A DNA stretch of 63,616 bases, counting the filler, from Octopus bimaculoides (Eukaryota): assembly GCF_001194135.2 (NCBI RefSeq). It is 5 parts of 4 records of this genome, joined end to end, with 100 filler letters (N's around TTAATTAATTAA, not from the genome) between each part and the next. Parts side by side here need not be neighbours in the genome. Positions count along the whole stretch, not along the records: positions 51,809 to 59,857 come from NC_068993.1; 4 more parts are not named here. One strand, written 5' to 3'. Both the position numbers and the translations under genes were made by a program. Of the stretch, positions 1-63,616 are shown piece after piece. The notes below the pieces were generated by a model. That model searched no databases and was not told the origin of the DNA. It saw nothing but the letters and a program-made list of their open reading frames with translations. Positions within the stretch are counted from its first letter, which is position 1; each line of letters opens with the position of its first letter.

Positions 1-608
1 TGATAATAATAGTAAACAAATAGCAAATATGTTTCATCAAATATTTATTGTTTTGGTATCGGAGACCTGGGAAAGATAATTACACACTTATTGATTTTGT
101 TTTTGTTTGTTAGTTGCTGTTAACTATAAGTGATTACACACACACACACACTTCTCTTTCACACACACACACACACACACTTTCTCTTTCACACACACTC
201 ACACTTTCACTTTCACACACACTCACACTTTCATTTTCACACACACTCATTCATACAAAACATACACGCACTCATGCACATACACGTGTCCACACACAAA
301 ATACAAATTTGCGCGTGCGTACGTACGAGTACACCTTTTGTCTTTAATCACTGATATTATTATTGTTATTATCACAGCAGTTGTTGATATTGTCGCTGCA
401 ACTTTCTGCCTACCAGCCATATAACATGGGATATTCATTATCGTTGCTATTTTTCTCTGTTATAAATCTCATTTGTTCCTTTTGTTTCTGTTCTCTTGTA
501 ACACACACATACATTTGTATACATACATACATACATACATACATACATACAAACACACTTAAGATACTAACGTACATATACACATACGTATATATATGTG
601 TGTGTGTG

Positions 609-889
609 TGATAGATAGAAAGGTAGATAGAAAGACAGATAGATAGATAGAAAGGTAGATAGATAGAAAGGTAGATAGATAGAAAGGTGGATAGATAAAT
701 AGATGGATAGATAGATAGATAGATAGATAGATAGAAAGGTGGATAGATAANNNNNNNNNNTGGATAGATAAATAGATGGATAGATAGATAGATAGATAGA
801 TAGATAGAAAGGTGGATAGATAAATAGGTAGATAGATAGATAGATAGATAGAAAGGTGGATAGATAAATAGGTAGATAGATAAGATATA
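609..889. repeat. (TAGA)n compound microsatellite
   Basis: Direct reading; interspersed aaaggtggatagataaatag units. Confidence 0.95.
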
Positions 890-1486
890 CCTGCATACAT
901 ACAGTTTATTTTTTTAAGTTTTTATTTTTCTTTGTTCACCCAAAATTATTTCGATTGAATTAAAATCAATTTCACTTTTTTTCTTTTTTCTTCTTAATTA
1001 CATATGATTTGTTTTCACTTAATTATTTTCTTGTTCTTTTACCCTTTCTTTTTCCTCGTCTTCGTCCTTCTACAATTGAGACATAATTTTGTGTCAGTGG
1101 TACTTTGCTAGTGGTTTGGCGGGGTATAATTATCAGTATTAGATTACTATAGAAATTTGTTGTGTTTATTATTTGCAAGCTATGTAAAAATAAAATTAAA
1201 ATAATAATAAAAAAAACAACATAGTAAACAAAAAAAAGTAATGATGAAAGTAAAAAGCAGTCGAGATAAAAGCTCCCGGCGAGCTGACGTGTGTCGGAGT
1301 CATTTCACTTCACTTCACTTTTTTAAGAAAATAAATATTAAACGACCGTCTATTTTACATTGTCGCAGTCCCTTAACATTCTCGGGCTTAATTTCTGTGA
1401 AAAGTAACAATTAAATATTAAGTTCGTTTATAAGGTGGAATAATAATAATAATAATAACAATAATAATAATATAATAATAATAATA

Positions 1487-1520
<34 letters not shown>

Positions 1521-1632
1521 CAGATTGGAGCCTGGTGTAGCCTTCGGGTTCCACCAGTTCTCAGTCAAATCGTCCAACCCATGCTAGCATGGAAAGTGGA
1601 CGTTAAACGATGATGATGATGATGATGATGAA
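1521..1632 (+). mobile_element. Family A tail (short RTE-type 3' end)
   Basis: cagattggagcctgg...tccaacccatgctagcatggaaag.ggacgttaaac(gat)n. Similar pieces at 6373-6423, 12000-12175 and 38615-38818 (+), and 17613-17733 and 30383-30439 (-). Confidence 0.85.
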
Positions 1633-2249
1633 TAATCGTTGGTGTTGTTGTTTGGCCCTAGGTCAAGTCCCTGGCTGAGTAGGCAGACCTATGATTAAAA
1701 GATTAAAAAAAAAAGCGTTTCAGCCTTGGCGTATTTTCTGAGATTACGTTCGTTATTCAACGTGTCCTTTCTTCCTTCCTTTCTTTCCCAGATGGTAGGC
1801 TGTAATTTAGAGATTTGCTTGCTGTTTCTAGCATTTTAAACAATCCTATAGAGCCTCTATCATTTCCTTCAAATAATGTAAGTAGTAGGTGAGAGGAGTT
1901 CACTGGGTGAATTGAGTCCATGACCCAGTTTTAGTACTCAGGTGCCACTATTTCTCATCTCACCTCCTCTCCATCTCCCCCCTTCGTTGCTGATTCCTTT
2001 GGGGGAAGAAATATGGTTGTTGTCTTCTGCTGCCAATTCCTTATCTTGTAATCTTTCTTCAAGGCTTTGTACTAAATCATTTTCAGAGCAAGTGTGTTAG
2101 TACAAACAACATGACAAGCCCCACAGAATGTGACATCTTTCTGTATTCTTCATTCAGAAGAAGCAGGAGATATAAAATTTATACTTCACATTCATTACTT
2201 CTCACTGGGATTGAACTTGCTGACACTCAATGAATGAACTTTAAAAACA

Positions 2250-2623
2250 TGGTTGTGTGGTAAGAAGCCTGCTTCCCAATTTTGTGGTCTTAGGTTCAGT
2301 CGCACTGTGTGGTACTTTGGGCAAGTGTCTTCCATTATAACCCTAGGCTGACCAAAGCTTTGTGAAGGGATCTGGTAGACGGAAGCTGAAAGAAGCCTGT
2401 TGTGTGTGTATGTGTGCCTTTGTCCCTTAGCTCTGCCTGACAAACTGGTGTTGGTTTGTTTCTGTCCCTACGACTTGGTGGTTCAAGAAAAGAGATTGAT
2501 AGGATAAGTACCAGACCGTTATATAAGTACTGGGGGCAATTTGTTCAACTAAATCGTTCAAGGTGATGGTGCTCCAGCAAAACTGCAGTTCAATGACTGA
2601 AACATGCATAAGATAAAAAGATA
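2250..2623 (+). mobile_element. tRNA-derived SINE, family B (head, central domain, (TG)n, 3' module)
   Basis: gtggtaagaagcctgcttcccaa...ggttcagtc...tttgggcaagtgtcttcc...gaccaaagc.ttgtga...gctccagca...aatgactgaaaca, repeated elsewhere in the window. Confidence 0.85.
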
Positions 2624-4250
2624 AGTTCACTCTGGAGTTTGCTTTTGACTTTGACATATATTGATGTGAAGGTGTTTGCTCAATTGTAGGTGCCTTGGCT
2701 CAGAACAATCGGAGATTAATTCCCTTTCAGAAGTGATCGTCACTTAAAAAAAGGTGGAAAAAATAAAACAAAAGAAGACCATTTTAGTCTTCTCTAATTC
2801 AGCTATCAATGAAGAAAAGATTTTTGTTTTTTTCTTTTATCCTTGCTAATCTCTGGACAAACTATATACAAATCTACTTGTCGATCAACGCCACTACTTC
2901 TCATATCTCCTACTGTAGACTAATATCAGTCAGTTACATATGAAATCATCATTTTTAATGATTTGTATGTATGTATGTATGTATGTGTGTGTGTGTGTGT
3001 GTTGCTCCATTACTATCGCCACCATTTCATTTCTGTATTATAACGATTTTTCCTTTTTCTTTTTTTTTTTACATTCTCTGCTTCTCAATCAATATGGCTT
3101 ATTTGATTGGCTATTGATTGATTATTTTTTTTATAGTTTGTCGATACAATTCTGTCTGGTAACTGTTACTGGGTTTTTTTCCCCCCTTCTTTTTATACAG
3201 TTTTTTTTTCTCTAAAAATTATCTCATTCCACTTGCTCTCCCCCCGCCACCACCATGAATGTGTGTATGTGTATATATTCTACTACCTCACATAGTATTT
3301 GATTGATATTCTTGTTTCCTCTCTGACCAATGTTGCTAACATTTTCAAACCAATCTTGTTTAGAAGTTTCAATGTTAAATATCAAGACGGTTATCGAATA
3401 CTATGTATTGAACTGGTGTGGAGGGGTGGGGTGGAGGTTGCCGTATCCTCTCACCTTAATGTGGAAAAATTATACATTCTTCAAATGACCCTAGTTGAAT
3501 TAAAGTTAATTTAAAAATTAATATGTAGATAGTTGAAGTCATACATTCAATCTCACTGTGAGATCAGACTCTGTGACAAAACCCCAGCCTCCACTTTATA
3601 CTCCCACCACTACTATCCTCACCAGACAGCTTTGAGTTGAGATTGAACCTGCTCAGCTTTACAGTCCTTATGCCCCCATCAGGATTCCCTTGTGACTGTT
3701 AGCAGTTAAGAATTATCAAAATGGAGACAAGATTGTGCCAGTCAGAACTAATTTACATAATGGTACAAGGTTGAATGGCTTAAATCTAATTACTTACAAT
3801 ACCAACACAGCATGGATTATGAATAAGTATATGTGTAATGGAGTCAATAGACTGGTTTCTCTAGTTTTTTCTATGTTTCTCTCATAGCTTCTAAAGAGAA
3901 GGCTCTGGTTAGGAAACCTGGTTTGCAACCACTTGGTTTTGAGTTCAGTCTCACCTTGGAACACCTTGGAGCATGTTCCTTATTCTATATCCTCATGCCA
4001 CCCAATGCCTTGTGAGTGAATTTGGTTGATGGAAACTGTGTACAAGCTGTGCATGTGTGTCTTTGTTCCCTACCATCACTTGATATAGACAAGCGTGCAT
4101 TTTGCACCCAAAGTCAATATAAGAGTTTCTCTCATGGTATCTACTGCAGTATAGTTTGTTCTAATAGAACATCAAAATGGGAATAAATATTACCTCACCG
4201 TATTAATACTGCCTCTGTCACTAATATAGGTGTATACATATGTATGTATT

Positions 4251-4384
4251 TGATGCTGGTACCACGTTAAAAGCACTAGTGATTGTGCCACTTGAAAAGC
4301 ACCGGTGATGGTGCCACTTATAAAGCACTGGTGATAGTCCTGCTTAAAAGGCGCTAGTGATGATGCCATGTAAAAAGCACTCAG
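4251..4384 (+). repeat. 26-bp minisatellite, 5 diverged units
   Basis: Consensus about tgatggtgccacttaaaaagcactrg. It resembles the tandem unit of the RTE 3' UTR. Confidence 0.7.
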
Positions 4385-7322
4385 TTGAATGGTTTTGTGT
4401 CAGTTTAAGAAACCGTTGGTGTTGACAGTGGACAAAAGCAGTAGAGATCCGTATTTAGCAAACTGGATCAGATATGTTTCTCATTATAAAGTTGGGTCCT
4501 TTACTACCTCTGTGAATTTTAATATTTCCGCAGTTGACTTAATCCTTCAGCTCTGAGTGTAGTAACCACCACTTATATCTTGTGTGTGTGTATGTGTTTA
4601 GATAGATGTGTGTGTGTGTCAAACTGCTAGAAATAGCTTAATATCTCTCAAATTATACCTTACCTTCAAATGAAAGAAGGACACACAATAAGAAAATGTT
4701 TTATTGTCCTCTCCTCATTTACCTTTGGATGAAAAATAAAGAAATTAGCCATCTTTCTGCAATATGAAAAGCTGGTGTCTCTGGGTTTATTGCTTGATTT
4801 TTAATTCCCTATTATATAAACGGCATTGAAAGTTTCATACTTCATCACTATTCACCCAATTTCCCCTCTCTATCTATCTGTCTATCTGTTCATCTATCTA
4901 TCTGTCTATCTGTTCATCTATCTATCTATCTATCTATCTATCCGTTTATCCATCTGTCTGTCTGTCTGTCTATCAGTATTATATGATCCATGTTGAGAGA
5001 TGAAATAGCTAATAGTTACAGTTGACAATTTATTCAGGAAATTGTCACACTTGGAGCTAGGAAGCATGAGCTTTGCTGTCAGCATACAAGATAACTGAGA
5101 AGCAGCATCCTATTAACTCTCTTTATTCCTTCTCTCTTTGCTCTTCCTTCACTCCATCTACCTCTAATATAAATTCCCTCTTAAGCTCCTACACTGTCTC
5201 CCTTGTTTTTAGCCTTCTTTTGAATTCTCTCCACCACCACCACCACCACAACACTAATTCTTTCTTTTCCTCACTGAAAAATTAGGCCCATTTTTCATGA
5301 TTGCAATTCAATCTGGTGGTTTTGGATGTGTGTTTGGACAGAGTCTTGTCTGAAATAGAAACTAATGTTCTGGTTACCATTTCGTTTTACAGCTCAGAAT
5401 TTATGAATTCGGATTCGCAACTTGGATTTCTTCTTTTGCTTACAGTTCTACGGGTTTCCTGAACATGGTAGCCTTTCAGCAAACTGATTCATGGTCATTT
5501 AGAATCCAAGCCAGATAAACTTGAATGAATATTCTGCTTAACTGTTTTGTGGTGTTTTGATGCTCTTAAATCAGGAACAGCTTTGGCTTGTTTTGTTTTG
5601 TTTTGTTTTGGTTTTTTTCTTGAAGACAATAACTTAATACCGGAAGGAAAGAACAGAGAATTGACCATTTTTCTGATGCCGCAATATCATGCAGATAGAA
5701 TGTCTCTCGCATAGCTATGACATCTTGTTGCTTTCAATAACTTGTCTATTCTAGTCCTGCCATTTTTATAATAATCAATATTTTCTCTCATGTTTTATTT
5801 GTCAATCTGTCACCCACCTCTTGTCTCTCCTTCTCTCTCTCTTTTTTTTTTTTTTTGTTATTGCTAAATTCAATATGGTTATATTTTCTCAAAAGAAAAA
5901 TTTACATTAGAGAATGCTGTGTTTAATATCAAAACATTTTAATTGGATAATTCCATTAATTGAATTATATCTTAGACTAATGTTCTCTTTGCTAATGAAT
6001 AAAGTAATCTTCTTTGGAAAGAAAGGGATTTTGAGTTAGCTGTCAGCCGAAAAGAAAAAGTAATTTGAGATTTGCTTATATAAAATCTACAAAATCAACT
6101 GTTTTCTATAGTCTCTGTTTTGAAATGTCATTGCAAGATAACATTAACTAAGTTTTTGTTACAAATTTCTTTTAGCAATTTATCTGGAGATCTTCAGAAT
6201 TTTCTATTAGCTCTCAAACTGTAATGGCCAAAAGAATCAAATAACTTGTATGTACTATATGCAAGAAAGATTACATATCTCCAGTTAAAATATGCAAAGA
6301 TTATCAGTAAACTAAAAGAATTTGTTGAAGGAATAGCTATTACTATAGTCTTTTGTTTGTATATTTATTTATTCGTCCAACCCATGCTAGCATGGAAAGC
6401 GGACATTAAACGATGATGATGATTTTTAAGGCTTAGAAAAAGAAGGTTTATGACTTGCCCTTTTCAGTGTCTATAAGACAAGTAGATGGAAGGAAGGAAG
6501 GAAGGAAGTGGTCTTCAAAAAGTTAAAAGAATTGGCCAAAAGGTTTCCTGCTGAGTAGGCTTGGCTGAAGGTGCCTATGGAACAGACAATGGTATTAAAC
6601 TCAACAACTATCCAATTTATATATCAATACTTGAATACAAGCAGTTTCAGACATGTTGGTAATATGGGAACCAGGAGTAGATATTGAAAGGGTTAAAATC
6701 CAAATAGGAAATAAGATAGTTATAGAATTTGAATATTTTCTAAATGATAAGCATGTGTAGCGTAACCTGGCTGACTCGAGTTTTATGATACATTGAAGTC
6801 TATTATTTTAGAGTTTTCCATCTATGTTCAAACAAACTGGATCTCACCTCTCACACCTACACTACAATGTCGTTCTACAAATATTCAATTACATCATCGA
6901 AATCTCAAAGCTATGAGATAATGTATGATTAATGCAAAACAACATGAATAAATTAGCATTACATTTGAGAGATAATCTGCATGCTAAAGGGTTAAATTAA
7001 AACATTCCATCATAATTTTTATGTGACATAAACTTTTGGGAAACGACATTCCAAAACACAGTTATGTTTTAACTAAATCACCTCAAATTTGCTATTTTCA
7101 AAATCAGTTGAAAAACGTAAGCAGTGTATTTCATTAGAACTAAGGAGACAAAAGTGGTTAAATAACAAAAGCTGCAAATCCAAAATAATGTGTATATTTA
7201 TTTAAGGGTCATGACAGAAAAATTCAGTCAAACTTGTCATAAGTAAAAAGGGCAGTTGGTGGTAGATGCAGTAGAGTGGTTGATCAAATACTTTGTGGTA
7301 CTCAGTTATATTGCTTTCTGTT

Positions 7323-7554
7323 GGCGGCGAACCAACCGAATCGTTAGCACGTCGGGCGAAATGCTTAGCGGTATTTCGTCTGCCGTTACGTTCTGGGTTC
7401 ACATTCCGCCGAGTTCGACTTTGCCTTTCATCCTTTCGGGGGCTGATTAAATAAGTACCAGTTATGCACAGGGGTCGATGTAATCGACTTAATCCGTTTG
7501 TCTGTCCTTGTCTGTCCCCTCTATGTTTAGCCCCTTGTGGGCAATAAAGAAATA
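7323..7554 (+). mobile_element. tRNA-derived SINE, family C
   Basis: ggcggcga...aatcgttagcac...ggttcacattccgccgag.tcgactttgcctttcatcctttcgggg...ggggtcgatgtaatcgact...ccccttgtgggcaataaagaaata. Confidence 0.85.
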
Positions 7555-9101
7555 TATATTGCTTTCTGTTCAGTGTTCAAATCCTGCCATACTGGACTTT
7601 ATACTTTTCTTCATAACGGGGTCATTATAATCAACATGTACTCCTCCTCCCAGTTCCTCCAACTCCCCACTGTCCTTGTTCTTGTGCCTGTGATGTTTAA
7701 AATCAATATTCACAAGTAGATATTATTTTTTTTTTTTAATACTTTTAATAATTCTCTTATATTTCAAGCTATTGATTTATTTATATGGCATTTGTATGCA
7801 TATGTTTCTTATATACAATCAGTGGCACGCCATGAATATTAGTTCTCAGAGAACCAATTACAATAATTAACTTGTTTAGATTTCTGACTGTGTCAACAGT
7901 TGGTGATATTTATGGAAACATGTTCTATTGCAGAGCATGTATACAAACACTCTTGCAGCTGTAATAAATGATCATCAGCAAGGAGGATAACAGAAACGGT
8001 TGCCGGGGGAGCTGTGTTATATCCTTAGCAACAGATATGTCAGCAAATATGGACTAAAAAAGATGAAGCACTTTTAGTAGTAACTTAAACATAAAAGATA
8101 TTACTAAAACTGATTGAAGTGCTTTAAAAGAAATATATTTGTAGCAAATCTGTTGCTATACTTTTGTTTTTTGTTCATTTTTTATTTTGTATATACTTTT
8201 TTGTGAAATTTTTTTTATTATTTAAATTAACTGCTTTAGCAGAGATTTCTGTATTTCATTTTTGTCTTATTACTTCCTCCATTGTATTGCAGTTAATCTA
8301 TTCTGAACAAACTAAACTGTGTAAGCTGTTTCACCTCAGTCCTAACCCTCCTCTAAAATTTATTATTTATTGCATACTGTCTGTATGTTATATGAGGTAT
8401 GTAATGGTATATGTAACATTAACTTAACTGCTTCGATGAGAGGTGGGGGAGAGTTCTGACAGGAATCTTTCTCTCTCTCGGACATCTTTCTTTTTTGTTT
8501 TCTTTAAGTCCATTCTCCACCCGTACCACCATAAAAATCTGTGTGAACCATTTAATTTCTCTTTGTTTTCCATATTTCTTCCAAATATGTTTCTTAGATC
8601 TTCAAATAACTCCTTCCCCATTAATATCTCTTTTTCTTCTTTCCCTTCCTAACAATATTTTCACTGTTAGTCTTCCATCTTCTTTTTTTTTTGAATTTTT
8701 GAATTTTATGTTTAATATTATTATTCTGGTTGTTGTTGTTTAGCTATAAGGTCAGCCCTGATCTTGTAGCTAAACAAAAGCATTCCAACTGTAACCATCA
8801 AATCTTTTATTTTTTCTTTTCAAATATATATTGAGGTCCATTTTTTGTGTGACCTTCCTTAAAAAGTAAATAAATAGATAAATAAATGAATATTTTGATG
8901 GCGATTTGGCTGCTGTTTCTTGCTGGTCAATTGACTGCACAGAGTAGTCATGGGTAAACTGCATCCCTTAGAATTTTCTAAATGGCAAGCCTAGCAAATA
9001 AATTCCCTCAAATTTTTTAGTAGTGTAGCCTGCCCAATGATGAGTGTCTCATGTAGCCTCTTTGTCAAAAAAGGTTGCCTAGATCTGATATACAATCTCC
9101 T

Positions 9102-9170
<69 letters not shown>

Positions 9171-9185
<15 letters not shown>

Positions 9186-9347
9186 TGATGGGCTTCTTTC
9201 AGTTTTCATCTATCAAGTCTACTCACAAGGTTTTGGCTGGCCTGCAGCTATAGTAGAAGACACTTGCCCAAGGTGCCATGCAGTGGGACTGAACCTGGAA
9301 CCATGTGGTTGGGAAAGCAAGCTGCTTACCACACAGCTATGCCTGCA
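9171..9347 (-). mobile_element. SINE family B, 5' half
   Basis: Reverse complement of the head and central domain. Confidence 0.8.
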
Positions 9348-10393
9348 TCTATTTATCTTGTTTAAATTTTAATGTTCTCTAAAAGTTCAGGACAAGAATG
9401 CTGAACAGTTGAAATTTGTAATTCCCATTTTGTTTTGGTTACCATTTTAATCATATGCAAGTCATAAAAATGTTCTTGTGTATGTGTGCATATGTCTGTG
9501 AGAGAAGTATTTAGATATGGTCTGATTTCTTGTAGAAATTTCTCTTAACATTGAAATATTTCGAGACATTCTTTACTTCAGGCTGGAGTGAGAGAGAGAG
9601 AGAAAACATTAACAACTGCGTCTCAGTAGTATATTCTAAACTCTTACAAGTGGAATAGTGTAATTATACATGTATTTCTGCATGTGGCTCACAAGGAAAC
9701 AACAATAAGAGATTGTTCAGCGATAAAATATTTTACCAACAGTCACAAACAGCAGCATCAACAATAGTTCCTTATCTTTCAGTTGGATTTTCTGCTTTTC
9801 TGCTATGAAATGAAACCAGTACCAACTGAATATGTTATTGGCATGATAAATGAGAAACATGCTTACCAAAATAAGACTGTCATTCCATTTGCTATCAGTT
9901 CATTGTTGTCTAAAATAAAAAATATGACTTATGCAAATCGACACAGGTTGTATACTCTTATTGCTTTGAGTGTGTTCGCGGCTTTTTTTTTTTTTGCCTT
10001 TTTGTTTTTGTTTTGCCTCATATAAAGAACATGCATCTATGCATTGACATGCTCAAATATTACAGAAGTGAGAATGCAAGATAAATATTACAGAAATACT
10101 CAGAGAATTAATAGTTCTGTGTGTAATTAAGCATAATTTTATAAGAAACATCTTGAAGAAGCTATAGATTTGGCCCTTCTAAAAACAACAGTTGACCCAA
10201 ATGCATGAGACATGAAAAGATGTATCAGGCTCACAATCATGAGGTAGCAAGTTCATTTCCTGGACCAGGTTGTGTGTTGTGTTCTTGAGCAAGACACTTT
10301 GTTTCATGTTGATCTAGTTCATTCAGCTGTAGAAAGGGGTTGCGACATCACTGAGTTCCAATCTTATCCTGTCACTGAATAATGTTGACACTA

Positions 10394-10532
10394 CTGTCAG
10401 AAGTTGCAACAACTGATAGATGGTATCAGCAATTCAGGGTGGGGCCGGGGAACGAAAATGTGATGGGAACATAATTCCATCGGGAAGATTGACTACCCTC
10501 CCCCTGTGTAATAAACACAACATTTCTGACAG
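10394..10532. mobile_element. Small TA-flanked MITE, 139 bp
   Basis: TA-ctgtcagaa(g)ttg ... caac(at)ttctgacag-TA inverted ends. Confidence 0.55.
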
Positions 10533-13500
10533 TATGTTTTGTAAGTCCTTTCCAAAGTAAATAGACAATTGGTTTTTATTTTGTTTATTTTATTTATTTT
10601 TTCTAGCTCTAACTTCATGTTGTTTCCTCTTCTCTTCTAATTTGGGCTGAATGGCATTAATATATCTGATACTCTATTTTCCTCTGTGTGAATGTGTGTC
10701 TTGTCTGTGGTCAGCTTTTAAAACCATGACAAATATGCTGGCATTTTAGCGAGTATTTTTTAATTTTTATTTTCTTTTTGCAGTTATTGTTAGCCGTGTT
10801 TCTATAAATGGAGAGGAATTTTATTATTATACGACTGGTATCATTTCTAAATTAATATACAACTTGTAGTAGATTTGCAAATCTGTTACTATGATTAAGT
10901 TGTGTGCATGCATCCGTGTGTGTTTGTGTGTGTGTCTGCATGGATGTGCACATATGCATGCACATATGTACGAAAGCTGGAAATGAACACAAACATGCAT
11001 ACGTGTATGTAAAATGAAAATTGATGCTGGAAGGTAGAGAAATAGAATCATATTTGCTCCTGGCAAACAATTTGTGATATTCATGCTTTATTATGGCAAA
11101 AGCGGGGGGGAAAAAAATAAAATGAATCAACATATGATTGATAATTTCTTCCTATATTTTGTTCTTGTTTTTATCTTGAAATATAAGAATAGCTGCCACT
11201 GGATGTGTCATTATTTTTCAGTAGAATATGCTAAGTATAAATTAGTAGTAGGAGTAAATTCTTTCTGTAATGTAGATTTAGTGGAGATGTTGATTTAACC
11301 TTCTGATATCAAATTATTTCTACTTGTTAGTGTTGTAGTAGTGGTGGTGCTGCCCCGGGTTAGATCTAATTGAGCAGATGTATGAACAAAGACAATCAAG
11401 CCATGACCATCACATCTCCTCCCAACCATTTTTGTTTCTTCATGAATTGTGTACTTCAGACTTCGTTTATCTTATTAAGAAATTCAGCTGCTCTTAATAG
11501 CAAGTCAATCAACCATGTCCCCTCATTTGGCTCCTTTTCTTTTTATTATCATACAGCTGTCCAAAAGAATACAGATTTTACATGATTGTTCATCAAACAC
11601 GTCTTGTCACAGCTGGAAACAAAATACACCCATGTGACACATTTCGAATCAATTGTTTGACAGTTTTGTGGTCCAGAAGTATCCATCAATGAGTGATTGG
11701 GTCTTATTAACTCCCAGAGATTGATAGAAATGTAGTTGTGATTTTCATGCTTTTCCAATTGCATGGATGAATTAGTAATAACAGCTGCAACTGAGAAATA
11801 AGATTGGCTCCTAATTTCATTTTGCTGAGGACTTACAATTTATTCAAACTGTACTCTGAAGAGTACAGTTCTTACCATTTCATAAAACGATCCATCAGTC
11901 TCTCTCTCTTTCTCTCTCTGCTCTTGTCCCTTTCTTCTATGCACTACTCAGGTGAGTGTCTTATCTTGCACATACTTGATGACTTCACCAGTGCTGGTGA
12001 ACATATATAAGAAGCACCCAGTGCACTTTGAGTGGTTGGCATTAGGAAGGGCATCCAGCTTTAGAAACCAAGCCAAAGTAGGTGTAGAACTTGATGGGGC
12101 CCATTGGCCTTGCTTGCTCTTGTCAGATTGTCCAACCCTTGCCAACATGAAAAAGCAAAGTTAAATGATGTTGATTATATATATATATATATATTATGAT
12201 TTGTGAATTGGATACAAACATTTGGTTTTTGTTTAGTAAGACTCTTTAACACCAAGAGAAGTAGTCATACTATGGGGGTCAAAATCACAACGCATCTCTT
12301 AGACAGCTGATGAAGGAAATTCCTCTAGTTGTTTTAGATTGAATTTCATTCTATATTTCTGTCTCTGCTAATTGTTAATGTCTGTTGGTTTGTTTGTGTT
12401 GTTCAGTTTTTGTTTTCTTTTTGATGTTCTTTATATGGTGGGTGGGATTATAGGCCCTTGGATCATTTCTGATCCAAGTTGAAATTTGTAACAGAGTTAG
12501 GTATAATTTTATTCAGTCTGTCAAACTGTAAATAATTATAGTTTAGCATGACCAGATTACAATTATAAGACAAATATGAAAGTGTATGTGTGTCTGTGTG
12601 TACACACATGTGCCCATTAATCTATCCATCTATATTGCAAACTCATGTTCCTAAAACCGTTTGTCTTTCACACTGATTCTTTAATTCATTCCCATCCTGC
12701 TATGGCACCTTACTGCTTACATTATCGGAGGTAATGTGGTGCATTAGCAAAACCATACAGGATTTCTCATTCATTCCTTGTAACCCTTATACTTCAGGAA
12801 ACATAGCTCTAAAAGTCAATACTGCATCATACTCATGTTGACTTATCTAATGCTAACTATTTATCAATAAAACACTCCCATGGTTCATGCCAAATTAGCT
12901 GAACTATCCAACTCATGCTTGCATGGAATAAAGAGTGTGGAAACATTAGAAATGATAAAAATAAGATTATTTAACACCCAAAAAAATGGAGGTAATTCCT
13001 TGGGTGTCTTGATTTTAGTCACCGTGAATGTGTTATTTGTATTGTGTACTTAACTATCGAGACCCTTCTGTTTTTATTGGAATTTCTGTTGAATGTTACT
13101 TTGTGTTTCAATACATTCTGCCAATAAACTGTCTTCTGTCACCATTTAATTCATTATGGAATGCTGTTATTCTACCCTTTCCTATCTGTCTGTCTGTCTC
13201 CCTCTCTCTCTCTTTCACACACAAACACATATCTCACTCACATCCAGTTCTTCTGAATAGGTCCTTTATAATCTCAAAGGCTTTTGGCTTTTTCTCTATT
13301 CCCATTGCATACCTTAACTAATAAATAAACACGGTGTTGTTTGACTGTTAATGCAAAAGAACTATAAGCATTGGCATCTGATGGGTTAGCAGCTATGCAA
13401 GGCTTCTTCATCCAGTGTTGCTATCCTATAAAACTACAGTTGGCTACTAACATACCGATCAATAACCAATTGATTAGTACATTACAGAGAGAATACAATT

Positions 13501-14507
13501 GTATTCATATATCAAATAGGTTTAAGAAGAAATAATGGACTTTCTCCCTTCCTCTCAATATACTTTTTTTTAATTCTGTATTCTCTATCAATGCATAGGG
13601 ATTACACTTGCTGTATGCAAACACGGGCTTTTTCAGTACAGCATCAGATTACCTTTTGTAATAATACCAACCTTTTTCTTCTAAATTGAGATATCTTCCT
13701 GCTTGTTATACATACCAGGGTAGGTTTTCTGCTATAAAACCAGCTCAGATAAAAGAAGCAATTGATTCAGAATTATAAAACGGGAAGATATTTTATTATA
13801 TCTTTCTTGTAGCAGATGTATTTTCTCCTTAATCTCTTCTGCTTTTGTTCATGTTCTTCAATTGTTTGTTTGTTTGTTTGTTAAGGAAACTGAAAACAAT
13901 TTATATAATTATATTTAATGGGGGCTAGCATATCTTGTCACAAACAATGGCTACCTTAGCACTGCACTCAGTAGCAACAGTTCCTACTTACCCAATGGTG
14001 CAATAGTTCAATCAAGTATTCGTTTAAACATTAAACAATGTGCAAGCAGTCAGTTGACCTGCTAGAAATGACAGCCAAATTCCCTTAAACCTCTCCCAAA
14101 GGAAGGACACATTTGATAATGTTGCTCTTGATGTACTTATATCTGGAAATGAAACGGTCATGGTGAGAACACTTTTGATCATGGGTTTGTTCAATCTGTT
14201 GTTAGTCCAAGCAACAACAACTTTGGCTGGGATATTATCTTTGCTTCCAATGTGAGAATCTGACTGTGTACACACATGTTTGTGTACGAGTAGGGTTCTG
14301 TAAATATTGTGTATTTATGCCACCATTTGTAATGGTTCACTAAATAACCATTAAATAAAGCTATCTTTTGTTAAGGCCTTGTAATTATATTAAGTCAGTT
14401 CTAACAGCATTTGTACATTAGGACAAAAGCAGTTTGAGTTGAAAAGGAACCTAATGCATTCATTACTCTTGTATTTATTATACCTTTGAGTACACATGAA
14501 CACACAC

Positions 14508-14897
14508 GGCTGTATGGTAAGAAGCTTGCTTCCCAACCATGTGGTTCCAAGATCAGTCCCTCTGCGTGGCACCTTGGGCAAGTGTCTTCCACTATAGCCT
14601 CAGACTGACCAAAGCCTTGTGAGTAGATTTGGGAGATGGAAACTGAAAAGAAGCCCAATGCACACATGTGTGTCTACCTGTCTGTCTCTCTCTGTTTGAC
14701 CTTCATCACCGCTTGACAATCTGTATTGATGTATTTACATCCCTGTAACTTAGCAGTTTAGCAAAAGAGACTGATAGAATAAATACCAGGCTTTAAAGGA
14801 GAAAAAAATAAGTACTGGGTCGATTCCTCCAACTAAAATCCTTTAAGGTAGTGCCCCAGCATGGCCACGGTCTAATGACTGAAACAAAGAAAAGATT
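14508..14897 (+). mobile_element. SINE family B copy
   Basis: Same head, central and 3' modules as 2250-2623. Confidence 0.85.
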
Positions 14898-17800
14898 AAT
14901 GACACACACAATACAGTACACCTTGTGTATTTGACTTTAGAGTCCCACATAGAGCATTGTCATCCTGTCTGCTTCATGTGTAGTGGTTTTTGTTACTATT
15001 GCACTTCGTTGAAATAGAGATGGGGGAGACGTGCATGCACACACACACACACACACTAATTGCTAGCAAGGATGTAATATTTAATTCTTCAACCATAATA
15101 TACAGACAAGTATATTAAAGGTTTACAAACCAATTTTCTGACTAATTTTTGTGTTAGGTGTGTGTGTGTATGTATCTATGTATGTATGTATGTACAGACA
15201 TACATGCATGCATGCCATGACAGACAGATAGGATGTTCTTGAAGCTGAGGATTCAATGCAAATTCTACATTGACTCTGCCACCATCCATAATCTACCGCT
15301 TATGGCTTATATTTTATACTACCCTGAATACACAATAGGCACTAGTAGATAAGAAGTAACTGATGGTAAATAATATTCTGCTTTCGTTAAAAAAAATTTC
15401 AGTTTGAATGTTTTCAGAATGATGGAATTAAAGGTAGATAAAAATGTATTTGACAATCCAGGTTAGGTAGATATCCTGTTTGTTATCCAGTTAATTTTTC
15501 AGTGGTTTCATTTTCTAAAAAAATGATTGAATTTTTTTTCCCTTCTATATCTGATTATGCCCCCATCTTGTTTTTAATATCGAATCCTTTTACTTTCAAC
15601 AATTCCTGACAACCATTTAATATCTTAGACACAGTCTCTTTCGCTCTGTCCTTCCCTCTCTGATTCTTTCCTCTCTTCACACAAGTACATAGACCAGGCA
15701 TTAGTTATATTCTAGTTTACACACCAGTAGAACAACTTTTGCTTTTTTTTAGCATTTGTTTGATAATGGTAATAATGTTCCTGACTAGAATGCTACTCCA
15801 ACTAGTGATGTCTACTTTATCAGTAATCACGAACTATAACAGACAGATTGGTGAATATCAACAAACCTAATTGCTATGGTTTCCCCAATTTTTTAACAAC
15901 CCAGTTTTCGTAGGCAAAATTAAAGCTGTATTTAATGTCTTTCCTACAAAAAAGTATATCTTGGACGCTAATGTACAAGCAAATGCTTGATCATAGACAA
16001 ACCACATCAGTCTATGAAAGCACCCTCGTGCACACACACACACATAGAGACACACTCATACACAGAGGAAACCTTTTTAGATAGCTATGTTACATCATCA
16101 TTATATTCTATTTTTGGCTTTGCAATTGTGTATATATGAATGGGAGATTGATTATCTGGACATTGGCTATTTCTTACAATTATAACTTGTTATTAATTAT
16201 TACTACTTCATTAAACAACTAGTTTTTGGTTTGCAGTAGTATATCAGCTGGTGTCGACATACTTTATTAAAATATTTAATACATATGCACATGTGCATAT
16301 GTGCATTCAAATGTGTCTAAATGTGCATGGATTTATAAGCTTTGTTAGAGGTGGGAAACTCTTTTCATGTTAATGTATTTGTTTTGAGTGTAGTGTCTCG
16401 ATATGAAAATGCCTTTAAAATATCATTTTGATTTCATTGTACCATGGTTTCATTAATTATTTTAGGTGCCTGTATAGTCACATGCACACACACATAGGCA
16501 CCCTCTTGGCCTGCCCACCATTTGATCCAGCAGAGTATTGAGGATGTGACACCTGGAGGGAGAAAAGGGCTACATCAGAATTAGGTTGATATGTACTTAA
16601 ATTTAGCCCCATGCTGAAGGACATGATGTACTATCCAGTCTAGGATTTGAACATACAAGATTTATGGTTGTGGGCTCAACCAATCGGCCACATACCTTCA
16701 ATACACTCACACACCATCTTTCACAGTCCTTCAGTTGTGCGTACACAGAATGGTAAAGGTTGTAGGTTTGTTTTGCCTGTTTATTTTTTTTTGTTATTGT
16801 TGTTATTCAGCAGCTGGGGTACTGTAGGATGGAGATGACAGACTAAAACAACAAAACCACATCTATTAAAATGTATTATGTCTTCTCACTTGCTCGCTTC
16901 AACCACACAGAAAATCCTTTTAAAGTTTTGAATTACACAGTCTGTAGTTGTAAGGCCAACAAAGTAACACATCCGATTTTGTTTTACACCAAAATTATTA
17001 ACAATAAGTAGTGCATTTAGCACTTCCTGTTGTTAATAAAAACAGAAAAAATCTGCTTTGATATACTACATGTGTGGATGTATAACACTTAAAAATATAA
17101 TGAGGTAACATTGACGTTGAGTTAGTTATTGAATGCGAGTGGGAAGTCCTCTAGTTGTGTATTCAACATTTTGTCTTACTAATATTCTAAATGCATGCCA
17201 TGTGGTATATAGTTAGATATGTATCTCTATAAAAGTTAAAATTATTTCGTATATGTAATTTGTATCCAAAATTAGTTCTGAAAAGAAAGCTTAATTAAAT
17301 TGTTCTTCTGAAAGTAGGATGTTACCTAACAAACTCTATGGTGGTGTAAGTATGCTTATAATAGTTTTTGTTTTCGATGCAGTGTTTAACAGCCTGTGCC
17401 CTTCCTGTGTGTGAATGCATATAAAAGAATTTTTCTAATTCTACAATTCTATGTTCATAGCATGGACTAGTGTGTTAGGCTACTAGGCTCACCATTATAA
17501 AGCCATGAGTTCAGTTCCTGAACTTGATGGTCCACTATGTCTTATATATATGTGTGTGTGTGTAAAACAGCATTTCTTGGATGCATTTGGAATTGGTATT
17601 TTGCAGCTATATTCATCATCATCGTTTAACATCCGCTTTCCATGCTAGCATGGGTTGGACGATTTGACTGAGGACTGGTTATCCAGATAGCTACACCAGG
17701 CTCCAATCTGATTTGGCAGAGTTTCTACAGCTATCTTGTTGCTATTTAACAAACATTATATCCTTTACCTTGACAATATGTGGCCGGGGGGCAGGAGGAG

Positions 17801-20800
17801 TAGAATGCTGGACTGATGATTATTTCAGTACAGTATTTTGTTTAGTTTAATTTTTCTACAATTTCAATAAAAATCCCACTTGACTTGCTTGGACGTCCAT
17901 ACTCTCACAAATTTCTGGCTTTGTATCACTGTAGAAACAATTCAATATTTTACCATGCTGTGGTGTACCACCACAGTACACCTTTCATGAGAACAATCCG
18001 TAGTCACTCAGTTGCATGCTTCCCAGTTTATTTCTACAAGAATTTTATATTTTTGACTTAAAAATTCTCAACAAGGAGCAAGGAAACAATGGTTCCTTGC
18101 TGTTGTTGTTGTTGATAATCTTTAGCTTCAGGTCACTTCTGATTGATCACGCCAGTGGATGTGGTCATCTTTTTCTTTTTCTTTTCTTTTTTTTTTAAGA
18201 TGGTAGGGTGTGATTTGAAGGAATTTGGCTGCCGAGTGACCATAGTTATTAATCCTAATGATATTTATGAGAAGAGATGATTTATAATGTTGTGGAGATC
18301 TTAGCAACTGAATCATTAAACATCCTGACAAACTTATAGAAAGAGCAAGAAATTTATAGTATTCTAGAAACAAAAACCTTGTCTCATTTTCATTGAAATA
18401 TTTCTAGTATTCATAAATAAATATGTATGTAAAAAAAAACAAACAAAACAAAAATTGCAAGAATTCATTCAATAATGAAACGAGAATTAATAATGGCAAT
18501 GTAGAACAAGTGTCTCAAATGTTGTTAGCTTTAAATTTTGAGTTACTGATTTCTTAACTTGTATTATTTTCTTATCACCATCACCATTGTTATTTTCAAC
18601 ATTGTCATCATTTATTCACTGTCATTAAGACCACTGCCACCACAATCACCACCACCACCACCACCACCATCACCATCATCATCATTAACAAGTTGACTGA
18701 TGATGGATTTATACAATGTCATATTTTCCTCCTTGTATTGTTGTAAATTCTGCATCATTTCATCTGTAATTAAAACTCAGCTTTCCAAGGTCTAATTTCC
18801 TTGTTATAAGTTTTTGACCTCGCTTTCACAGTGAACATCACTATTGTTTTTTGAATAGACTATGTTTGTAAGATTCCTATCACATCTCAACTAATAAACT
18901 ACAAGATAATCAGTTTTTTATAATTTGTATACAACTATTTTCACCACCGCAATCACTTGTACTACAAAAACAATAAAATTCCTTGTAAAACTAATCAATA
19001 CATTTTTCTTTCTTTCTTTATCCTTATTTAAAAAAAAAAAAGATTGTGAATTAGATTTTATGTATATGTCCTAAAAATATAGATAGACAAGAACAAACAA
19101 CTCCTTTTATAATACTTGATCATAACAAAACTTGAATTCAGTTTCTGGGTATCTATTGGAAAAAAGCCCCCGCCTGCCATTACATTCTTCTTTGTCCAAT
19201 TTACTTCTACTGTTTCTGTACAACTGAAAATTATATTCAAGCAATTGAATGCACTTTCTCTCTCTCTCTCTCTCTCTCTATCTCTCCCCCTTCCCCCCTC
19301 TCTCTCTGTGCAAGTCAAGCCTCAGTGACTTCAGCTACAACTGCATGTATCATTAGGGAATGCAAAGTAGATAGACCAGAAACCTCTACAAGTTCATATG
19401 CACCACTGATCTGTACCCATTCACTTCGACTAATTCTGCTAACCATACTCGCAAGCAGCATATTCTCTGTGTTCTACCAACCAGCTATATCGCACATGAC
19501 TTATTCCCTCCTACCCCACTAAATACACTACTAAGGCTGCGAACTTCGAGCATGCTGCTGTCTAAACTGATGCCCTTATTGTATACAGATTTTTCTTCTT
19601 TTTTCTTTCCATACCTTCTCTTGTTTTGCTTTTGAAAATACAAATGATTGATCAAGTACTTTGAACCACAAACTTGTGACTTCTTGACTGTCACCTATTA
19701 AGAGGGGAGAAACTTCTTTTTCTGTGTAGCAGCAGATCACTCGCTCCTGAAATCCTTTCGAAGACGTAACATTGACGACAATGTGTGTTTGAGTGCATAT
19801 AGATGCAATTAATTAATAATTATGTCTTCACGTGTAGAAAGTTTTGTAATGCTTGTTATTTTCAATAAGAGAAATGATACTAATATCTACGAATGCATGT
19901 GGAAAATAACCAGATGAGAGAATACTTGCTCGAATTTAGGGAAATCCGTGTTAGGTTGGTTGATGTTAGGTTTGACAGATCAGTTATATTTAGATCAAAA
20001 ATATTCAATCAAGATGAATTGACAAAAGCAACAGCTTTTGTTTGTAAGTTCATTTTTGCAAACTAGTTCCATTATAGTTGCTATATACCTCTAAGAGGTT
20101 TTTTTATTTATTTATTTGTATGCAGGTAGTAGTGGTGGTAGGGGGATGGGCCAGTTTGCTTGTTTCTCTCAATATATCTTGTTTTCTCTCTCTCTCTCTC
20201 TCTCTCATTGTTTGTCTGGCTATTCTTTCTATTCTAATTGTCTGTGTTAGGGGGGGAAAAAAAGTTGTTGGACTCGTTCGTTGTACTAAAACAGGTTATA
20301 ATTAGTTCTTGTTCTGGGTTATTGGCTGTGGCACCAATAATTCAAAAGTCTGTTTCGCTATTCTACAAACATTATTATTTCTCATCTAAATAACGATGAT
20401 GATGACAATAACAACAACAACAACAACAACAAAAATTATTCAAAAACAATTGAAATCACTGTTCTTCCAATTAGATGATGGCTATTCTGCTTGAAGATGT
20501 GGGCAACAAGGGCGGGTGGATGTACACGCATGCGCAGGCGCACGTGTGTGCATATGTGCAGGGAGGGAGTAAGTGGGTGGAGAGGACCGAGTTCAACATA
20601 ACTGCCAGCCTTTGTAGACAGCCTTGCATTTACTTTTAAGGTGGCGGCAAGATAAAAATGGATCACAGTAGATTAATAGATGCGATAACTGCATTCAAGT
20701 ATATGCACACGCGCATGCGTGCACATACGTACACTCACATGCTCGCTCGCTCACACGCACTCACTCACACAGCCACCCATCAAACCATCGTGCTGATGAC

Positions 20801-20982
20801 ATCATACCTAATGGAGTTGCTAGGTTCCAACAGCTTGTTTCTCAGTTTCAACAGTGAAGGTTTGCGGAGCATATCTGAACTTCAAAGAAAATAAAAACAA
20901 AAATCTCTGATCTAGATTGATAGCATGATTACCCTTCTTCCTTCACACCTCACCCAGCACCTAGTGCTTTGCATTGTCTCCC

Positions 20983-21015
<33 letters not shown>

Positions 21016-21465
21016 CCCCCCTCTCTCAGTATCCCTAAAGACCCTACCAGTCTTTCAAAAAATTGCAACTAGACTTTATTCAATGTTTGTTTATTTGTTC
21101 TCCTCTTTGTTGTTATTTGTATGTTTGATGATGAAGTGACACAGACAGCCAAGTTATGGAAGTCCTTACTCTATCAGAGTACAAACAAACACAGGTAGGA
21201 CGAAGGGTTGGGCTGTTGGTTAGAGAGGAGGGAGTGAAGTGAATTCAAACGAAACACTGTGTATGTGTTTGTGTTTGTGCGTGTGCGTGTGTGCATGTAC
21301 TGACTACCATCATATCTGGCATTTAGAATATGCAAAGACATGTTTCTCTTAAATGGCTCATGTTACTTTCTCACTCCTCTACTAACCAGAAGAAAACAGC
21401 AATAACACAGGGCAGGGCGGGAGGAGACAAACAAAAACAAAACTAAAAAGACATTAAAGAAGATA

Positions 21466-21507
<42 letters not shown>

Positions 21508-21742
21508 ACAGATAAGTGTGTGTGATTTATTACTTTGCCTGTTTAATCTACATGAGAGAAAAACCTATCTAAGCTCTGTTTGATGCTGTAATCTGACAAT
21601 TTTTCTCCATTTTATATCACTAATTTCTCTACAAAACCAAAACCAAAACCAAGAGTGTGGTTTTTTTTTTCCTTTGTTTTTGGAGATGTTGGGTGTGTGT
21701 GTGGGGGGTTGTTGGCTTTTGCTGCGTGTATTCTTTGTCTTA

Positions 21743-21842
21743 NNNNNNNNNNNNNNNNNNNNNNNNNNNNNNNNNNNNNNNNNNNNTTAATTAATTAANN
21801 NNNNNNNNNNNNNNNNNNNNNNNNNNNNNNNNNNNNNNNNNN
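21743..21842. other. Artificial scaffold join N44-TTAATTAATTAA-N44; identical blocks at 51709-51808, 59858-59957 and 62446-62545
   Basis: All four blocks are exactly 100 bp with a central 12-mer giving stops in all six frames. Confidence 0.95.
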
Positions 21843-22022
21843 AAAAGCACCCACTACACTCTCTGAGTGGTTGGCGTTAGGAAGGGCATCCAGCTGTAGA
21901 AACTCTGCCAGATCAGATTGGAGCCTGGTGCAGCCATCCGGTTCGCCAGTCCTCAGTTAAATCATCCAACCCATGCTAGCATGGAAAGCGGACATTAAAC
22001 GATGATGATGCTGACAATGATG

Positions 22023-22054
<32 letters not shown>

Positions 22055-22250
22055 GATGATGATGATATATATCATCATTTAACGTCTGTTTTCCAAGCTG
22101 GTGTAAGTTGGATTGTTTGACAGGATCTGGTGAGCTGTGGGGCTGCGCTGAGATCAAGTGTCAGCCTTGGTATGGTTTTTACAGCTGGTTGCTCTTCCTG
22201 ATGTCAACCACATTACAGTGTGTATTGGTACATCTTTTTTGTGAGGTTGC
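21843..22250. mobile_element. Two family A tails in tail-to-tail inverted orientation (+ 21843-22065, - about 22070-22250)
   Basis: The plus copy ends in (GAT)n. It is followed by atcatcatttaacgtctgttttcca..., a degenerate reverse-complement copy. Confidence 0.75.
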
Positions 22251-22499
22251 TGAGAAATTTGCAAAACAGAAAAAGAACAGGGAATAGGAAAAAGTCCCTA
22301 CTACTAAATGATGGTGGTGTTTGAGAGGGGGGGGAGGTTGTTTTATGCCAAGTGTTCAAAGGCTAAGGTATGATAGTGAGACAAATACAGGTATTTTGCT
22401 TTAGAGGAAGTACATGGCTATGACATATTATACAGGGATGAGTAGGTGTTGTTAGGAAGAAGATAAAAGAAGTTAGTGATGGGGTGCCAGAACAAATCT

Positions 22500-23200
22500 T
22501 CATGGTACAAGAAGCTGAGCATAAGAGAGAATATGGACAGTGGCATACCGAGGGGTGAGAGTAACAGATAGTTAGAGATGGGAGTAGAAGTGAATATAGT
22601 GAGTGATGAGCAAAGGTGGAGGTGTGGTTGATGGGAAATATCAGTATGGAGAGATGTAAGGTGAAAGAGATAAAAGTGACTCAGAAAGGATAGATCAGAA
22701 GGTAGGTGAATGATGTGCAAGGTGCAGGAATGATAGGGGGTGAGATGTAGGGTACATAAGGGTGGCTATGGTGAGTGGAGAATGATAACAGATATGAGAG
22801 GGTACTGAGAAAGATAGTAGGAATGTGAGGTGTTAAAATGGAGTATGGTTGAGAAGAGAGGTAATTGTAAGGAGGTGATTGGTGAAAATAGTGTGGATGA
22901 GGAAGGGCAGATAATGGGGACAAAGAATTGAAGTGGTTCTAATGGGGAGTAGGTAATTGGAAGTGCAAAGAAAGGGGTAGGAGTAATATGTTCCAATACT
23001 TCCCTCAAGTGGTTACAGTTGCCCAGTAGTGCCAAAGATAGAGAAGTAGTGGAGGACTGAGTGTTAGAGGAACAAGATGTGAGTATGCTTGACAGTGCAG
23101 ACTGGGTTACAGGTATAAACAGAATGCTTTTAGATAAAACCAAATAATGATTAGAAATTTGTGTATACAATGAAGCAAAAGAGTACGCAGTAGAGAGAGA
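22500..23200. repeat. Purine-skewed interspersed repeat, unclassified; related copy at about 29480-30100
   Basis: Both share gagcataagagagaatat (22517 and 29495) and downstream gatgggaaata.ca blocks. Confidence 0.5.
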
Positions 23201-25234
23201 TAGAGAGGAATAATTTTCATTTGAAACTATCTTCACAGATAGATATACTAAGTTTTGCATTACCACCAAATGATAGTGGCAGTATAACACTCCAGGTAGT
23301 GATTTGTGAAGTTGTTCCTTAGAGTAAAAGTTATATATGAATTAAATGAATGAAATCATATTTAATGCTTTGAGTATTAAATTGTTGAAGTAAGCTCAAG
23401 TATGCTGTGAAAGAAAGATATTAATGTGAATTAATACTCATATTTTTTTTTTTTATTGATAACTCTGGGGTTTCTCAACAGAAGTGTAACCTCAGTGAAA
23501 TTCATCAAACACCTATTGGTGTTTCTCAGTAGACATGTTTCTCAGTAGACATTTTATTTGGTTTCAGTCATTCTTGTATCTATCCCTCACATGAATATGT
23601 AAATAAAATTTACAAACAACTTCTATGATTAAGCAAAGTACAAAAGGCAAATATAGACAGGCACTTCATAAAAAGGAATATCTATGGAAGAGGAAAGCAT
23701 TCATTTTTACTTTAGTGACCAAATAATTATTGCTGGGGGTGGTTGTACTGAAAGCATAATAGTTAAAGGTAAGAAAGAAGTAAAAGAAGTCCATAGGGCT
23801 ATCTTATTAAAACTATTGATAACAAGGTTTCTTCAAAAACCAAAAAGAAGCTACTTTGTGGTCATCTGGTCTGTAAAAAGTAGACAAATATCCCACCATC
23901 TTAAAAAAAGAGGATTTGTTTGGTTACAGAATCTTAAAAAGCTGGAATGATCATGATGGAAATCCTAAGCAACAGCAAAAACAGAGTACCTCAATGTAGC
24001 ATGTGTATGAAGTTTGATGTTGTATGGTTGTGATACATAGGCTCTGATTATAGAAGAAGTGATGTAGTTAGAGAAAGATAATTCAGTTACGATTCAATAT
24101 GTAATATTAACTTCCATGAAAGTGAAGCACAAGCAAGCTGAGAGAGTGTCTGATCATTAAAGGTATGAGATGATGTATACAAGAGAGACAACTACTCTCA
24201 TATGGATATGTGAGGTGAAATGCATAGTTTACAAATAATAAAGAATGCCAGAGACAAAAGAAAACAGGTTTCAAGATGGTGTGACTCACAGGAGTTGCAC
24301 AAGAAGCAATTTGTCATAGTGTAAAACTTGTTCAGATTGTGCCAGCATAAAGAAAAAAAAACAGACGTTAAATTAATGAAGTGTTAAAGTGGTGATGAAT
24401 TAATGATATAATCAGGAAAGCATTATTGCTAGAAATAGCAGCCAAATTTCCTTCAAATCATAACTTCTGTTTTCTTCGTGAGGTTCAGCTCCCTAAGACT
24501 TAATTCTTCCTATATCTTCTTTTTTTCAAAAGTCCTTTCCTCTAAAATAACTTGGCTAATTTTATCCAGCTACATCTTTCATATACATCACATGTCTGTA
24601 CAAGTGGAGATTTCCCACTTGCATGCTACAGCTGATTCCTCTTATACCCAGTTTATCTCTCAGCCCATTTGCTCTTTACTAATCATGCACACTATCTTGA
24701 ATTCTGCAATCCAGCATGAAATGGTATTCTATCCTATGCTCAATGAAAATTATATCACTCTCATCAAGGAATTTTAACATGAAGAAACCTATTCAGGAAA
24801 TAAAGCATCTTATGTATGTGTTGGAAAGCACTTTTCTTTAAGAAAGGATCACATGAAGAATTTGCTAAATGAAATTCAAATTCAAGACAAGAAAATGCTC
24901 ACTGTAAATCAAAGCACTAAAAGCTTTTAAAATCTGGCCTAAAGCTTTCAAGACACCTTAATTAATGGCTTGAAGCATTCTATAACTCTAGAAAACTGTG
25001 TCTCTTCAGAGAAAATATTAAACATTTCTATTGTTGAGATAGATTTGTATAAACAGTTCTGCCTTTCATCTTACTATTACAAAAATTATAAGAAAGCTAA
25101 TCCTAAAATTTATGACCTTATTAGCCAACTCTATTTTATGTTTCTTGTATATTGTATGTAATATGTATGGAAGAGATATATATCTAGCACATGAAAGTAT
25201 ATCTTCTTCAATATATATATAAAACATGCATATA

Positions 25235-25486
25235 CAGTTGCAGCCAAAAGTTTGGAACATAGGCCTGAAAATTAGAATTTTTATATAAATGCCCAAAGTT
25301 ATATTTAATTTGCAATAGATTATTACTTGGCCAAAAGTTTGGATCAAAGGTCTGAAAATTTTTTATTCTAGATATTGAACCATTGGATCAGTTATTAGGT
25401 GAGTATATCTCTACATTGTATATATTTGAATTGTACTTGGGCATAATAATTTTTTTTTTAATGTTCCAAACTTTTGGTCACAGCTG
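25235..25486. mobile_element. Tc1-type MITE, 252 bp
   Basis: 25-bp TIRs cagttgcagccaaaagtttggaaca and cagctgtgaccaaaagtttggaaca (reverse complement), TA on both flanks, and an internal direct copy of ccaaaagtttgga near 25330. Confidence 0.8.
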
Positions 25487-25895
25487 TAAGTGTAAGCAAG
25501 ACAATATTTACCCATGGCCAGACATGTTGCTATCAAGATAAAGAGACACACACACACACATACACACACAATGGTCTTCTTTCAGCTTTCTTTTACTCAA
25601 AATGCCAAACAGTGGGACTGAAGTAGAAACTATGAGATTGGGAAGTAAAAATTTTAATCACATAGTCATTCACTGTGTCTGTGAGCACACGCGCGTTCAT
25701 GTGTGTGTGTGTGTGTGTGTGATATGTGTCTGTGCATATGTTTGTTGGTTTATATGTATGTATAGATGTGTACATATATACATCTATACATACATATGGT
25801 TTATGTTTTAGAGATGTGTACACATATACATATGCTAGCCACTGGTATGAAATTTTTTCTAAATTTTCTACCCTTATAATTTTCATACGCACATA

Positions 25896-27636
25896 TCTTA
25901 ATATATAAATCTGAAGTTGTGTGTTTGTGTGAAGCCTTTTTGAATGTTTATAGAAATCCACATTTTCCACTTTTTCGTAAAAATTTTTACATCAATGGAA
26001 TTTTCTCGATCTGAACTTTCCAGTGCAGTAATTAGATTTTTAAAATTCCGTTTACTTTGTGTGATTTAAGGGAGATTTGGCTGTTGTTTCTAGCAACTTT
26101 CATATTTCATCCCTTCCACCTGGAACGCCATTCTTACACACGCGCTCAACATAAAAATATAGAGAGTAAGAGTTAAAGAGGGAGAGGGAGAGAGAGAGAA
26201 AGTGATACATACAACGTCATAGATTAAACTTTCATCTCAGTGTTCTTTACCTATTTTTCACAACATAGATACGTAAAAACACACACAACCACACATACTT
26301 GACCTGTGACAACAACATACACATTGCTCTCAATCTCTATTCATTTCTCCCCCTCTTCCTCTCTCGCTCTCTGTGCAAGTAAACACAATCGTTCACATCG
26401 TGGTATATTTACAAAACATTGNNNNNNNNNNNNNNNNNNNNNNNNNNNNNNNNNNNNNNNNNNNNNNNNNNNNNNNNNNNNNNNNNNNNNNNNNNNNNNN
26501 NNNNNNNNNNNNNNNNNNNNNNNNNNNNNNNNNNNNNNNNNNNNNNNNNNNNNNNNNNNNNNNNNNNNNNNNNNNNNNNNNNNNNNNNNNNNNNNNNNNN
26601 NNNNNNNNNNNNNNNNNNNNNNNNNNNNNNNNNNNNNNNNNNNNNNNNNNNNNNNNNNNNNNNNNNNNNNNNNNNNNNNNNNNNNNNNNNNNNNNNNNNN
26701 NNNNNNNNNNNNNNNNNNNNNNNNNNNNNNNNNNNNNNNNNNNNNNNNNNNNNNNNNNNNNNNNNNNNNNNNNNNNNNNNNNNNNNNNNNNNNNNNNNNN
26801 NNNNNNNNNNNNNNNNNNNNNNNNNNNNNNNNNNNNNNNNNNNNNNNNNNNNNNNNNNNNNNNNNNNNNNNNNNNNNNNNNNNNNNNNNNNNNNNNNNNN
26901 NNNNNNNNNNNNNNNNNNNNNNNNNNNNNNNNNNNNNNNNNNNNNNNNNNNNNNNNNNNNNNNNNNNNNNNNNNNNNNNNNNNNNNNNNNNNNNNNNNNN
27001 NNNNNNNNNNNNNNNNNNNNNNNNNNNNNNNNNNNNNNNNNNNNNNNNNNNNNNNNNNNNNNNNGTGAAAAGTACCGACCCTGCCATCTATTATAACTTT
27101 TGTTGTTCTGTTTAATATATACACAGATTATGCCTCCAAAGAAGAGAGTTTGCTGGGGAAAGACAGCAACTGGTTTAAAATGACAGCCACAGACTGCAGC
27201 AATTCACCACATTCCAGTAGCTACTTTGAACATAATGCAAAATGGTGCATCAACACCTTCTGCCCAATCTGATAGAATTCTGGCAAAACTGTTTAGCAAC
27301 AGATCGCCAGCAATTGCTTCATCACAAATTGCCATCTAGCTCCTGTGAAAAGGGATTACCCTGCTATGTATAATCAGGGCAGCGCAAAAAGTTGTTTTGC
27401 ACAAGCATTTCTATAGGCAATTAGACGAATGAAATTTACGTATGCTTAATAATTTTACGCAAAACAGCTTTCAGACTTTCCCTATTAATTTCATCGTCTT
27501 TTGAATTATGAACATATTTACATCATAAGGGCTTTTTCGTTGTAAGGCTTTCTTTTTTAGTTGATTTTCAACTAGCAAGACTTATCGTAGATGGCATAAT
27601 AAGTCACACCCGGACAAGGTCGGGTTATACTGCTAG
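25896..27636 (+). mobile_element. Non-autonomous Helitron (spans a 643-bp N gap)
   Basis: 5' end A|TCTTAATATATAAATCTGAAGTTGTGTGTTTG. 3' end has the hairpin acccggacaaggtcgggt, a short spacer and CTAG|T. Insertion between A and T with no TSD. Confidence 0.65.
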
Positions 27637-27999
27637 TATGTATATATTTGTATATACAAATTTATACATTTATGTATTTACAAGAGTGTGTATATATACT
27701 CACACATAGGAATATGATCAAGTAAATGGATTTGCATGAGTACACAGACATATGCAATTGTGTATAGCTGTGAAAACTAATTTGTAATGTTACTTACTAC
27801 CTTACTTTTACTGTTTACCTATTTTTGTTTTTTTCTGTAGTTAACAAATATCATACAACCCACCCTTTCATTTCTTTGCCCCTTCAGTCATGTCTGTACA
27901 GCTTATTTATCTTTTAATGTTTGTAAATAAAAGTGTGTATACATGAGTATATATTTGTAAATAAATATTTGTATATAGAAAGGCACGCAAACCAGTTTT

Positions 28000-29290
28000 A
28001 AAAAGGAAGTTACAGAAGCTCAAAGATTTATCAAACAGTTGGAGGTTCAGAGATTCTGATTAAAACACTTGATGAGAAAGAGGAGGAGGTTGTGATGCAT
28101 AACATAGAGGACAACAGGAAGTTCTTACAAGAGAACCTTCTGAAGGCTGCAGACCAAATTTGTGGCTGAGGCAAAGTCTCTGGTGGTGGAACAGTGAGGC
28201 ACATACAAGCAAAGACACAGGCTTGAAAAGACTGGAGAAATGAAGGCAGCAAAGAGTTATCAGGTAGCCAAGAGGGAATCTAAGCAACAGCTTTATCTAG
28301 CAAGTAGAAGTAGAAAGGAAGAGGTTTGTAAATGTCTCACAGCATAAAGATCAGAAAATTGAGTTGTTGCAGATTGCTAGACAGTGTGTCAAAGAGAATC
28401 AGGATGTTGTGGGAAAGAAGTGCATACAGATGGATAATGGTATGCTTGCACTCAGTGACTCCAAAAAGAAAGAGGTGTAGAAGTGATACAATGAAAGGCT
28501 GTTGAATGTGGAAAATGAATGGGGAAAAGAGACTCTCCCTTATGTGAACCCAATAGAGGGACCAGCTATTTGTGTTGACAGCAGCATGATAGGAAAAAGC
28601 AATTAAGGATATGAAGACAGGCAAAGCCCTTGGTCCACTGGGAGTTACTGTTGAGATGCTTAAAATATCTTGTGGAGTAGAATACGGTCTAGTCACCCAT
28701 ATAGTTAATCAGATTACTCAGGAAGGTGTCATCACCAATGAGTGGTGTAGCAGCATTACAGTCAGCTGCTACAAAGGTAAGGGAGATGTCTTAGATAGAA
28801 GTAATTAAAGAGGTATCAAATTGTTAGACCAGGTCATGAAAGTTACAGAAAGAGTTATGGCCCAATTAATTAGAAACAGAATCAGATCAGATGAAATGTA
28901 GTTTGGCTATGTGCTGGAGAGAAGCACTAGTGATGCTATCTTTATAGTCAAACAACTTCAGAAGTATTTGACTAAGAATAAACCAGTGTACTTCATATTT
29001 GTTGACTTGGAGAGCCTTTGACAGAGTACCCTTCTTTGTGATATGGTGGGCTCTGAGAAAGCTAGGGGTGAACAAGTGGCTAGTGAAAGCTGTATAGGCT
29101 ATGAACAGAGATTCTGTCAGCAAGGTGAAAGTTAATCTAGAGTAGAGTGATGAATTTAGTGTACAAGTAGGTTTTTATCAGGTTTCAGTTCTCAGTCCCC
29201 TTCTCTTCATCATTGTCCTCCAGGCCATAACAGAGGAATTCAAGATCAGTTGCCCCTGAGAACTACAAGATGCTGATGACCATGCTCTCA
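28000..29290 (+). mobile_element. Decayed RTE LINE fragment (N-terminal and central RT)
   Basis: MKTGKALGPLGVTVEMLK...WCSSITVSCYKGKGDVLDRSN, then RGIKLLDQVMKVTERV, STSDAIFIVKQLQ, FVDLE and SVLSPLLFIIVLQA, with stops and frameshifts. Confidence 0.85.
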
Positions 29291-31817
29291 TAGGAGATTC
29301 TGGGAAAAACTTAAATTAAGGGGCGGGGAGTATTTGAGCAGAAGGAAGAGAATAAAATATGATAAAGGGACAAGCCCTTACTATAGAGATGAAACATGGC
29401 TACTTCATATTAAGTAAGAGAAATAGTTAGAAGCTGGAAAGAAGATAGAGGTGACAAAAACAAGATGCTAGAGAACCTCAATATACAAGGAGGTGAGCAT
29501 AAGAGAGAATATCAGACAGTCAATCAGGGTTGAGGAGATTGTTTCATAAGAGTGAGCGTAGAATGTAACAAATGATTAGAAATAAGGGTAGAGGTGAATG
29601 TAGCAAATGATGAACAAGGATGGAAGTTCAGCTGATGGGAAATACCAATGTGGAGATGGGGTAGAGAAAGAGACAGAAGTGGCCCAAGGTAAGAGAGATA
29701 GAAGTGGCCCAGGAAGCAGGATAAGTCAGGAAGTAGGGGTGGCATGATCAAAGGCATGCAAGTAGTGGGGAGGAAAGCGTAGAAGTACATGGGGGTAGGA
29801 TAGCAAGTGGGGCATGATGACAGGTATGAGGTAGACAAGAGAGAGATATATAGTTGAAGGCACAGAAGGAGGTGTTTTGTGGGAATAGTCAGGGAAAGGA
29901 TGATAATGAGAATGAGGGAGCGAGAAGCACATAGAAATGGAGGGATTTAATGTGTCAATTCAGCTCTCAAGTAATTACAGCAGCCATGTAGTGCCATAAG
30001 GTAGAGGAATGATAAACATGAGGGGATAAGACATAAGGAATGTTTAAAGGAGGCAGCAAGGTGGAGAGGTAGGGCCCCACATGTGCAAACATAGCCAAGG
30101 TGGTTTTAGGATGGCAGTTTTTACTGTATTGGATGGAGTCTCTCAAGTATAGTGAATCACCATTCATCTCGAACTTTTGTCATCTCCTCCATAATTGTCA
30201 GCATCTTGAAATCAGTCTTCACTATTTCATTGCATCTATTTCCTGCTTATCCTTAATGTTTATGGCTCCAGTACATCTTTATATATATATATAGTTTTAG
30301 GGAAAAGAACCAAGGTTCATGAATTGATTTTAATTGAGTTTTTACCTGTAATTTTGGATTTTGTCCCTAATATTATATATATCATCATCATCATCATCAT
30401 CATCGTTTAACGTCCGCTTTCCATGCTAGCATGGGTTGGANNNNNNNNNNNNNNNNNNNNNNNNNNNNNNNNNNNNNNNNNNNNNNNNNNNNNNNNNNNN
30501 NNNNNNNNNNNNNNNNNNNNNNNNNNNNNNNNNNNNNNNNNNNNNNNNNNNNNNNNNNNNNNNNNNNNNNNNNNNNNNNNNNNNNNNNNNNNNNNNNNNN
30601 NNNNNNNNNNNNNNNNNNNNNNNNNNNNNNNNNNNNNNNNNNNNNNNNNNNNNNNNNNNNNNNNNNNNNNNNNNNNNNNNNNNNNNNNNNNNNNNNNNNN
30701 NNNNNNNNNNNNNNNNNNNNNNNNNNNNNNNNNNNNNNNNNNNNNNNNNNNNNNNNNNNNNNNNNNNNNNNNNNNNNNNNNNNNNNNNNNNNNNNNNNNN
30801 NNNNNNNNNNNNNNNNNNNNNNNNNNNNNNNNNNNNNNNNNNNNNNNNNNNNNNNNNNNNNNNNNNNNNNNNNNNNNNNNNNNNNNNNNNNNNNNNNNNN
30901 NNNNNNNNNNNNNNNNNNNNNNNNNNNNNNNNNNNNNNNNNNNNNNNNNNNNNNNNNNNNNNNNNNNNNNNNNNNNNNNNNNNNNNNNNNNNNNNNNNNN
31001 NNNNNNNNNNNNNNNNNNNNNNNNNNNNNNNNNNNNNNNNNNNNNNNNNNNNNNNNNNNNNNNNNNNNNNNNNNNNNNNNNNNNNNNNNNNNNNNNNNNN
31101 NNNNNNNNNNNNNNNNNNNNNNNNNNNNNNNNNNNNNNNNNNNNNNNNNNNNNNNNNNNNNNNNNNNNNNNNNNNNNNNNNNNNNNNNNNNNNNNNNNNN
31201 NNNNNNNNNNNNNNNNNNNNNNNNNNNNNNNNNNNNNNNNNNNNNNNNNNNNNNNNNACACACACACACACATATATACATGTAGGTATATATCAATGTA
31301 GTGTGTTCCAATTGATCACGTAAAACAGTTGGTTATCCTCTAGCATAAACAGGCTTGTACAGAAAACACAAAGGAAACAATAATCAATCAATAAAATTTA
31401 TTAATCAATGTATCAAATACACTTTGTTCCATTTCAAAATTAGAAATCAATTCTCATAAGATGACAGATACTATACAACTCCAGTTCAAAAGCAACTTAG
31501 TTTGTGATAATCAGATATGTGAAAGAACAGAATGGAAAAAATATGTACACACTACATATGTTTCAAAAATTTTTGAAATCCATAATGTGGAACATTAAAA
31601 CCGGTTCATAGTTATAATGTACACTTTATCAATTGGGTACATAACAAGAAATATGCACCAGTGATGAGGTATAACTAAGAAATGACTTTAATGTTTCACG
31701 ATATGGATTTCACACATTCTTGAAACATGTACAGTGCATATCTACTTCTTCTATTCCTTTCATTGATGTACACACACACACACACACAACTCAGTTTAAG
31801 ATAAAAAAAAGAGTGGA

Positions 31818-31853
31818 TGAGTAACATTTTGAGTATGGCTCTTCATCAGAAAA
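31818..31853 (-). ncRNA. Degenerate hammerhead-like motif related to the 51547 copy
   Basis: Minus strand tttt-CTGATGA-A-GAG-ccata-CTC-AAAA-TGTTA. The CTGATGA core is canonical, but CGAAACGT has become CAAAATGT. Confidence 0.35.
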
Positions 31854-31949
31854 GGGAAAGAGGAGTGGTCCACAGAGAAAGAAAAATAATCCAAGAAAAG
31901 CATGTGTGGTTACATGGTGAAGTATATATATACAAATACATACATACAT

Positions 31950-32002
<53 letters not shown>

Positions 32003-32969
32003 NNNNNNNNNNNNNNNNNNNNNNNNNNNNNNNNNNNNNNNNNNNNNNNNNNNNNNNNNNNNNNNNNNNNNNNNNNNNNNNNNNNNNNNNNNNNNNNNNN
32101 NNNNNNNNNNNNNNNNNNNNNNNNNNNNNNNNNNNNNNNNNNNNNNNNNNNNNNNNNNNNNNNNNNNNNNNNNNNNNNNNNNNNNNNNNNNNNNNNNNNN
32201 NNNNNNNNNNNNNNNNNNNNNNNNNNNNNNNNNNNNNNNNNNNNNNNNNNNNNNNNNNNNNNNNNNNNNNNNNNNNNNNNNNNNNNNNNNNNNNNNNNNN
32301 NNNNNNNNNNNNNNNNNNNNNNNNNNNNNNNNNNNNNNNNNNNNNNNNNNNNNNNNNNNNNNNNNNNNNNNNNNNNNNNNNNNNNNNNNNNNNNNNNNNN
32401 NNNNNNNNNNNNNNNNNNNNNNNNNNNNNNNNNNNNNNNNNNNNNNNNNNNNNNNNNNNNNNNNNNNNNNNNNNNNNNNNNNNNNNNNNNNNNNNNNNNN
32501 NNNNNNNNNNNNNNNNNNNNNNNNNNNNNNNNNNNNNNNNNNNNNNNNNNNNNNNNNNNNNNNNNNNNNNNNNNNNNNNNNNNNNNNNNNNNNNNNNNNN
32601 NNNNNNNNNNNNNNNNNNNNNNNNNNNNNNNNNNNNNNNNNNNNNNNNNNNNNNNNNNNNNNNNNNNNNNNNNNNNNNNNNNNNNNNNNNNNNNNNNNNN
32701 NNNNNNNNNNNNNNNNNNNNNNNNNNNNNNNNNNNNNNNNNNNNNNNNNNNNNNNNNNNNNNNNNNNNNNNNNNNNNNNNNNNNNNNNNNNNNNNNNNNN
32801 NNNNNNNNNNNNNNNNNNNNNNNNNNNNNNNNNNNNNNNNNNNNNNNNNNNNNNNNNNNNNNNNNNNNNNNNNNNNNNNNNNNNNNNNNNNNNNNNNNNN
32901 NNNNNNNNNNNNNNNNNNNNNNNNNNNNNNNNNNNNNNNNNNNNNNNNNNNNNNNNNNNNNNNNNNNNN

Positions 32970-33018
<49 letters not shown>

Positions 33019-33020
<2 letters not shown>

Positions 33021-34930
33021 TCATCATCATCATTTAACGTCTGTTGTCCATTCTGGCATGGTTAGGACAGTTTGACAGGGCTAGCACACACTGGAAGGCT
33101 GCACCAGACTCCAGTCTGATTTGGCATGATTTTTTATGACAAGATGCCCTTTCTAATACCAACCACTCTGAGAGTGTAATGGGTGCTTTTACATAACACC
33201 AGCACGGGTCCCATTTGCATGACACCGGGGTGTGTTTATGTTCCACTGGCATGGGTGCCAATTTACGTGGCACCGGTATCTACCACAACTGCGATTTTGC
33301 TCAGCTTGATGCCAAAGGTCTTGGTCATTGCCTCTGTGAGGCCCAACGCTCAAAAGGAACTCAGCCACTTTGCCTCCATCAGGCTCAACATTCAAAGGTC
33401 TTTTATGTGCCACCAGCATGGGTGCACTTAGCTTGATGGGTTCTCTCAAGCACAGCACATCGCCAAAAGTATCGGTCACCAGTCATTACCTCAGTGAGGC
33501 TCAAAGTTCAAAGCTCATGCTTCACCACCTTGTTCCATGTCTTCCTGGGTCTACCTCTACCATAGGTTCCCTCAACAGTTAGAGATTAGCACATCTTTAC
33601 ACAGCTGTCCTCACCCATATGCAACACAGTTGTCTCTCTTGCACATCACATCTGATTCCTCTTATGCCTAACTTTTCTCTCAAGATGCTTACACTCTGTC
33701 AACATGCACACTAACATTGCATATCCAGCGAAGCATACTGGCTTCATTTCTTTCACGCCTACACATATCCTTGGCTGTCACAGCCCATGTTTCACTGTCA
33801 TGTAGCATAGCTGTTCGCACACAGGCATCAAACAATATGCCTTTCACTCTGAGAGATAGGCTCTTTGTTGCCCTCAGCAGTAGGAGCTCTCTGAAATTTG
33901 ACCAGCCTGATCTTATTCTCACAGCTATGCTCTCGAAGCATCCAACTCCACTACTAACTTGGTCATCTTGATAATGGAAGCTATCTCTACCTCTAGCTTG
34001 TCCCCCTGTGCATTTTCAGCATTTATTGAACTTGTGCACCTTCCACATACAAAAGTTAGTTTCCCTGTTAATCTTCCTCTGATGTTGCTGCACCTTTTAC
34101 GCATCCAAACCTTACACTGGGTGCATCTTATGGAGTTTCTTATCCACACGTTTTCTACAGATTGAGCAGGGATTTGTGATTTGTCTGCCTTCCTACTTAC
34201 TACCTGAAGGGATTTGTAATTTGTCTGCCTTCCTACTTACTAAGACTTTGGTAGGTTAACTCTAAGGCCCTTCAATTCTAGGCATTGCTTCCATACCTGG
34301 AACTTCTCTAGTTCAGATAGTGATTCAGCTATAAGAGCAAGGTCATCAGCATAGAGGAGCTCCGAGGAGCAGCCTGTCTTGAACTCCTCTGGTATTTCCT
34401 GGAGGACTATCCCTAGTTTCCACATTGACCACCAGATAAGGGATAACGGGACTCTGTCAAAAGCTTTCTCCAAGTCAGCAAAAGCTAAGTATAGAGGGTT
34501 TATCTTTGGCTAGGTATTTCTCCTGCAGTTGCCTTACCAGAAATATAGCATCAGTTGTGTTTCAACCTGGCACAAAACCAAACTGCATCTCATCTAGATT
34601 AACGCTCTCCCTAATTAGTTGGGCTATGCCTCTCTCTGTAAGTTTCATCAGCTGATCCAACAATTTGATACCTCTGTAATCATTTCTATTTAAGGCATCG
34701 CCTTTACCTTTGTAGCAGTTGACTATGGTGCTACTACACCAGTTATTGGGTATGAATCCATCATGAACCATCTGATTTACAATACGGATGACTAGACCAT
34801 AACCCACACCGCCAGATATTTTAACCATCTCAGTGGTGATTCCTGATGGGCCGGGGGCTTTCCATGTCTTCATATCCTTAATTGCTTTATCTACTAGGGT
34901 CCTGTCAATTCGAGTAACTGGTCCCCCAAT
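33019..34930 (-). mobile_element. Decayed RTE-clade LINE of the same family, with internal deletions and 3' tail
   Basis: Minus-strand fragments KDMKTWKAPGPSGIT...YKGKGDAL.RNDYRGIKLLD...QFGFVPG, EKAFDRVP, ELLYADDLAL, CTQC..RKRC...CGRC and RIRSGWSNFRELL. The 3' tail with (CAT)n is at 33019-33200. Confidence 0.88.
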
Positions 34931-34986
34931 TGGGTCAACATTTGATACATATATTTTATAAGCGTGTGTGTGTGTGTGTGTGTGTG

Positions 34987-35018
<32 letters not shown>

Positions 35019-36299
35019 ATCAAAATAANNNNNNNNNNATCAATTTAAATGCAGACCAATCTGCAGAAATAGAAGTTAATTAAATTAAAACAGATGGACA
35101 CATTAGTATAATTTTGCCTAAAATCTCCAAGAAGTTAAGGAGATAGACAAAGAACATTGTTGCCCTTCCTTCCACTTAGAAGCTACTAAGTTATCAGGAA
35201 GAAAGCTTTCTTCCTGATAAGGCAAACATCTCAAGTCATATACATTATTATTATTGGAAAAAAGATTCAAAGTCTTACAGCTGTCTCTGGGATATTTCAG
35301 AGTATGGGATATTCCATTATTGGAGACAAATAGGGAAAATGAGAAGGGTATAGATTAATGAAAGGACAACATAGAGGACAGGAGTAAAGGAATAAGGAGA
35401 TGAAGAAAGAGAAAAAAAAAAGGAAGTATAAAAGTTCACAGTTCAACTTTCCAATCTTGTAGAAATAAGTCCATAAGTCCTTAGGTCCAATCCTACATAA
35501 ATCCATGTAGGTTAAAGTTCTGATAGTGTAAATATCCAGAAAAAGCCTGTTGTACATGTGTTTGCATGTACATATGTGTAATGTAGCATGGCATTAAGAT
35601 AAGGAAACTTATATAAGAGCATATATATATANNNNNNNNNNNNNNNNNNNNNNNNNNNNNNNNNNNNNNNNNNNNNNNNNNNNNNNNNNNNNNNNNNNNN
35701 NNNNNNNNNNNNNNNNNNNNNNNNNNNNNNNNNNNNNNNNNNNNNNNNNNNNNNNNNNNNNNNNNNNNNNNNNNNNNNNNNNNNNNNNNNNNNNTATGTA
35801 TGTATGTATGTATGTATGTATAGAGCTGAAGGAGGTGCAGTCAGCAAGGTGAGAGTTAATGAGTATAGCAATGAATTTAGCATGAAGGTAGGAGCAAATC
35901 AAGGCTCAGTCCTCACTCTCTTCAGTTCATTATAGTCCACTAAGTTATAACGGAGAAATTTAAAACCACCAATGGGAATTCCTCTACACAGATGGCCTAG
36001 TTTTTAAAGCTGAATTGGTAGTAGACTTAGAAAAGATATGCCAGACATGGAAAAAAAACTCAGAATAGAGAAGCTTCAAAGAATACTTAGGAAAGGCAAA
36101 AGTATTAGAAGATAGGATCCTGATATCACCATGGAAATGGCCATACGTTGTACCCAATGTGAATTATGGAATATGAAAAAAGTGTACGTGCAAATAGGGC
36201 AATATGTATTAAGAGCACACATAAAATAGACACTATGTAGTGAACAGACAGCTCGCTAGAAATATTTGACAGCTTCTATTAACTAGGGTACCTAATTAG

Positions 36300-36770
36300 C
36301 ATAGTATCTCAGAGTAAGAATTGGCTGGAAAAGTTCAGGGAGCTATTGTCTTTGCCAGTAACAAAGGACCTTTCCTTAGTGTGCAGGGCAGACTCTATGA
36401 TGCATATGTACAAAGTACAATGCTGGTTGATGTTATGAAGTGGGCCTTTAACACAGAGTATTTGCAGAAACTAGAAAGAAATGGTGGAAGCATGCTCAGT
36501 AAAATGTGTAATATTAGTGTACATAAATGCAGGGGCACAAATAGGCTGAGAGAAAAACTGAACAAACAAAGAACTGGATGAAGTGAGCAAGAGAGAAGAC
36601 TGCATTAGAATAGGCATGTGATGCATATGGAGGAGGACAGCTGTGTAAAGCAGTGTCACATGCTCAATGTGAACGGAACCTATAGACGAAAGACACTAAG
36701 GAAACTTCGGACAAAGTAGTGAAGGAAAATCTGAAGTTGCTGCACCTCATAGAAGAAATAATAAAAGACC
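36300..36770 (+). mobile_element. Highly decayed RTE LINE C-terminal fragment
   Basis: GRLYDAYVQSTML...KLERNGGSMLSKMCNISVH resembles the C-terminus of the 46248 element. Confidence 0.6.
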
Positions 36771-37844
36771 ACATTGATGGTAAAACAGATATTAAAATTT
36801 GTATATATGTATGAACATAAATATGTGTGTGTGTATATATATAAATATATATATATACACACATATATATATGCATATATGTGTGTGTGTGTAATGTGTT
36901 TGCATATATTTTGGTATATACGTTTATGAACACATATGCTTACAGATATGCATATGCATGCATATGTGTGTAGGTGTGAAAAAGTGAACGTTAAAACGAT
37001 AACTATATATAATTACACACACATATATATATACACACACACCGTCAGAGCTACATTATTGCCCTCTTTGATAGCTTCTCATCCCTCTAATATTCCTATC
37101 GGTCAACCCTCTTAACACACATCCCTCTCATCACTCACCAGCCTATCATCCATGCAACTGTCTCGGTTACTCTTGCCTTTATCAATCACGTCTCTAGCAA
37201 TGCACACTCTATTGCTCATCTCTTGATCACTCCCTCTTCTTCTCACACCCTCTATACTATGACGCTGATGTGACAAAGGATAGTAGTGGACATCTTTGGT
37301 TCACTGCACATTGCTTCCAGTGTAACTAGGATAAAATTGTAACTATCTGACCCACTCACCAACGCTACACACTCCCAACCTTATACTTATCACGTTAGCT
37401 TTCTCCCCACCTTGAGGTATATAATTAAGGATCTTCATCAGATGTTCATTTAGCCCATACACTTCATCTATGCTTAACCCTTGGTATTAAAATCTGACAC
37501 TCAGATTCATTAGCTGACCCCTTGTTGTCTACCTCTCTCTCTCTCACAATAAAATACACCCAGGACACTCTGTCAAGTGCAGTGTTGGAAGTACTCTTCA
37601 GCTTTGTCTAAGATATAACAATCTCCCTAGTACTGATGCTATTAAAAACTGTGCCCAATACACTCAGTGGAGGAGTTCATGTTAGAAAAAGCACCCTGCT
37701 ACAGAAACGAAGCCAAAACTGAAACTTATCAACAATTAGTAATCTGTTGACCCATTCAAGAGAGCAATGACAACCTGGCTAACCCAAACCTACATGGAAA
37801 CCAAGAATACACAAACGCACATGTACATAAAGATATGTACATTC

Positions 37845-37891
<47 letters not shown>

Positions 37892-37990
37892 NNNNNNNNN
37901 NNNNNNNNNNNNNNNNNNNNNNNNNNNNNNNNNNNNNNNNNNNNNNATATATGTATATGTATATATGTATATATGCATATATATATACAT

Positions 37991-38041
<51 letters not shown>

Positions 38042-38074
38042 CATGTGTGTGTGCGGACATATATATACACACAC

Positions 38075-38110
<36 letters not shown>

Positions 38111-38952
38111 TATTCATTAAGATAGAAGAAATACATATAATTAAATATATATATATATATATATATGTATATATCCATATATCAAACATGAGAACCAAGA
38201 CCATGTCATTTATGTCTATGCACCTGCACACAATTGTCCCTGGCAAATCTCTCCCCCACAACTCATCTTCCAAACACTCTTTCCACCACTCACTGCATTC
38301 CTCTCTCTCTATCTCCCACTGTCCATCTGCAATCTTGCAAACTTACCAACTGACTCACTCTCTGCACCAATCCTCTGCACCACTCCTATTTACATTCATC
38401 TCCTTGTACCTTGAGGGTAAACTCTGACACATCTTCACCACTATCTTCTCTCGACACTCTTTTCTGTTTTCCAACCGGGGTAGACATGTATTTCCACTAC
38501 AGCAAAATACCTTTTTCAGTTCCTCTATCATACCTCTCATCAACTGGTACAAAGCTAACTCCCTGAATTCTACTCTCCCTCAGAGCTGCAGGGTCATGCC
38601 TTGCAAGTTACTTGGTGACCATGCCAGTGCTGGTGCCACATAAAAAGCATGCAGTACACTCTGTAAAATGGTTGGTTTTAGGAAGGGCATCCAGCTGTAT
38701 AAACCAAGCCAAAGCCAATAGTAGAGCTTGGCACAGTCCTCTGACTCATCAGCTCCTGTCAGACTGTCCAACCCATGCCACTATGGAAAATAGATATTAA
38801 ATGATGACGATGATGACGTGTATATACAGCTACATGTGTGTGTGTGTGTGTGTATGTATTTAAGTGTGTGTGTTTGTGTGTATATATATATATACATATG
38901 TGTGCATATACATGTGTGTGTGAGTATATATGCACATATATGCATGCATGCA

Positions 38953-38998
<46 letters not shown>

Positions 38999-39009
38999 TA
39001 TTTTTTATT

Positions 39010-39405
39010 TTTTCACTTGTTTCAGTCACTTAACTGTGGCAATACTGGAGCTACGCCTTGAAGGATTTTAGCCAAGCAAATAGATCCCAGGGCTTATTTT
39101 TTAAGCCTAATACTTATTTTATCAGTCTCTTTTGCTGAACTGCTAAGTTATGGGAACATAATCACACCAACTCTGGTTGTCAAGCAGTGATGGAGGGGGG
39201 GGACAAAGACACACATACATACACAAACACACACACATACATACACAATGGACTTCTTTCAGTTTCCATTTACCAAATCCACTCACAAGGCTTTGGTCAG
39301 CCCAATGCTATAACAGAAGACACTTGTCTAAGGTGCCATGCAATAGAACTGGACCCAGAACAATGTGGGTGGGAAGCAAGCTTCTTAACACACAGCCATG
39401 CCTGC
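39010..39405 (-). mobile_element. SINE family B copy; head end tandemly duplicated at about 39517
   Basis: Reverse-complement full copy. gggaagcaagcttcttaacac.cagccatgcctgcacc recurs 146 bp later. Confidence 0.85.
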
Positions 39406-39421
39406 ACCTATATCTATATAT

Positions 39422-39452
<31 letters not shown>

Positions 39453-39689
39453 CATGTATATATATAACATGTATATATACATATATACACATATATATAT
39501 ACATTTATACTTATATGGGAAGCAAGCTTCTTAACACGCAGCCATGCCTGCACCTATATCTATATATACACGCACACATATATATATACATGTATATATA
39601 TAACATGTATATATACATATATACATGTATATATACATATATACATGTATATATACATATATATATATGCATTTATATATACATTTATA

Positions 39690-39769
<80 letters not shown>

Positions 39770-40808
39770 TATACATATACATACATATATATATATATAT
39801 ATACACACACATACAATTATATACATATATACATGTACATATATAAATATACATTTATACTTATATATATACATATACATATGATATACACATACATACA
39901 TATATACATACACATATATATACATATATTATATACACACATATATATACATATATACACCCATCACTCACAAGTATGAGCATACTTTCGCAGTGTTAGC
40001 TGCCCAATGTAGTCATGAGGAGACGCAGACACCTTCCTACCCTTGTATTTGCAGAACATCCAGGATGTGATGGAGGACGAAACAGCAACAGCAGCACTGG
40101 GATGGTATGGGCGATTTTTTCCGGAGATTTTTTTTTTTTTTTCTAAGAAGCTAACTGAATCTCGGTGGGATTTGAACTCAGACCTTCAAGTAATATCACA
40201 CAAGAATCTGATACTCTAACTACTCTGCCAATCACCACCTTGTGTGTGTGTGTGTGTGTGTGAATAAATCATACATTTAGTTAAGACGGAAGGGAACGTT
40301 GAAATATATTTGGCTGTTATTTCTAGCATGTCAGATAAACGCAGAAAGGTTTCTCGTTGTCAGGGCAAGCATACCTATTGATGATGTCCAAACCCCATAC
40401 CTGTTTTGATTTGAGGAGGCCTTTAATTGAAGACGCTCCTGGCATGACCACTCCTTCTTATATTTACCGTCCCCGGTTCTTCATTATCATATGTCATTTG
40501 TTTGTTTAGGAATAATTTCTTTCGTTAAGGGTGTGATCGAAGATTTAAAGAGAGCAACTTATCCCGTTGCGATGATACGATGCAGTGTCTATCGTGGATG
40601 GGTGTAGTGTGTGTGATTTTAGATGAGGCTGCAGTGCTCGAGTAACCGCATAGAGGTCTCTTGTTCGTTAAATCATCAAACAGTGATGGTCACACATAAC
40701 GCAATCACGCACACACACACCAACTAATATAATACACTTCTTTTTCTTATAATTTTTTCAAAATGGAAATAAAAAAAGGAGAAAAGGCGGAGAGAATTTT
40801 TAACTTAC

Positions 40809-41066
40809 CTCGCTGCGATGTCCTCTGAGGTTAAAATTAGACCTGGTAGGTGCATCGTACTTCCGACAGTGACTTGTGGTAAAGGTAACTCCAACTACAG
40901 CACTGGCGTTGCCCGAAGCCAACCATCCCTCCATGTAATACTCTGCACGATTTAACTTCCAACAGTCGGCATCTGGAATGCCATCGGGCACTTTACCCAT
41001 CCACGACAAACACTGCACAGTGCAGTCGCAACGGGTTGAGTTGTTCTGTTCAAAGTGAACATGCAT
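40809..41066 (-). CDS. TULP4: TULP4 (Tubby-related protein 4/Tusp) first coding exon, N-terminal WD40 region
   Basis: Translates MHVHFEQ...VQCLSWMGKVPD...YYMEGWLASGNASAVVGVTFTTSHC...RSNFNLRGHRSE. This matches the TULP4 N-terminus as I recall it (LCLSWKGRVP...YYEEGWLATGN..GVVGVTFTSSHC...RINFNLRGHNSEV). The exon is 86 codons and ends at a phase-0 donor GAG|gtaagt. Confidence 0.93.
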
Positions 41067-41520
41067 ATTTTCGGCTCACAAAACAGCGTTGACAACACCG
41101 TAACGGCTTTATGGTTTCAGCAAAAATACTTTTGGTGGCGGTTTGTGTGGGTTTTCATTTAAAAATATATAATCCCGATGGTGATCCGTAAGTATCGATC
41201 CTTGTCGATTTTCTTCTTTCAAATTCACTTATTCTTATTTGCCGTCTTTTAAAATATACTGTACATGTACAAAATACCACACCGCATCTACATATACACG
41301 TGCATATACATACATATTTATATACATACATTTATGTATGTGTGTATATATAAATATACACAGCTACAATATGTATGTATGTATGTATGTATGTACGTAT
41401 GTATGTATGTGTTGTGTGTATTATTTCAATGATTTATAACTGAATAAAAAACATTCTCTAACATTTACACACATATATACATATATTTTATGCATATGTG
41501 TGTTTTTTTCAGTTTGCACA

Positions 41521-41597
<77 letters not shown>

Positions 41598-43779
41598 ACA
41601 CACACACACAATTCCCGTGTATATGTATTATTTAGTACGAGAAATTATTTCTCTGACAACAATGTTTACGACAAACAATGTTTACAACATTGTTGTATGA
41701 TTTATAAGAATCCTTTGACATTTGTGTTTCCTTTATATACCCTGTCTCAATAAACATCATCAGTTTGAAATTTCAGAATGATTGGCACTATCCATCTTTC
41801 CTTTCTTTCTTTCGATCAAAATTCTTTAGAATACTCAAACATATTTCAGGCTATGTGTATATGTGTAATAAACTAAAAGACAAGTTATTTCCAATGAAGG
41901 GCTGTTGTTTTCCAGCCTCACCCAGAGCTATTTCCCAACCATATTTTCCCCATGAAAATTCTCGTCTGTCGACATTTGACCAGAGGTAGAAGGAGGAGGA
42001 GAATGAAAAGAAATTTAATGCATTAGAGAATCTTGTAAAAAATTAAGAGAAACTTATGCATAATGGGTTTAATTATTGTTAGGTTAGGTTCTGTAACAAA
42101 TACTGTAACATTTGGAAAATGTTGCTTTTTTTTATCGTATGAAAGAAGCTTAAACCATATCACAGGTTTGAGAAAGCATAAATATCTAAAATGATGTTTT
42201 ATCGAATATCAACTGACTGAGACATCAGGGTCAGATTGTGAAGCAAGTTTGGGAGAAAAGTTTATGCTCATACCGGCTGGAGCATTGAGTCAGATTCCAG
42301 TCAATGGAGAAAGAGAGAGCCAAGTTACAAAATATAATCAAGAAAGCTTTAGTATGAGCTTACCACATGGCAGCTGACATCAGTTCGATCATTGACACTA
42401 CAAACATGCACAAAAAATGCCAATCAAAATCACTGAAAGATTGATGAAAATACATGAGAAAACAAATCTTGATAGTATTACTAACCAGAAACCCACCTAA
42501 AATCCATACACGTGGTCTCTTAACAACTTTGTTTCTGCATTGCCATCGTTCACTTGCTACTCTCATCAGACTTGGCCTCCCTTTCACTTACACTCTTTGT
42601 GTAGCTCTCCCTATCCCTCTCCCTCTCATAGTCTTTCACTTGATCCACTTCCATCTAACATCTCTTACTCTACCTATACCTCCCTCTACACTATTACCTC
42701 CTTATCGTTCTACTTTCACTTTCCCCTGTATCGTATGCTACCGCTGATACACTGCATACACGCGTGCGCAGCAATCAGCCACCGAGGAGATGATATACAA
42801 TAGACAGCTGAGAAGAATGGTGTATGCAAGCAACGGTTACTAACGACCCTGGCTAGAGTAATAAATTCTTAACGAAAAAAAAAGCACAAGACAAAAACAG
42901 CGCAGTGTATTCGATTAGCATACATTTTCTCCTGTTCAACATAACACTCGTACATACTCATTCATCCAGCCGATCATTTGCTTTCCGTTCAATTTTAAAT
43001 ATATTTCATTGGATACCATGGTTGCACCACTCACCGACTGAAACCTCTACGTCACAGTTGATCGACTCCAGCCTCAAACTGCCGCCGCTATAAACAGCTT
43101 CGTGTACAAGCCATCTTACACTGCATTCATCAGTCATAACTCTAAGGATGATGATGATGATGACGACAACAACGACAGCGATAATTCCGCTAACTGCTAC
43201 CTGTTAGATGGTGTGCAACGGTTATCAATTGAACAGTGCAAGATATGAGAAACACTGCCTAACAGTCTTGTCATGGTAACAGCTATAATTTAACGTTGGA
43301 TTTGACCAGTAAAAAAAAACAAGATATAGTGAAAACTAAGCGGACTAGCTAGTAGTGAAACGGATAAACAAAAGAACTAAGAAATCACGGGTGAAAAAGA
43401 AATTGGACGGACGGACGGACTAACAATCTTGACACGTTGATCAAATGAACGGACGGATGACAAGAGTTGATGGATGGAATTACTAGACTTAAAGCAAGCA
43501 ATTAGATCTAGTTATATAATATATTTAAACAAGGTACACGTGTATGCATTTAGATATATGTAGTTATTTATATATGTATTATTCGAATAAGTATGTTACG
43601 TGCTGGTGCTTTGGTACTCATCAGATTTCGATAAGAACTTTCCATAAGGCCGAAAATGTTCACAGCATTCAATGATTAAAAATTGTAATCGACGCCAATA
43701 TTTCATAGCAGCATCAACAACAGTTGCAACAACAGCATCTGTATCAGTAGTTACAACTACAGCAGCAGCAGCGGTAGCT

Positions 43780-43818
<39 letters not shown>

Positions 43819-43965
43819 NNNNNNNNNNGTAGTAGTAGTAGTAGTAGCAGCAGCAGCAGTAGTAGTAGTAGTAGTGTTGTGTTAATGTTGTTATTGTAAC
43901 ATTACTATCAGCTGAAATCGATGAGTAGTTTATCCGGCTAACACTGTTGGTGGAACACACACACA

Positions 43966-44003
<38 letters not shown>

Positions 44004-44460
44004 CTACTAGTATATGAATATACTGTGTATGTGATTGCGCGCGTGTATATATGTGTTGGTGCGCGCGCGCGCGTACCAGAGTATATCTACATTTTCACAC
44101 ACGCATACAGACACACACAAACACACACTTCGCAATCTTTGAGGAAGCTGGAATAATCACCAAAGAAATATGTGGAAAGTAATATTTTTTTTAAAAAAGG
44201 GGGTGTCAGTATATAAGGAGGGGGCGGGGTTAAAATAAAATAAAGACGTGCCAGAATCAGGAAAAAAAAAGTTAAAGAAAATGAATAGAATAGAGAGATT
44301 GTAGAAAGAAAAAACAAGCGACTAAAAGTGAGAAGTGATGAGATCAAAGACTGAGCTACTAGTACTTATCCCAACATCACAGTGACCAAAAGATTCTGCA
44401 ACTGTAACAAGCACTATGTAACAACAGTTAAATTAACGGGCTGATGCAACTTCGATCTCG

Positions 44461-44532
<72 letters not shown>

Positions 44533-44844
44533 NNNNNNNNNNNNNNNNNNNNNNNNNNNNNNNNNNNNNNNNNNNNNNNNNNNNNNNNNNNNNNNNNNNN
44601 NNNNNNNNNNNNNNNNNNNNNNNNNNNNNNNNNNNNNNNNNNNNNNNNNNNNNNNNNNNNNNNNNNNNNNNNNNNNNNNNNNNNNNNNNNNNNNNNNNNN
44701 NNNNNNNNNNNNNNNNNNNNNNNNNNNNNNNNNNNNNNNNNNNNNNNNNNNNNNNNNNNNNNNNNNNNNNNNNNNNNNNNNNNNNNNNNNNNNNNNNNNN
44801 NNNNNNNNNNNNNNNNNNNNNNNNNNNNNNNNNNNNNNNNNNNN

Positions 44845-44882
<38 letters not shown>

Positions 44883-45619
44883 GCGAATTCGCGCATATAC
44901 ATACATACACGCACTCGCACACATATACACACGCCGCCCACTTTCTTACAAATACAAACTCCAGTACGCTCAAACATTAAAGGAAATGCAAGCCAAGTGC
45001 TATTTTCACTTTCGTTTTAGCAGCTGCGTTTAGTTTTTATTCCATCTGTTTCTAACTGTCCTTTGTTTCTTGATTAATATCAGTGAATTCTCTTTACTTT
45101 GGGAGCGGGGGCATTAAATTTCTACACTCATATACAGTATGTATGTCTTGTCCATATATCTACTCAACCGATGATAAAGTCTGTATATCTTGCGTTATTT
45201 ACAGCAGTTACGTCCCTTTACAGTCTGTGTTCGAATCTCACCGAGATCAACTTTATCTTGTATCCTTCCAGGGTCAATAGAATAAAAAGATTGCCTGAAA
45301 AATTGTCACCCAAGACTTTGGCAGAGAGACATCTTGTCAGGTGGGATATCCTAGGGTGATGAATCTTCAGGTAACAACGCATAGCGTCATTTGTTATTTA
45401 TTTATTTATTTATTTGCAGGTGAGGCCAGGATTAAATCAGAACTTTGAGTCATCGTAATCATTACCACGACTAGCGACAACAGTGACCACAACACCAAAA
45501 TCACCACCATCGTTAAAACCTCTATCATTATCGCTACTACTACGACCACCAAAACCTGTACACCTACCACATCAACAACTACCAACACCATTACAACTGA
45601 TAATATTCTTTTCTACTCT

Positions 45620-45820
45620 AGGCACAAGGCCCCGAAATTTTGGGGGAGGGGGCCAGTCGATTAAATCGACCCCAGTACGCAACTGGTACTTAATTTATCG
45701 ACCCCGAAAGGATGAAAGGCAAAGTCGACCTCGGTGGAATTTGAACTCAGAACATAAAGACAGACGAAATACCGCTATGCATTTCGCCCAGCATGCTAAC
45801 TTTTCTGCCAGCTCGCCGCC
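45620..45820 (-). mobile_element. SINE family C copy inserted in a degenerate (ACN)n tract
   Basis: Reverse complement of the 7323 element. Confidence 0.85.
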
Positions 45821-46247
45821 TTGACACCCTCCAATATTGGCACAACTATCACCAACAATAACAAGAACACTAATACCACAATAGCCACTACAACTACCAC
45901 TGACACAAGTACCAACAGTAACAATCAAGTGATTCTTTATGCTGCTCACTCTGCTAGAAATAAGAGACAAATCACACAAAACTATCATAAATTGGGTAGA
46001 GAAAAATGGAAGGAATACATGTGGATATTTTGCAGTCGTTTCTAGAAAATTATTGTTGATTCAATTAATTTTAGAAGACAGTATTTTGTTATCCCTTATC
46101 TTTTACTTGTTTCACTCATTAGACTGCAGCCATGTTAAAATATAGCTTTGAAGGGTTTAGTCAAATAATTCGACTGAACCTGGAACCATGTGGCTGGGAA
46201 ACAAACTTCTTCCCACACAGCCATGTGTATGTATGTATATGTGTGTA

Positions 46248-47923
46248 TCAGTCCTCAGCCCCCTCCTATTTATTATAGTTCTCCAGGCAATAACACAGGA
46301 ATTCAAGACAGGATGCCCCTGGGAGCTCTTCTATGCTGATGACCTTGCTCTAATTGCTGAGTCACTATCAGAACTAGAGAAGTTTCAGGTTTGGAAGCAA
46401 GGATTAGAATCGAAGGGCCTTAGAGTCAGCCTAGCTAAAACCAAAGTCCTAATCAGTAGGAATGTGGACAAACCACAAACCCCTTCGGGTAGATGGCCCT
46501 GCTCGATTTGTAGAAAAGGCGTAGGTAGAAACTCCATAAGATGTACCCAGTGTAAGCTATGGACACATAAGAGGTGCAGCAATATCAAAGGAAGGCTAAC
46601 TAGCAAGATAGTTTTTGTATGTGGCAGATGCTCAGGAGCCATAAACACTGAAAATGTACAGAGAACAACTTCTGCCATATTCCAGGGAGAAAAACTAGAC
46701 TTAGTTGAAAGCTTCCATTACCTAGGCGACCAAGTCAGTAAGGGGGAAGGGTGCACTGAAAGTGTAGCTGCTAGAATAAGAATAGCCTGGACAAAGTTCA
46801 GAGAGCTCTTACCTCTGCTGGTGACAAAGGGCCTCTCATTCAGAGTAAAAAGCAAACTGTATGACACATGTATACGAACAGCCATGACTACTGAGGACAT
46901 GCGTAAGCTCACAAGGAATGAAGCCAGTATGCTCCGATAGATGTGTAATGTCAGTGTGCATACTCGACAGAGTGTAAGTACCTTGAGAGAAAAGTTAGAC
47001 CTAAGAAGCATCAGTGATGGTGTGTGCAAGAGAGACAATTGTGCTGGTATGGTCATGTGGTGAGAATGGATAAAGATATCTGTGTGAAAAAGTGCAACAC
47101 CCTGGCGGTTGAGGGAACCTGTGGAAGAGGTAGACCCAGGAAGACCTGGGATGAGGTGGTGAAGAACAACCCTCAAACATTAGGTCTCACCAAGGCAATG
47201 ACTAGTGACTGAGATCTTTGGAAATATGCTGTGCGTAAGAAGACTCGGCAAACCAAGTGAGACCATAACCCATGGCTTTTGCCAGGGGTGTAGCCAGCCC
47301 ACTTATGCGTACCTTTCCTTCATTGGACACTAAACTCTTCTTGCAAAGACCTGTTGAGGCAAGTTAAATCAAAATCGAAACTGAACCAAATTCGATAACT
47401 AGCACCCATGCCAACCTTTCCTTCATTGGACACTAAACTCGAAATTGAACCAAATTCGATGACTAGCACCCATGCCAGTGGAGTGCTGACAGCACCGTCC
47501 GAGCGTGATCATTGCCAGAACAGCTGTCTGGCTTCCGTACCAGTGGAACGTAAATAGCACCATTTGAGTGTGATCGTTAGCAGCATCGCTTTACTGGCAC
47601 TTGTGCTGGTGGTATGTGAAAAAAGATTCGAGCGAGGTCGTTGCCAGTGCCACTGGATGACCCCTGTGCAGGTGGCATGTAAAAAAACACCATTTGAGCG
47701 TGGCCGTTGCCAGTTCCGCCTGACTGGCCCTTGTGCTGGTGACATGTAGAAGCACCCACTACACTCTCGGAGTAGTTGACGTAAGGAAGGGCATCCAGCT
47801 GTAGAAACTCTGCCAGATCAGGCTGGAGCCTGGTGCAGCCATCTGGTTTGCCAGTCCTCAGTCAAATCGTCCAACCCATGCTAGCATGGAAAGCGGATGT
47901 TAAATGATGATGATGATGATGAT
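46248..47923 (+). mobile_element. 5'-truncated RTE-clade LINE: RT C-terminal half plus complete 3' UTR and (GAT)n tail
   Basis: SVLSPLLFIIVLQA...ELFYADDLAL (YADD motif)...FHYLGD...RIRIAWTKFRELLPLL...RQLCWYGHVVRM...GRGRPRKTWDEVV. A tandem-repeat 3' UTR follows, ending gcatggaaagcggatgttaaa(tga)n. Confidence 0.9.
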
Positions 47924-47931
47924 ATATATAA

Positions 47932-48007
47932 ATAGCCTCGGGCCGACACCAAAGCCTTGTGAGTGGATTTGGCAGATGGAAACTGAAAGAACCTCGTCGT
48001 ATATATG

Positions 48008-48056
<49 letters not shown>

Positions 48057-48259
48057 TTGTGTGTCTGTGTTTGTCCCTGCAACATCGCTTGACAACCGAT
48101 GCTGGTGTGTTTACATCCCCGTAACTTAGCGGTTCGGCAAAAGAGACCGATAGAATAAGTACTAGGCTTACAAAGAATAAGTCCTGGGGTCGATTTGCTC
48201 GACTAAAGGCGGTGCTCCAGCATGGCCGCAGTGAAATGACTGAAACAAGTAAAAGAATA
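47932..48259 (+). mobile_element. SINE family B, headless copy next to the RTE tail
   Basis: atagcctcgggccgac...aaagccttgtgagtggatttgg...aacttagcggttcggcaaaagagaccgatagaataagtac...aatgactgaaacaagtaaaagaata. Confidence 0.85.
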
Positions 48260-48523
48260 TATATATATAACGGGAAAAAAAAATGGCGATGGAAAGTTAA
48301 TAATTGCTTATTATTAACAGCAAATTGGTCATTTTCACTTACAGCCATGTTTATTAATACTCAGTAAACATTAAATTTACATTTATGCAACATGAATATA
48401 AACTATGTTTTTATATATACCTATTATTTTAAAGAAATTCATTCCCCCAAAATGCTAGGTATTGAATCTGTATTACCGTGCATGAAACCATCCATTCATG
48501 AGGTTAACACAACCTCTAATTGA

Positions 48524-48565
<42 letters not shown>

Positions 48566-49194
48566 NNNNNNNNNNNNNNNNNNNNNNNNNNNNNNNNNNN
48601 NNNNNNNNNNNNNNNNNNNNNNNNNNNNNNNNNNNNNNNNNNNNNNNNNNNNNNNNNNNNNNNNNNNNNNNNNNNNNNNNNNNNNNNNNNNNNNNNNNNN
48701 NNNNNNNNNNNNNNNNNNNNNNNNNNNNNNNNNNNNNNNNNNNNNNNNNNNNNNNNNNNNNNNNNNNNNNNNNNNNNNNNNNNNNNNNNNNNNNNNNNNN
48801 NNNNNNNNNNNNNNNNNNNNNNNNNNNNNNNNNNNNNNNNNNNNNNNNNNNNNNNNNNNNNNNNNNNNNNNNNNNNNNNNNNNNNNNNNNNNNNNNNNNN
48901 NNNNNNNNNNNNNNNNNNNNNNNNNNNNNNNNNNNNNNNNNNNNNNNNNNNNNNNNNNNNNNNNNNNNNNNNNNNNNNNNNNNNNNNNNNNNNNNNNNNN
49001 NNNNNNNNNNNNNNNNNNNNNNNNNNNNNNNNNNNNNNNNNNNNNNNNNNNNNNNNNNNNNNNNNNNNNNNNNNNNNNNNNNNNNNNNNNNNNNNNNNNN
49101 NNNNNNNNNNNNNNNNNNNNNNNNNNNNNNNNATTTATTTATTTATTCATGCATTTCAGCCAAGTGGCTGCGGTCATGCTGGAGCACCACCATG

Positions 49195-49490
49195 ACTTTC
49201 TGTCTTTATGCTGTGCTCTCTTCACGTTCCTTGCATGGCTCTTCTCCTCCACCTGATATAGTCCAATCAAGAGTTTTGATGGCACATCTGGTGTATAAGA
49301 GAATTTGACATCGCTGCCCTAAACTGTGTCTCATTTCGAGCCATTGGTTCGTCTGGTATCGTGGAGAGGAAAGTGTCGAGTTTTGTTTTGAAGACCTCTA
49401 TAGCCATGTCTTGCAGGTCTCTCAACTGTTTTGGCAGGGCATTAAAGAGCTGAGGTCCTCTGAAACCGAGGCTGTTGCAGTACCTTGTTC
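49195..49490 (-). mobile_element. CR1/Jockey-superfamily LINE 3' fragment
   Basis: RTRYCNSLGFRGPQLFNALPKQLRDL...FKTKLDTFLSTIPDEP is a typical post-RT C-terminal motif. Confidence 0.7.
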
Positions 49491-49503
49491 TTATATATAT
49501 ATA

Positions 49504-50181
49504 TTGGGTCAACCCATAAATAATGCAATATTTTTATACTGCTTTTATTTTCAAAATCAAGATAAACAAAGTTTTTAAATCTAAAATATACTCTCCTTCA
49601 CTTTCTACAATACTCTTCCATCTATCTGGTAGACTTGCAAGGCCCTTCTTCCAAAATTCACTTGTCCATGATGACAAATACTCCTCTAGTACTGTTCTTA
49701 CTTCGTCTACAGAATTCATATTTTTTCCGTCTGAATGATTTTGAAAACTGCAGAATAAACGATTATCAGATAAGGCAATATCCAGCGAATATAGTGGGTG
49801 GGGCATCATCTCCCATTCAAACTGCTCCAGCGTTTGGAATTTCATCCTCACTGTATGTGGCCAAGCATTATCCTGATGGAAGAACACCTTTCGTCTTGAA
49901 ACCAAAGGCAGCCGTTTTTCTTCTTGCACCAACTTAAGCCACTCAGGCTGATCACAGTAGATCTCCTTTGTTATCACATACTCCTTAGTCATTTCCATTA
50001 TAGCTTTGAAAACATAGCTGTTAAAATCTAACTGCACTCTTCCAAACTTGCACTAAGAAAAAGGACAAGGTAAAATTACTACCTGCTTTTATAGCAAGTT
50101 GATGCAGGTAGTTTATCTCATCCTCTTCCAATTTTTAGTTCATGCAACTGGAAAAAACCACATTATTTATGGGATGCCCAA
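49504..50181 (-). mobile_element. Internally deleted mariner (D,D34D) element with both TIRs
   Basis: Left end TA-ttgggtcaacccataaataatg; right end reverse complement TA-ttgggcatcccataaataatg. The internal minus-strand frame has FHQDNAWPH, HPLYSLDIALSD and LPDRWKSIVESEGEY. Confidence 0.9.
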
Positions 50182-50834
50182 TATATCATCAGTGGATCAT
50201 ATATCCAAATAAGAAGCACACTCTAAAGGATAGAGCAGTAATGTATTTACATGCAGTTAAATATATGTCCAGTCATAGAGTGGACCAGTGGTTTTGCATC
50301 CATAAAGCACTTAGCTTTATAGACAACTCATCAAACTCTTATGGCAGAGGGAATATAACCTCTCTTTAAACTGGAGGTAGAAAACCGTTATGGTCAGTTA
50401 ATTTGTAAACAAAAAATGATACACAGTTGAGCTTTAAACAGGATGAGTTATATGCCTTAAACCAGTCTTCTGGACCAAAAGGGCAAACAGGACATCTCAG
50501 CCCTTAGCCTGTTTCCAGTCTGCAAGAACTTTTTCCAGTTCTAATTGATGAATGGGGAACCCATGCCTGTAGCAGGTAGCATTTGAAATGGGGGCAGGGA
50601 TTATAGATCTCATGTCTTAAGTTTAGCATCATCTGAAAAATGGTTTGGCATCATCTCTAAAAATAGCCAAACAACTACTACTGCTGTCCACGGGAATGTA
50701 TATAAAAGACAAAAGACAGCCAGTCAACTACAGTTAAAACATTCCTGTCACATGGGACCTTGAAGACTGCTGGAAAGTAAGAAAGTATACTAGTCCTTTA
50801 ATATTCAATATTTCATTTATTTAATAAGACATTC

Positions 50835-51248
50835 AGTACTTCAACCCGGCAAGCCAAGTAAGATCGTTGCCAGTGCCCCTGGACTGGTTCTTGTGTGGGT
50901 GGCACATAAGATGCACCATTTTGAGCGTGGCCGTTGCCAGTACCGCCTGACTGGCTCCTGTAGGATTTTCGAGCGAGATCGTTGCCAGTGCCCCTGGATT
51001 GGCTTGTGCGGGTGGCACATAAAAGACACCATTTCGAGCGTGGCCGTTTTCGTGCGGGTGACACGTAAAAGCACCCACTACACTCTCTGAGTGGTTGGCG
51101 TTAGGAAGGGCATCCAGCTGTAGAAACTCTGCCAAATCAGACTGGAGCCTGGTGTTGCCATCCGGTTTCACCAGTCCTCAGTCAAATCGTCCAACCCATG
51201 CTAGCATGGAAAGCGGACGTTAAACGATGATGATGATGATGATGATGA
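50835..51248 (+). mobile_element. RTE-family 3' UTR/tail copy (family A) with internal tandem repeats
   Basis: Repeats of ggtggcac.taaaa..caccatt.gagcgtggccgttgccagt, then agcacccactacactct...ccatgctagcatggaaagcggacgttaaac(gat)n, as in 47500-47923. Confidence 0.9.
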
Positions 51249-51546
51249 TATACTATATATTCCATATTCTATACCCTACATTAATTTTATAAGAATATAA
51301 ATAAAACATAAAAACAGGCAGAGTTGGAATTCTTTTGAATAATATATTCCTCTGTACACTATCATACAAACACCTTTTATTTAATTTTTTTATTAATGTA
51401 TATATATATATGCATATATATATATGTATGTATATATATATATATTATTATGATTGACCGTTGACTGAACACTATTCAATTTTTTTTCTCCGAATTTTTT
51501 TTCTCCTCAATTTTTTTTCTCCGTGTTTTTCTCCTTGTCTCCGTAT

Positions 51547-51583
51547 TCTTTCTGTTGAAGAGCGTAGCTCGAAACGTCAAAGA
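51547..51583 (+). ncRNA. Putative minimal type-I hammerhead ribozyme motif (Penelope/retrozyme type) with core variant
   Basis: tcttt-CTGTTGA-A-GAGC-gta-GCTC-GAAA-CGTC-aaaga: 5-bp stem I, 4-bp stem II, palindromic ACGT stem III, GTC cleavage triplet. The core has A6->T. Confidence 0.5.
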
Positions 51584-51807
51584 CTTTCCGTATTCCCGAG
51601 CGTCATACTAATATATACTTTTGTTATTTACACCACCTGTCCTCGTCTGTTGTTATTTTTTGTATATTCTCCCATATATATATATATATATACATATATA
51701 TATACATANNNNNNNNNNNNNNNNNNNNNNNNNNNNNNNNNNNNNNNNNNNNTTAATTAATTAANNNNNNNNNNNNNNNNNNNNNNNNNNNNNNNNNNNN
51801 NNNNNNN

Positions 51808-51830
51808 NATATACATATCTCTCTCTCTCA

Positions 51831-51866
<36 letters not shown>

Positions 51867-52251
51867 GCTATATATACATATTTATATGCATATATATATA
51901 TATATATTTATATGCACATATATATGCTTACATTTGCATATATACATATGCATATCTATGCTTATATATATATACGCATATATATATACATATATATATA
52001 TGTTATATATAGACATGTATACATATATATATGTATATATATGGATGTATATTTATGTATGTTTATATATGAATATATATGTAAATACAATATGTATGTA
52101 TATATATGTATATGTTTTGTGTATGCATATATACGTCAATATATATATGTATGTATATATATATATGTGTGTGTGTATATATTTATTTGTATATATATAT
52201 GTATATATATATATAAATATATATATATATATGTATATATATATATTTATG

Positions 52252-52308
<57 letters not shown>

Positions 52309-52330
52309 TTGTATATATAAGTATGTATAT
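51808..52330. repeat. (TA)n/(TG)n degenerate microsatellite field; similar fields at 37840-38170, 38830-39000, 39410-39960 and 41260-41600
   Basis: Direct reading; source of the YIYI-type spurious ORFs. Confidence 0.95.
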
Positions 52331-53368
52331 ATGCTGTCGCTGTGAACATTTCCCTAAGTAATGTACTGTCAGTAAAGTGACTGGTGTCTGGAAGTGAATA
52401 GAGCTTTTCACAATCCTGTGTCTTGTCAGCACCTGTCAAATTTACTCGCATGGAAAACAAAGGTTATATGTTGATGGCGTTGCTGGTGCTGTTCCTGCTG
52501 ACGTTACCGATTAAGGCATATTAAAAGTCTCACAATGAACCTAGGCACTACAGGTTTCGTCTTTTATTCATGACAGTGAGCTACTTCATCACTGAGTACG
52601 CAACAGACACTTTGTCACGCACGACCAGTTGAGAACGCTTGTAACTTTGATATAAATCAATGATTAACGGACAAACGAACAGAGCCACCATATTCTCTAG
52701 CAACATAAAATAACTGTCATAGAATATTAGGACAAAATATTTCTAGAGACTTCTCCTGCGGGAATATTAGCAGGCCCGCTTAAATACCAGCCAGTAAATG
52801 TTCAATTGATAGATACGCTTACACGAAATGTAAGCGAGACATTTCATGTAAGCTAGATATTTAATAACTATTAGACACATTGTCACAAATAGTCGTCGGG
52901 GCTATAATTTCATGTCTGTTTCAATTATAGAAGCTAGAAGCTAGTCACATCAAATATGAAGCTTTTAGGAAAATACGAAATTTAATTTTTACTGAATGTT
53001 ACCTCGCGTGACATGAAGATGCTTTTGTAACTAATTACTCCGTCAGTCGTTTGTTACTCAATATGTAACACTTGTTGTGTCTTGACGTATATATATACAT
53101 ACGTATATACATACATACATACATATGTGTGTGCGTGTGCTGTGTGTAACTCATCGGGGGTAAAGGCGTTTGTTGGGATTTAGGTGATAAATGCTTGAGT
53201 TGTTTTGTTTTCACGTTCGTTAGTTGGTGTGTGAACCTATCTATTGATATATCTTTCCAATGAACAGATCGTGAACGAATGAATCTATTCAAGATACATT
53301 CTGGGTTTGCTGATTAACAATGGAAGGCAAATGCTGAGTGGTTGTTTTGAGAGTGAGTGTGTGAGAGA

Positions 53369-53399
<31 letters not shown>

Positions 53400-54148
53400 T
53401 GAGAGAGAGAGAGAGCGAGAGAGAAAGAGAGAGAGAGAGAGAGAAACTTATACTTCATCTTATAATGTGACTATAGTTGTTATATATGTTAAATGTTCTC
53501 CAGAAACATATTGAATTCCGTTTCTGTTTATTGATTAAATTACTAGAGCAGAAAACTATATCCGATAAAAATAGCACATAAATTAAAGCGAAATATGATA
53601 TTAAACAAAAAACCAGGATAAAATATATGTTGTAAAACAGAAAGGGAAAGTAATATATTTTATAATGATAAGAGACTTCTGTACACAGAATGCTTTGTCA
53701 AACTATCACTACTGCAAAATTACTACACGATCTGCATGAAAACAAATTACTAATAGGACTTGATGTGTTCTGAAGCTTTTCTATAATTGTTGTTGCTTAC
53801 TTCCCCGATCAATCCTGATCCAGGTGATGCATTGATCAAAAACTTTGTAGTATTTTTACAAGAAGCAATGTCACCTAAGACTTTATTATTCAATGTGTTT
53901 TTTTTCTTTGACTCAGATGATACTGAGTGATTTAAATGCAGATTGGCTGCTATATCTAGCCGAAAGAGCAACCATAAAAATTCTTCTGCTAGCTTGTACT
54001 ACAACATGTGATCATTCGCTATAATTTGCATGTGCTCTCAATTCTTCACCCTCGCATCGATTCTATTCTCAGTTCTTGTATTATACACTGATTATGTATT
54101 GTTTATATTTTGTACTGCTTTCAACTGAAATTTCTTTTTGTTAACCAG

Positions 54149-54326
54149 GCTACATGCAGTGTAGGAAATGACTCTTCTTTGTTTATCTGCGAATGTATAG
54201 AAGGCTACACTGGTAGAATTTGTGAAACTTCTATAGACAACTGCCAGCGAAACAACTGCACTAACGGTGCAACATGCATTGACCTACAAAACAGTTATGA
54301 CTGTCAATGTGCTCCTGGTTTTACTG
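54149..54326 (+). CDS. Internal exon of an EGF-repeat protein (Notch/fibropellin-type EGF, about 1.5 repeats)
   Basis: Polypyrimidine acceptor tttctttttgttaaccag|GCT. Translates ATCSVGNDSSLFICECIEGYTGRICETSIDNCQRNNCTNGATCIDLQNSYDCQCAPGFT-G, with canonical EGF Cys spacing. Donor G|gtaagt, phase 1. Confidence 0.93.
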
Positions 54327-55114
54327 GTAAGTAAAATTCTTTCATAAATGGTTTAATTAATTAATTAATTAATTTATTATTAATATTATTACCAAAAGTA
54401 AGGCTATCATCATCAGAACGTAATAAAATATATATAGAAGTTAGCCTTTACATAAAACGCATTCATATATTCTCATGTAATCCACATTCTTAAACTAAAT
54501 CACATAATCTGAAACGCATCTCTTCAAAAGACTCTATGGTAATGATATATATATATACATCNNNNNNNNNNNNNNNNNNNNNNNNNNNNNNNNNNNNNNN
54601 NNNNNNNNNNNNNNNNNNNNNNNNNNNNNNTATATATATATATATATATATTTTTATCTGCTAGTAAACTGTATAGTTAATATCGGATCTCATACATATG
54701 GAACCTAATAAACTCGAAGTTTAGTATACTTTCAAAAGACGAGCAAAGATTTACATAACCCAGATATTTTAAATTAGTGTGCTTAGTACAGTCTTGAAGA
54801 TAGCCAAAACAAAAAAAAACATATCAAAAGCAAAACAATGAGAAATACAAACTCTGATGTATAGAGTTTAAATATGGATGTTCAGGATCAATTGTTACAT
54901 ACATGATTTTTTTGAAATTGTATTCTCTTCAAAGCTTATGCTTTAGCATAAGTTATGGTGAGTACACACAAAGAGACGTTATAGCAAACTAATTTAATAA
55001 AGAAAAATGCAATAGATTCAAATTTTGTAACTAATTTAATAAAGAAAACTGCGATAAATTCAAAATTTGTGTCATCGTTTCAAATTTTGACCTCAGACCA
55101 GTAACTTCGAACGA

Positions 55115-55285
55115 GGGGTAAATCGATTACATCGACCCCACTACTCAACAAGTACTTATCTTATCGACCCCGAAAGTATGAAAGACAAAGTCGACTTCGG
55201 CGGAATTTAGAATCAGGATATAAAGACGGACGAAATACTGCTAAGCAATTAGTCCGGCGTGTTAACGGTTCTGCCAGCTCGCCGA
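55115..55285 (-). mobile_element. SINE family C copy in the last intron of the EGF gene
   Basis: Reverse complement of the 7323 element head and core. Confidence 0.8.
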
Positions 55286-55393
55286 CTTCTGGTAGGGTAA
55301 AATGCTGAAGATTATGTGTTTATAATAACCTTTTCTGATTGTATAAACTTAAATAAAATATATTCTCAAATATGTAGTATTAATTAATTCTAG

Positions 55394-57444
55394 GTTTGAG
55401 ATGTGAAGTCGATGTTAATGAATGCAGCAGCGACCCGTGTTTACATGGTGGCATTTGTTACGACAGAGTGAATAGCTTTAGATGTGATTGCCCAAAGGAA
55501 ACCAGTGGAGAAATGTGTGAAGATAATTATCTCTTAACATCAACTAGCGTTACTACTGAACATGACAATAACTATCAATATACAGTCAAAACTAATTCCT
55601 CTGACGTAATATCTACAGAAAAGCAATCTGTAGATATATTTATCCCAACAAGTACAAATACCAGCATTTTAAAAATATACACCACAGAAAACACCCAGTT
55701 AGACGTAACGCAAGAATTAAATGAAAGTGGGACAATTAAATATGGATTAACCACCAATTCTTCTGATTTTTTTCTTGATAAAAGTAACGCCACCTTAACT
55801 ACAGTATCGGCAGAATCTCATACGATTAAATATAACTCGAAGGATATCACTTCAGTGACAGAAGACATACTTTTGACAACTATCGATGCTTCAAATCCAC
55901 AAACTGTTGAACAGATTCATGTGCCTGTCACCGTAGTCACAGAGAAACCCAAATTGGTTACTGATTGTTTGGTTATCAAAATATTCCGATCCAATATACT
56001 AGGCCAGATATTCTCAGAAATTCCAAAATACACTGTTTGTTGGTGGGCATATGATTTCATCTTGCCACCCATGTCTAAAGTTGGTACCACATATATTGAA
56101 AACCAGAACGAAGCGTATATTTGGGTTGAAGACACTATGAACGATTTATTACCTTTACCTTCTAAATCGATTTCACTAAACAGAGAAGATATATTGTCGT
56201 ATTTAAAAGATAATTTACAAATAATTGATAACAGCTCTCAAAATAAACTTCCACACAATTTAGTTGATTCATCATGTATTCAAATTTGGATGAAATCAAA
56301 ACGGAGAGGATTCTGGTATTTGAAAACAGAAACAGGAGATGCAAATGTTGAATATAAAAGCAAATTGAATGTTAAACGAAGATTCCTATCATCTAAGATG
56401 TTTTACTGCAAACAAAACTATACCTTGGCTGTTACAACAGACAGAAAAAGCTTGCGGAATGAAACTACACAAGCATCAATATTATCACAATCAACGTCTA
56501 TGGAGAACGAAACTACAAACATATCGACATTATCACAGTCAACATTGTTGACGAACAATACCAAATACATAACCACATTATCTCAATCAACGTTACTGAA
56601 GAACCACTCCACACGCTTGCCAACATTATCAGAACCAACTTCATTGAAAACGAAAACCATGCGTATATTAACATTATCACAACCGACGTTACAGATAAAC
56701 AAAACAATTAATATGCCAACAATATCAGAACTAATTTCGCTGAATAGCAAGAGCACACAAGTATCAAAACTGTCACAAACAACCTCAGGGATCAACAAAA
56801 CAATATACATGACAACACATGCTGTTTCCATCTCACCAAAAGAAATGACGACTGTCGGAGTAAGACGGTTTCACTTACTTCTGAGGAAACTTAACAAGAC
56901 TCATTACCAGGAGCGCTTTTCATCAATCATAAACAGAGATGGCAACAAACCAAAAATGGTGTTGACAGTTCTTCGGACAGCCAAGAGAATCTACCAGATT
57001 GGATCTGACTCAGCTCGTAAAGTTTACAGAAAAACAAAACTTCTTCTGCATATGACATTAAAGCAACTCTCTACAATTTGGATTTCGGTAAAAACTTTTG
57101 CAGTTCAACCGATCTCTAGAACTCAGGAAACTATAAGACGGACATGGACTGATTCCTGGTTAAAGGTTAATAAGGCATTCACTAAAACTCGCCAATTATT
57201 ACATGATGCTTATATGTTGGCACGGAATAACTTCAAAAATATTTATCAACGAATGAAGGAAAACACTTCAAATCTGTCAAGAGACAGCTATCAGAGATAT
57301 TACAATTATTACAACAGCTATAGCAGAAAACTTAACAAAGTATCGGGTTATTTTTCGCATATGTATAAAAATTATACAAAGAATTTGCAGAAATATTGGG
57401 AGAAGAATATTAAATATGACAACGTTAATAACAAACGCCGTTGA
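55394..57444 (+). CDS. Terminal coding exon of the same gene: Ca-binding EGF, S/T-rich stalk, unknown Cys/Trp domain, 16-aa repeats, basic amphipathic tail
   Basis: Acceptor ttaattctag|GT is phase 1 and completes Gly from the previous exon (G|GT TTG AGA TGT GAA). Contains the [40 protein letters not shown]. The 682-codon frame is uninterrupted in AT-rich DNA and ends TGA at 57442-57444. The track's initial M is really Leu (TTG). Confidence 0.9.
56458..56817 (+). repeat. Coding tandem repeat, 48 bp/16 aa, about 8 units
   Basis: Units start at aa 355, 371, 387, 403, 419, 435, 451 and 467 ([48 protein letters not shown]...). The DNA core acattatc recurs at 48-bp spacing. Confidence 0.85.
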
Positions 57445-57513
57445 TAACAATGTTTCTCTCTCACCGTCCTTTTAAAATTCTTTCCTGGTCTCTGTCTGTC
57501 TGTCTGTGTATAT

Positions 57514-57553
<40 letters not shown>

Positions 57554-58079
57554 GTGTGTGTGCATGCGNNNNNNNNNNNNNNNNNNNNNNNNNNNNNNTG
57601 TGTGTGTGTGTGTGTGTGTATAAAACAAGAAGACAAAAAATTAAATGCTCTAAGAATCCTGTTTTGAATAAAAAGAGAATATGTACATCTTCATGATAAT
57701 ATGCTATCGGTTTCAATTGTCAAAGAAAATCTAGTCGTGAAATAAGAAAAAAAGGAAAATAATTTGAAGTAAATTAAATTAATCTGTGATGAATGCAATT
57801 TTCAAAGTCCATTTGTTTATGTTAGAAAAAGTACATGGCTATAGTTGTTTGATTCCCACCGGTGGTTGCTTTGTCAATATATTAATAGTAACAGTTTTAG
57901 CAGTGACAGTAACATATTGTTACCCTTTGTAGCAGAACTGGTCAATGTTCCTTATTGGCAATGCTGATATTAAAGAGTGGTTCGTAATGCTATGGTGGTC
58001 ATTTCAGAAGTAGCAGCAATAACGGAACCGATGGTAGTAGGTTGTGGCGGTAAGTGCTTCAATAATAAAAGTATTAGTA

Positions 58080-58166
<87 letters not shown>

Positions 58167-59444
58167 GGAAAGAAGAAGTGTATTCTAAATCAGGAAAGAA
58201 AGCAGGGGAAATTGTTTTGGGGTTTGAAAATGCTCCTGTATCTCAAAACCTTTAGTGTTGTTCAAATGTTATAATAGATGTATATTATGAATTTCCGCGA
58301 ACACATGACCTTATATTACTGTCTATCTCCGTGAAACTCATAGGAATTTCTATGAATATTTGATCGTGGAAACATTTTTCTCCGAATTTTCCCTTGTAAC
58401 GTTAAACTCTCTTCAACCCTTTTCTTATTTATTTACCTTTCTTAATTTTTACCATCGATAAACAAAAGAATTGTCGAAACCGGTTTGATATTTGAATAAA
58501 TTGTATTACAAAACTTAAAACGACTACACATTTTGATATTCAAGTGCATTTTCAAACGACAAAAGGAAATTCTCATTTATGGTAATTATTCTACCGCTTG
58601 CTTTTGCCGAACCGTTAAGTTACGGGGATTCAAAGACACTGACACCGTTTGTCAAGCAGTGGTAATGGGTAAACACAACAGAAAGATACACACACGCATA
58701 CACAGACATATATATATATATAAGGTTAAGAAGGGTATTGGATTCAACCAAACTCAAAGATACAGGTAATACTGAGTAAGTGCTGTATAACGGCTAGTTT
58801 TGCCTCATACAACGAATGGGGCAAAACTAACTAACTAACTATATATATATATANNNNNNNNNNNNNNNNNNNNNNNNNNNNNNNNNNNNNNNNNNNNNNN
58901 NNNNNNNNNNNNNNNNNNNNNNNNNNNNNNNNNNNNNNNNNNNNNNNNNNNNNNNNNNNNNNNNNNNNNNNNNNNNNNNNNNNNNNNNNNNNNNNNNNNN
59001 NNNNNNNNNNNNNNNNNNNNNNNNNNNNNNNNNNNNNNNNNNNNNNNNNNNNNNNNNNNNNNNNNNNNNNNNNNNNNNNNNNNNNNNNNNNNNNNNNNNN
59101 NNNNNNNNNNNNNNNNNNNNNNNNNNNNNNNNNNNNNNNNNNNNNNNNNNNNNNNNNNNNNNNNNNNNNNNNNNNNNNNNNNNNNNNNNNNNNNNNNNNN
59201 NNNNNNNNNNNNNNNNNNNNNNNNNNNNNNNNNNNNNNNNNNNNNNNNNNNNNNNNNNNNNNNNNNNNNNNNNNNNNNNNNNNNNNNNNNNNNNNNNNNN
59301 NNNNNNNNNNNNNNNNNNNNNNNNNNNNNNNNNNNNNNNNNNNNNNNNNNNNNNNNNNNNNNNNNNNNNNNNNNNNNNNNNNNNNNNNNNNNNNNNNNNN
59401 NNNNNNNNNNNNNNNNNNNNNNNNNNNNNNNNNNNNNNNNNNNN

Positions 59445-59477
<33 letters not shown>

Positions 59478-59481
<4 letters not shown>

Positions 59482-59800
59482 CTTTATATTGCCCACAGAG
59501 GGCTAAACATAGAGGGTACAAACATGGACAGGCAAAGTGATTACGTCGACCCCAGTGAGTAACTGGTAATTATTTTATCGACCTCGAAAGGATGAAAGGC
59601 AAAGTCGACCTCGGTGGAGTTTGCACTCAGAACTTAAGGACGGGTGAAATACCGCTAAGTATTTCATACGACAGGCCTCTTTCAGTTTATAAACTTCATT
59701 CACAAGCCCGAGAAAACACTTGCTCAATGTGCCACGCAATGAGACTGAAGCCGAAACCATATGGTTGAGAAAGAAGCTTCTTACCACCCAGTCACGCCTG
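59478..59800 (-). mobile_element. SINE family C (59478-59670) followed by a family B head remnant
   Basis: Reverse-complement matches to both families. Confidence 0.7.
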
Positions 59801-59816
59801 CATCAATACACACGCG

Positions 59817-59857
<41 letters not shown>

Positions 59858-59957
59858 NNNNNNNNNNNNNNNNNNNNNNNNNNNNNNNNNNNNNNNNNNN
59901 NTTAATTAATTAANNNNNNNNNNNNNNNNNNNNNNNNNNNNNNNNNNNNNNNNNNNN

Positions 59958-60202
59958 ATGTGCTGTGGTTTGCTGTGGTGCTCTTATGTTTACTGTATTG
60001 AAAGTGTTTTGCGTAGAATGTGTGCAGTACCCAGTAGTGCAATTTTCTGTATGTTATATATATTTGTAAGTCCTGGTGTTTTTGTTATGTATTTGTCTGA
60101 ATATTTTTTTATTATACCTAAGGCACCTACTATGATAGGAATTGTTTCTGTTTTTAGATTCCACATTCGAGTTATCTCTATTTCCAGGTCTTTGTATTTT
60201 GA
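59958..60202 (-). mobile_element. R4/Dong-like (restriction-like endonuclease) non-LTR element, 3' fragment 1
   Basis: Minus-strand KYKDLEIEITRMWNLKTETIPIIVGALG...IQKIALLGTAHILRKTLSIQ*. The 5' end abuts (TAA)n. Confidence 0.75.
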
Positions 60203-60242
60203 ATTATTATTATTATTATTGTTATTATTATTATTATTATTA

Positions 60243-60280
<38 letters not shown>
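60203..60280. repeat. (TAA)n microsatellite between two R4-like fragments
   Basis: Direct reading. Confidence 0.95.
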
Positions 60281-60513
60281 GCTTTTGCACAGCTTCTAAC
60301 GCTGGAGATGTACTACAGTGTCAGCTGTTCACTATCAGTAAACTAAGGTAACACCTCTTATATTGGAGCGGTTCCAAGCAGTGCTGTTTTCTGCAATTGC
60401 TCCACCCTTATTGCAGTCCCTATTTGTTCCACATACTTCTCGAGATTTTTGCTCACTACTCCCAGGGCTCCGGCAATTATTGGTACTACTGCTACCTTTT
60501 TCATTGACCACAA
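60281..60513 (-). mobile_element. R4/Dong-like element, 3' fragment 2 (different subfamily)
   Basis: Minus-strand LWSMKKVAVVPIIAGALGVVSKNLEKYVEQIG...LQKTALLGTAPI*. The 3' end runs directly into (AAT)n. Confidence 0.7.
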
Positions 60514-61504
60514 GGTAGATCGCATTGCAGTGGAAAATAGACTTTAAAGCAGCGTAAGTGGTAGTCTTTGTTGCCTCTTTTCTGTGAGTTAGACAGATGG
60601 TAGTTGAAGATAATTTCAAGAATTAAACTTACTCCATAGTTGACAGTTTGATTTTCAGGAGACACGAGGACAACCGTGGACCGCAGCAATAATGCGACCT
60701 TATCTCTAGCAGACGTAACACGTTAAGTATAAATGCCTTTAACATTTATAGCAAAAGAGAGAATAGGGCAGGAGGAAGAAAAAAATATTGTAAGTTAGAT
60801 ATAGAAAAGGAATTACATCAGGTCGAACTTTTTAGTGGTAAGGTTTGATCAACATTATGTCATCATGATAATTTCGGTGTATGTTGTGTCCATTCATAGG
60901 AATTTCTTATGTGTTTATGTCTTTGTGAGTAAATGTATAAGTCAGAGAGAACACATTTATAGACTAGGTAATTTGCACAACAAAGACGATTAAGAATATA
61001 TTAAATAGCATACAATACATATTTTTGACGCATTGAATATTCTACACTCTAGAAGCGGAAGTGGGGTAATTTTTATCGTGTAGAGGACCAATTTTATTGA
61101 TGCAGACATAACCGATGGAATTTGGATTGCTGACTATTAGATGGGATTTGAATTTTTGATCATTAATATCAACTAATAGGTTATTTCTGTTTATGACTAG
61201 CGTTTGTTTGTGTAGATATGTACCAGCATTATGCTGGTTATGTGTATTATATACATGCATGCACACTCATACATACAAACATACATATACTTGTGAAGGT
61301 TGTAACAAAAATAATGCAATGATGCAACAACCTTTTTGTGGTAGGTGCTGTAGGTCCTTCAAATTGTAACTTCTCCTGTACATTAACTGCTCTTTCTCCC
61401 CTCCTCCTCCTGTTCCTGTTCCTGTTCCCCCTACTCTTCCTTCTCCTCCTCTTTCTCTTCCTCCTCTTTCTCTTCCTCCTCATCATCTTCTTTTTGTAAA
61501 ACAG

Positions 61505-61790
61505 ATAATGGGTTCCAAGCAGAGACAACGTGCAATCATGGAATGTTTGAACAAAGAAGTGGTCCAAACTGTTTCACAGAGACAAAAGCTACCTTTGGAA
61601 ACAAATCATGAAATTGGTAAATTAGACTGGCCAGTGGTTCTCCTATCCACCGTACTACTTGCATCTGTTTCCTCCAATTTCCACCTGCTCAGTCCATGGA
61701 AGGACAGTCTTCGGAGACAATGATTTAATGGCAGAGACGAAGATACAGCAGCTAGATTCAAAATTGAATATGGTACTTATGTTTAGGCAC
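61505..61790 (+). mobile_element. Decayed, deleted mariner transposase remnant
   Basis: MGSKQRQRAIMECLNKE (N-terminus-like) is joined to KLDWPVV...SNFHLLSPWKDSLRRQ, a degenerate LGW.VLPHPPYSPDLAPSDFHLF..LKD.LRG. TIRs not identified. Confidence 0.5.
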
Positions 61791-62918
61791 CAGAATATAG
61801 TGTGGTATTATACAAAAACCATTCTAAAAGCAAGGTGATCAAAAAATCAAAGTACGCAACACGGATTTTAAAGATGACTGCAGTACGCACGTTTCATGCT
61901 ACTCCATTTATTTAAGTAATGCGAGCATTAAATTAAATGCAATATGCAGAGCAATCTTCAGCTGCACAAAAATGTAGAAAATTACAGTAGAATAAACATA
62001 TTATAATTGTGGCAACATTTAAAGTCCAAGTAGGAAGAAGAAAACATAAAAATCCATCTTGACATAGCCAAAGCTAGCAGGTTGTTTATTGATATACAAC
62101 AGATATTTTTTGTTTTGTTGTGGGGTTGAGATGATGTTCCAGGAAAATGGAGATCGATAGATAAATGAATAGCTAAATAAATAAAGAGACTGACAGTCAT
62201 ATATATATGAAATCCGGATACGTTCGTGCTGCTGGTCGAGGTGAGAGGGATAACTCCCTTGGCAAACAGGACACAGTCGTGTGTCGATAAGCCAGCTGGA
62301 GGAGATGTCCTCCTGGGGCTAAAAGCAACAGTAACATCCACCCCTAGGGGTCAGCCACACTTAAGTGGCAATATACTACACTTTATCGTGCAGTTACTGT
62401 TAATACTTCATTTAGAGAATTAACATTGCTTATATATATATATATNNNNNNNNNNNNNNNNNNNNNNNNNNNNNNNNNNNNNNNNNNNNTTAATTAATTA
62501 ANNNNNNNNNNNNNNNNNNNNNNNNNNNNNNNNNNNNNNNNNNNNGCAGGTTAGGGGTAAATCAAGCATGAGAGAAAAAAAGAAGAAAAAAAAAAAGAAA
62601 TAAAAGGAAATGGAAGGGCAATACCCTAAGGAGTGGTAAGAATTTGGAAAAAATTTGAGGTAAGGGAAATAAGGTCAAGGTATTAAAGAGATATATCTAT
62701 TCTACAGTATAAATAGAATAATACAATGAAGCACTGAACTACTAAGTTCAAAACTATAGGGAACAATATTAATTAGACCAAGATAAACATATCCAGTTAA
62801 AATAAGATATAAATTAATCTGGGGTGGAATTATTTATGGGTAAAACTATAATATTAATGGCCAAAAACCAAACAGAAAGAAAGAGAGAAGAGGGAAAAAA
62901 ATGGGGAGGAATAGAGTT

Positions 62919-63616
62919 TTAATATATACTATTATTAGTTGGAATAGTTATTGTACATTTATAGACTACATTATGGGTTAAACAATGGCCAGATACCGGA
63001 CAGTGGGCTTTAATTCTACAATTGCAATTAAGGGGCTTATTAGCTATATATATATATTGCTATGTTGATTATTGATACAAGTATCTAAATTATTTACATC
63101 AATATTGCTGGTTGTATTATTAGATATGCAATTGATATTGTTTGAGCTAGGAAGATTTATCTCATCAACTATGTTAACAGTTGAAGTATTAATATGTTCA
63201 TTAACATGTGCATGATCATTGGTTGCGTTGGTGTTATTAATAGTTTGGTAGTTATTAGTATTGTTATCAATAATAAGGCAGTTTTTATTTTCAAGAGTCC
63301 TAGCCATTTTAATGTTTTTTCTATTTAACTTATTGATAATAGATCCTATATTGGGGAGGGTAGAGTATGAGATATAGATTGTGTGTTGAGAGAAGATTTT
63401 ATAATATTTATGGTTATGGTTGAAATTTTTTTGTAAGATATCTATAAACTTCTTATAGATGTTTGTAGATACTGCATAGTTGTAAGGGATGTTAAGCCAT
63501 ATAGAATTTTTTCTTTTAGATTTGTAATATGAAGGGGGTTTGTGGTTATCATAAGTATTTGGGGGCTATATTATTGTTTCTATTATCATTGGTAGTTATC
63601 TTATTAGGATCTATTT
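62919..63616 (-). mobile_element. Penelope-like element fragment (RT thumb/linker to start of GIY-YIG endonuclease)
   Basis: KRKNSIWLNIPYNYAVSTNIYKKFIDILQKNF..NHKYYKIFSQHTIYISYSTLPNIGSIINKLN. After a frameshift: CNCRIKAHCPVSGHCLTHNVVYKC, with CNCR at 63015-63026. Runs off the window end. Confidence 0.85.

Follow-up and report, generated by a model that had tools for sequence, protein, structure and literature searches.

A divergent Delta/Serrate/LAG-2 family gene of Octopus bimaculoides whose terminal exon encodes unmatched C-terminal modules and no membrane anchor

Introduction

Two exons of Octopus bimaculoides, found at 54149-57444 of a joined stretch of 63,616 nt (hereafter the window; positions count along its whole length, and 51,809-59,857 come from NC_068993.1 of assembly GCF_001194135.2), raise the question of what kind of protein begins with EGF repeats and ends in some 2 kb of further coding sequence. 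A sequence-only reading took them for EGF modules to which a new terminal exon, with no recognisable homologue, had been added to give a lineage-specific secreted glycoprotein, possibly a product of the egg coat, mucus, a gland or sperm. Here, we identify the gene, describe the modules of its product and their relatives, and weigh what the protein may do.

Results and Discussion

The two exons are the 3′ end of LOC106880385

The interval 54149-57444 holds the last two coding exons, at the 3′ end of LOC106880385, a gene that is annotated already but unstudied. The fragment matches the NCBI models XP_052828326.1 and XP_014785782.1 at 100%, the junction CAPGFTG|LRCEV included. The elements of the gene in the window, up to the end of the EGF-coding part and beyond the last module, are as follows:

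54149..54326, + strand: penultimate coding exon (exon A), second half of EGF3 and most of EGF4
54327..55393, + strand: intron, GT...AG, holding an assembly gap and a SINE-like repeat
55394..55524, + strand: start of the terminal exon (exon B), end of EGF4 (..LRC) and the whole of EGF5 (EVDVNEC...GEMC); Pfam EGF/hEGF
57442..57444, + strand: stop codon TGA
57667..57672, + strand: candidate polyadenylation signal AATAAA, 223 nt past the stop, a sequence pattern only

Exon A encodes aa 313-374 of isoform X1 between a phase-0 acceptor (...ttgttaaccag|G) and a phase-1 donor (G|GTAAGT), and exon B begins at 55394, after ...aattctag|G. The two had been read as in phase, which proved correct: 54149-54326 and 55394-57444 join in frame with a junction identical to that of the NCBI models, giving 742 open codons that end at the TGA, while unspliced reading from exon A meets a stop after two intron codons. 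The initial observation as a whole is confirmed. A tblastn of isoform X1 gives only aa 312-374 (98-100% identity in exon A) and aa 374-1056, with no further exon of the gene found in the examined piece; the exons coding for the DSL and C2 domains lie upstream, outside it. The assembly gap (54562-54630) is intronic, with (TA)n sequence on both sides, and collinearity with the O. vulgaris locus extends across it (window 52128-54560 corresponding to 33394-35848, and 54631-58580 to 35834-39720). Since both flanks of the gap meet in O. vulgaris, which has no extra sequence there, a hidden exon is ruled out and the frame is independent of the gap.

The upstream exons encode the head of a DSL-family protein

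The N-terminal part of the whole protein consists of a signal peptide (a hydrophobic N-terminus with a Kyte-Doolittle mean of 2.16), a C2/MNNL domain, a DSL domain and five EGF repeats (four in isoform X2), after which come an acidic glycosylated stalk, a domain with conserved Cys and Trp residues, 16-residue repeats and a basic Tyr-rich helical domain. About two and a half of the five EGFs of isoform X1 are encoded in the window, and Pfam on the fragment reports EGF and hEGF only, at aa 1-104, i.e. half of EGF3 followed by EGF4 and EGF5. The DSL domain is recognised by PF01414 at 40.8 bits (cut-off 24.2) over aa 179-225 of isoform X1 and aligns with that of Dll1, while residues 26-178 align with the N-termini of the Dll1 (4xbm), Jagged-1, Drosophila Delta and Drosophila Serrate structures; PF07657 is annotated in the Argonauta orthologue. 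Alignment to the human Dll1 ectodomain (4xbm) begins at residue 26 and has an E-value of 1.5e-57 (8.4e-62 for the Argonauta orthologue). Because C2/MNNL and DSL are encoded in the exons further upstream, the product is, by its predicted domain content, a divergent Delta/Serrate/LAG-2 family member and not a bare EGF protein. Thus, of the proposal that EGF modules had been joined to a new terminal exon, the EGFs and the giant exon stand, and the bare EGF origin gives way to a protein that also carries a signal peptide, C2/MNNL and DSL upstream.

Features of a Notch receptor (LNR repeats, heterodimerisation domain, transmembrane segment, RAM and ankyrin repeats) were not found, the Pfam matches being of EGF type and DSL only; the name of the O. 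vulgaris model, ‘neurogenic locus notch homolog 2’, is an automatic transfer from EGF similarity. A published survey (PMC8166818) lists in its supplement the DSL domain of Obi_XP_014785782.1 among 138 lophotrochozoan DSL genes. It names XP_014769856.1 and XP_014771450.1 as O. bimaculoides Delta and XP_014779348.1 as Jagged, assigning LOC106880385 to neither and leaving its C-terminus undescribed. The mollusc-specific Delta2 and the expanded lophotrochozoan DSL genes of the same survey are likewise lineage-specific DSL duplicates with altered C-termini, and LOC106880385, whose DSL domain was listed there with the protein itself undescribed, bears on the diversification of DSL genes in molluscs.

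The C-terminus is built of four modules without a known domain family

Beyond EGF5, the terminal exon encodes the following modules:

55525..55944, + strand: acidic S/T-rich stalk, ~140 aa, pI 4.4, 32% S+T, 5 N-X-S/T sequons
55945..56439, + strand: 4-Cys/Trp (‘CW’) domain, ~165 aa, 4 Cys and 5 Trp
56470..56805, + strand: seven degenerate 16-residue repeats, in register, five of the seven with an N-X-T/S sequon
56860..57441, + strand: basic Tyr/Lys/Arg-rich helical tail, ~194 aa, pI 10.5, 26 aromatic residues

Composition, TRF and AlphaFold2 bear out the layout that had been drawn from the sequence alone, namely: stalk at aa 43-185, Cys/Trp domain at 189-340, 16-aa repeats at 355-474 and basic helical tail at 490-682. 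The stalk is Pro-poor (3 Pro in 139 residues) and weakly conserved, with 26% identity to Argonauta. The CW domain, whose Cys codons start at 55966, 56038, 56275 and 56407, is predicted to adopt an alpha/beta fold with a long beta-hairpin, two helices and two strands (AlphaFold2, pLDDT 75, pTM 0.73), and its Cys, Trp and Pro residues are kept in the orthologues and in a mucin-like paralogue. Within the repeat array, TRF reports a period of 48 at 56481-56595; the array is shortened or absent in the Argonauta and decapodiform orthologues. The tail carries N-glycosylation sequons and has a hydrophobic periodicity of 3.7 with amphipathic stretches whose muH reaches 0.73 over 18 residues, and is predicted by AlphaFold2, at low confidence (pLDDT 55), to be all-helix. 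N-glycosylation sequons number 20, against 13 +/- 3 in shuffles.

In the C-terminus, Pfam gave nothing above cut-off for the fragment or for any member of the CW and tail alignments. Profile searches of the PDB yielded no match (best E 0.017 for the tail and 0.15 for CW), and Foldseek against the PDB gave no significant hit for the CW model (best E 0.34, TM <=0.32). For the tail model the best Foldseek E-value was 3.4, but with a pLDDT of 55 this fold search carries no weight. The statement that the C-terminus matches no known domain family therefore holds for Pfam and for the PDB, by sequence profile and, for CW, by Foldseek. CW and the tail are two candidate new extracellular domain families, of which the tail reaches gastropods.

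Orthologues, a linked paralogue and a gastropod relative

Four other genomes (those of O. vulgaris, a third octopod and Argonauta, and a decapodiform-like one) share this giant last exon, with the EGF and C-terminal parts fused within it. In addition, a 4.9-kb contig assembled from a sequencing run carries the full architecture in a single unbroken ORF of 3.4 kb; a spliced mRNA is the simplest explanation of this contig. Octopuses, argonauts and species resembling squid or cuttlefish thus have the architecture in common. Searches of the literature for the gene, protein and run accessions (SRR9970008, SRR11869391, ERZ21867824) found nothing.

Paralogues, namely O. bimaculoides XP_014785705.1, Argonauta hians GAB1601705.1 (‘mucin-5AC-like’, an automatic name) and Acanthosepion pharaonis CAE1258370.1, share with LOC106880385 the DSL, EGF, S/T-rich, CW and tail regions, including the 4-Cys/Trp/Pro pattern of CW, but differ in having no more than one or two EGFs, in an S/T-rich insert of ~1000 residues and in showing no evident C2/MNNL in the available models. 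In Argonauta, the mucin-like paralogue lies ~145 kb from the LOC106880385 orthologue. Gel-forming mucins are made of VWD-C8-TIL assemblies, a C-terminal cystine knot and Pro/Thr/Ser-rich tandem repeats. Pfam found no VWD, C8, TIL or cystine knot domains in the LOC106880385 protein or in the mucin-like relatives tested; S/T-rich regions are present, but the LOC106880385 stalk, being poor in Pro, is unlike classical PTS regions.

The informative search for more distant homologues was an exhaustive profile search (1.8 billion proteins), in which a tail core of ~120 residues was found in Littorina saxatilis XP_070199909.1 (‘mucin-2-like’) with an E-value of 1.3e-4; hhalign of the tail against Littorina-type tails gives 97.9% probability and an E-value of 3.8e-13. 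The Littorina protein has EGF repeats separated by S/T-rich linkers and a tail core as in octopus, but lacks DSL and CW and continues after the tail into a long G/N/Y/P-rich low-complexity region. Word-indexed searching returned only two gastropod fragments with the tail alignment, and no match with the decapodiform C-terminus, where the query’s own cluster was also missed. The supposed lack of a recognisable homologue is thus contradicted by the orthologues, the linked paralogue and the Littorina tail, none of them characterised. For the same reason, ‘lineage-specific’ is right in the sense of lineage-restricted and wrong in the sense of unique to one gene or to octopus.

Selective constraint along the protein

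The C2, EGF, CW and tail regions are under selective constraint. Between Octopus and Argonauta, the C2/MNNL domain (69% identity) and the tail (68%) are the most conserved parts. All indels between O. bimaculoides and O. vulgaris are in frame; exon A has 95.5% nucleotide identity to its O. vulgaris orthologue, the EGF-coding start of the terminal exon (55394-55524) has dN = 0, and the terminal exon as a whole has 92.4% nucleotide identity, with one neighbouring intron segment at 92.3%. Overall, dN/dS lies at 0.35-0.75. The deeper pairs give values of 0.3-0.75; at that depth the tail has a dN/dS of 0.22-0.44 and CW one of 0.31-0.43. Pairwise Nei-Gojobori omega between the two octopuses is 1.2 for CW and 2.5 for the stalk, values that rest on 9 and 2.5 synonymous differences, respectively; with so few synonymous differences and lower omega in deeper pairs, positive selection is not claimed and was set aside. 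Values of dN/dS of at least 1 in stalk and CW between these species agree more readily with relaxed or diversifying selection than with a role that is structural only.

Departures from canonical Notch ligands

Notch ligands are membrane proteins whose endocytosis pulls the receptor open, and canonical activation needs Mind bomb/Neuralized-dependent ligand endocytosis. Compared with canonical Delta (human Dll1, 4xbm; O. bimaculoides Delta, XP_014769856.1), the octopus protein has the same order of signal peptide, C2/MNNL, DSL and tandem EGFs, followed by ~640 extra residues that make up the stalk, CW domain, repeats and helical tail, but it lacks a transmembrane segment, a cytoplasmic tail and DOS-type EGF1-2. 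No transmembrane stretch was found in the fragment, whose top 19-residue Kyte-Doolittle mean of 1.17 compares with 2.88 for the transmembrane segment of the canonical O. bimaculoides Delta used as a positive control, and the remark that no hydrophobic stretch of this kind is present is upheld. None was found in the full-length proteins either: only the signal peptide exceeds 1.6, and otherwise no 19-residue window exceeds 1.2 in the tested protein. The C-terminus is hydrophilic, with no GPI-like hydrophobic end. The hydropathy scan thus found no transmembrane or GPI anchor, and the membrane segment of canonical Delta/Jagged is missing together with the cytoplasmic tail. With no anchor, action as a canonical, endocytosis-pulled ligand would not be possible.

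The head departs from the canonical ligands as well. The DOS consensus of PMC2504490, which matches octopus Delta and human Dll1, has no match in EGF1-2 of the eight family proteins tested, both NCBI models included. In the DSL alignment, cRPRDDaFGH of Dll1 stands against cIERDDDDDGH of the octopus protein, the canonical R-P-R being I-E-R. The residue before the invariant G-H, F in canonical ligands, is D, G, E or K in the LOC106880385 family and Asp in Octopus. At this position, the Jagged-1 substitution F207A abolishes Notch binding (PMC3888931). Since the Phe207-equivalent residue varies within the family, that contact is not conserved. For the other residues of this DSL face, we take the numbering to be that of Cordle et al. 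2008.

Possible functions of the protein

Judged from its sequence, the product of LOC106880385 is, on balance, probably a secreted, heavily glycosylated, matrix- or mucus-bound DSL-family glycoprotein without a membrane anchor. The protein would be secreted and both N- and O-glycosylated to a high degree; CW and the basic helical tail would fasten it to an anionic matrix or cell surface, or build oligomers, and the stalk would then present the C2-DSL-EGF head to a partner that may be Notch, a lipid or another molecule. The tail model, at a pLDDT of 55, supports neither oligomerisation nor matrix binding. Speaking for a matrix- or mucin-type role are the linked paralogue, which keeps DSL, EGF, CW and tail yet inserts ~1000 S/T-rich residues, the Littorina EGF/mucin-like protein with its tail core, the enrichment in sequons, and the pairing of an acidic stalk with a basic tail; speaking against it are the Pro-poor stalk and the dN/dS of at least 1 in stalk and CW between the two octopuses. 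A mollusc analogy is offered by Perna viridis Pvfp-5beta (PDB 7qab) and scallop Sbp9, in which secreted extracellular material is made from Notch-ligand-like EGF repeats (PMC6709630, PMC9314366, PMC13348336). The likeness is limited to the EGFs (7qab against the EGF region of LOC106880385, E 7.6e-10), as C2, DSL, CW and tail are lacking there, and it is an analogy for a structural role and not for family membership. As regards the sequence-only reading, its secreted glycoprotein is supported as a prediction by the signal peptide, the lack of a transmembrane or GPI-like end, the four conserved Cys and the excess of sequons; overall, predicted secretion, lineage restriction and the unmatched C-terminus survive, while a bare EGF origin and the uniqueness of the C-terminal module do not.

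The C2/MNNL domain equals the tail in conservation, which suggests that the head has kept a binding function, possibly for Notch. A different account would make the protein a diffusible or matrix-presented Notch modulator, its head still binding Notch as an antagonist, a cis-independent competitor, or an agonist with a separate DOS-type co-ligand. We regard this as unlikely, though a serious contender. The head can be aligned from end to end with the Dll1 ectodomain and ranks with the best-conserved regions of the protein. According to PMC2504490, secreted DSL proteins without DOS serve as real ligands in C. elegans, with a separate DOS-type co-ligand proposed for the DSL-only ones; those of DSL-1 and LAG-2 type, together with vertebrate DLL3, have DSL without DOS, and some members are soluble, without a transmembrane segment. 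PMC8166818 cites engineered secreted Delta and Serrate as antagonising Notch in Drosophila. The C. elegans ligands would be the closest functional analogy if the octopus head still binds Notch, but neither they nor DLL3 are orthologous to it: the C. elegans proteins are short, without mucin-like stalk, CW or helical tail, and DLL3 is membrane-bound. Set against Notch modulation are the variable position equivalent to Jagged-1 Phe207, an Asp in Octopus, where F207A abolishes binding (PMC3888931), the R-P-R positions that are not kept, a paralogue that has turned into a giant mucin-like protein, and dN/dS values and heavy glycosylation resembling those of secreted surface or matrix proteins.

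It is distinctly improbable that the protein is a juxtacrine ligand tethered to the producing cell, held there by amphipathic basic tail helices or by a partner protein. The tail is indeed amphipathic by moment and periodicity and strongly basic, and ligand C2 domains bind phospholipid (PMC3888931), but no segment comes near transmembrane hydrophobicity, no cytoplasmic motifs for ubiquitin-dependent endocytosis are present, and the tail bears N-glycosylation sequons and is the domain with which giant mucin-like proteins also end. There is hardly any likelihood that the 2-kb ORF after EGF5 is an annotation or read-through artefact, fortuitous or transposon-derived. Its 640 residues without a Pfam or PDB match, and an exon identity to O. 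vulgaris no higher than that of one adjacent intron segment, would be expected of an artefact; the chance of a 683-codon open frame at 33% GC is, however, ~3e-24, the fusion of EGFs to the C-terminus recurs in four other genomes and on the transcript-like contig, and no search revealed similarity to a transposon protein. Conservation (the four Cys included), indels that are all in frame and dN/dS of 0.35-0.47 at greater depth rule out a chance or transposon-derived ORF.

In this DSL-family protein, conserved across coleoid cephalopods, the C2-DSL-EGF head has stayed under constraint, and the place of the membrane anchor is taken by a glycosylated stalk with two conserved domains that match no known fold. 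A bolder reading, which we consider improbable, is that CW and the tail are undescribed extracellular domain families that define mollusc-restricted ‘DSL-mucins’, in which a coleoid Notch-binding C2-DSL-EGF head is anchored to the extracellular matrix and not to the membrane of the signalling cell. If this were true, a matrix-held head would supply the counterforce to pulling, or serve as a ligand in stored or graded form, with no need for endocytosis of the ligand, and thus represent a different mode of presentation. The protein bears on whether soluble or matrix-bound DSL proteins outside nematodes still act on Notch. If it is only a mucus or egg-coat component, it would represent ordinary domain shuffling in a fast-evolving secreted protein.

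Other features of the locus

The intron at 54327-55393 contains a copy of a dispersed SINE-like repeat (55119-55288). A tRNA origin of the dispersed repeats was not borne out by ARAGORN, which reports no tRNA-like gene in the piece. In the 3′ UTR, another short gap (57569-57598) falls in a (TG)n run, and an ATTAAA lies at 57640, 3′ of the LOC106880385 stop.

The gene and its last two exons

The piece at 51809-59857 (NC_068993.1; 33% GC and microsatellite-rich) carries only the last two coding exons of LOC106880385, which encode residues 313-374 and 374-1056 of isoform X1 (XP_014785782.1, 1056 aa). The C-terminal 639 residues have a 100% match in isoform X2 (XP_052828326.1, 1015 aa), and the predicted junction after CAPGFTG is present exactly in the models of this gene. 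The relevant features are:

54149-54326: exon A, with a good acceptor (ttgttaaccag/G) and the donor G/GTAAGT
54562-54630: intronic assembly gap with (TA)n on either side
55394-57444: exon B, the terminal exon, preceded by aattctag/G
55525-55944: stalk, acidic (pI 4.4), 32% S+T
55945-56439: Cys/Trp (CW) domain, four Cys and five Trp
56470-56805: seven 16-residue repeats in register, with a 48-nt period found by TRF at 56481-56595
57442-57444: TGA stop codon, ending a basic tail (pI 10.5; 43 K+R, 16 Tyr)

When its frame is continued into the intron, exon A meets a stop two codons past its end. A phase-1 join of exons A and B leaves 742 codons free of stops, and the chance of a 683-codon open frame at this base composition is ~3e-24. 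The sequence-only reading had proposed these two in-phase exons, and its junction agrees with the NCBI models; together with conservation, those models are the basis of the predicted splice. The flanks of the intronic gap adjoin in the orthologous O. vulgaris locus (OX597826.1, L001), where window positions 52128-54560 correspond to 33394-35848 and 54631-58580 to 35834-39720; thus, the gap conceals no exon and the frame is unaffected.

A single exon encodes the last EGF and the entire C-terminus in three other genomes, namely O. vulgaris, a third octopod, whose genomic contigs have the same terminal-exon acceptor, and Argonauta (aa 376-990). On a decapodiform-like genomic contig, one 2280-nt ORF spans four EGFs, stalk, CW and tail. 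The decapodiform-like protein P0006 is encoded by an unbroken ORF of 3381 nt on a 4.9-kb contig of a sequencing-run assembly (SRR9970008). Since the octopod gene has multiple exons over tens of kilobases, the simplest reading of this contig is a spliced mRNA.

A Notch-ligand-like head

Upstream of the piece lie the exons for a hydrophobic signal peptide, for C2/MNNL and DSL domains (the latter scoring 40.8 bits with Pfam PF01414, vs. a cut-off of 24.2) and for the first EGFs. The N-terminal 300 residues best match the human Dll1 ectodomain (4xbm, E 1.5e-57), followed by Jagged-1/2, Dll4 and fly Delta and Serrate; the Argonauta orthologue matches 4xbm at E 8.4e-62. With the Pfam DSL hit, these matches make the product a DSL-family member, and more than an EGF protein. 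The initial picture of EGF modules joined to a new exon was right about the EGFs, and had missed the C2/MNNL and DSL domains upstream.

Isoform X2 skips 41 residues of X1 (WSGESCQNNIDDC...AGITG), which are the first EGF after the DSL and lie in an exon outside the piece, so alternative splicing may change how far the EGF array lies from the DSL. The O. vulgaris model (P0002) starts inside that EGF (MIDIIQYDNMSAKILEGWSGESC...) and appears 5′-truncated; its name, ‘neurogenic locus notch homolog 2’, is an EGF-based mis-transfer. Four tail residues, WTDS, are absent from this model and present in the other three species of a four-species alignment.

A lophotrochozoan Notch-pathway survey from 2021 (PMC8166818) lists XP_014769856.1 and XP_014771450.1 as octopus Delta and XP_014779348.1 as Jagged; the DSL sequence of LOC106880385 occurs there solely within a supplementary set of 138 DSL genes. 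We found no mention of the gene or protein accessions in the literature searched.

The C-terminal domains and their relatives

Pfam detects EGF/hEGF domains in the first 104 residues of the fragment only, and none across the remaining 640. The acidic stalk, Cys/Trp domain, 16-residue repeats and basic tail noted at first reading are all borne out by composition and TRF. There are 20 N-glycosylation sequons, against 13 +/- 3 in shuffles. An AlphaFold2 model of CW from nine sequences (pLDDT 75, pTM 0.73) predicts a long beta-hairpin, two helices and two more strands, and Foldseek finds no match to it in the PDB (best E 0.34, TM <=0.32). The tail is modelled as long helices, at a pLDDT of 55 that makes a fold search uninformative; its hydrophobicity has a period of 3.7 residues, with several amphipathic stretches. 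Profile searches of PDB and Pfam return nothing significant for either domain.

A word-indexed search recovers octopod orthologues only (O. vulgaris 84%, the third octopod 70%, Argonauta hians 46%). An exhaustive profile search with the CW-to-end alignment against 1.84 billion representatives yields nine clusters in three groups. The first comprises the full-architecture orthologues P0005, a related genomic sequence, and P0006 (1126 aa: signal peptide, C2 and DSL, then at least eight Pfam EGFs, stalk, CW and tail); the architecture is conserved across coleoids. The second consists of paralogues, namely O. bimaculoides XP_014785705.1 and Argonauta GAB1601705.1 (both named ‘mucin-5AC-like’) and Acanthosepion pharaonis CAE1258370.1, in which a DSL and one or two EGFs are combined with ~1000 S/T-rich residues, a CW-like domain and the tail. 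The third is Littorina saxatilis XP_070199909.1 (‘mucin-2-like’), with EGF/S-T repeats and a tail-like segment; profile-profile comparison aligns the cephalopod tails with Littorina-type sequences over 120 columns (97.9% probability, E 3.8e-13). The earlier statement that the terminal exon has no recognisable homologue is therefore overturned.

Orthologues and paralogues share the CW pattern C...CW...W...P...C...C. P0006 has lost the third and fourth Cys together (to Ser and Tyr), and P0005 retains both, which suggests that these two are paired as a putative, dispensable disulfide. In Argonauta hians, the orthologue and the ‘mucin-5AC-like’ DSL paralogue (L002 and L007) lie on opposite strands of one contig, BAAFZT010000020.1, at ~32.41-32.46 Mb and 32.61-32.63 Mb; their spacing of ~145 kb fits a local duplication. 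Residues 1-90 of XP_014785705.1 (MMSLLQQYTGIFAYTKKEAITTLWKIDRQ...DIVVVDKKK...) resemble neither a signal peptide nor a C2 domain, and may be a mis-joined repeat-derived exon.

Departures from canonical Notch ligands

Apart from the signal peptide, nothing in the proteins of octopus, Argonauta and the decapodiform-like species qualifies as a transmembrane segment. The strongest 19-residue hydrophobic window of the fragment scores 1.17, vs. 2.88 for the transmembrane segment of canonical octopus Delta, in keeping with the lack of such a stretch at first sight. Octopus Delta and human Dll1, used as positive controls, both carry the DOS consensus (PMC2504490); no member of the LOC106880385 family does, and the family's post-DSL repeats are ordinary hEGFs. 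In the DSL alignment, cRPRDDaFGHf of Dll1 is matched by cIERDDDDDGHy: just before the invariant G-H, Dll1, Jagged-1 and the octopus Delta and Jagged all carry Phe, whereas LOC106880385 carries Asp. Elsewhere in the family the position is Gly (Argonauta), Glu (decapodiform-like) or Lys (paralogue). Its Jagged-1 counterpart is F207, and the substitution F207A removes Notch binding and activation (PMC3888931). Scallop DSLs from the PMC8166818 supplement, e.g. Mye_XP_021376117.1 (YCDKDYYGAACDTYCIPQNNTKGHYTCDKTDGKRVC...), are nearer to the family's DSL (CIP.N..KGHY.CDK..G.K.C) than canonical Delta is, and the subtype may therefore be older than cephalopods.

The product is probably secreted and, given its excess of sequons, heavily glycosylated; we infer that it could not act as an endocytosis-pulled ligand. 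We favour a matrix- or mucus-associated glycoprotein, because the C-terminal module is also found at the end of a giant paralogue that is mucin-like and, in part, of a mucin-like protein from a gastropod, because the Notch-contact residue varies within the family, and because molluscs employ Notch-ligand-like EGF proteins such as Pvfp-5beta and Sbp9 as secreted materials (PMC6709630, PMC9314366, PMC13348336). On this view the protein would be anchored or assembled through CW and its basic tail, with the C2-DSL-EGF head displayed on the stalk. The main rival is that the protein might modulate Notch, in soluble or matrix-presented form; C. elegans, with DSL proteins that are secreted and DOS-less (PMC2504490), offers the analogy. 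Conservation of the head speaks for this rival: C2/MNNL identity is 69% between Octopus and Argonauta and 53% with the decapodiform-like sequence, as high as in any part of the protein, and points to some constrained role.

The gene is already annotated (‘uncharacterized protein’), its DSL domain is listed in the PMC8166818 survey, and DSL proteins without a transmembrane segment are known as such. The literature searched holds no description of the protein's architecture, of CW and the tail, of how these two domains are distributed or of the relationship to the paralogue.

Selection on the terminal exon

dN/dS was estimated for three species pairs by the method of Nei-Gojobori.

dN/dS of O. 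bimaculoides by domain (vs. O. vulgaris, dS 0.09; vs. third octopod; vs. Argonauta)
Exon: 0.75; 0.47; 0.35
EGF5: 0; 0.42; not computable
Stalk: 2.5; 0.61; 0.68
CW: 1.21; 0.43; 0.31
Repeats: 0.49; 0.59; 0.48
Tail: 0.44; 0.38; 0.22

The terminal exon is coding, with constraint on CW and tail, and fast-evolving for a developmental ligand. Its two indels relative to O. vulgaris (6 and 12 nt) preserve the reading frame; segments of the adjoining non-coding DNA carry 4-9 indels each. In this close pair, the stalk has 2.5 synonymous and 20.5 non-synonymous differences, and CW 9.2 and 43.8. This excess of replacements may reflect recent acceleration or relaxation; the counts are small, and positive selection in CW or stalk is not claimed. 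CW differs at 24% of residues in this pair, with as many replacements as against a much more distant octopod (dN/dS 0.43).

Repeats and assembly gaps

Long microsatellites, (TA)n, (GA)n, (TG)n and (CA)n, occupy 51809-52330, 53350-53445, 57500-57620, 58090-58165 and 58840-59470. All three gaps of the piece (54562-54630, 57569-57598 and 58855-59444) lie within or beside such runs and thus look like microsatellite assembly breaks. A SINE-like dispersed repeat has two copies ~78% alike, at 55119-55288 (intron) and 59477-59665 (downstream of the gene), neither with a tRNA-like gene by ARAGORN, and more copies on both strands of L001 (14715-15101, 46586-46819). Another family, at 58582-58722, has at least six copies of 74-79% identity on both strands of L001 (e.g. 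25954-26096, 45428-45570 and 23848-23992).

Follow-up and report, generated by a model that had tools for sequence, protein, structure and literature searches.

The window analysed here, a 63,616-nucleotide stretch of joined parts of the Octopus bimaculoides genome, includes a piece that carries the last two exons of LOC106880385, whose product comprises, from the N- to the C-terminus, a signal peptide, an MNNL/C2 region, a DSL domain, EGF repeats, a mucin-like stalk and a basic tail (Table 1). The penultimate coding exon is bounded by an acceptor AG at 54147-54148 and by a donor (G/gtaagt) after 54326, and its EGF is recognized by Pfam with E = 8e-13. The terminal exon starts at a phase-1 acceptor (ttctag/GT) and matches the protein P0001 with 100% identity over its full length; its ORF (55396-57444) is a single unbroken exon of 682 codons, and the surrounding DNA has a G+C content of 33%. 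Codon 490 of this ORF begins at position 56863 and the stop codon ends at 57444, and the residue numbering of the original prediction was right to within one residue. The same architecture is seen in independent assemblies and gene models. No RNA families were found on either strand of the piece, and the minus-strand ORFs across the tail are short or cross microsatellites and N gaps. In the literature, no paper was found that mentions LOC106880385 or XP_014785705.

Upstream of the tail, P0001 scores 26.7 bits for the DSL domain (cut-off 24.2) and contains four EGFs, while its orthologue P0004 matches MNNL with E = 4e-17 and DSL with E = 3e-10. The Cys-containing middle domain, in which the dibasic motifs K-x-K-R-R and x-R-R-F are conserved in the alignment of the cephalopod members, has no relative in Pfam or the PDB. 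The stalk that follows contains a 48-nt (16-residue) tandem repeat at 56481-56595 and is 40% identical to its Argonauta counterpart, with 52 gapped positions. The tail had been proposed to sit on an EGF-mucin stalk, and it does indeed follow an EGF domain and this Ser/Thr-rich, sequon-rich repeat region.

Table 1. Features at the LOC106880385 locus (positions along the window; residues of the terminal-exon ORF in parentheses)
Feature	Position	Strand	Evidence and remarks
Penultimate coding exon, LOC106880385	54149..54326	+	EGF repeats, P0001 aa ~272-333; tblastn of P0001 on the piece
Terminal coding exon	55394..57444	+	P0001 aa 333-1015; TGA stop at 57442-57444
Last EGF domain (aa 1-42)	55396..55521	+	Pfam EGF E = 4e-5, passes curated cut-off
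Acidic S/T-rich linker (aa 43-185)	55522..55950	+	Composition; weakly conserved, 28% identity to Argonauta
Conserved Cys-containing middle domain (aa 186-345)	55951..56430	+	58% identity to Argonauta
Mucin-like stalk (aa 346-488)	56431..56859	+	S/T-rich, numerous NxS/T sequons
Tail lead-in (aa 489-517)	56860..56946	+	Short basic helix (20 residues) and Gly/Pro linker; alignments, AF2
Domain core (aa 518-672)	56947..57411	+	About 14 amphipathic-helix hendecads, one phase
Pro572 codon	57109..57111	+	Invariant in 11/11 aligned sequences; sole conserved helix break
Variable basic C-terminal end, finishing in a 10-residue segment, and stop	57412..57444	+	Sequence, alignment
AATAAA, candidate polyadenylation signal	57667..57672	+	About 225 nt 3' of the stop; presumed signal

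The tail is strongly basic, with a net charge of +28. Residues 491-682 of the ORF contain 42 Lys/Arg, 10 Asp/Glu, no Cys and two Pro, exactly as had been counted by hand. Its lead-in, for which AF2 predicts a helix at residues 2-23 (tail numbering), is conserved only among the cephalopod members. The apolar face of the core is aliphatic in its first half and rich in Tyr, Trp and Phe in its second, with Lys/Arg across the polar side and along both of its flanks.

In hydrophobicity, the tail gives a power spectrum with one dominant sharp peak at T = 3.65-3.66 residues (11/3), with z = 13.2 on the Kyte-Doolittle and 15.1 on the Fauchere-Pliska scale against 5000 shuffles and a family-wise p of at most 0.0002 over all periods tested. 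The phase is steady (-17 to -59 degrees) across every 44-residue window of residues 518-682, a span of about 165 residues. When the sequence is written in 15 rows of 11, the apolar residues occupy columns 0, 3, 7, 10 and partly 4; columns 7, 10, 0 and 3 follow the a-d-e-h hendecad pattern, with its period of 3.67, over all 15 rows. Over the whole segment, the hydrophobic moment at 98.2 degrees reaches 0.337, compared with 0.071 +/- 0.037 (maximum 0.214) in shuffles. At T = 11 and T = 22 the tail spectrum shows no surplus of power (z about -0.8), and its signal is the 11/3 helical harmonic rather than an 11-residue sequence repeat. The 11-residue periodicity of the original prediction is upheld as helical geometry (z = 13-15 against shuffles), but not as a recurrence of residues every 11 positions. 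A sequence repeat of that length was rejected because the corresponding power is missing, no tandem DNA repeat occurs within the tail and the best internal match is marginal. Self-matches at offsets of 11, 22 and 33 gave z = 2.2, 2.6 and 0.8, respectively, and thus did not exceed other multiples of 3.65. Two 10-residue segments lying 51 residues (about 14 turns) apart had been put forward as internal duplicates; their ungapped score is 33, and shuffles reach 31 at the 95th percentile and 36 at most, which makes the sequence evidence for such a duplication marginal.

Controls run with the same script place this geometry among known classes. The peak lies at T = 3.66 in both apoA-I 44-243 and alpha-synuclein 1-95 and at 3.50 in tropomyosin, and myoglobin shows none; a heptad coiled coil was rejected, the power of the whole tail at 3.5 being approximately zero. 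The normalized coherence of the tail (0.114) lies between those of apoA-I 44-243 (0.126) and alpha-synuclein 1-95 (0.110) and its moment is close to that of apoA-I (0.352), in agreement with the apolipoprotein- and synuclein-like geometry that had been suggested. A non-helical fold was not predicted: AF2 models the tail as nearly all helix (residues 32-80 and 85-192), although with low confidence (pLDDT 47 and 53 in two models), and the monomer, with a pTM of 0.25, consists of long helices without a confidently packed compact fold. Pro572 divides a helix of about 50 residues from one of about 100, and the AF2 break falls at tail residues 81-84. The domain sequence is thus very probably that of two long amphipathic α-helices with a single invariant proline between them.

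After the EGFs, the tail is the best-conserved region of the protein (68-71% identity to Argonauta). One exhaustive HMMER run with a four-octopod profile against 1.84 billion representatives found the domain only in 11 protein clusters besides the protein of the window; the organism label is cephalopod or gastropod wherever there is one, three clusters having none. Every member is a DSL/EGF or mucin-like protein, with the domain always at or near the C-terminus and after a mucin-like stretch. In the gastropod member P0011 it is followed by Gly/Tyr/Asn-rich low-complexity sequence, which we regard as characteristic of secreted structural proteins. The peaks of all 12 tails fall at 3.63-3.68 and exceed every shuffle, and the approximately 100 residues after the invariant proline keep a single phase in 11/11 sequences. 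In most cephalopod sequences a three-residue insertion rotates the pre-proline helix by 65-90 degrees relative to the post-proline helix, and for this reason one continuous flat face is not universal. Conservation tracks the hendecad register: it amounts to 0.61-0.74 in apolar and 0.38-0.46 in polar columns, all columns that are at least 90% identical lie on the apolar face, and the invariant residues on this face are W, V, A, Y and one Pro. W562, Y606, Y632, Y635 and Y639 are invariant between gastropods and cephalopods.

No described family accounts for the domain. Above the curated cut-offs, Pfam has no match for the tail in the ORF, in seven full-length members or in 11/11 tails, and ApoO and Apo-CII appear no better than at E = 0.05-0.1. 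A profile search of the PDB returned nothing significant, the top weak matches being helical bundles (E = 0.05-0.1, the best, at 0.05, a designed bundle) and Apolipophorin-III reaching E = 2.3. Foldseek against the PDB gave a best E of 4, which is uninformative given the low-confidence AF2 query. A word-indexed search with the 11-sequence alignment recovered a single 84-residue fragment, and a search with the P0012 tail had zero matches, so that the census of the family depends on the one exhaustive HMMER run. Kinship with apolipoproteins, perilipins or synucleins, as distinct from likeness in geometry, is therefore contradicted by the missing Pfam matches in 11 members and the missing PDB sequence and fold matches. 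The core and its lead-in encode a conserved C-terminal domain of secreted mollusc glycoproteins without any database description; existing annotations ('notch homolog 2', 'mucin-5AC-like', 'uncharacterized') overlook it, and it merits definition as a family.

In canonical DSL ligands, a transmembrane domain lies at the corresponding place, with an intracellular domain beyond the EGFs (PMC2504490). A basic stretch that follows a stalk looks like a stop-transfer region with a cytoplasmic tail, and the octopus tail could accordingly be read as the cytoplasmic part of a type I membrane protein with an overlooked transmembrane segment, or as an annotation artefact. A simple scan of 19-residue Kyte-Doolittle windows, with a mean of about 1.6 taken as transmembrane grade, found no such window outside the signal peptides in 12 members; the best internal window of any member scores 1.50 (P0002) and that of P0001 scores 1.17. 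A hidden transmembrane helix or GPI signal was rejected on the same grounds, there being no hydrophobic window and the C-terminus being polar and basic. Together with the unbroken 682-codon exon in DNA of low G+C content and the recurrence of the architecture in independent assemblies and gene models, this makes both versions of that reading most improbable.

The tail had also been suggested to be lytic or antimicrobial, and a cationic peptide could be freed from the C-terminus by proteolysis. Many 18-residue windows of the tail are high in both moment and charge (HeliQuest-type D > 1.34), and the Octopus tail has dibasic sites at its start (VRR/F) and end (KRR). The VRRF site is not conserved, its Argonauta counterpart being VRLF, and conservation covers the domain as a single unit of 155 residues, with an apolar face kept residue by residue across two mollusc classes, whereas antimicrobial peptides evolve fast. 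Peptides of 20-40 residues would gain nothing from a phase kept over about 100-165 residues, and both this conservation of the apolar face and the permanent attachment to large glycoproteins speak against a lytic peptide of the generic kind. The suggestion finds no support here, and a peptide precursor is very unlikely.

Self-association is harder to set aside. The helices could pack with their own copies or with a partner, either in a bundle or in an untwisted or right-handed coiled coil of the hendecad type, multimerizing the mucin-like proteins much as gel-forming mucins are multimerized through C-terminal domains. The a-d-e-h apolar pattern of the tail equally characterizes the cores of hendecad coiled coils; its apolar residues show strict conservation, with a single invariant proline hinge, and the weak, non-significant PDB matches are helical bundles. 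Coiled coils of the hendecad type form an established class (PMC4786415), and they share with the tail a period of 3.67 over many turns. The distribution of charge differs. In the tail, the columns flanking the core are 28-33% Lys/Arg and only 1-3% Asp/Glu, so that in a homomer of this +28 domain like charges would be opposed, while the few acidic residues lie at the centre of the polar face, where columns with 8-14% Asp/Glu also hold 24-34% Lys/Arg. Known hendecads such as the stalks of tetrabrachion and of trimeric autotransporters have aliphatic cores and charge-balanced flanks. Half of the C-terminal part of the putative core of the tail is Tyr, Trp or Phe, and aromatic-rich cores are unusual in coiled coils. 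The AF2 monomer shows no confident packing either, and oligomerization is on balance unlikely, while retaining an appreciable share of the probability.

Basic flanks with central acidic residues resemble the snorkelling-lysine pattern that lipid-associating helices of Segrest's class A show, although the polar face of the tail is cationic and not zwitterionic. This pattern favours a surface over self-association and is unfavourable for a homomeric coiled coil. From the chemistry of the tail, binding to lipid or to a polyanion may reasonably be expected, and one form of it would be attachment to a matrix, either through a Lys/Arg face on sulfated glycans (glycosaminoglycans or the protein's own mucin glycans) or through a Tyr/Trp stripe on a polysaccharide such as chitin, holding the protein within mucus, cuticle or extracellular matrix. 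In favour are the extracellular location and extreme basicity of the protein; BBxB-type clusters are plentiful, an invariant aromatic row runs along a straight face and the low-complexity sequence that follows the domain in P0011 points in the same direction. Polyanion binding alone, however, requires neither a conserved apolar face nor phase coherence over 165 residues, and no recognized carbohydrate-binding family was matched. Matrix binding overlaps with the explanation preferred below, both being surface tethers, and taken by itself is rather improbable.

Our tentative preference, held at somewhat less than even probability, is that the tail is a surface-association module standing in for a membrane anchor, the anchoring function itself being held with a touch more reserve. 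The 11/3 peak, the constant phase, the coherence and moment like those of apoA-I and alpha-synuclein, the conservation of the tail and the lack of a transmembrane segment all speak for it. On its own, the domain would be unstructured or loosely structured, and straight 11/3 helices would form when it lies on an extended anionic and partly apolar surface, just as the 11-mer (3-11) helices of apolipoproteins and synuclein fold upon lipid contact (PMC5889406). The surface would most likely be a membrane or lipid interface, whether the luminal or outer leaflet of the cell itself or a microbial one, and alternatively a sulfated-glycan matrix. The DSL/EGF head at the end of the mucin stalk would thereby be tethered, the tail taking the role of the transmembrane anchor of canonical Delta/Serrate ligands and membrane mucins. 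Several points weigh against such an anchor. Residue-by-residue conservation of the apolar face exceeds what generic lipid binding needs and suggests a specific partner or packed assembly, and animal cells do not have a strongly anionic outer leaflet, so that sulfated glycans or microbial surfaces may suit a +28 domain better; the three-residue insertion of most cephalopod sequences, the ambiguity of the a-d-e-h pattern and the low confidence of both AF2 models also count here.

Comparison with known systems delimits what is new. Exchangeable apolipoproteins (apoA-I/A-IV/E; PF01442) likewise contain a proline-punctuated amphipathic 11/3 helix of approximately 165-200 residues in one phase. In charge pattern the resemblance is partial: basic residues at the interface and a few acidic ones at the face centre recur in the tail, but the polar face is cationic there rather than zwitterionic. 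The tail has this amphipathic 11/3 helix of more than 100 residues, but neither a match to the family profile nor the 11/22-residue proline-punctuated repeats: 22-mers are absent and there is one invariant proline instead of one per 22 residues. Its net charge contrasts with the -6 of the apolipoprotein, its apolar face is Tyr-rich and it is fused to a DSL/EGF-mucin protein. The 11/3 (3-11) helix is also shared with the N-terminal region of alpha-synuclein and the 11-mer regions of perilipins (PMC5889406). The tail and alpha-synuclein 1-95 have the same moderate mean hydrophobicity (0.24). Further points in common with these proteins are Ser/Thr in the apolar face and a helix predicted with low confidence, which would agree with folding on contact. 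Synuclein and perilipin, however, are cytosolic and near-neutral, with 11-/33-mer repeats (KTKEGV and similar), while the tail belongs to the secretory pathway, is non-repetitive and is far more basic, aromatic and conserved residue by residue; neither the 11-mer consensus (T = 11 test) nor a PAT domain (Pfam) was found in it. Long 11/3 helices are known from lipid-transport proteins and cytosolic lipid-surface proteins, and this conserved, unannotated domain adds an extracellular, strongly cationic, Tyr-rich version, common to cephalopods and gastropods and fused to Delta/Serrate-like and mucin-like ectodomains where an anchor is expected.

A functional parallel to the proposed role may be drawn with carboxypeptidase E and the prohormone convertases, in which C-terminal luminal amphipathic helices tether the proteins to secretory-granule membranes; these, as proposed for the tail, are peripheral C-terminal tethers in place of a transmembrane segment in the secretory pathway, although they measure about 20-40 residues, are not hendecad-coherent and are not expected to be similar in sequence to the tail. 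With the DSL ligands (Delta/Serrate/Jagged; PMC2504490) the octopus protein shares the N-terminal MNNL/C2, DSL and EGF arrangement, but it has neither their single transmembrane helix nor their intracellular domain, the membrane-proximal, transmembrane and intracellular parts being replaced by the mucin stalk, the Cys domain and the basic helical tail. The lack of a transmembrane domain is shared with the DSL-1-type proteins of nematodes. Secreted DSL proteins of C. elegans were reportedly described by Chen and Greenwald in 2004, a study cited in PMC2504490.

The full form of the proposal, that an apparently mollusc-only, cationic and aromatic 11/3 domain of about 155 residues is an in-plane anchor on a membrane or anionic surface, taking the place of the transmembrane and intracellular parts both in a Delta/Serrate-type ligand and in membrane-type mucins, is one that we consider unlikely. 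If true, cephalopods would possess a Notch-ligand-like protein that is tethered peripherally and lacks a transmembrane segment, and whose signalling or decoy behaviour would be set by reversible surface binding. An oligomerization or matrix module would instead bear on the assembly of mollusc mucus and cuticle proteins. A peripheral anchor would be a new way to present a DSL/EGF head on a surface, and would raise the question of how a Notch-ligand-like protein works without the endocytic pulling exerted by transmembrane ligands.

The post-EGF part of the open reading frame at 55396–57444 (+) matched P0001, the 1015-residue 'uncharacterized protein LOC106880385 isoform X2' of Octopus bimaculoides, with 100% identity and 100% query coverage. 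Mapping this protein back onto the DNA located its last two coding exons on the piece at 51809–59857, which is AT-rich eukaryotic DNA (~33% G+C) where assembly gaps and microsatellites of the TA, CA and GA types abound. TA or TG microsatellites lie beside the N runs, one of which falls within the presumed 3' UTR, ~125 nt past the stop codon; the coding sequence is untouched by any of them. The repeat-like intron stretch (54987–55300) gave no Rfam or tRNA-like match.

Features of the LOC106880385 region (residues numbered from the start of the reading frame; identity is to the Argonauta hians orthologue)
Feature	Position	Strand	Residues	Identity (%)	Remarks
Penultimate coding exon	54149–54326	+			codes EGF repeats; donor G/gtaagt at end
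N run	54562–54630				assembly gap
42-bp tandem duplication	54987–55070				in intron ahead of terminal exon
~240-bp stretch	after duplication, to 55300				G+C above surrounding intron; resembles interspersed repeat
Terminal coding exon	55394–57444	+			last 682 residues, uninterrupted; acceptor ttctag/GT, phase 1; TGA 57442–57444
EGF domain			1–42	54	
Linker			43–185	28	acidic, S/T-rich
Middle domain	55951–56430		186–345	58	Cys-containing
Stalk			346–488	40	S/T- and NxS/T-rich
Stalk tandem repeat	56481–56595				48-nt unit (16 residues, [10 protein letters not shown]-type), 2.4 copies, 75% match
Tail			489–682	68–71	
AATAAA	~225 nt 3' of stop codon	+			sequence reading
N run	57570–57598				assembly gap
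N run	about 58880–59440				assembly gap

The original prediction described residues 491–682 as a strongly basic tail with the 11-residue amphipathic geometry of apolipoproteins, perilipins and synucleins. Its residue count is exact (42 Lys/Arg, 10 Asp/Glu, no Cys and two Pro), and the amphipathic periodicity at 11/3 exceeds that of 5000 shuffles with z = 13.2 (Kyte–Doolittle) and 15.1 (Fauchere–Pliska); the hydrophobic moment of the whole segment at 98.2° per residue is 0.337, against 0.071 ± 0.037 for shuffles. The hydrophobicity spectrum displays a single dominant peak at 3.65–3.66 residues (family-wise p ≤ 0.0002), the narrowness of which denotes long-range coherence, and the phase is constant to within about 40° in every 44-residue window from residue 518 to the end. 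When the sequence is written in 11-residue rows, columns 0, 3, 7, 10 and partly 4 are apolar through 15 rows, an a-d-e-h pattern that spans about 130–160° of the helical wheel. Control sequences passed through the same script gave peak periods and normalised coherences of 3.66 and 0.126 for apoA-I 44–243, 3.66 and 0.110 for α-synuclein 1–95, and 3.50 and 0.091 for tropomyosin, while the peak of myoglobin was not significant (0.038). The values for Octopus residues 518–682 (3.66 and 0.114) are close to those of apoA-I and α-synuclein, and the proposed geometric likeness is therefore quantitatively right. The periodicity is a helical harmonic and not an 11-mer sequence repeat; for the suggested recurrence every 11 residues, neither an excess of power at periods of 11 and 22 nor a tandem DNA repeat within the tail was found. 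The proposed internal duplicate ([10 protein letters not shown] / [10 protein letters not shown]), with a spacing of 51 residues (about 14 turns), is marginal, its score of 33 lying just above the shuffle 95th percentile of 31.

Judged by comparison with its relatives, the tail is a conserved domain rather than a compositional quirk. When 1.84 billion representative proteins were searched exhaustively by HMMER with a narrow profile of four octopod tails, only 11 clusters matched. These include the Octopus and Argonauta orthologues of LOC106880385, another O. bimaculoides gene (XP_014785705, 'mucin-5AC-like') with the Argonauta counterpart of that gene, one protein of the cuttlefish Acanthosepion pharaonis, two gastropod proteins (from Batillaria attramentaria and Littorina saxatilis, the latter 'mucin-2-like') and three assembly-derived proteins. 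All 12 tails are basic (K+R 25–43 versus D+E 2–16) and Tyr-rich, and all have a peak at 3.63–3.68 residues that is higher than in any of 200 shuffles, although as related homologues they are not 12 independent observations. Conservation tracks the hendecad register (0.61–0.74 in apolar columns, 0.38–0.46 in polar ones), and every column that is ≥90% identical falls on the apolar face (V525, L551, L555, L558, W562, V565, P572, I580, A594, Y606, Y632, Y635, Y639, Y642, L664 and W668). A single phase is kept over ~100 residues past the invariant Pro in 11/11 aligned sequences; the helix preceding it is in phase in Octopus and the gastropods, and turned by 65–90° where a 3-residue insertion is present.

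AlphaFold2, a check proposed with the original prediction, modelled the tail as helical with low confidence (residues 2–23, 32–80 and 85–192 of the tail; mean pLDDT 47 with four sequences and 53 with 11, pTM 0.25). The model suggests helices broken at the invariant Pro without a confident compact fold, as might be expected of a conditionally folding or partner-dependent helix, to which, because of this low confidence, it lends weak support. No Pfam family scored above cut-off in the tail of any member, and neither a PDB profile search with the tail (no significant match) nor Foldseek with its model returned a relative.

An 11/3 apolar stripe runs straight only if the helix is slightly unwound, and hendecad coiled coils are one setting in which it occurs. 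The other is that of helices on an extended surface, as in apolipoproteins, synuclein and perilipins (PMC5889406). The charge map partly separates the two: in the family as a whole, the columns beside the apolar face contain 28–33% K/R and only 1–3% D/E, the polar face bears its few acidic residues in a central cluster, and aromatic residues make up 50% of the apolar face in the C-terminal half (38% Tyr). Flanks that are exclusively basic are suited to snorkelling on an anionic interface, and would repel one another in a homomeric coiled coil. Interfacial Tyr and Trp likewise suit a membrane or glycan surface. Residues are nonetheless conserved so tightly that this counts as a real argument against the surface reading, and oligomerization stays a live rival.

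The setting of the tail bears on the same question. P0001 has an N-terminal hydrophobic stretch of signal-peptide grade (Kyte–Doolittle scan), a DSL domain and four EGFs (Pfam), to which the Argonauta orthologue adds the MNNL/C2 domain of Notch ligands; a crude scan detected no transmembrane-grade segment past the N-terminus (19-residue windows ≤ 1.17 Kyte–Doolittle mean), nor any besides signal peptides in the other family members. In every member the domain lies at or near the C-terminus behind mucin-like sequence, usually preceded by EGFs and, in cephalopods, also by DSL. This is the position of the transmembrane anchor in canonical DSL ligands and in membrane mucins (PMC2504490). Because of its basic-only flanks, interfacial Tyr/Trp and position, the tail is best read as a putative peripheral surface-tethering module, the target of which could possibly be a sulfated-glycan or chitin matrix instead of lipid. 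Neither the lytic role once suggested nor a release of lytic peptides received support in the analysis.

The 11/3 geometry itself is already known, whereas the tail domain is without description in the sources searched, where neither a paper citing LOC106880385 nor a family model for the domain was found. The known 11/3 families share neither its chemistry (a net charge of +28, a stripe of Tyr, a location outside the cell and the lack of a sequence repeat) nor its context, which in molluscs is a Delta/Serrate-like protein devoid of a transmembrane segment, and mucins.

The middle domain (~160 residues), flanked by two mucin-like stretches and common to all cephalopod members, has no relative in Pfam or PDB; two of its several Cys are invariant in these members, and it also contains invariant Trp and Pro. 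Its motifs MK-x-KRR and x-RRFLSSKM, kept in LOC106880385 orthologues, look like candidate proprotein-convertase sites. The stalk around its tandem repeat is rich in N-glycosylation sequons and is partly deleted in Argonauta. The Octopus vulgaris orthologue is publicly named 'neurogenic locus notch homolog 2', but has a ligand-type (DSL/EGF) architecture with no Notch domains, and the 'mucin-5AC-like' paralogue shares the middle domain and the tail and has a DSL domain as well; both names look wrong or uninformative. In the gastropod members, Gly/Tyr/Asn- and Pro/Gly-rich low-complexity sequence (long in Littorina, briefer in Batillaria) comes after the tail, so that in these species the domain lies inside a larger C-terminal region resembling structural proteins. 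One assembly-derived member (P0005; ENA ERZ21867824, 3001–5280 of its locus), probably from a decapodiform cephalopod, encodes four EGFs, stalk, middle domain and tail in one uninterrupted 759-codon reading frame, its terminal exon holding more EGFs than that of Octopus, and has a ~35-residue extension with RRKR beyond the tail.
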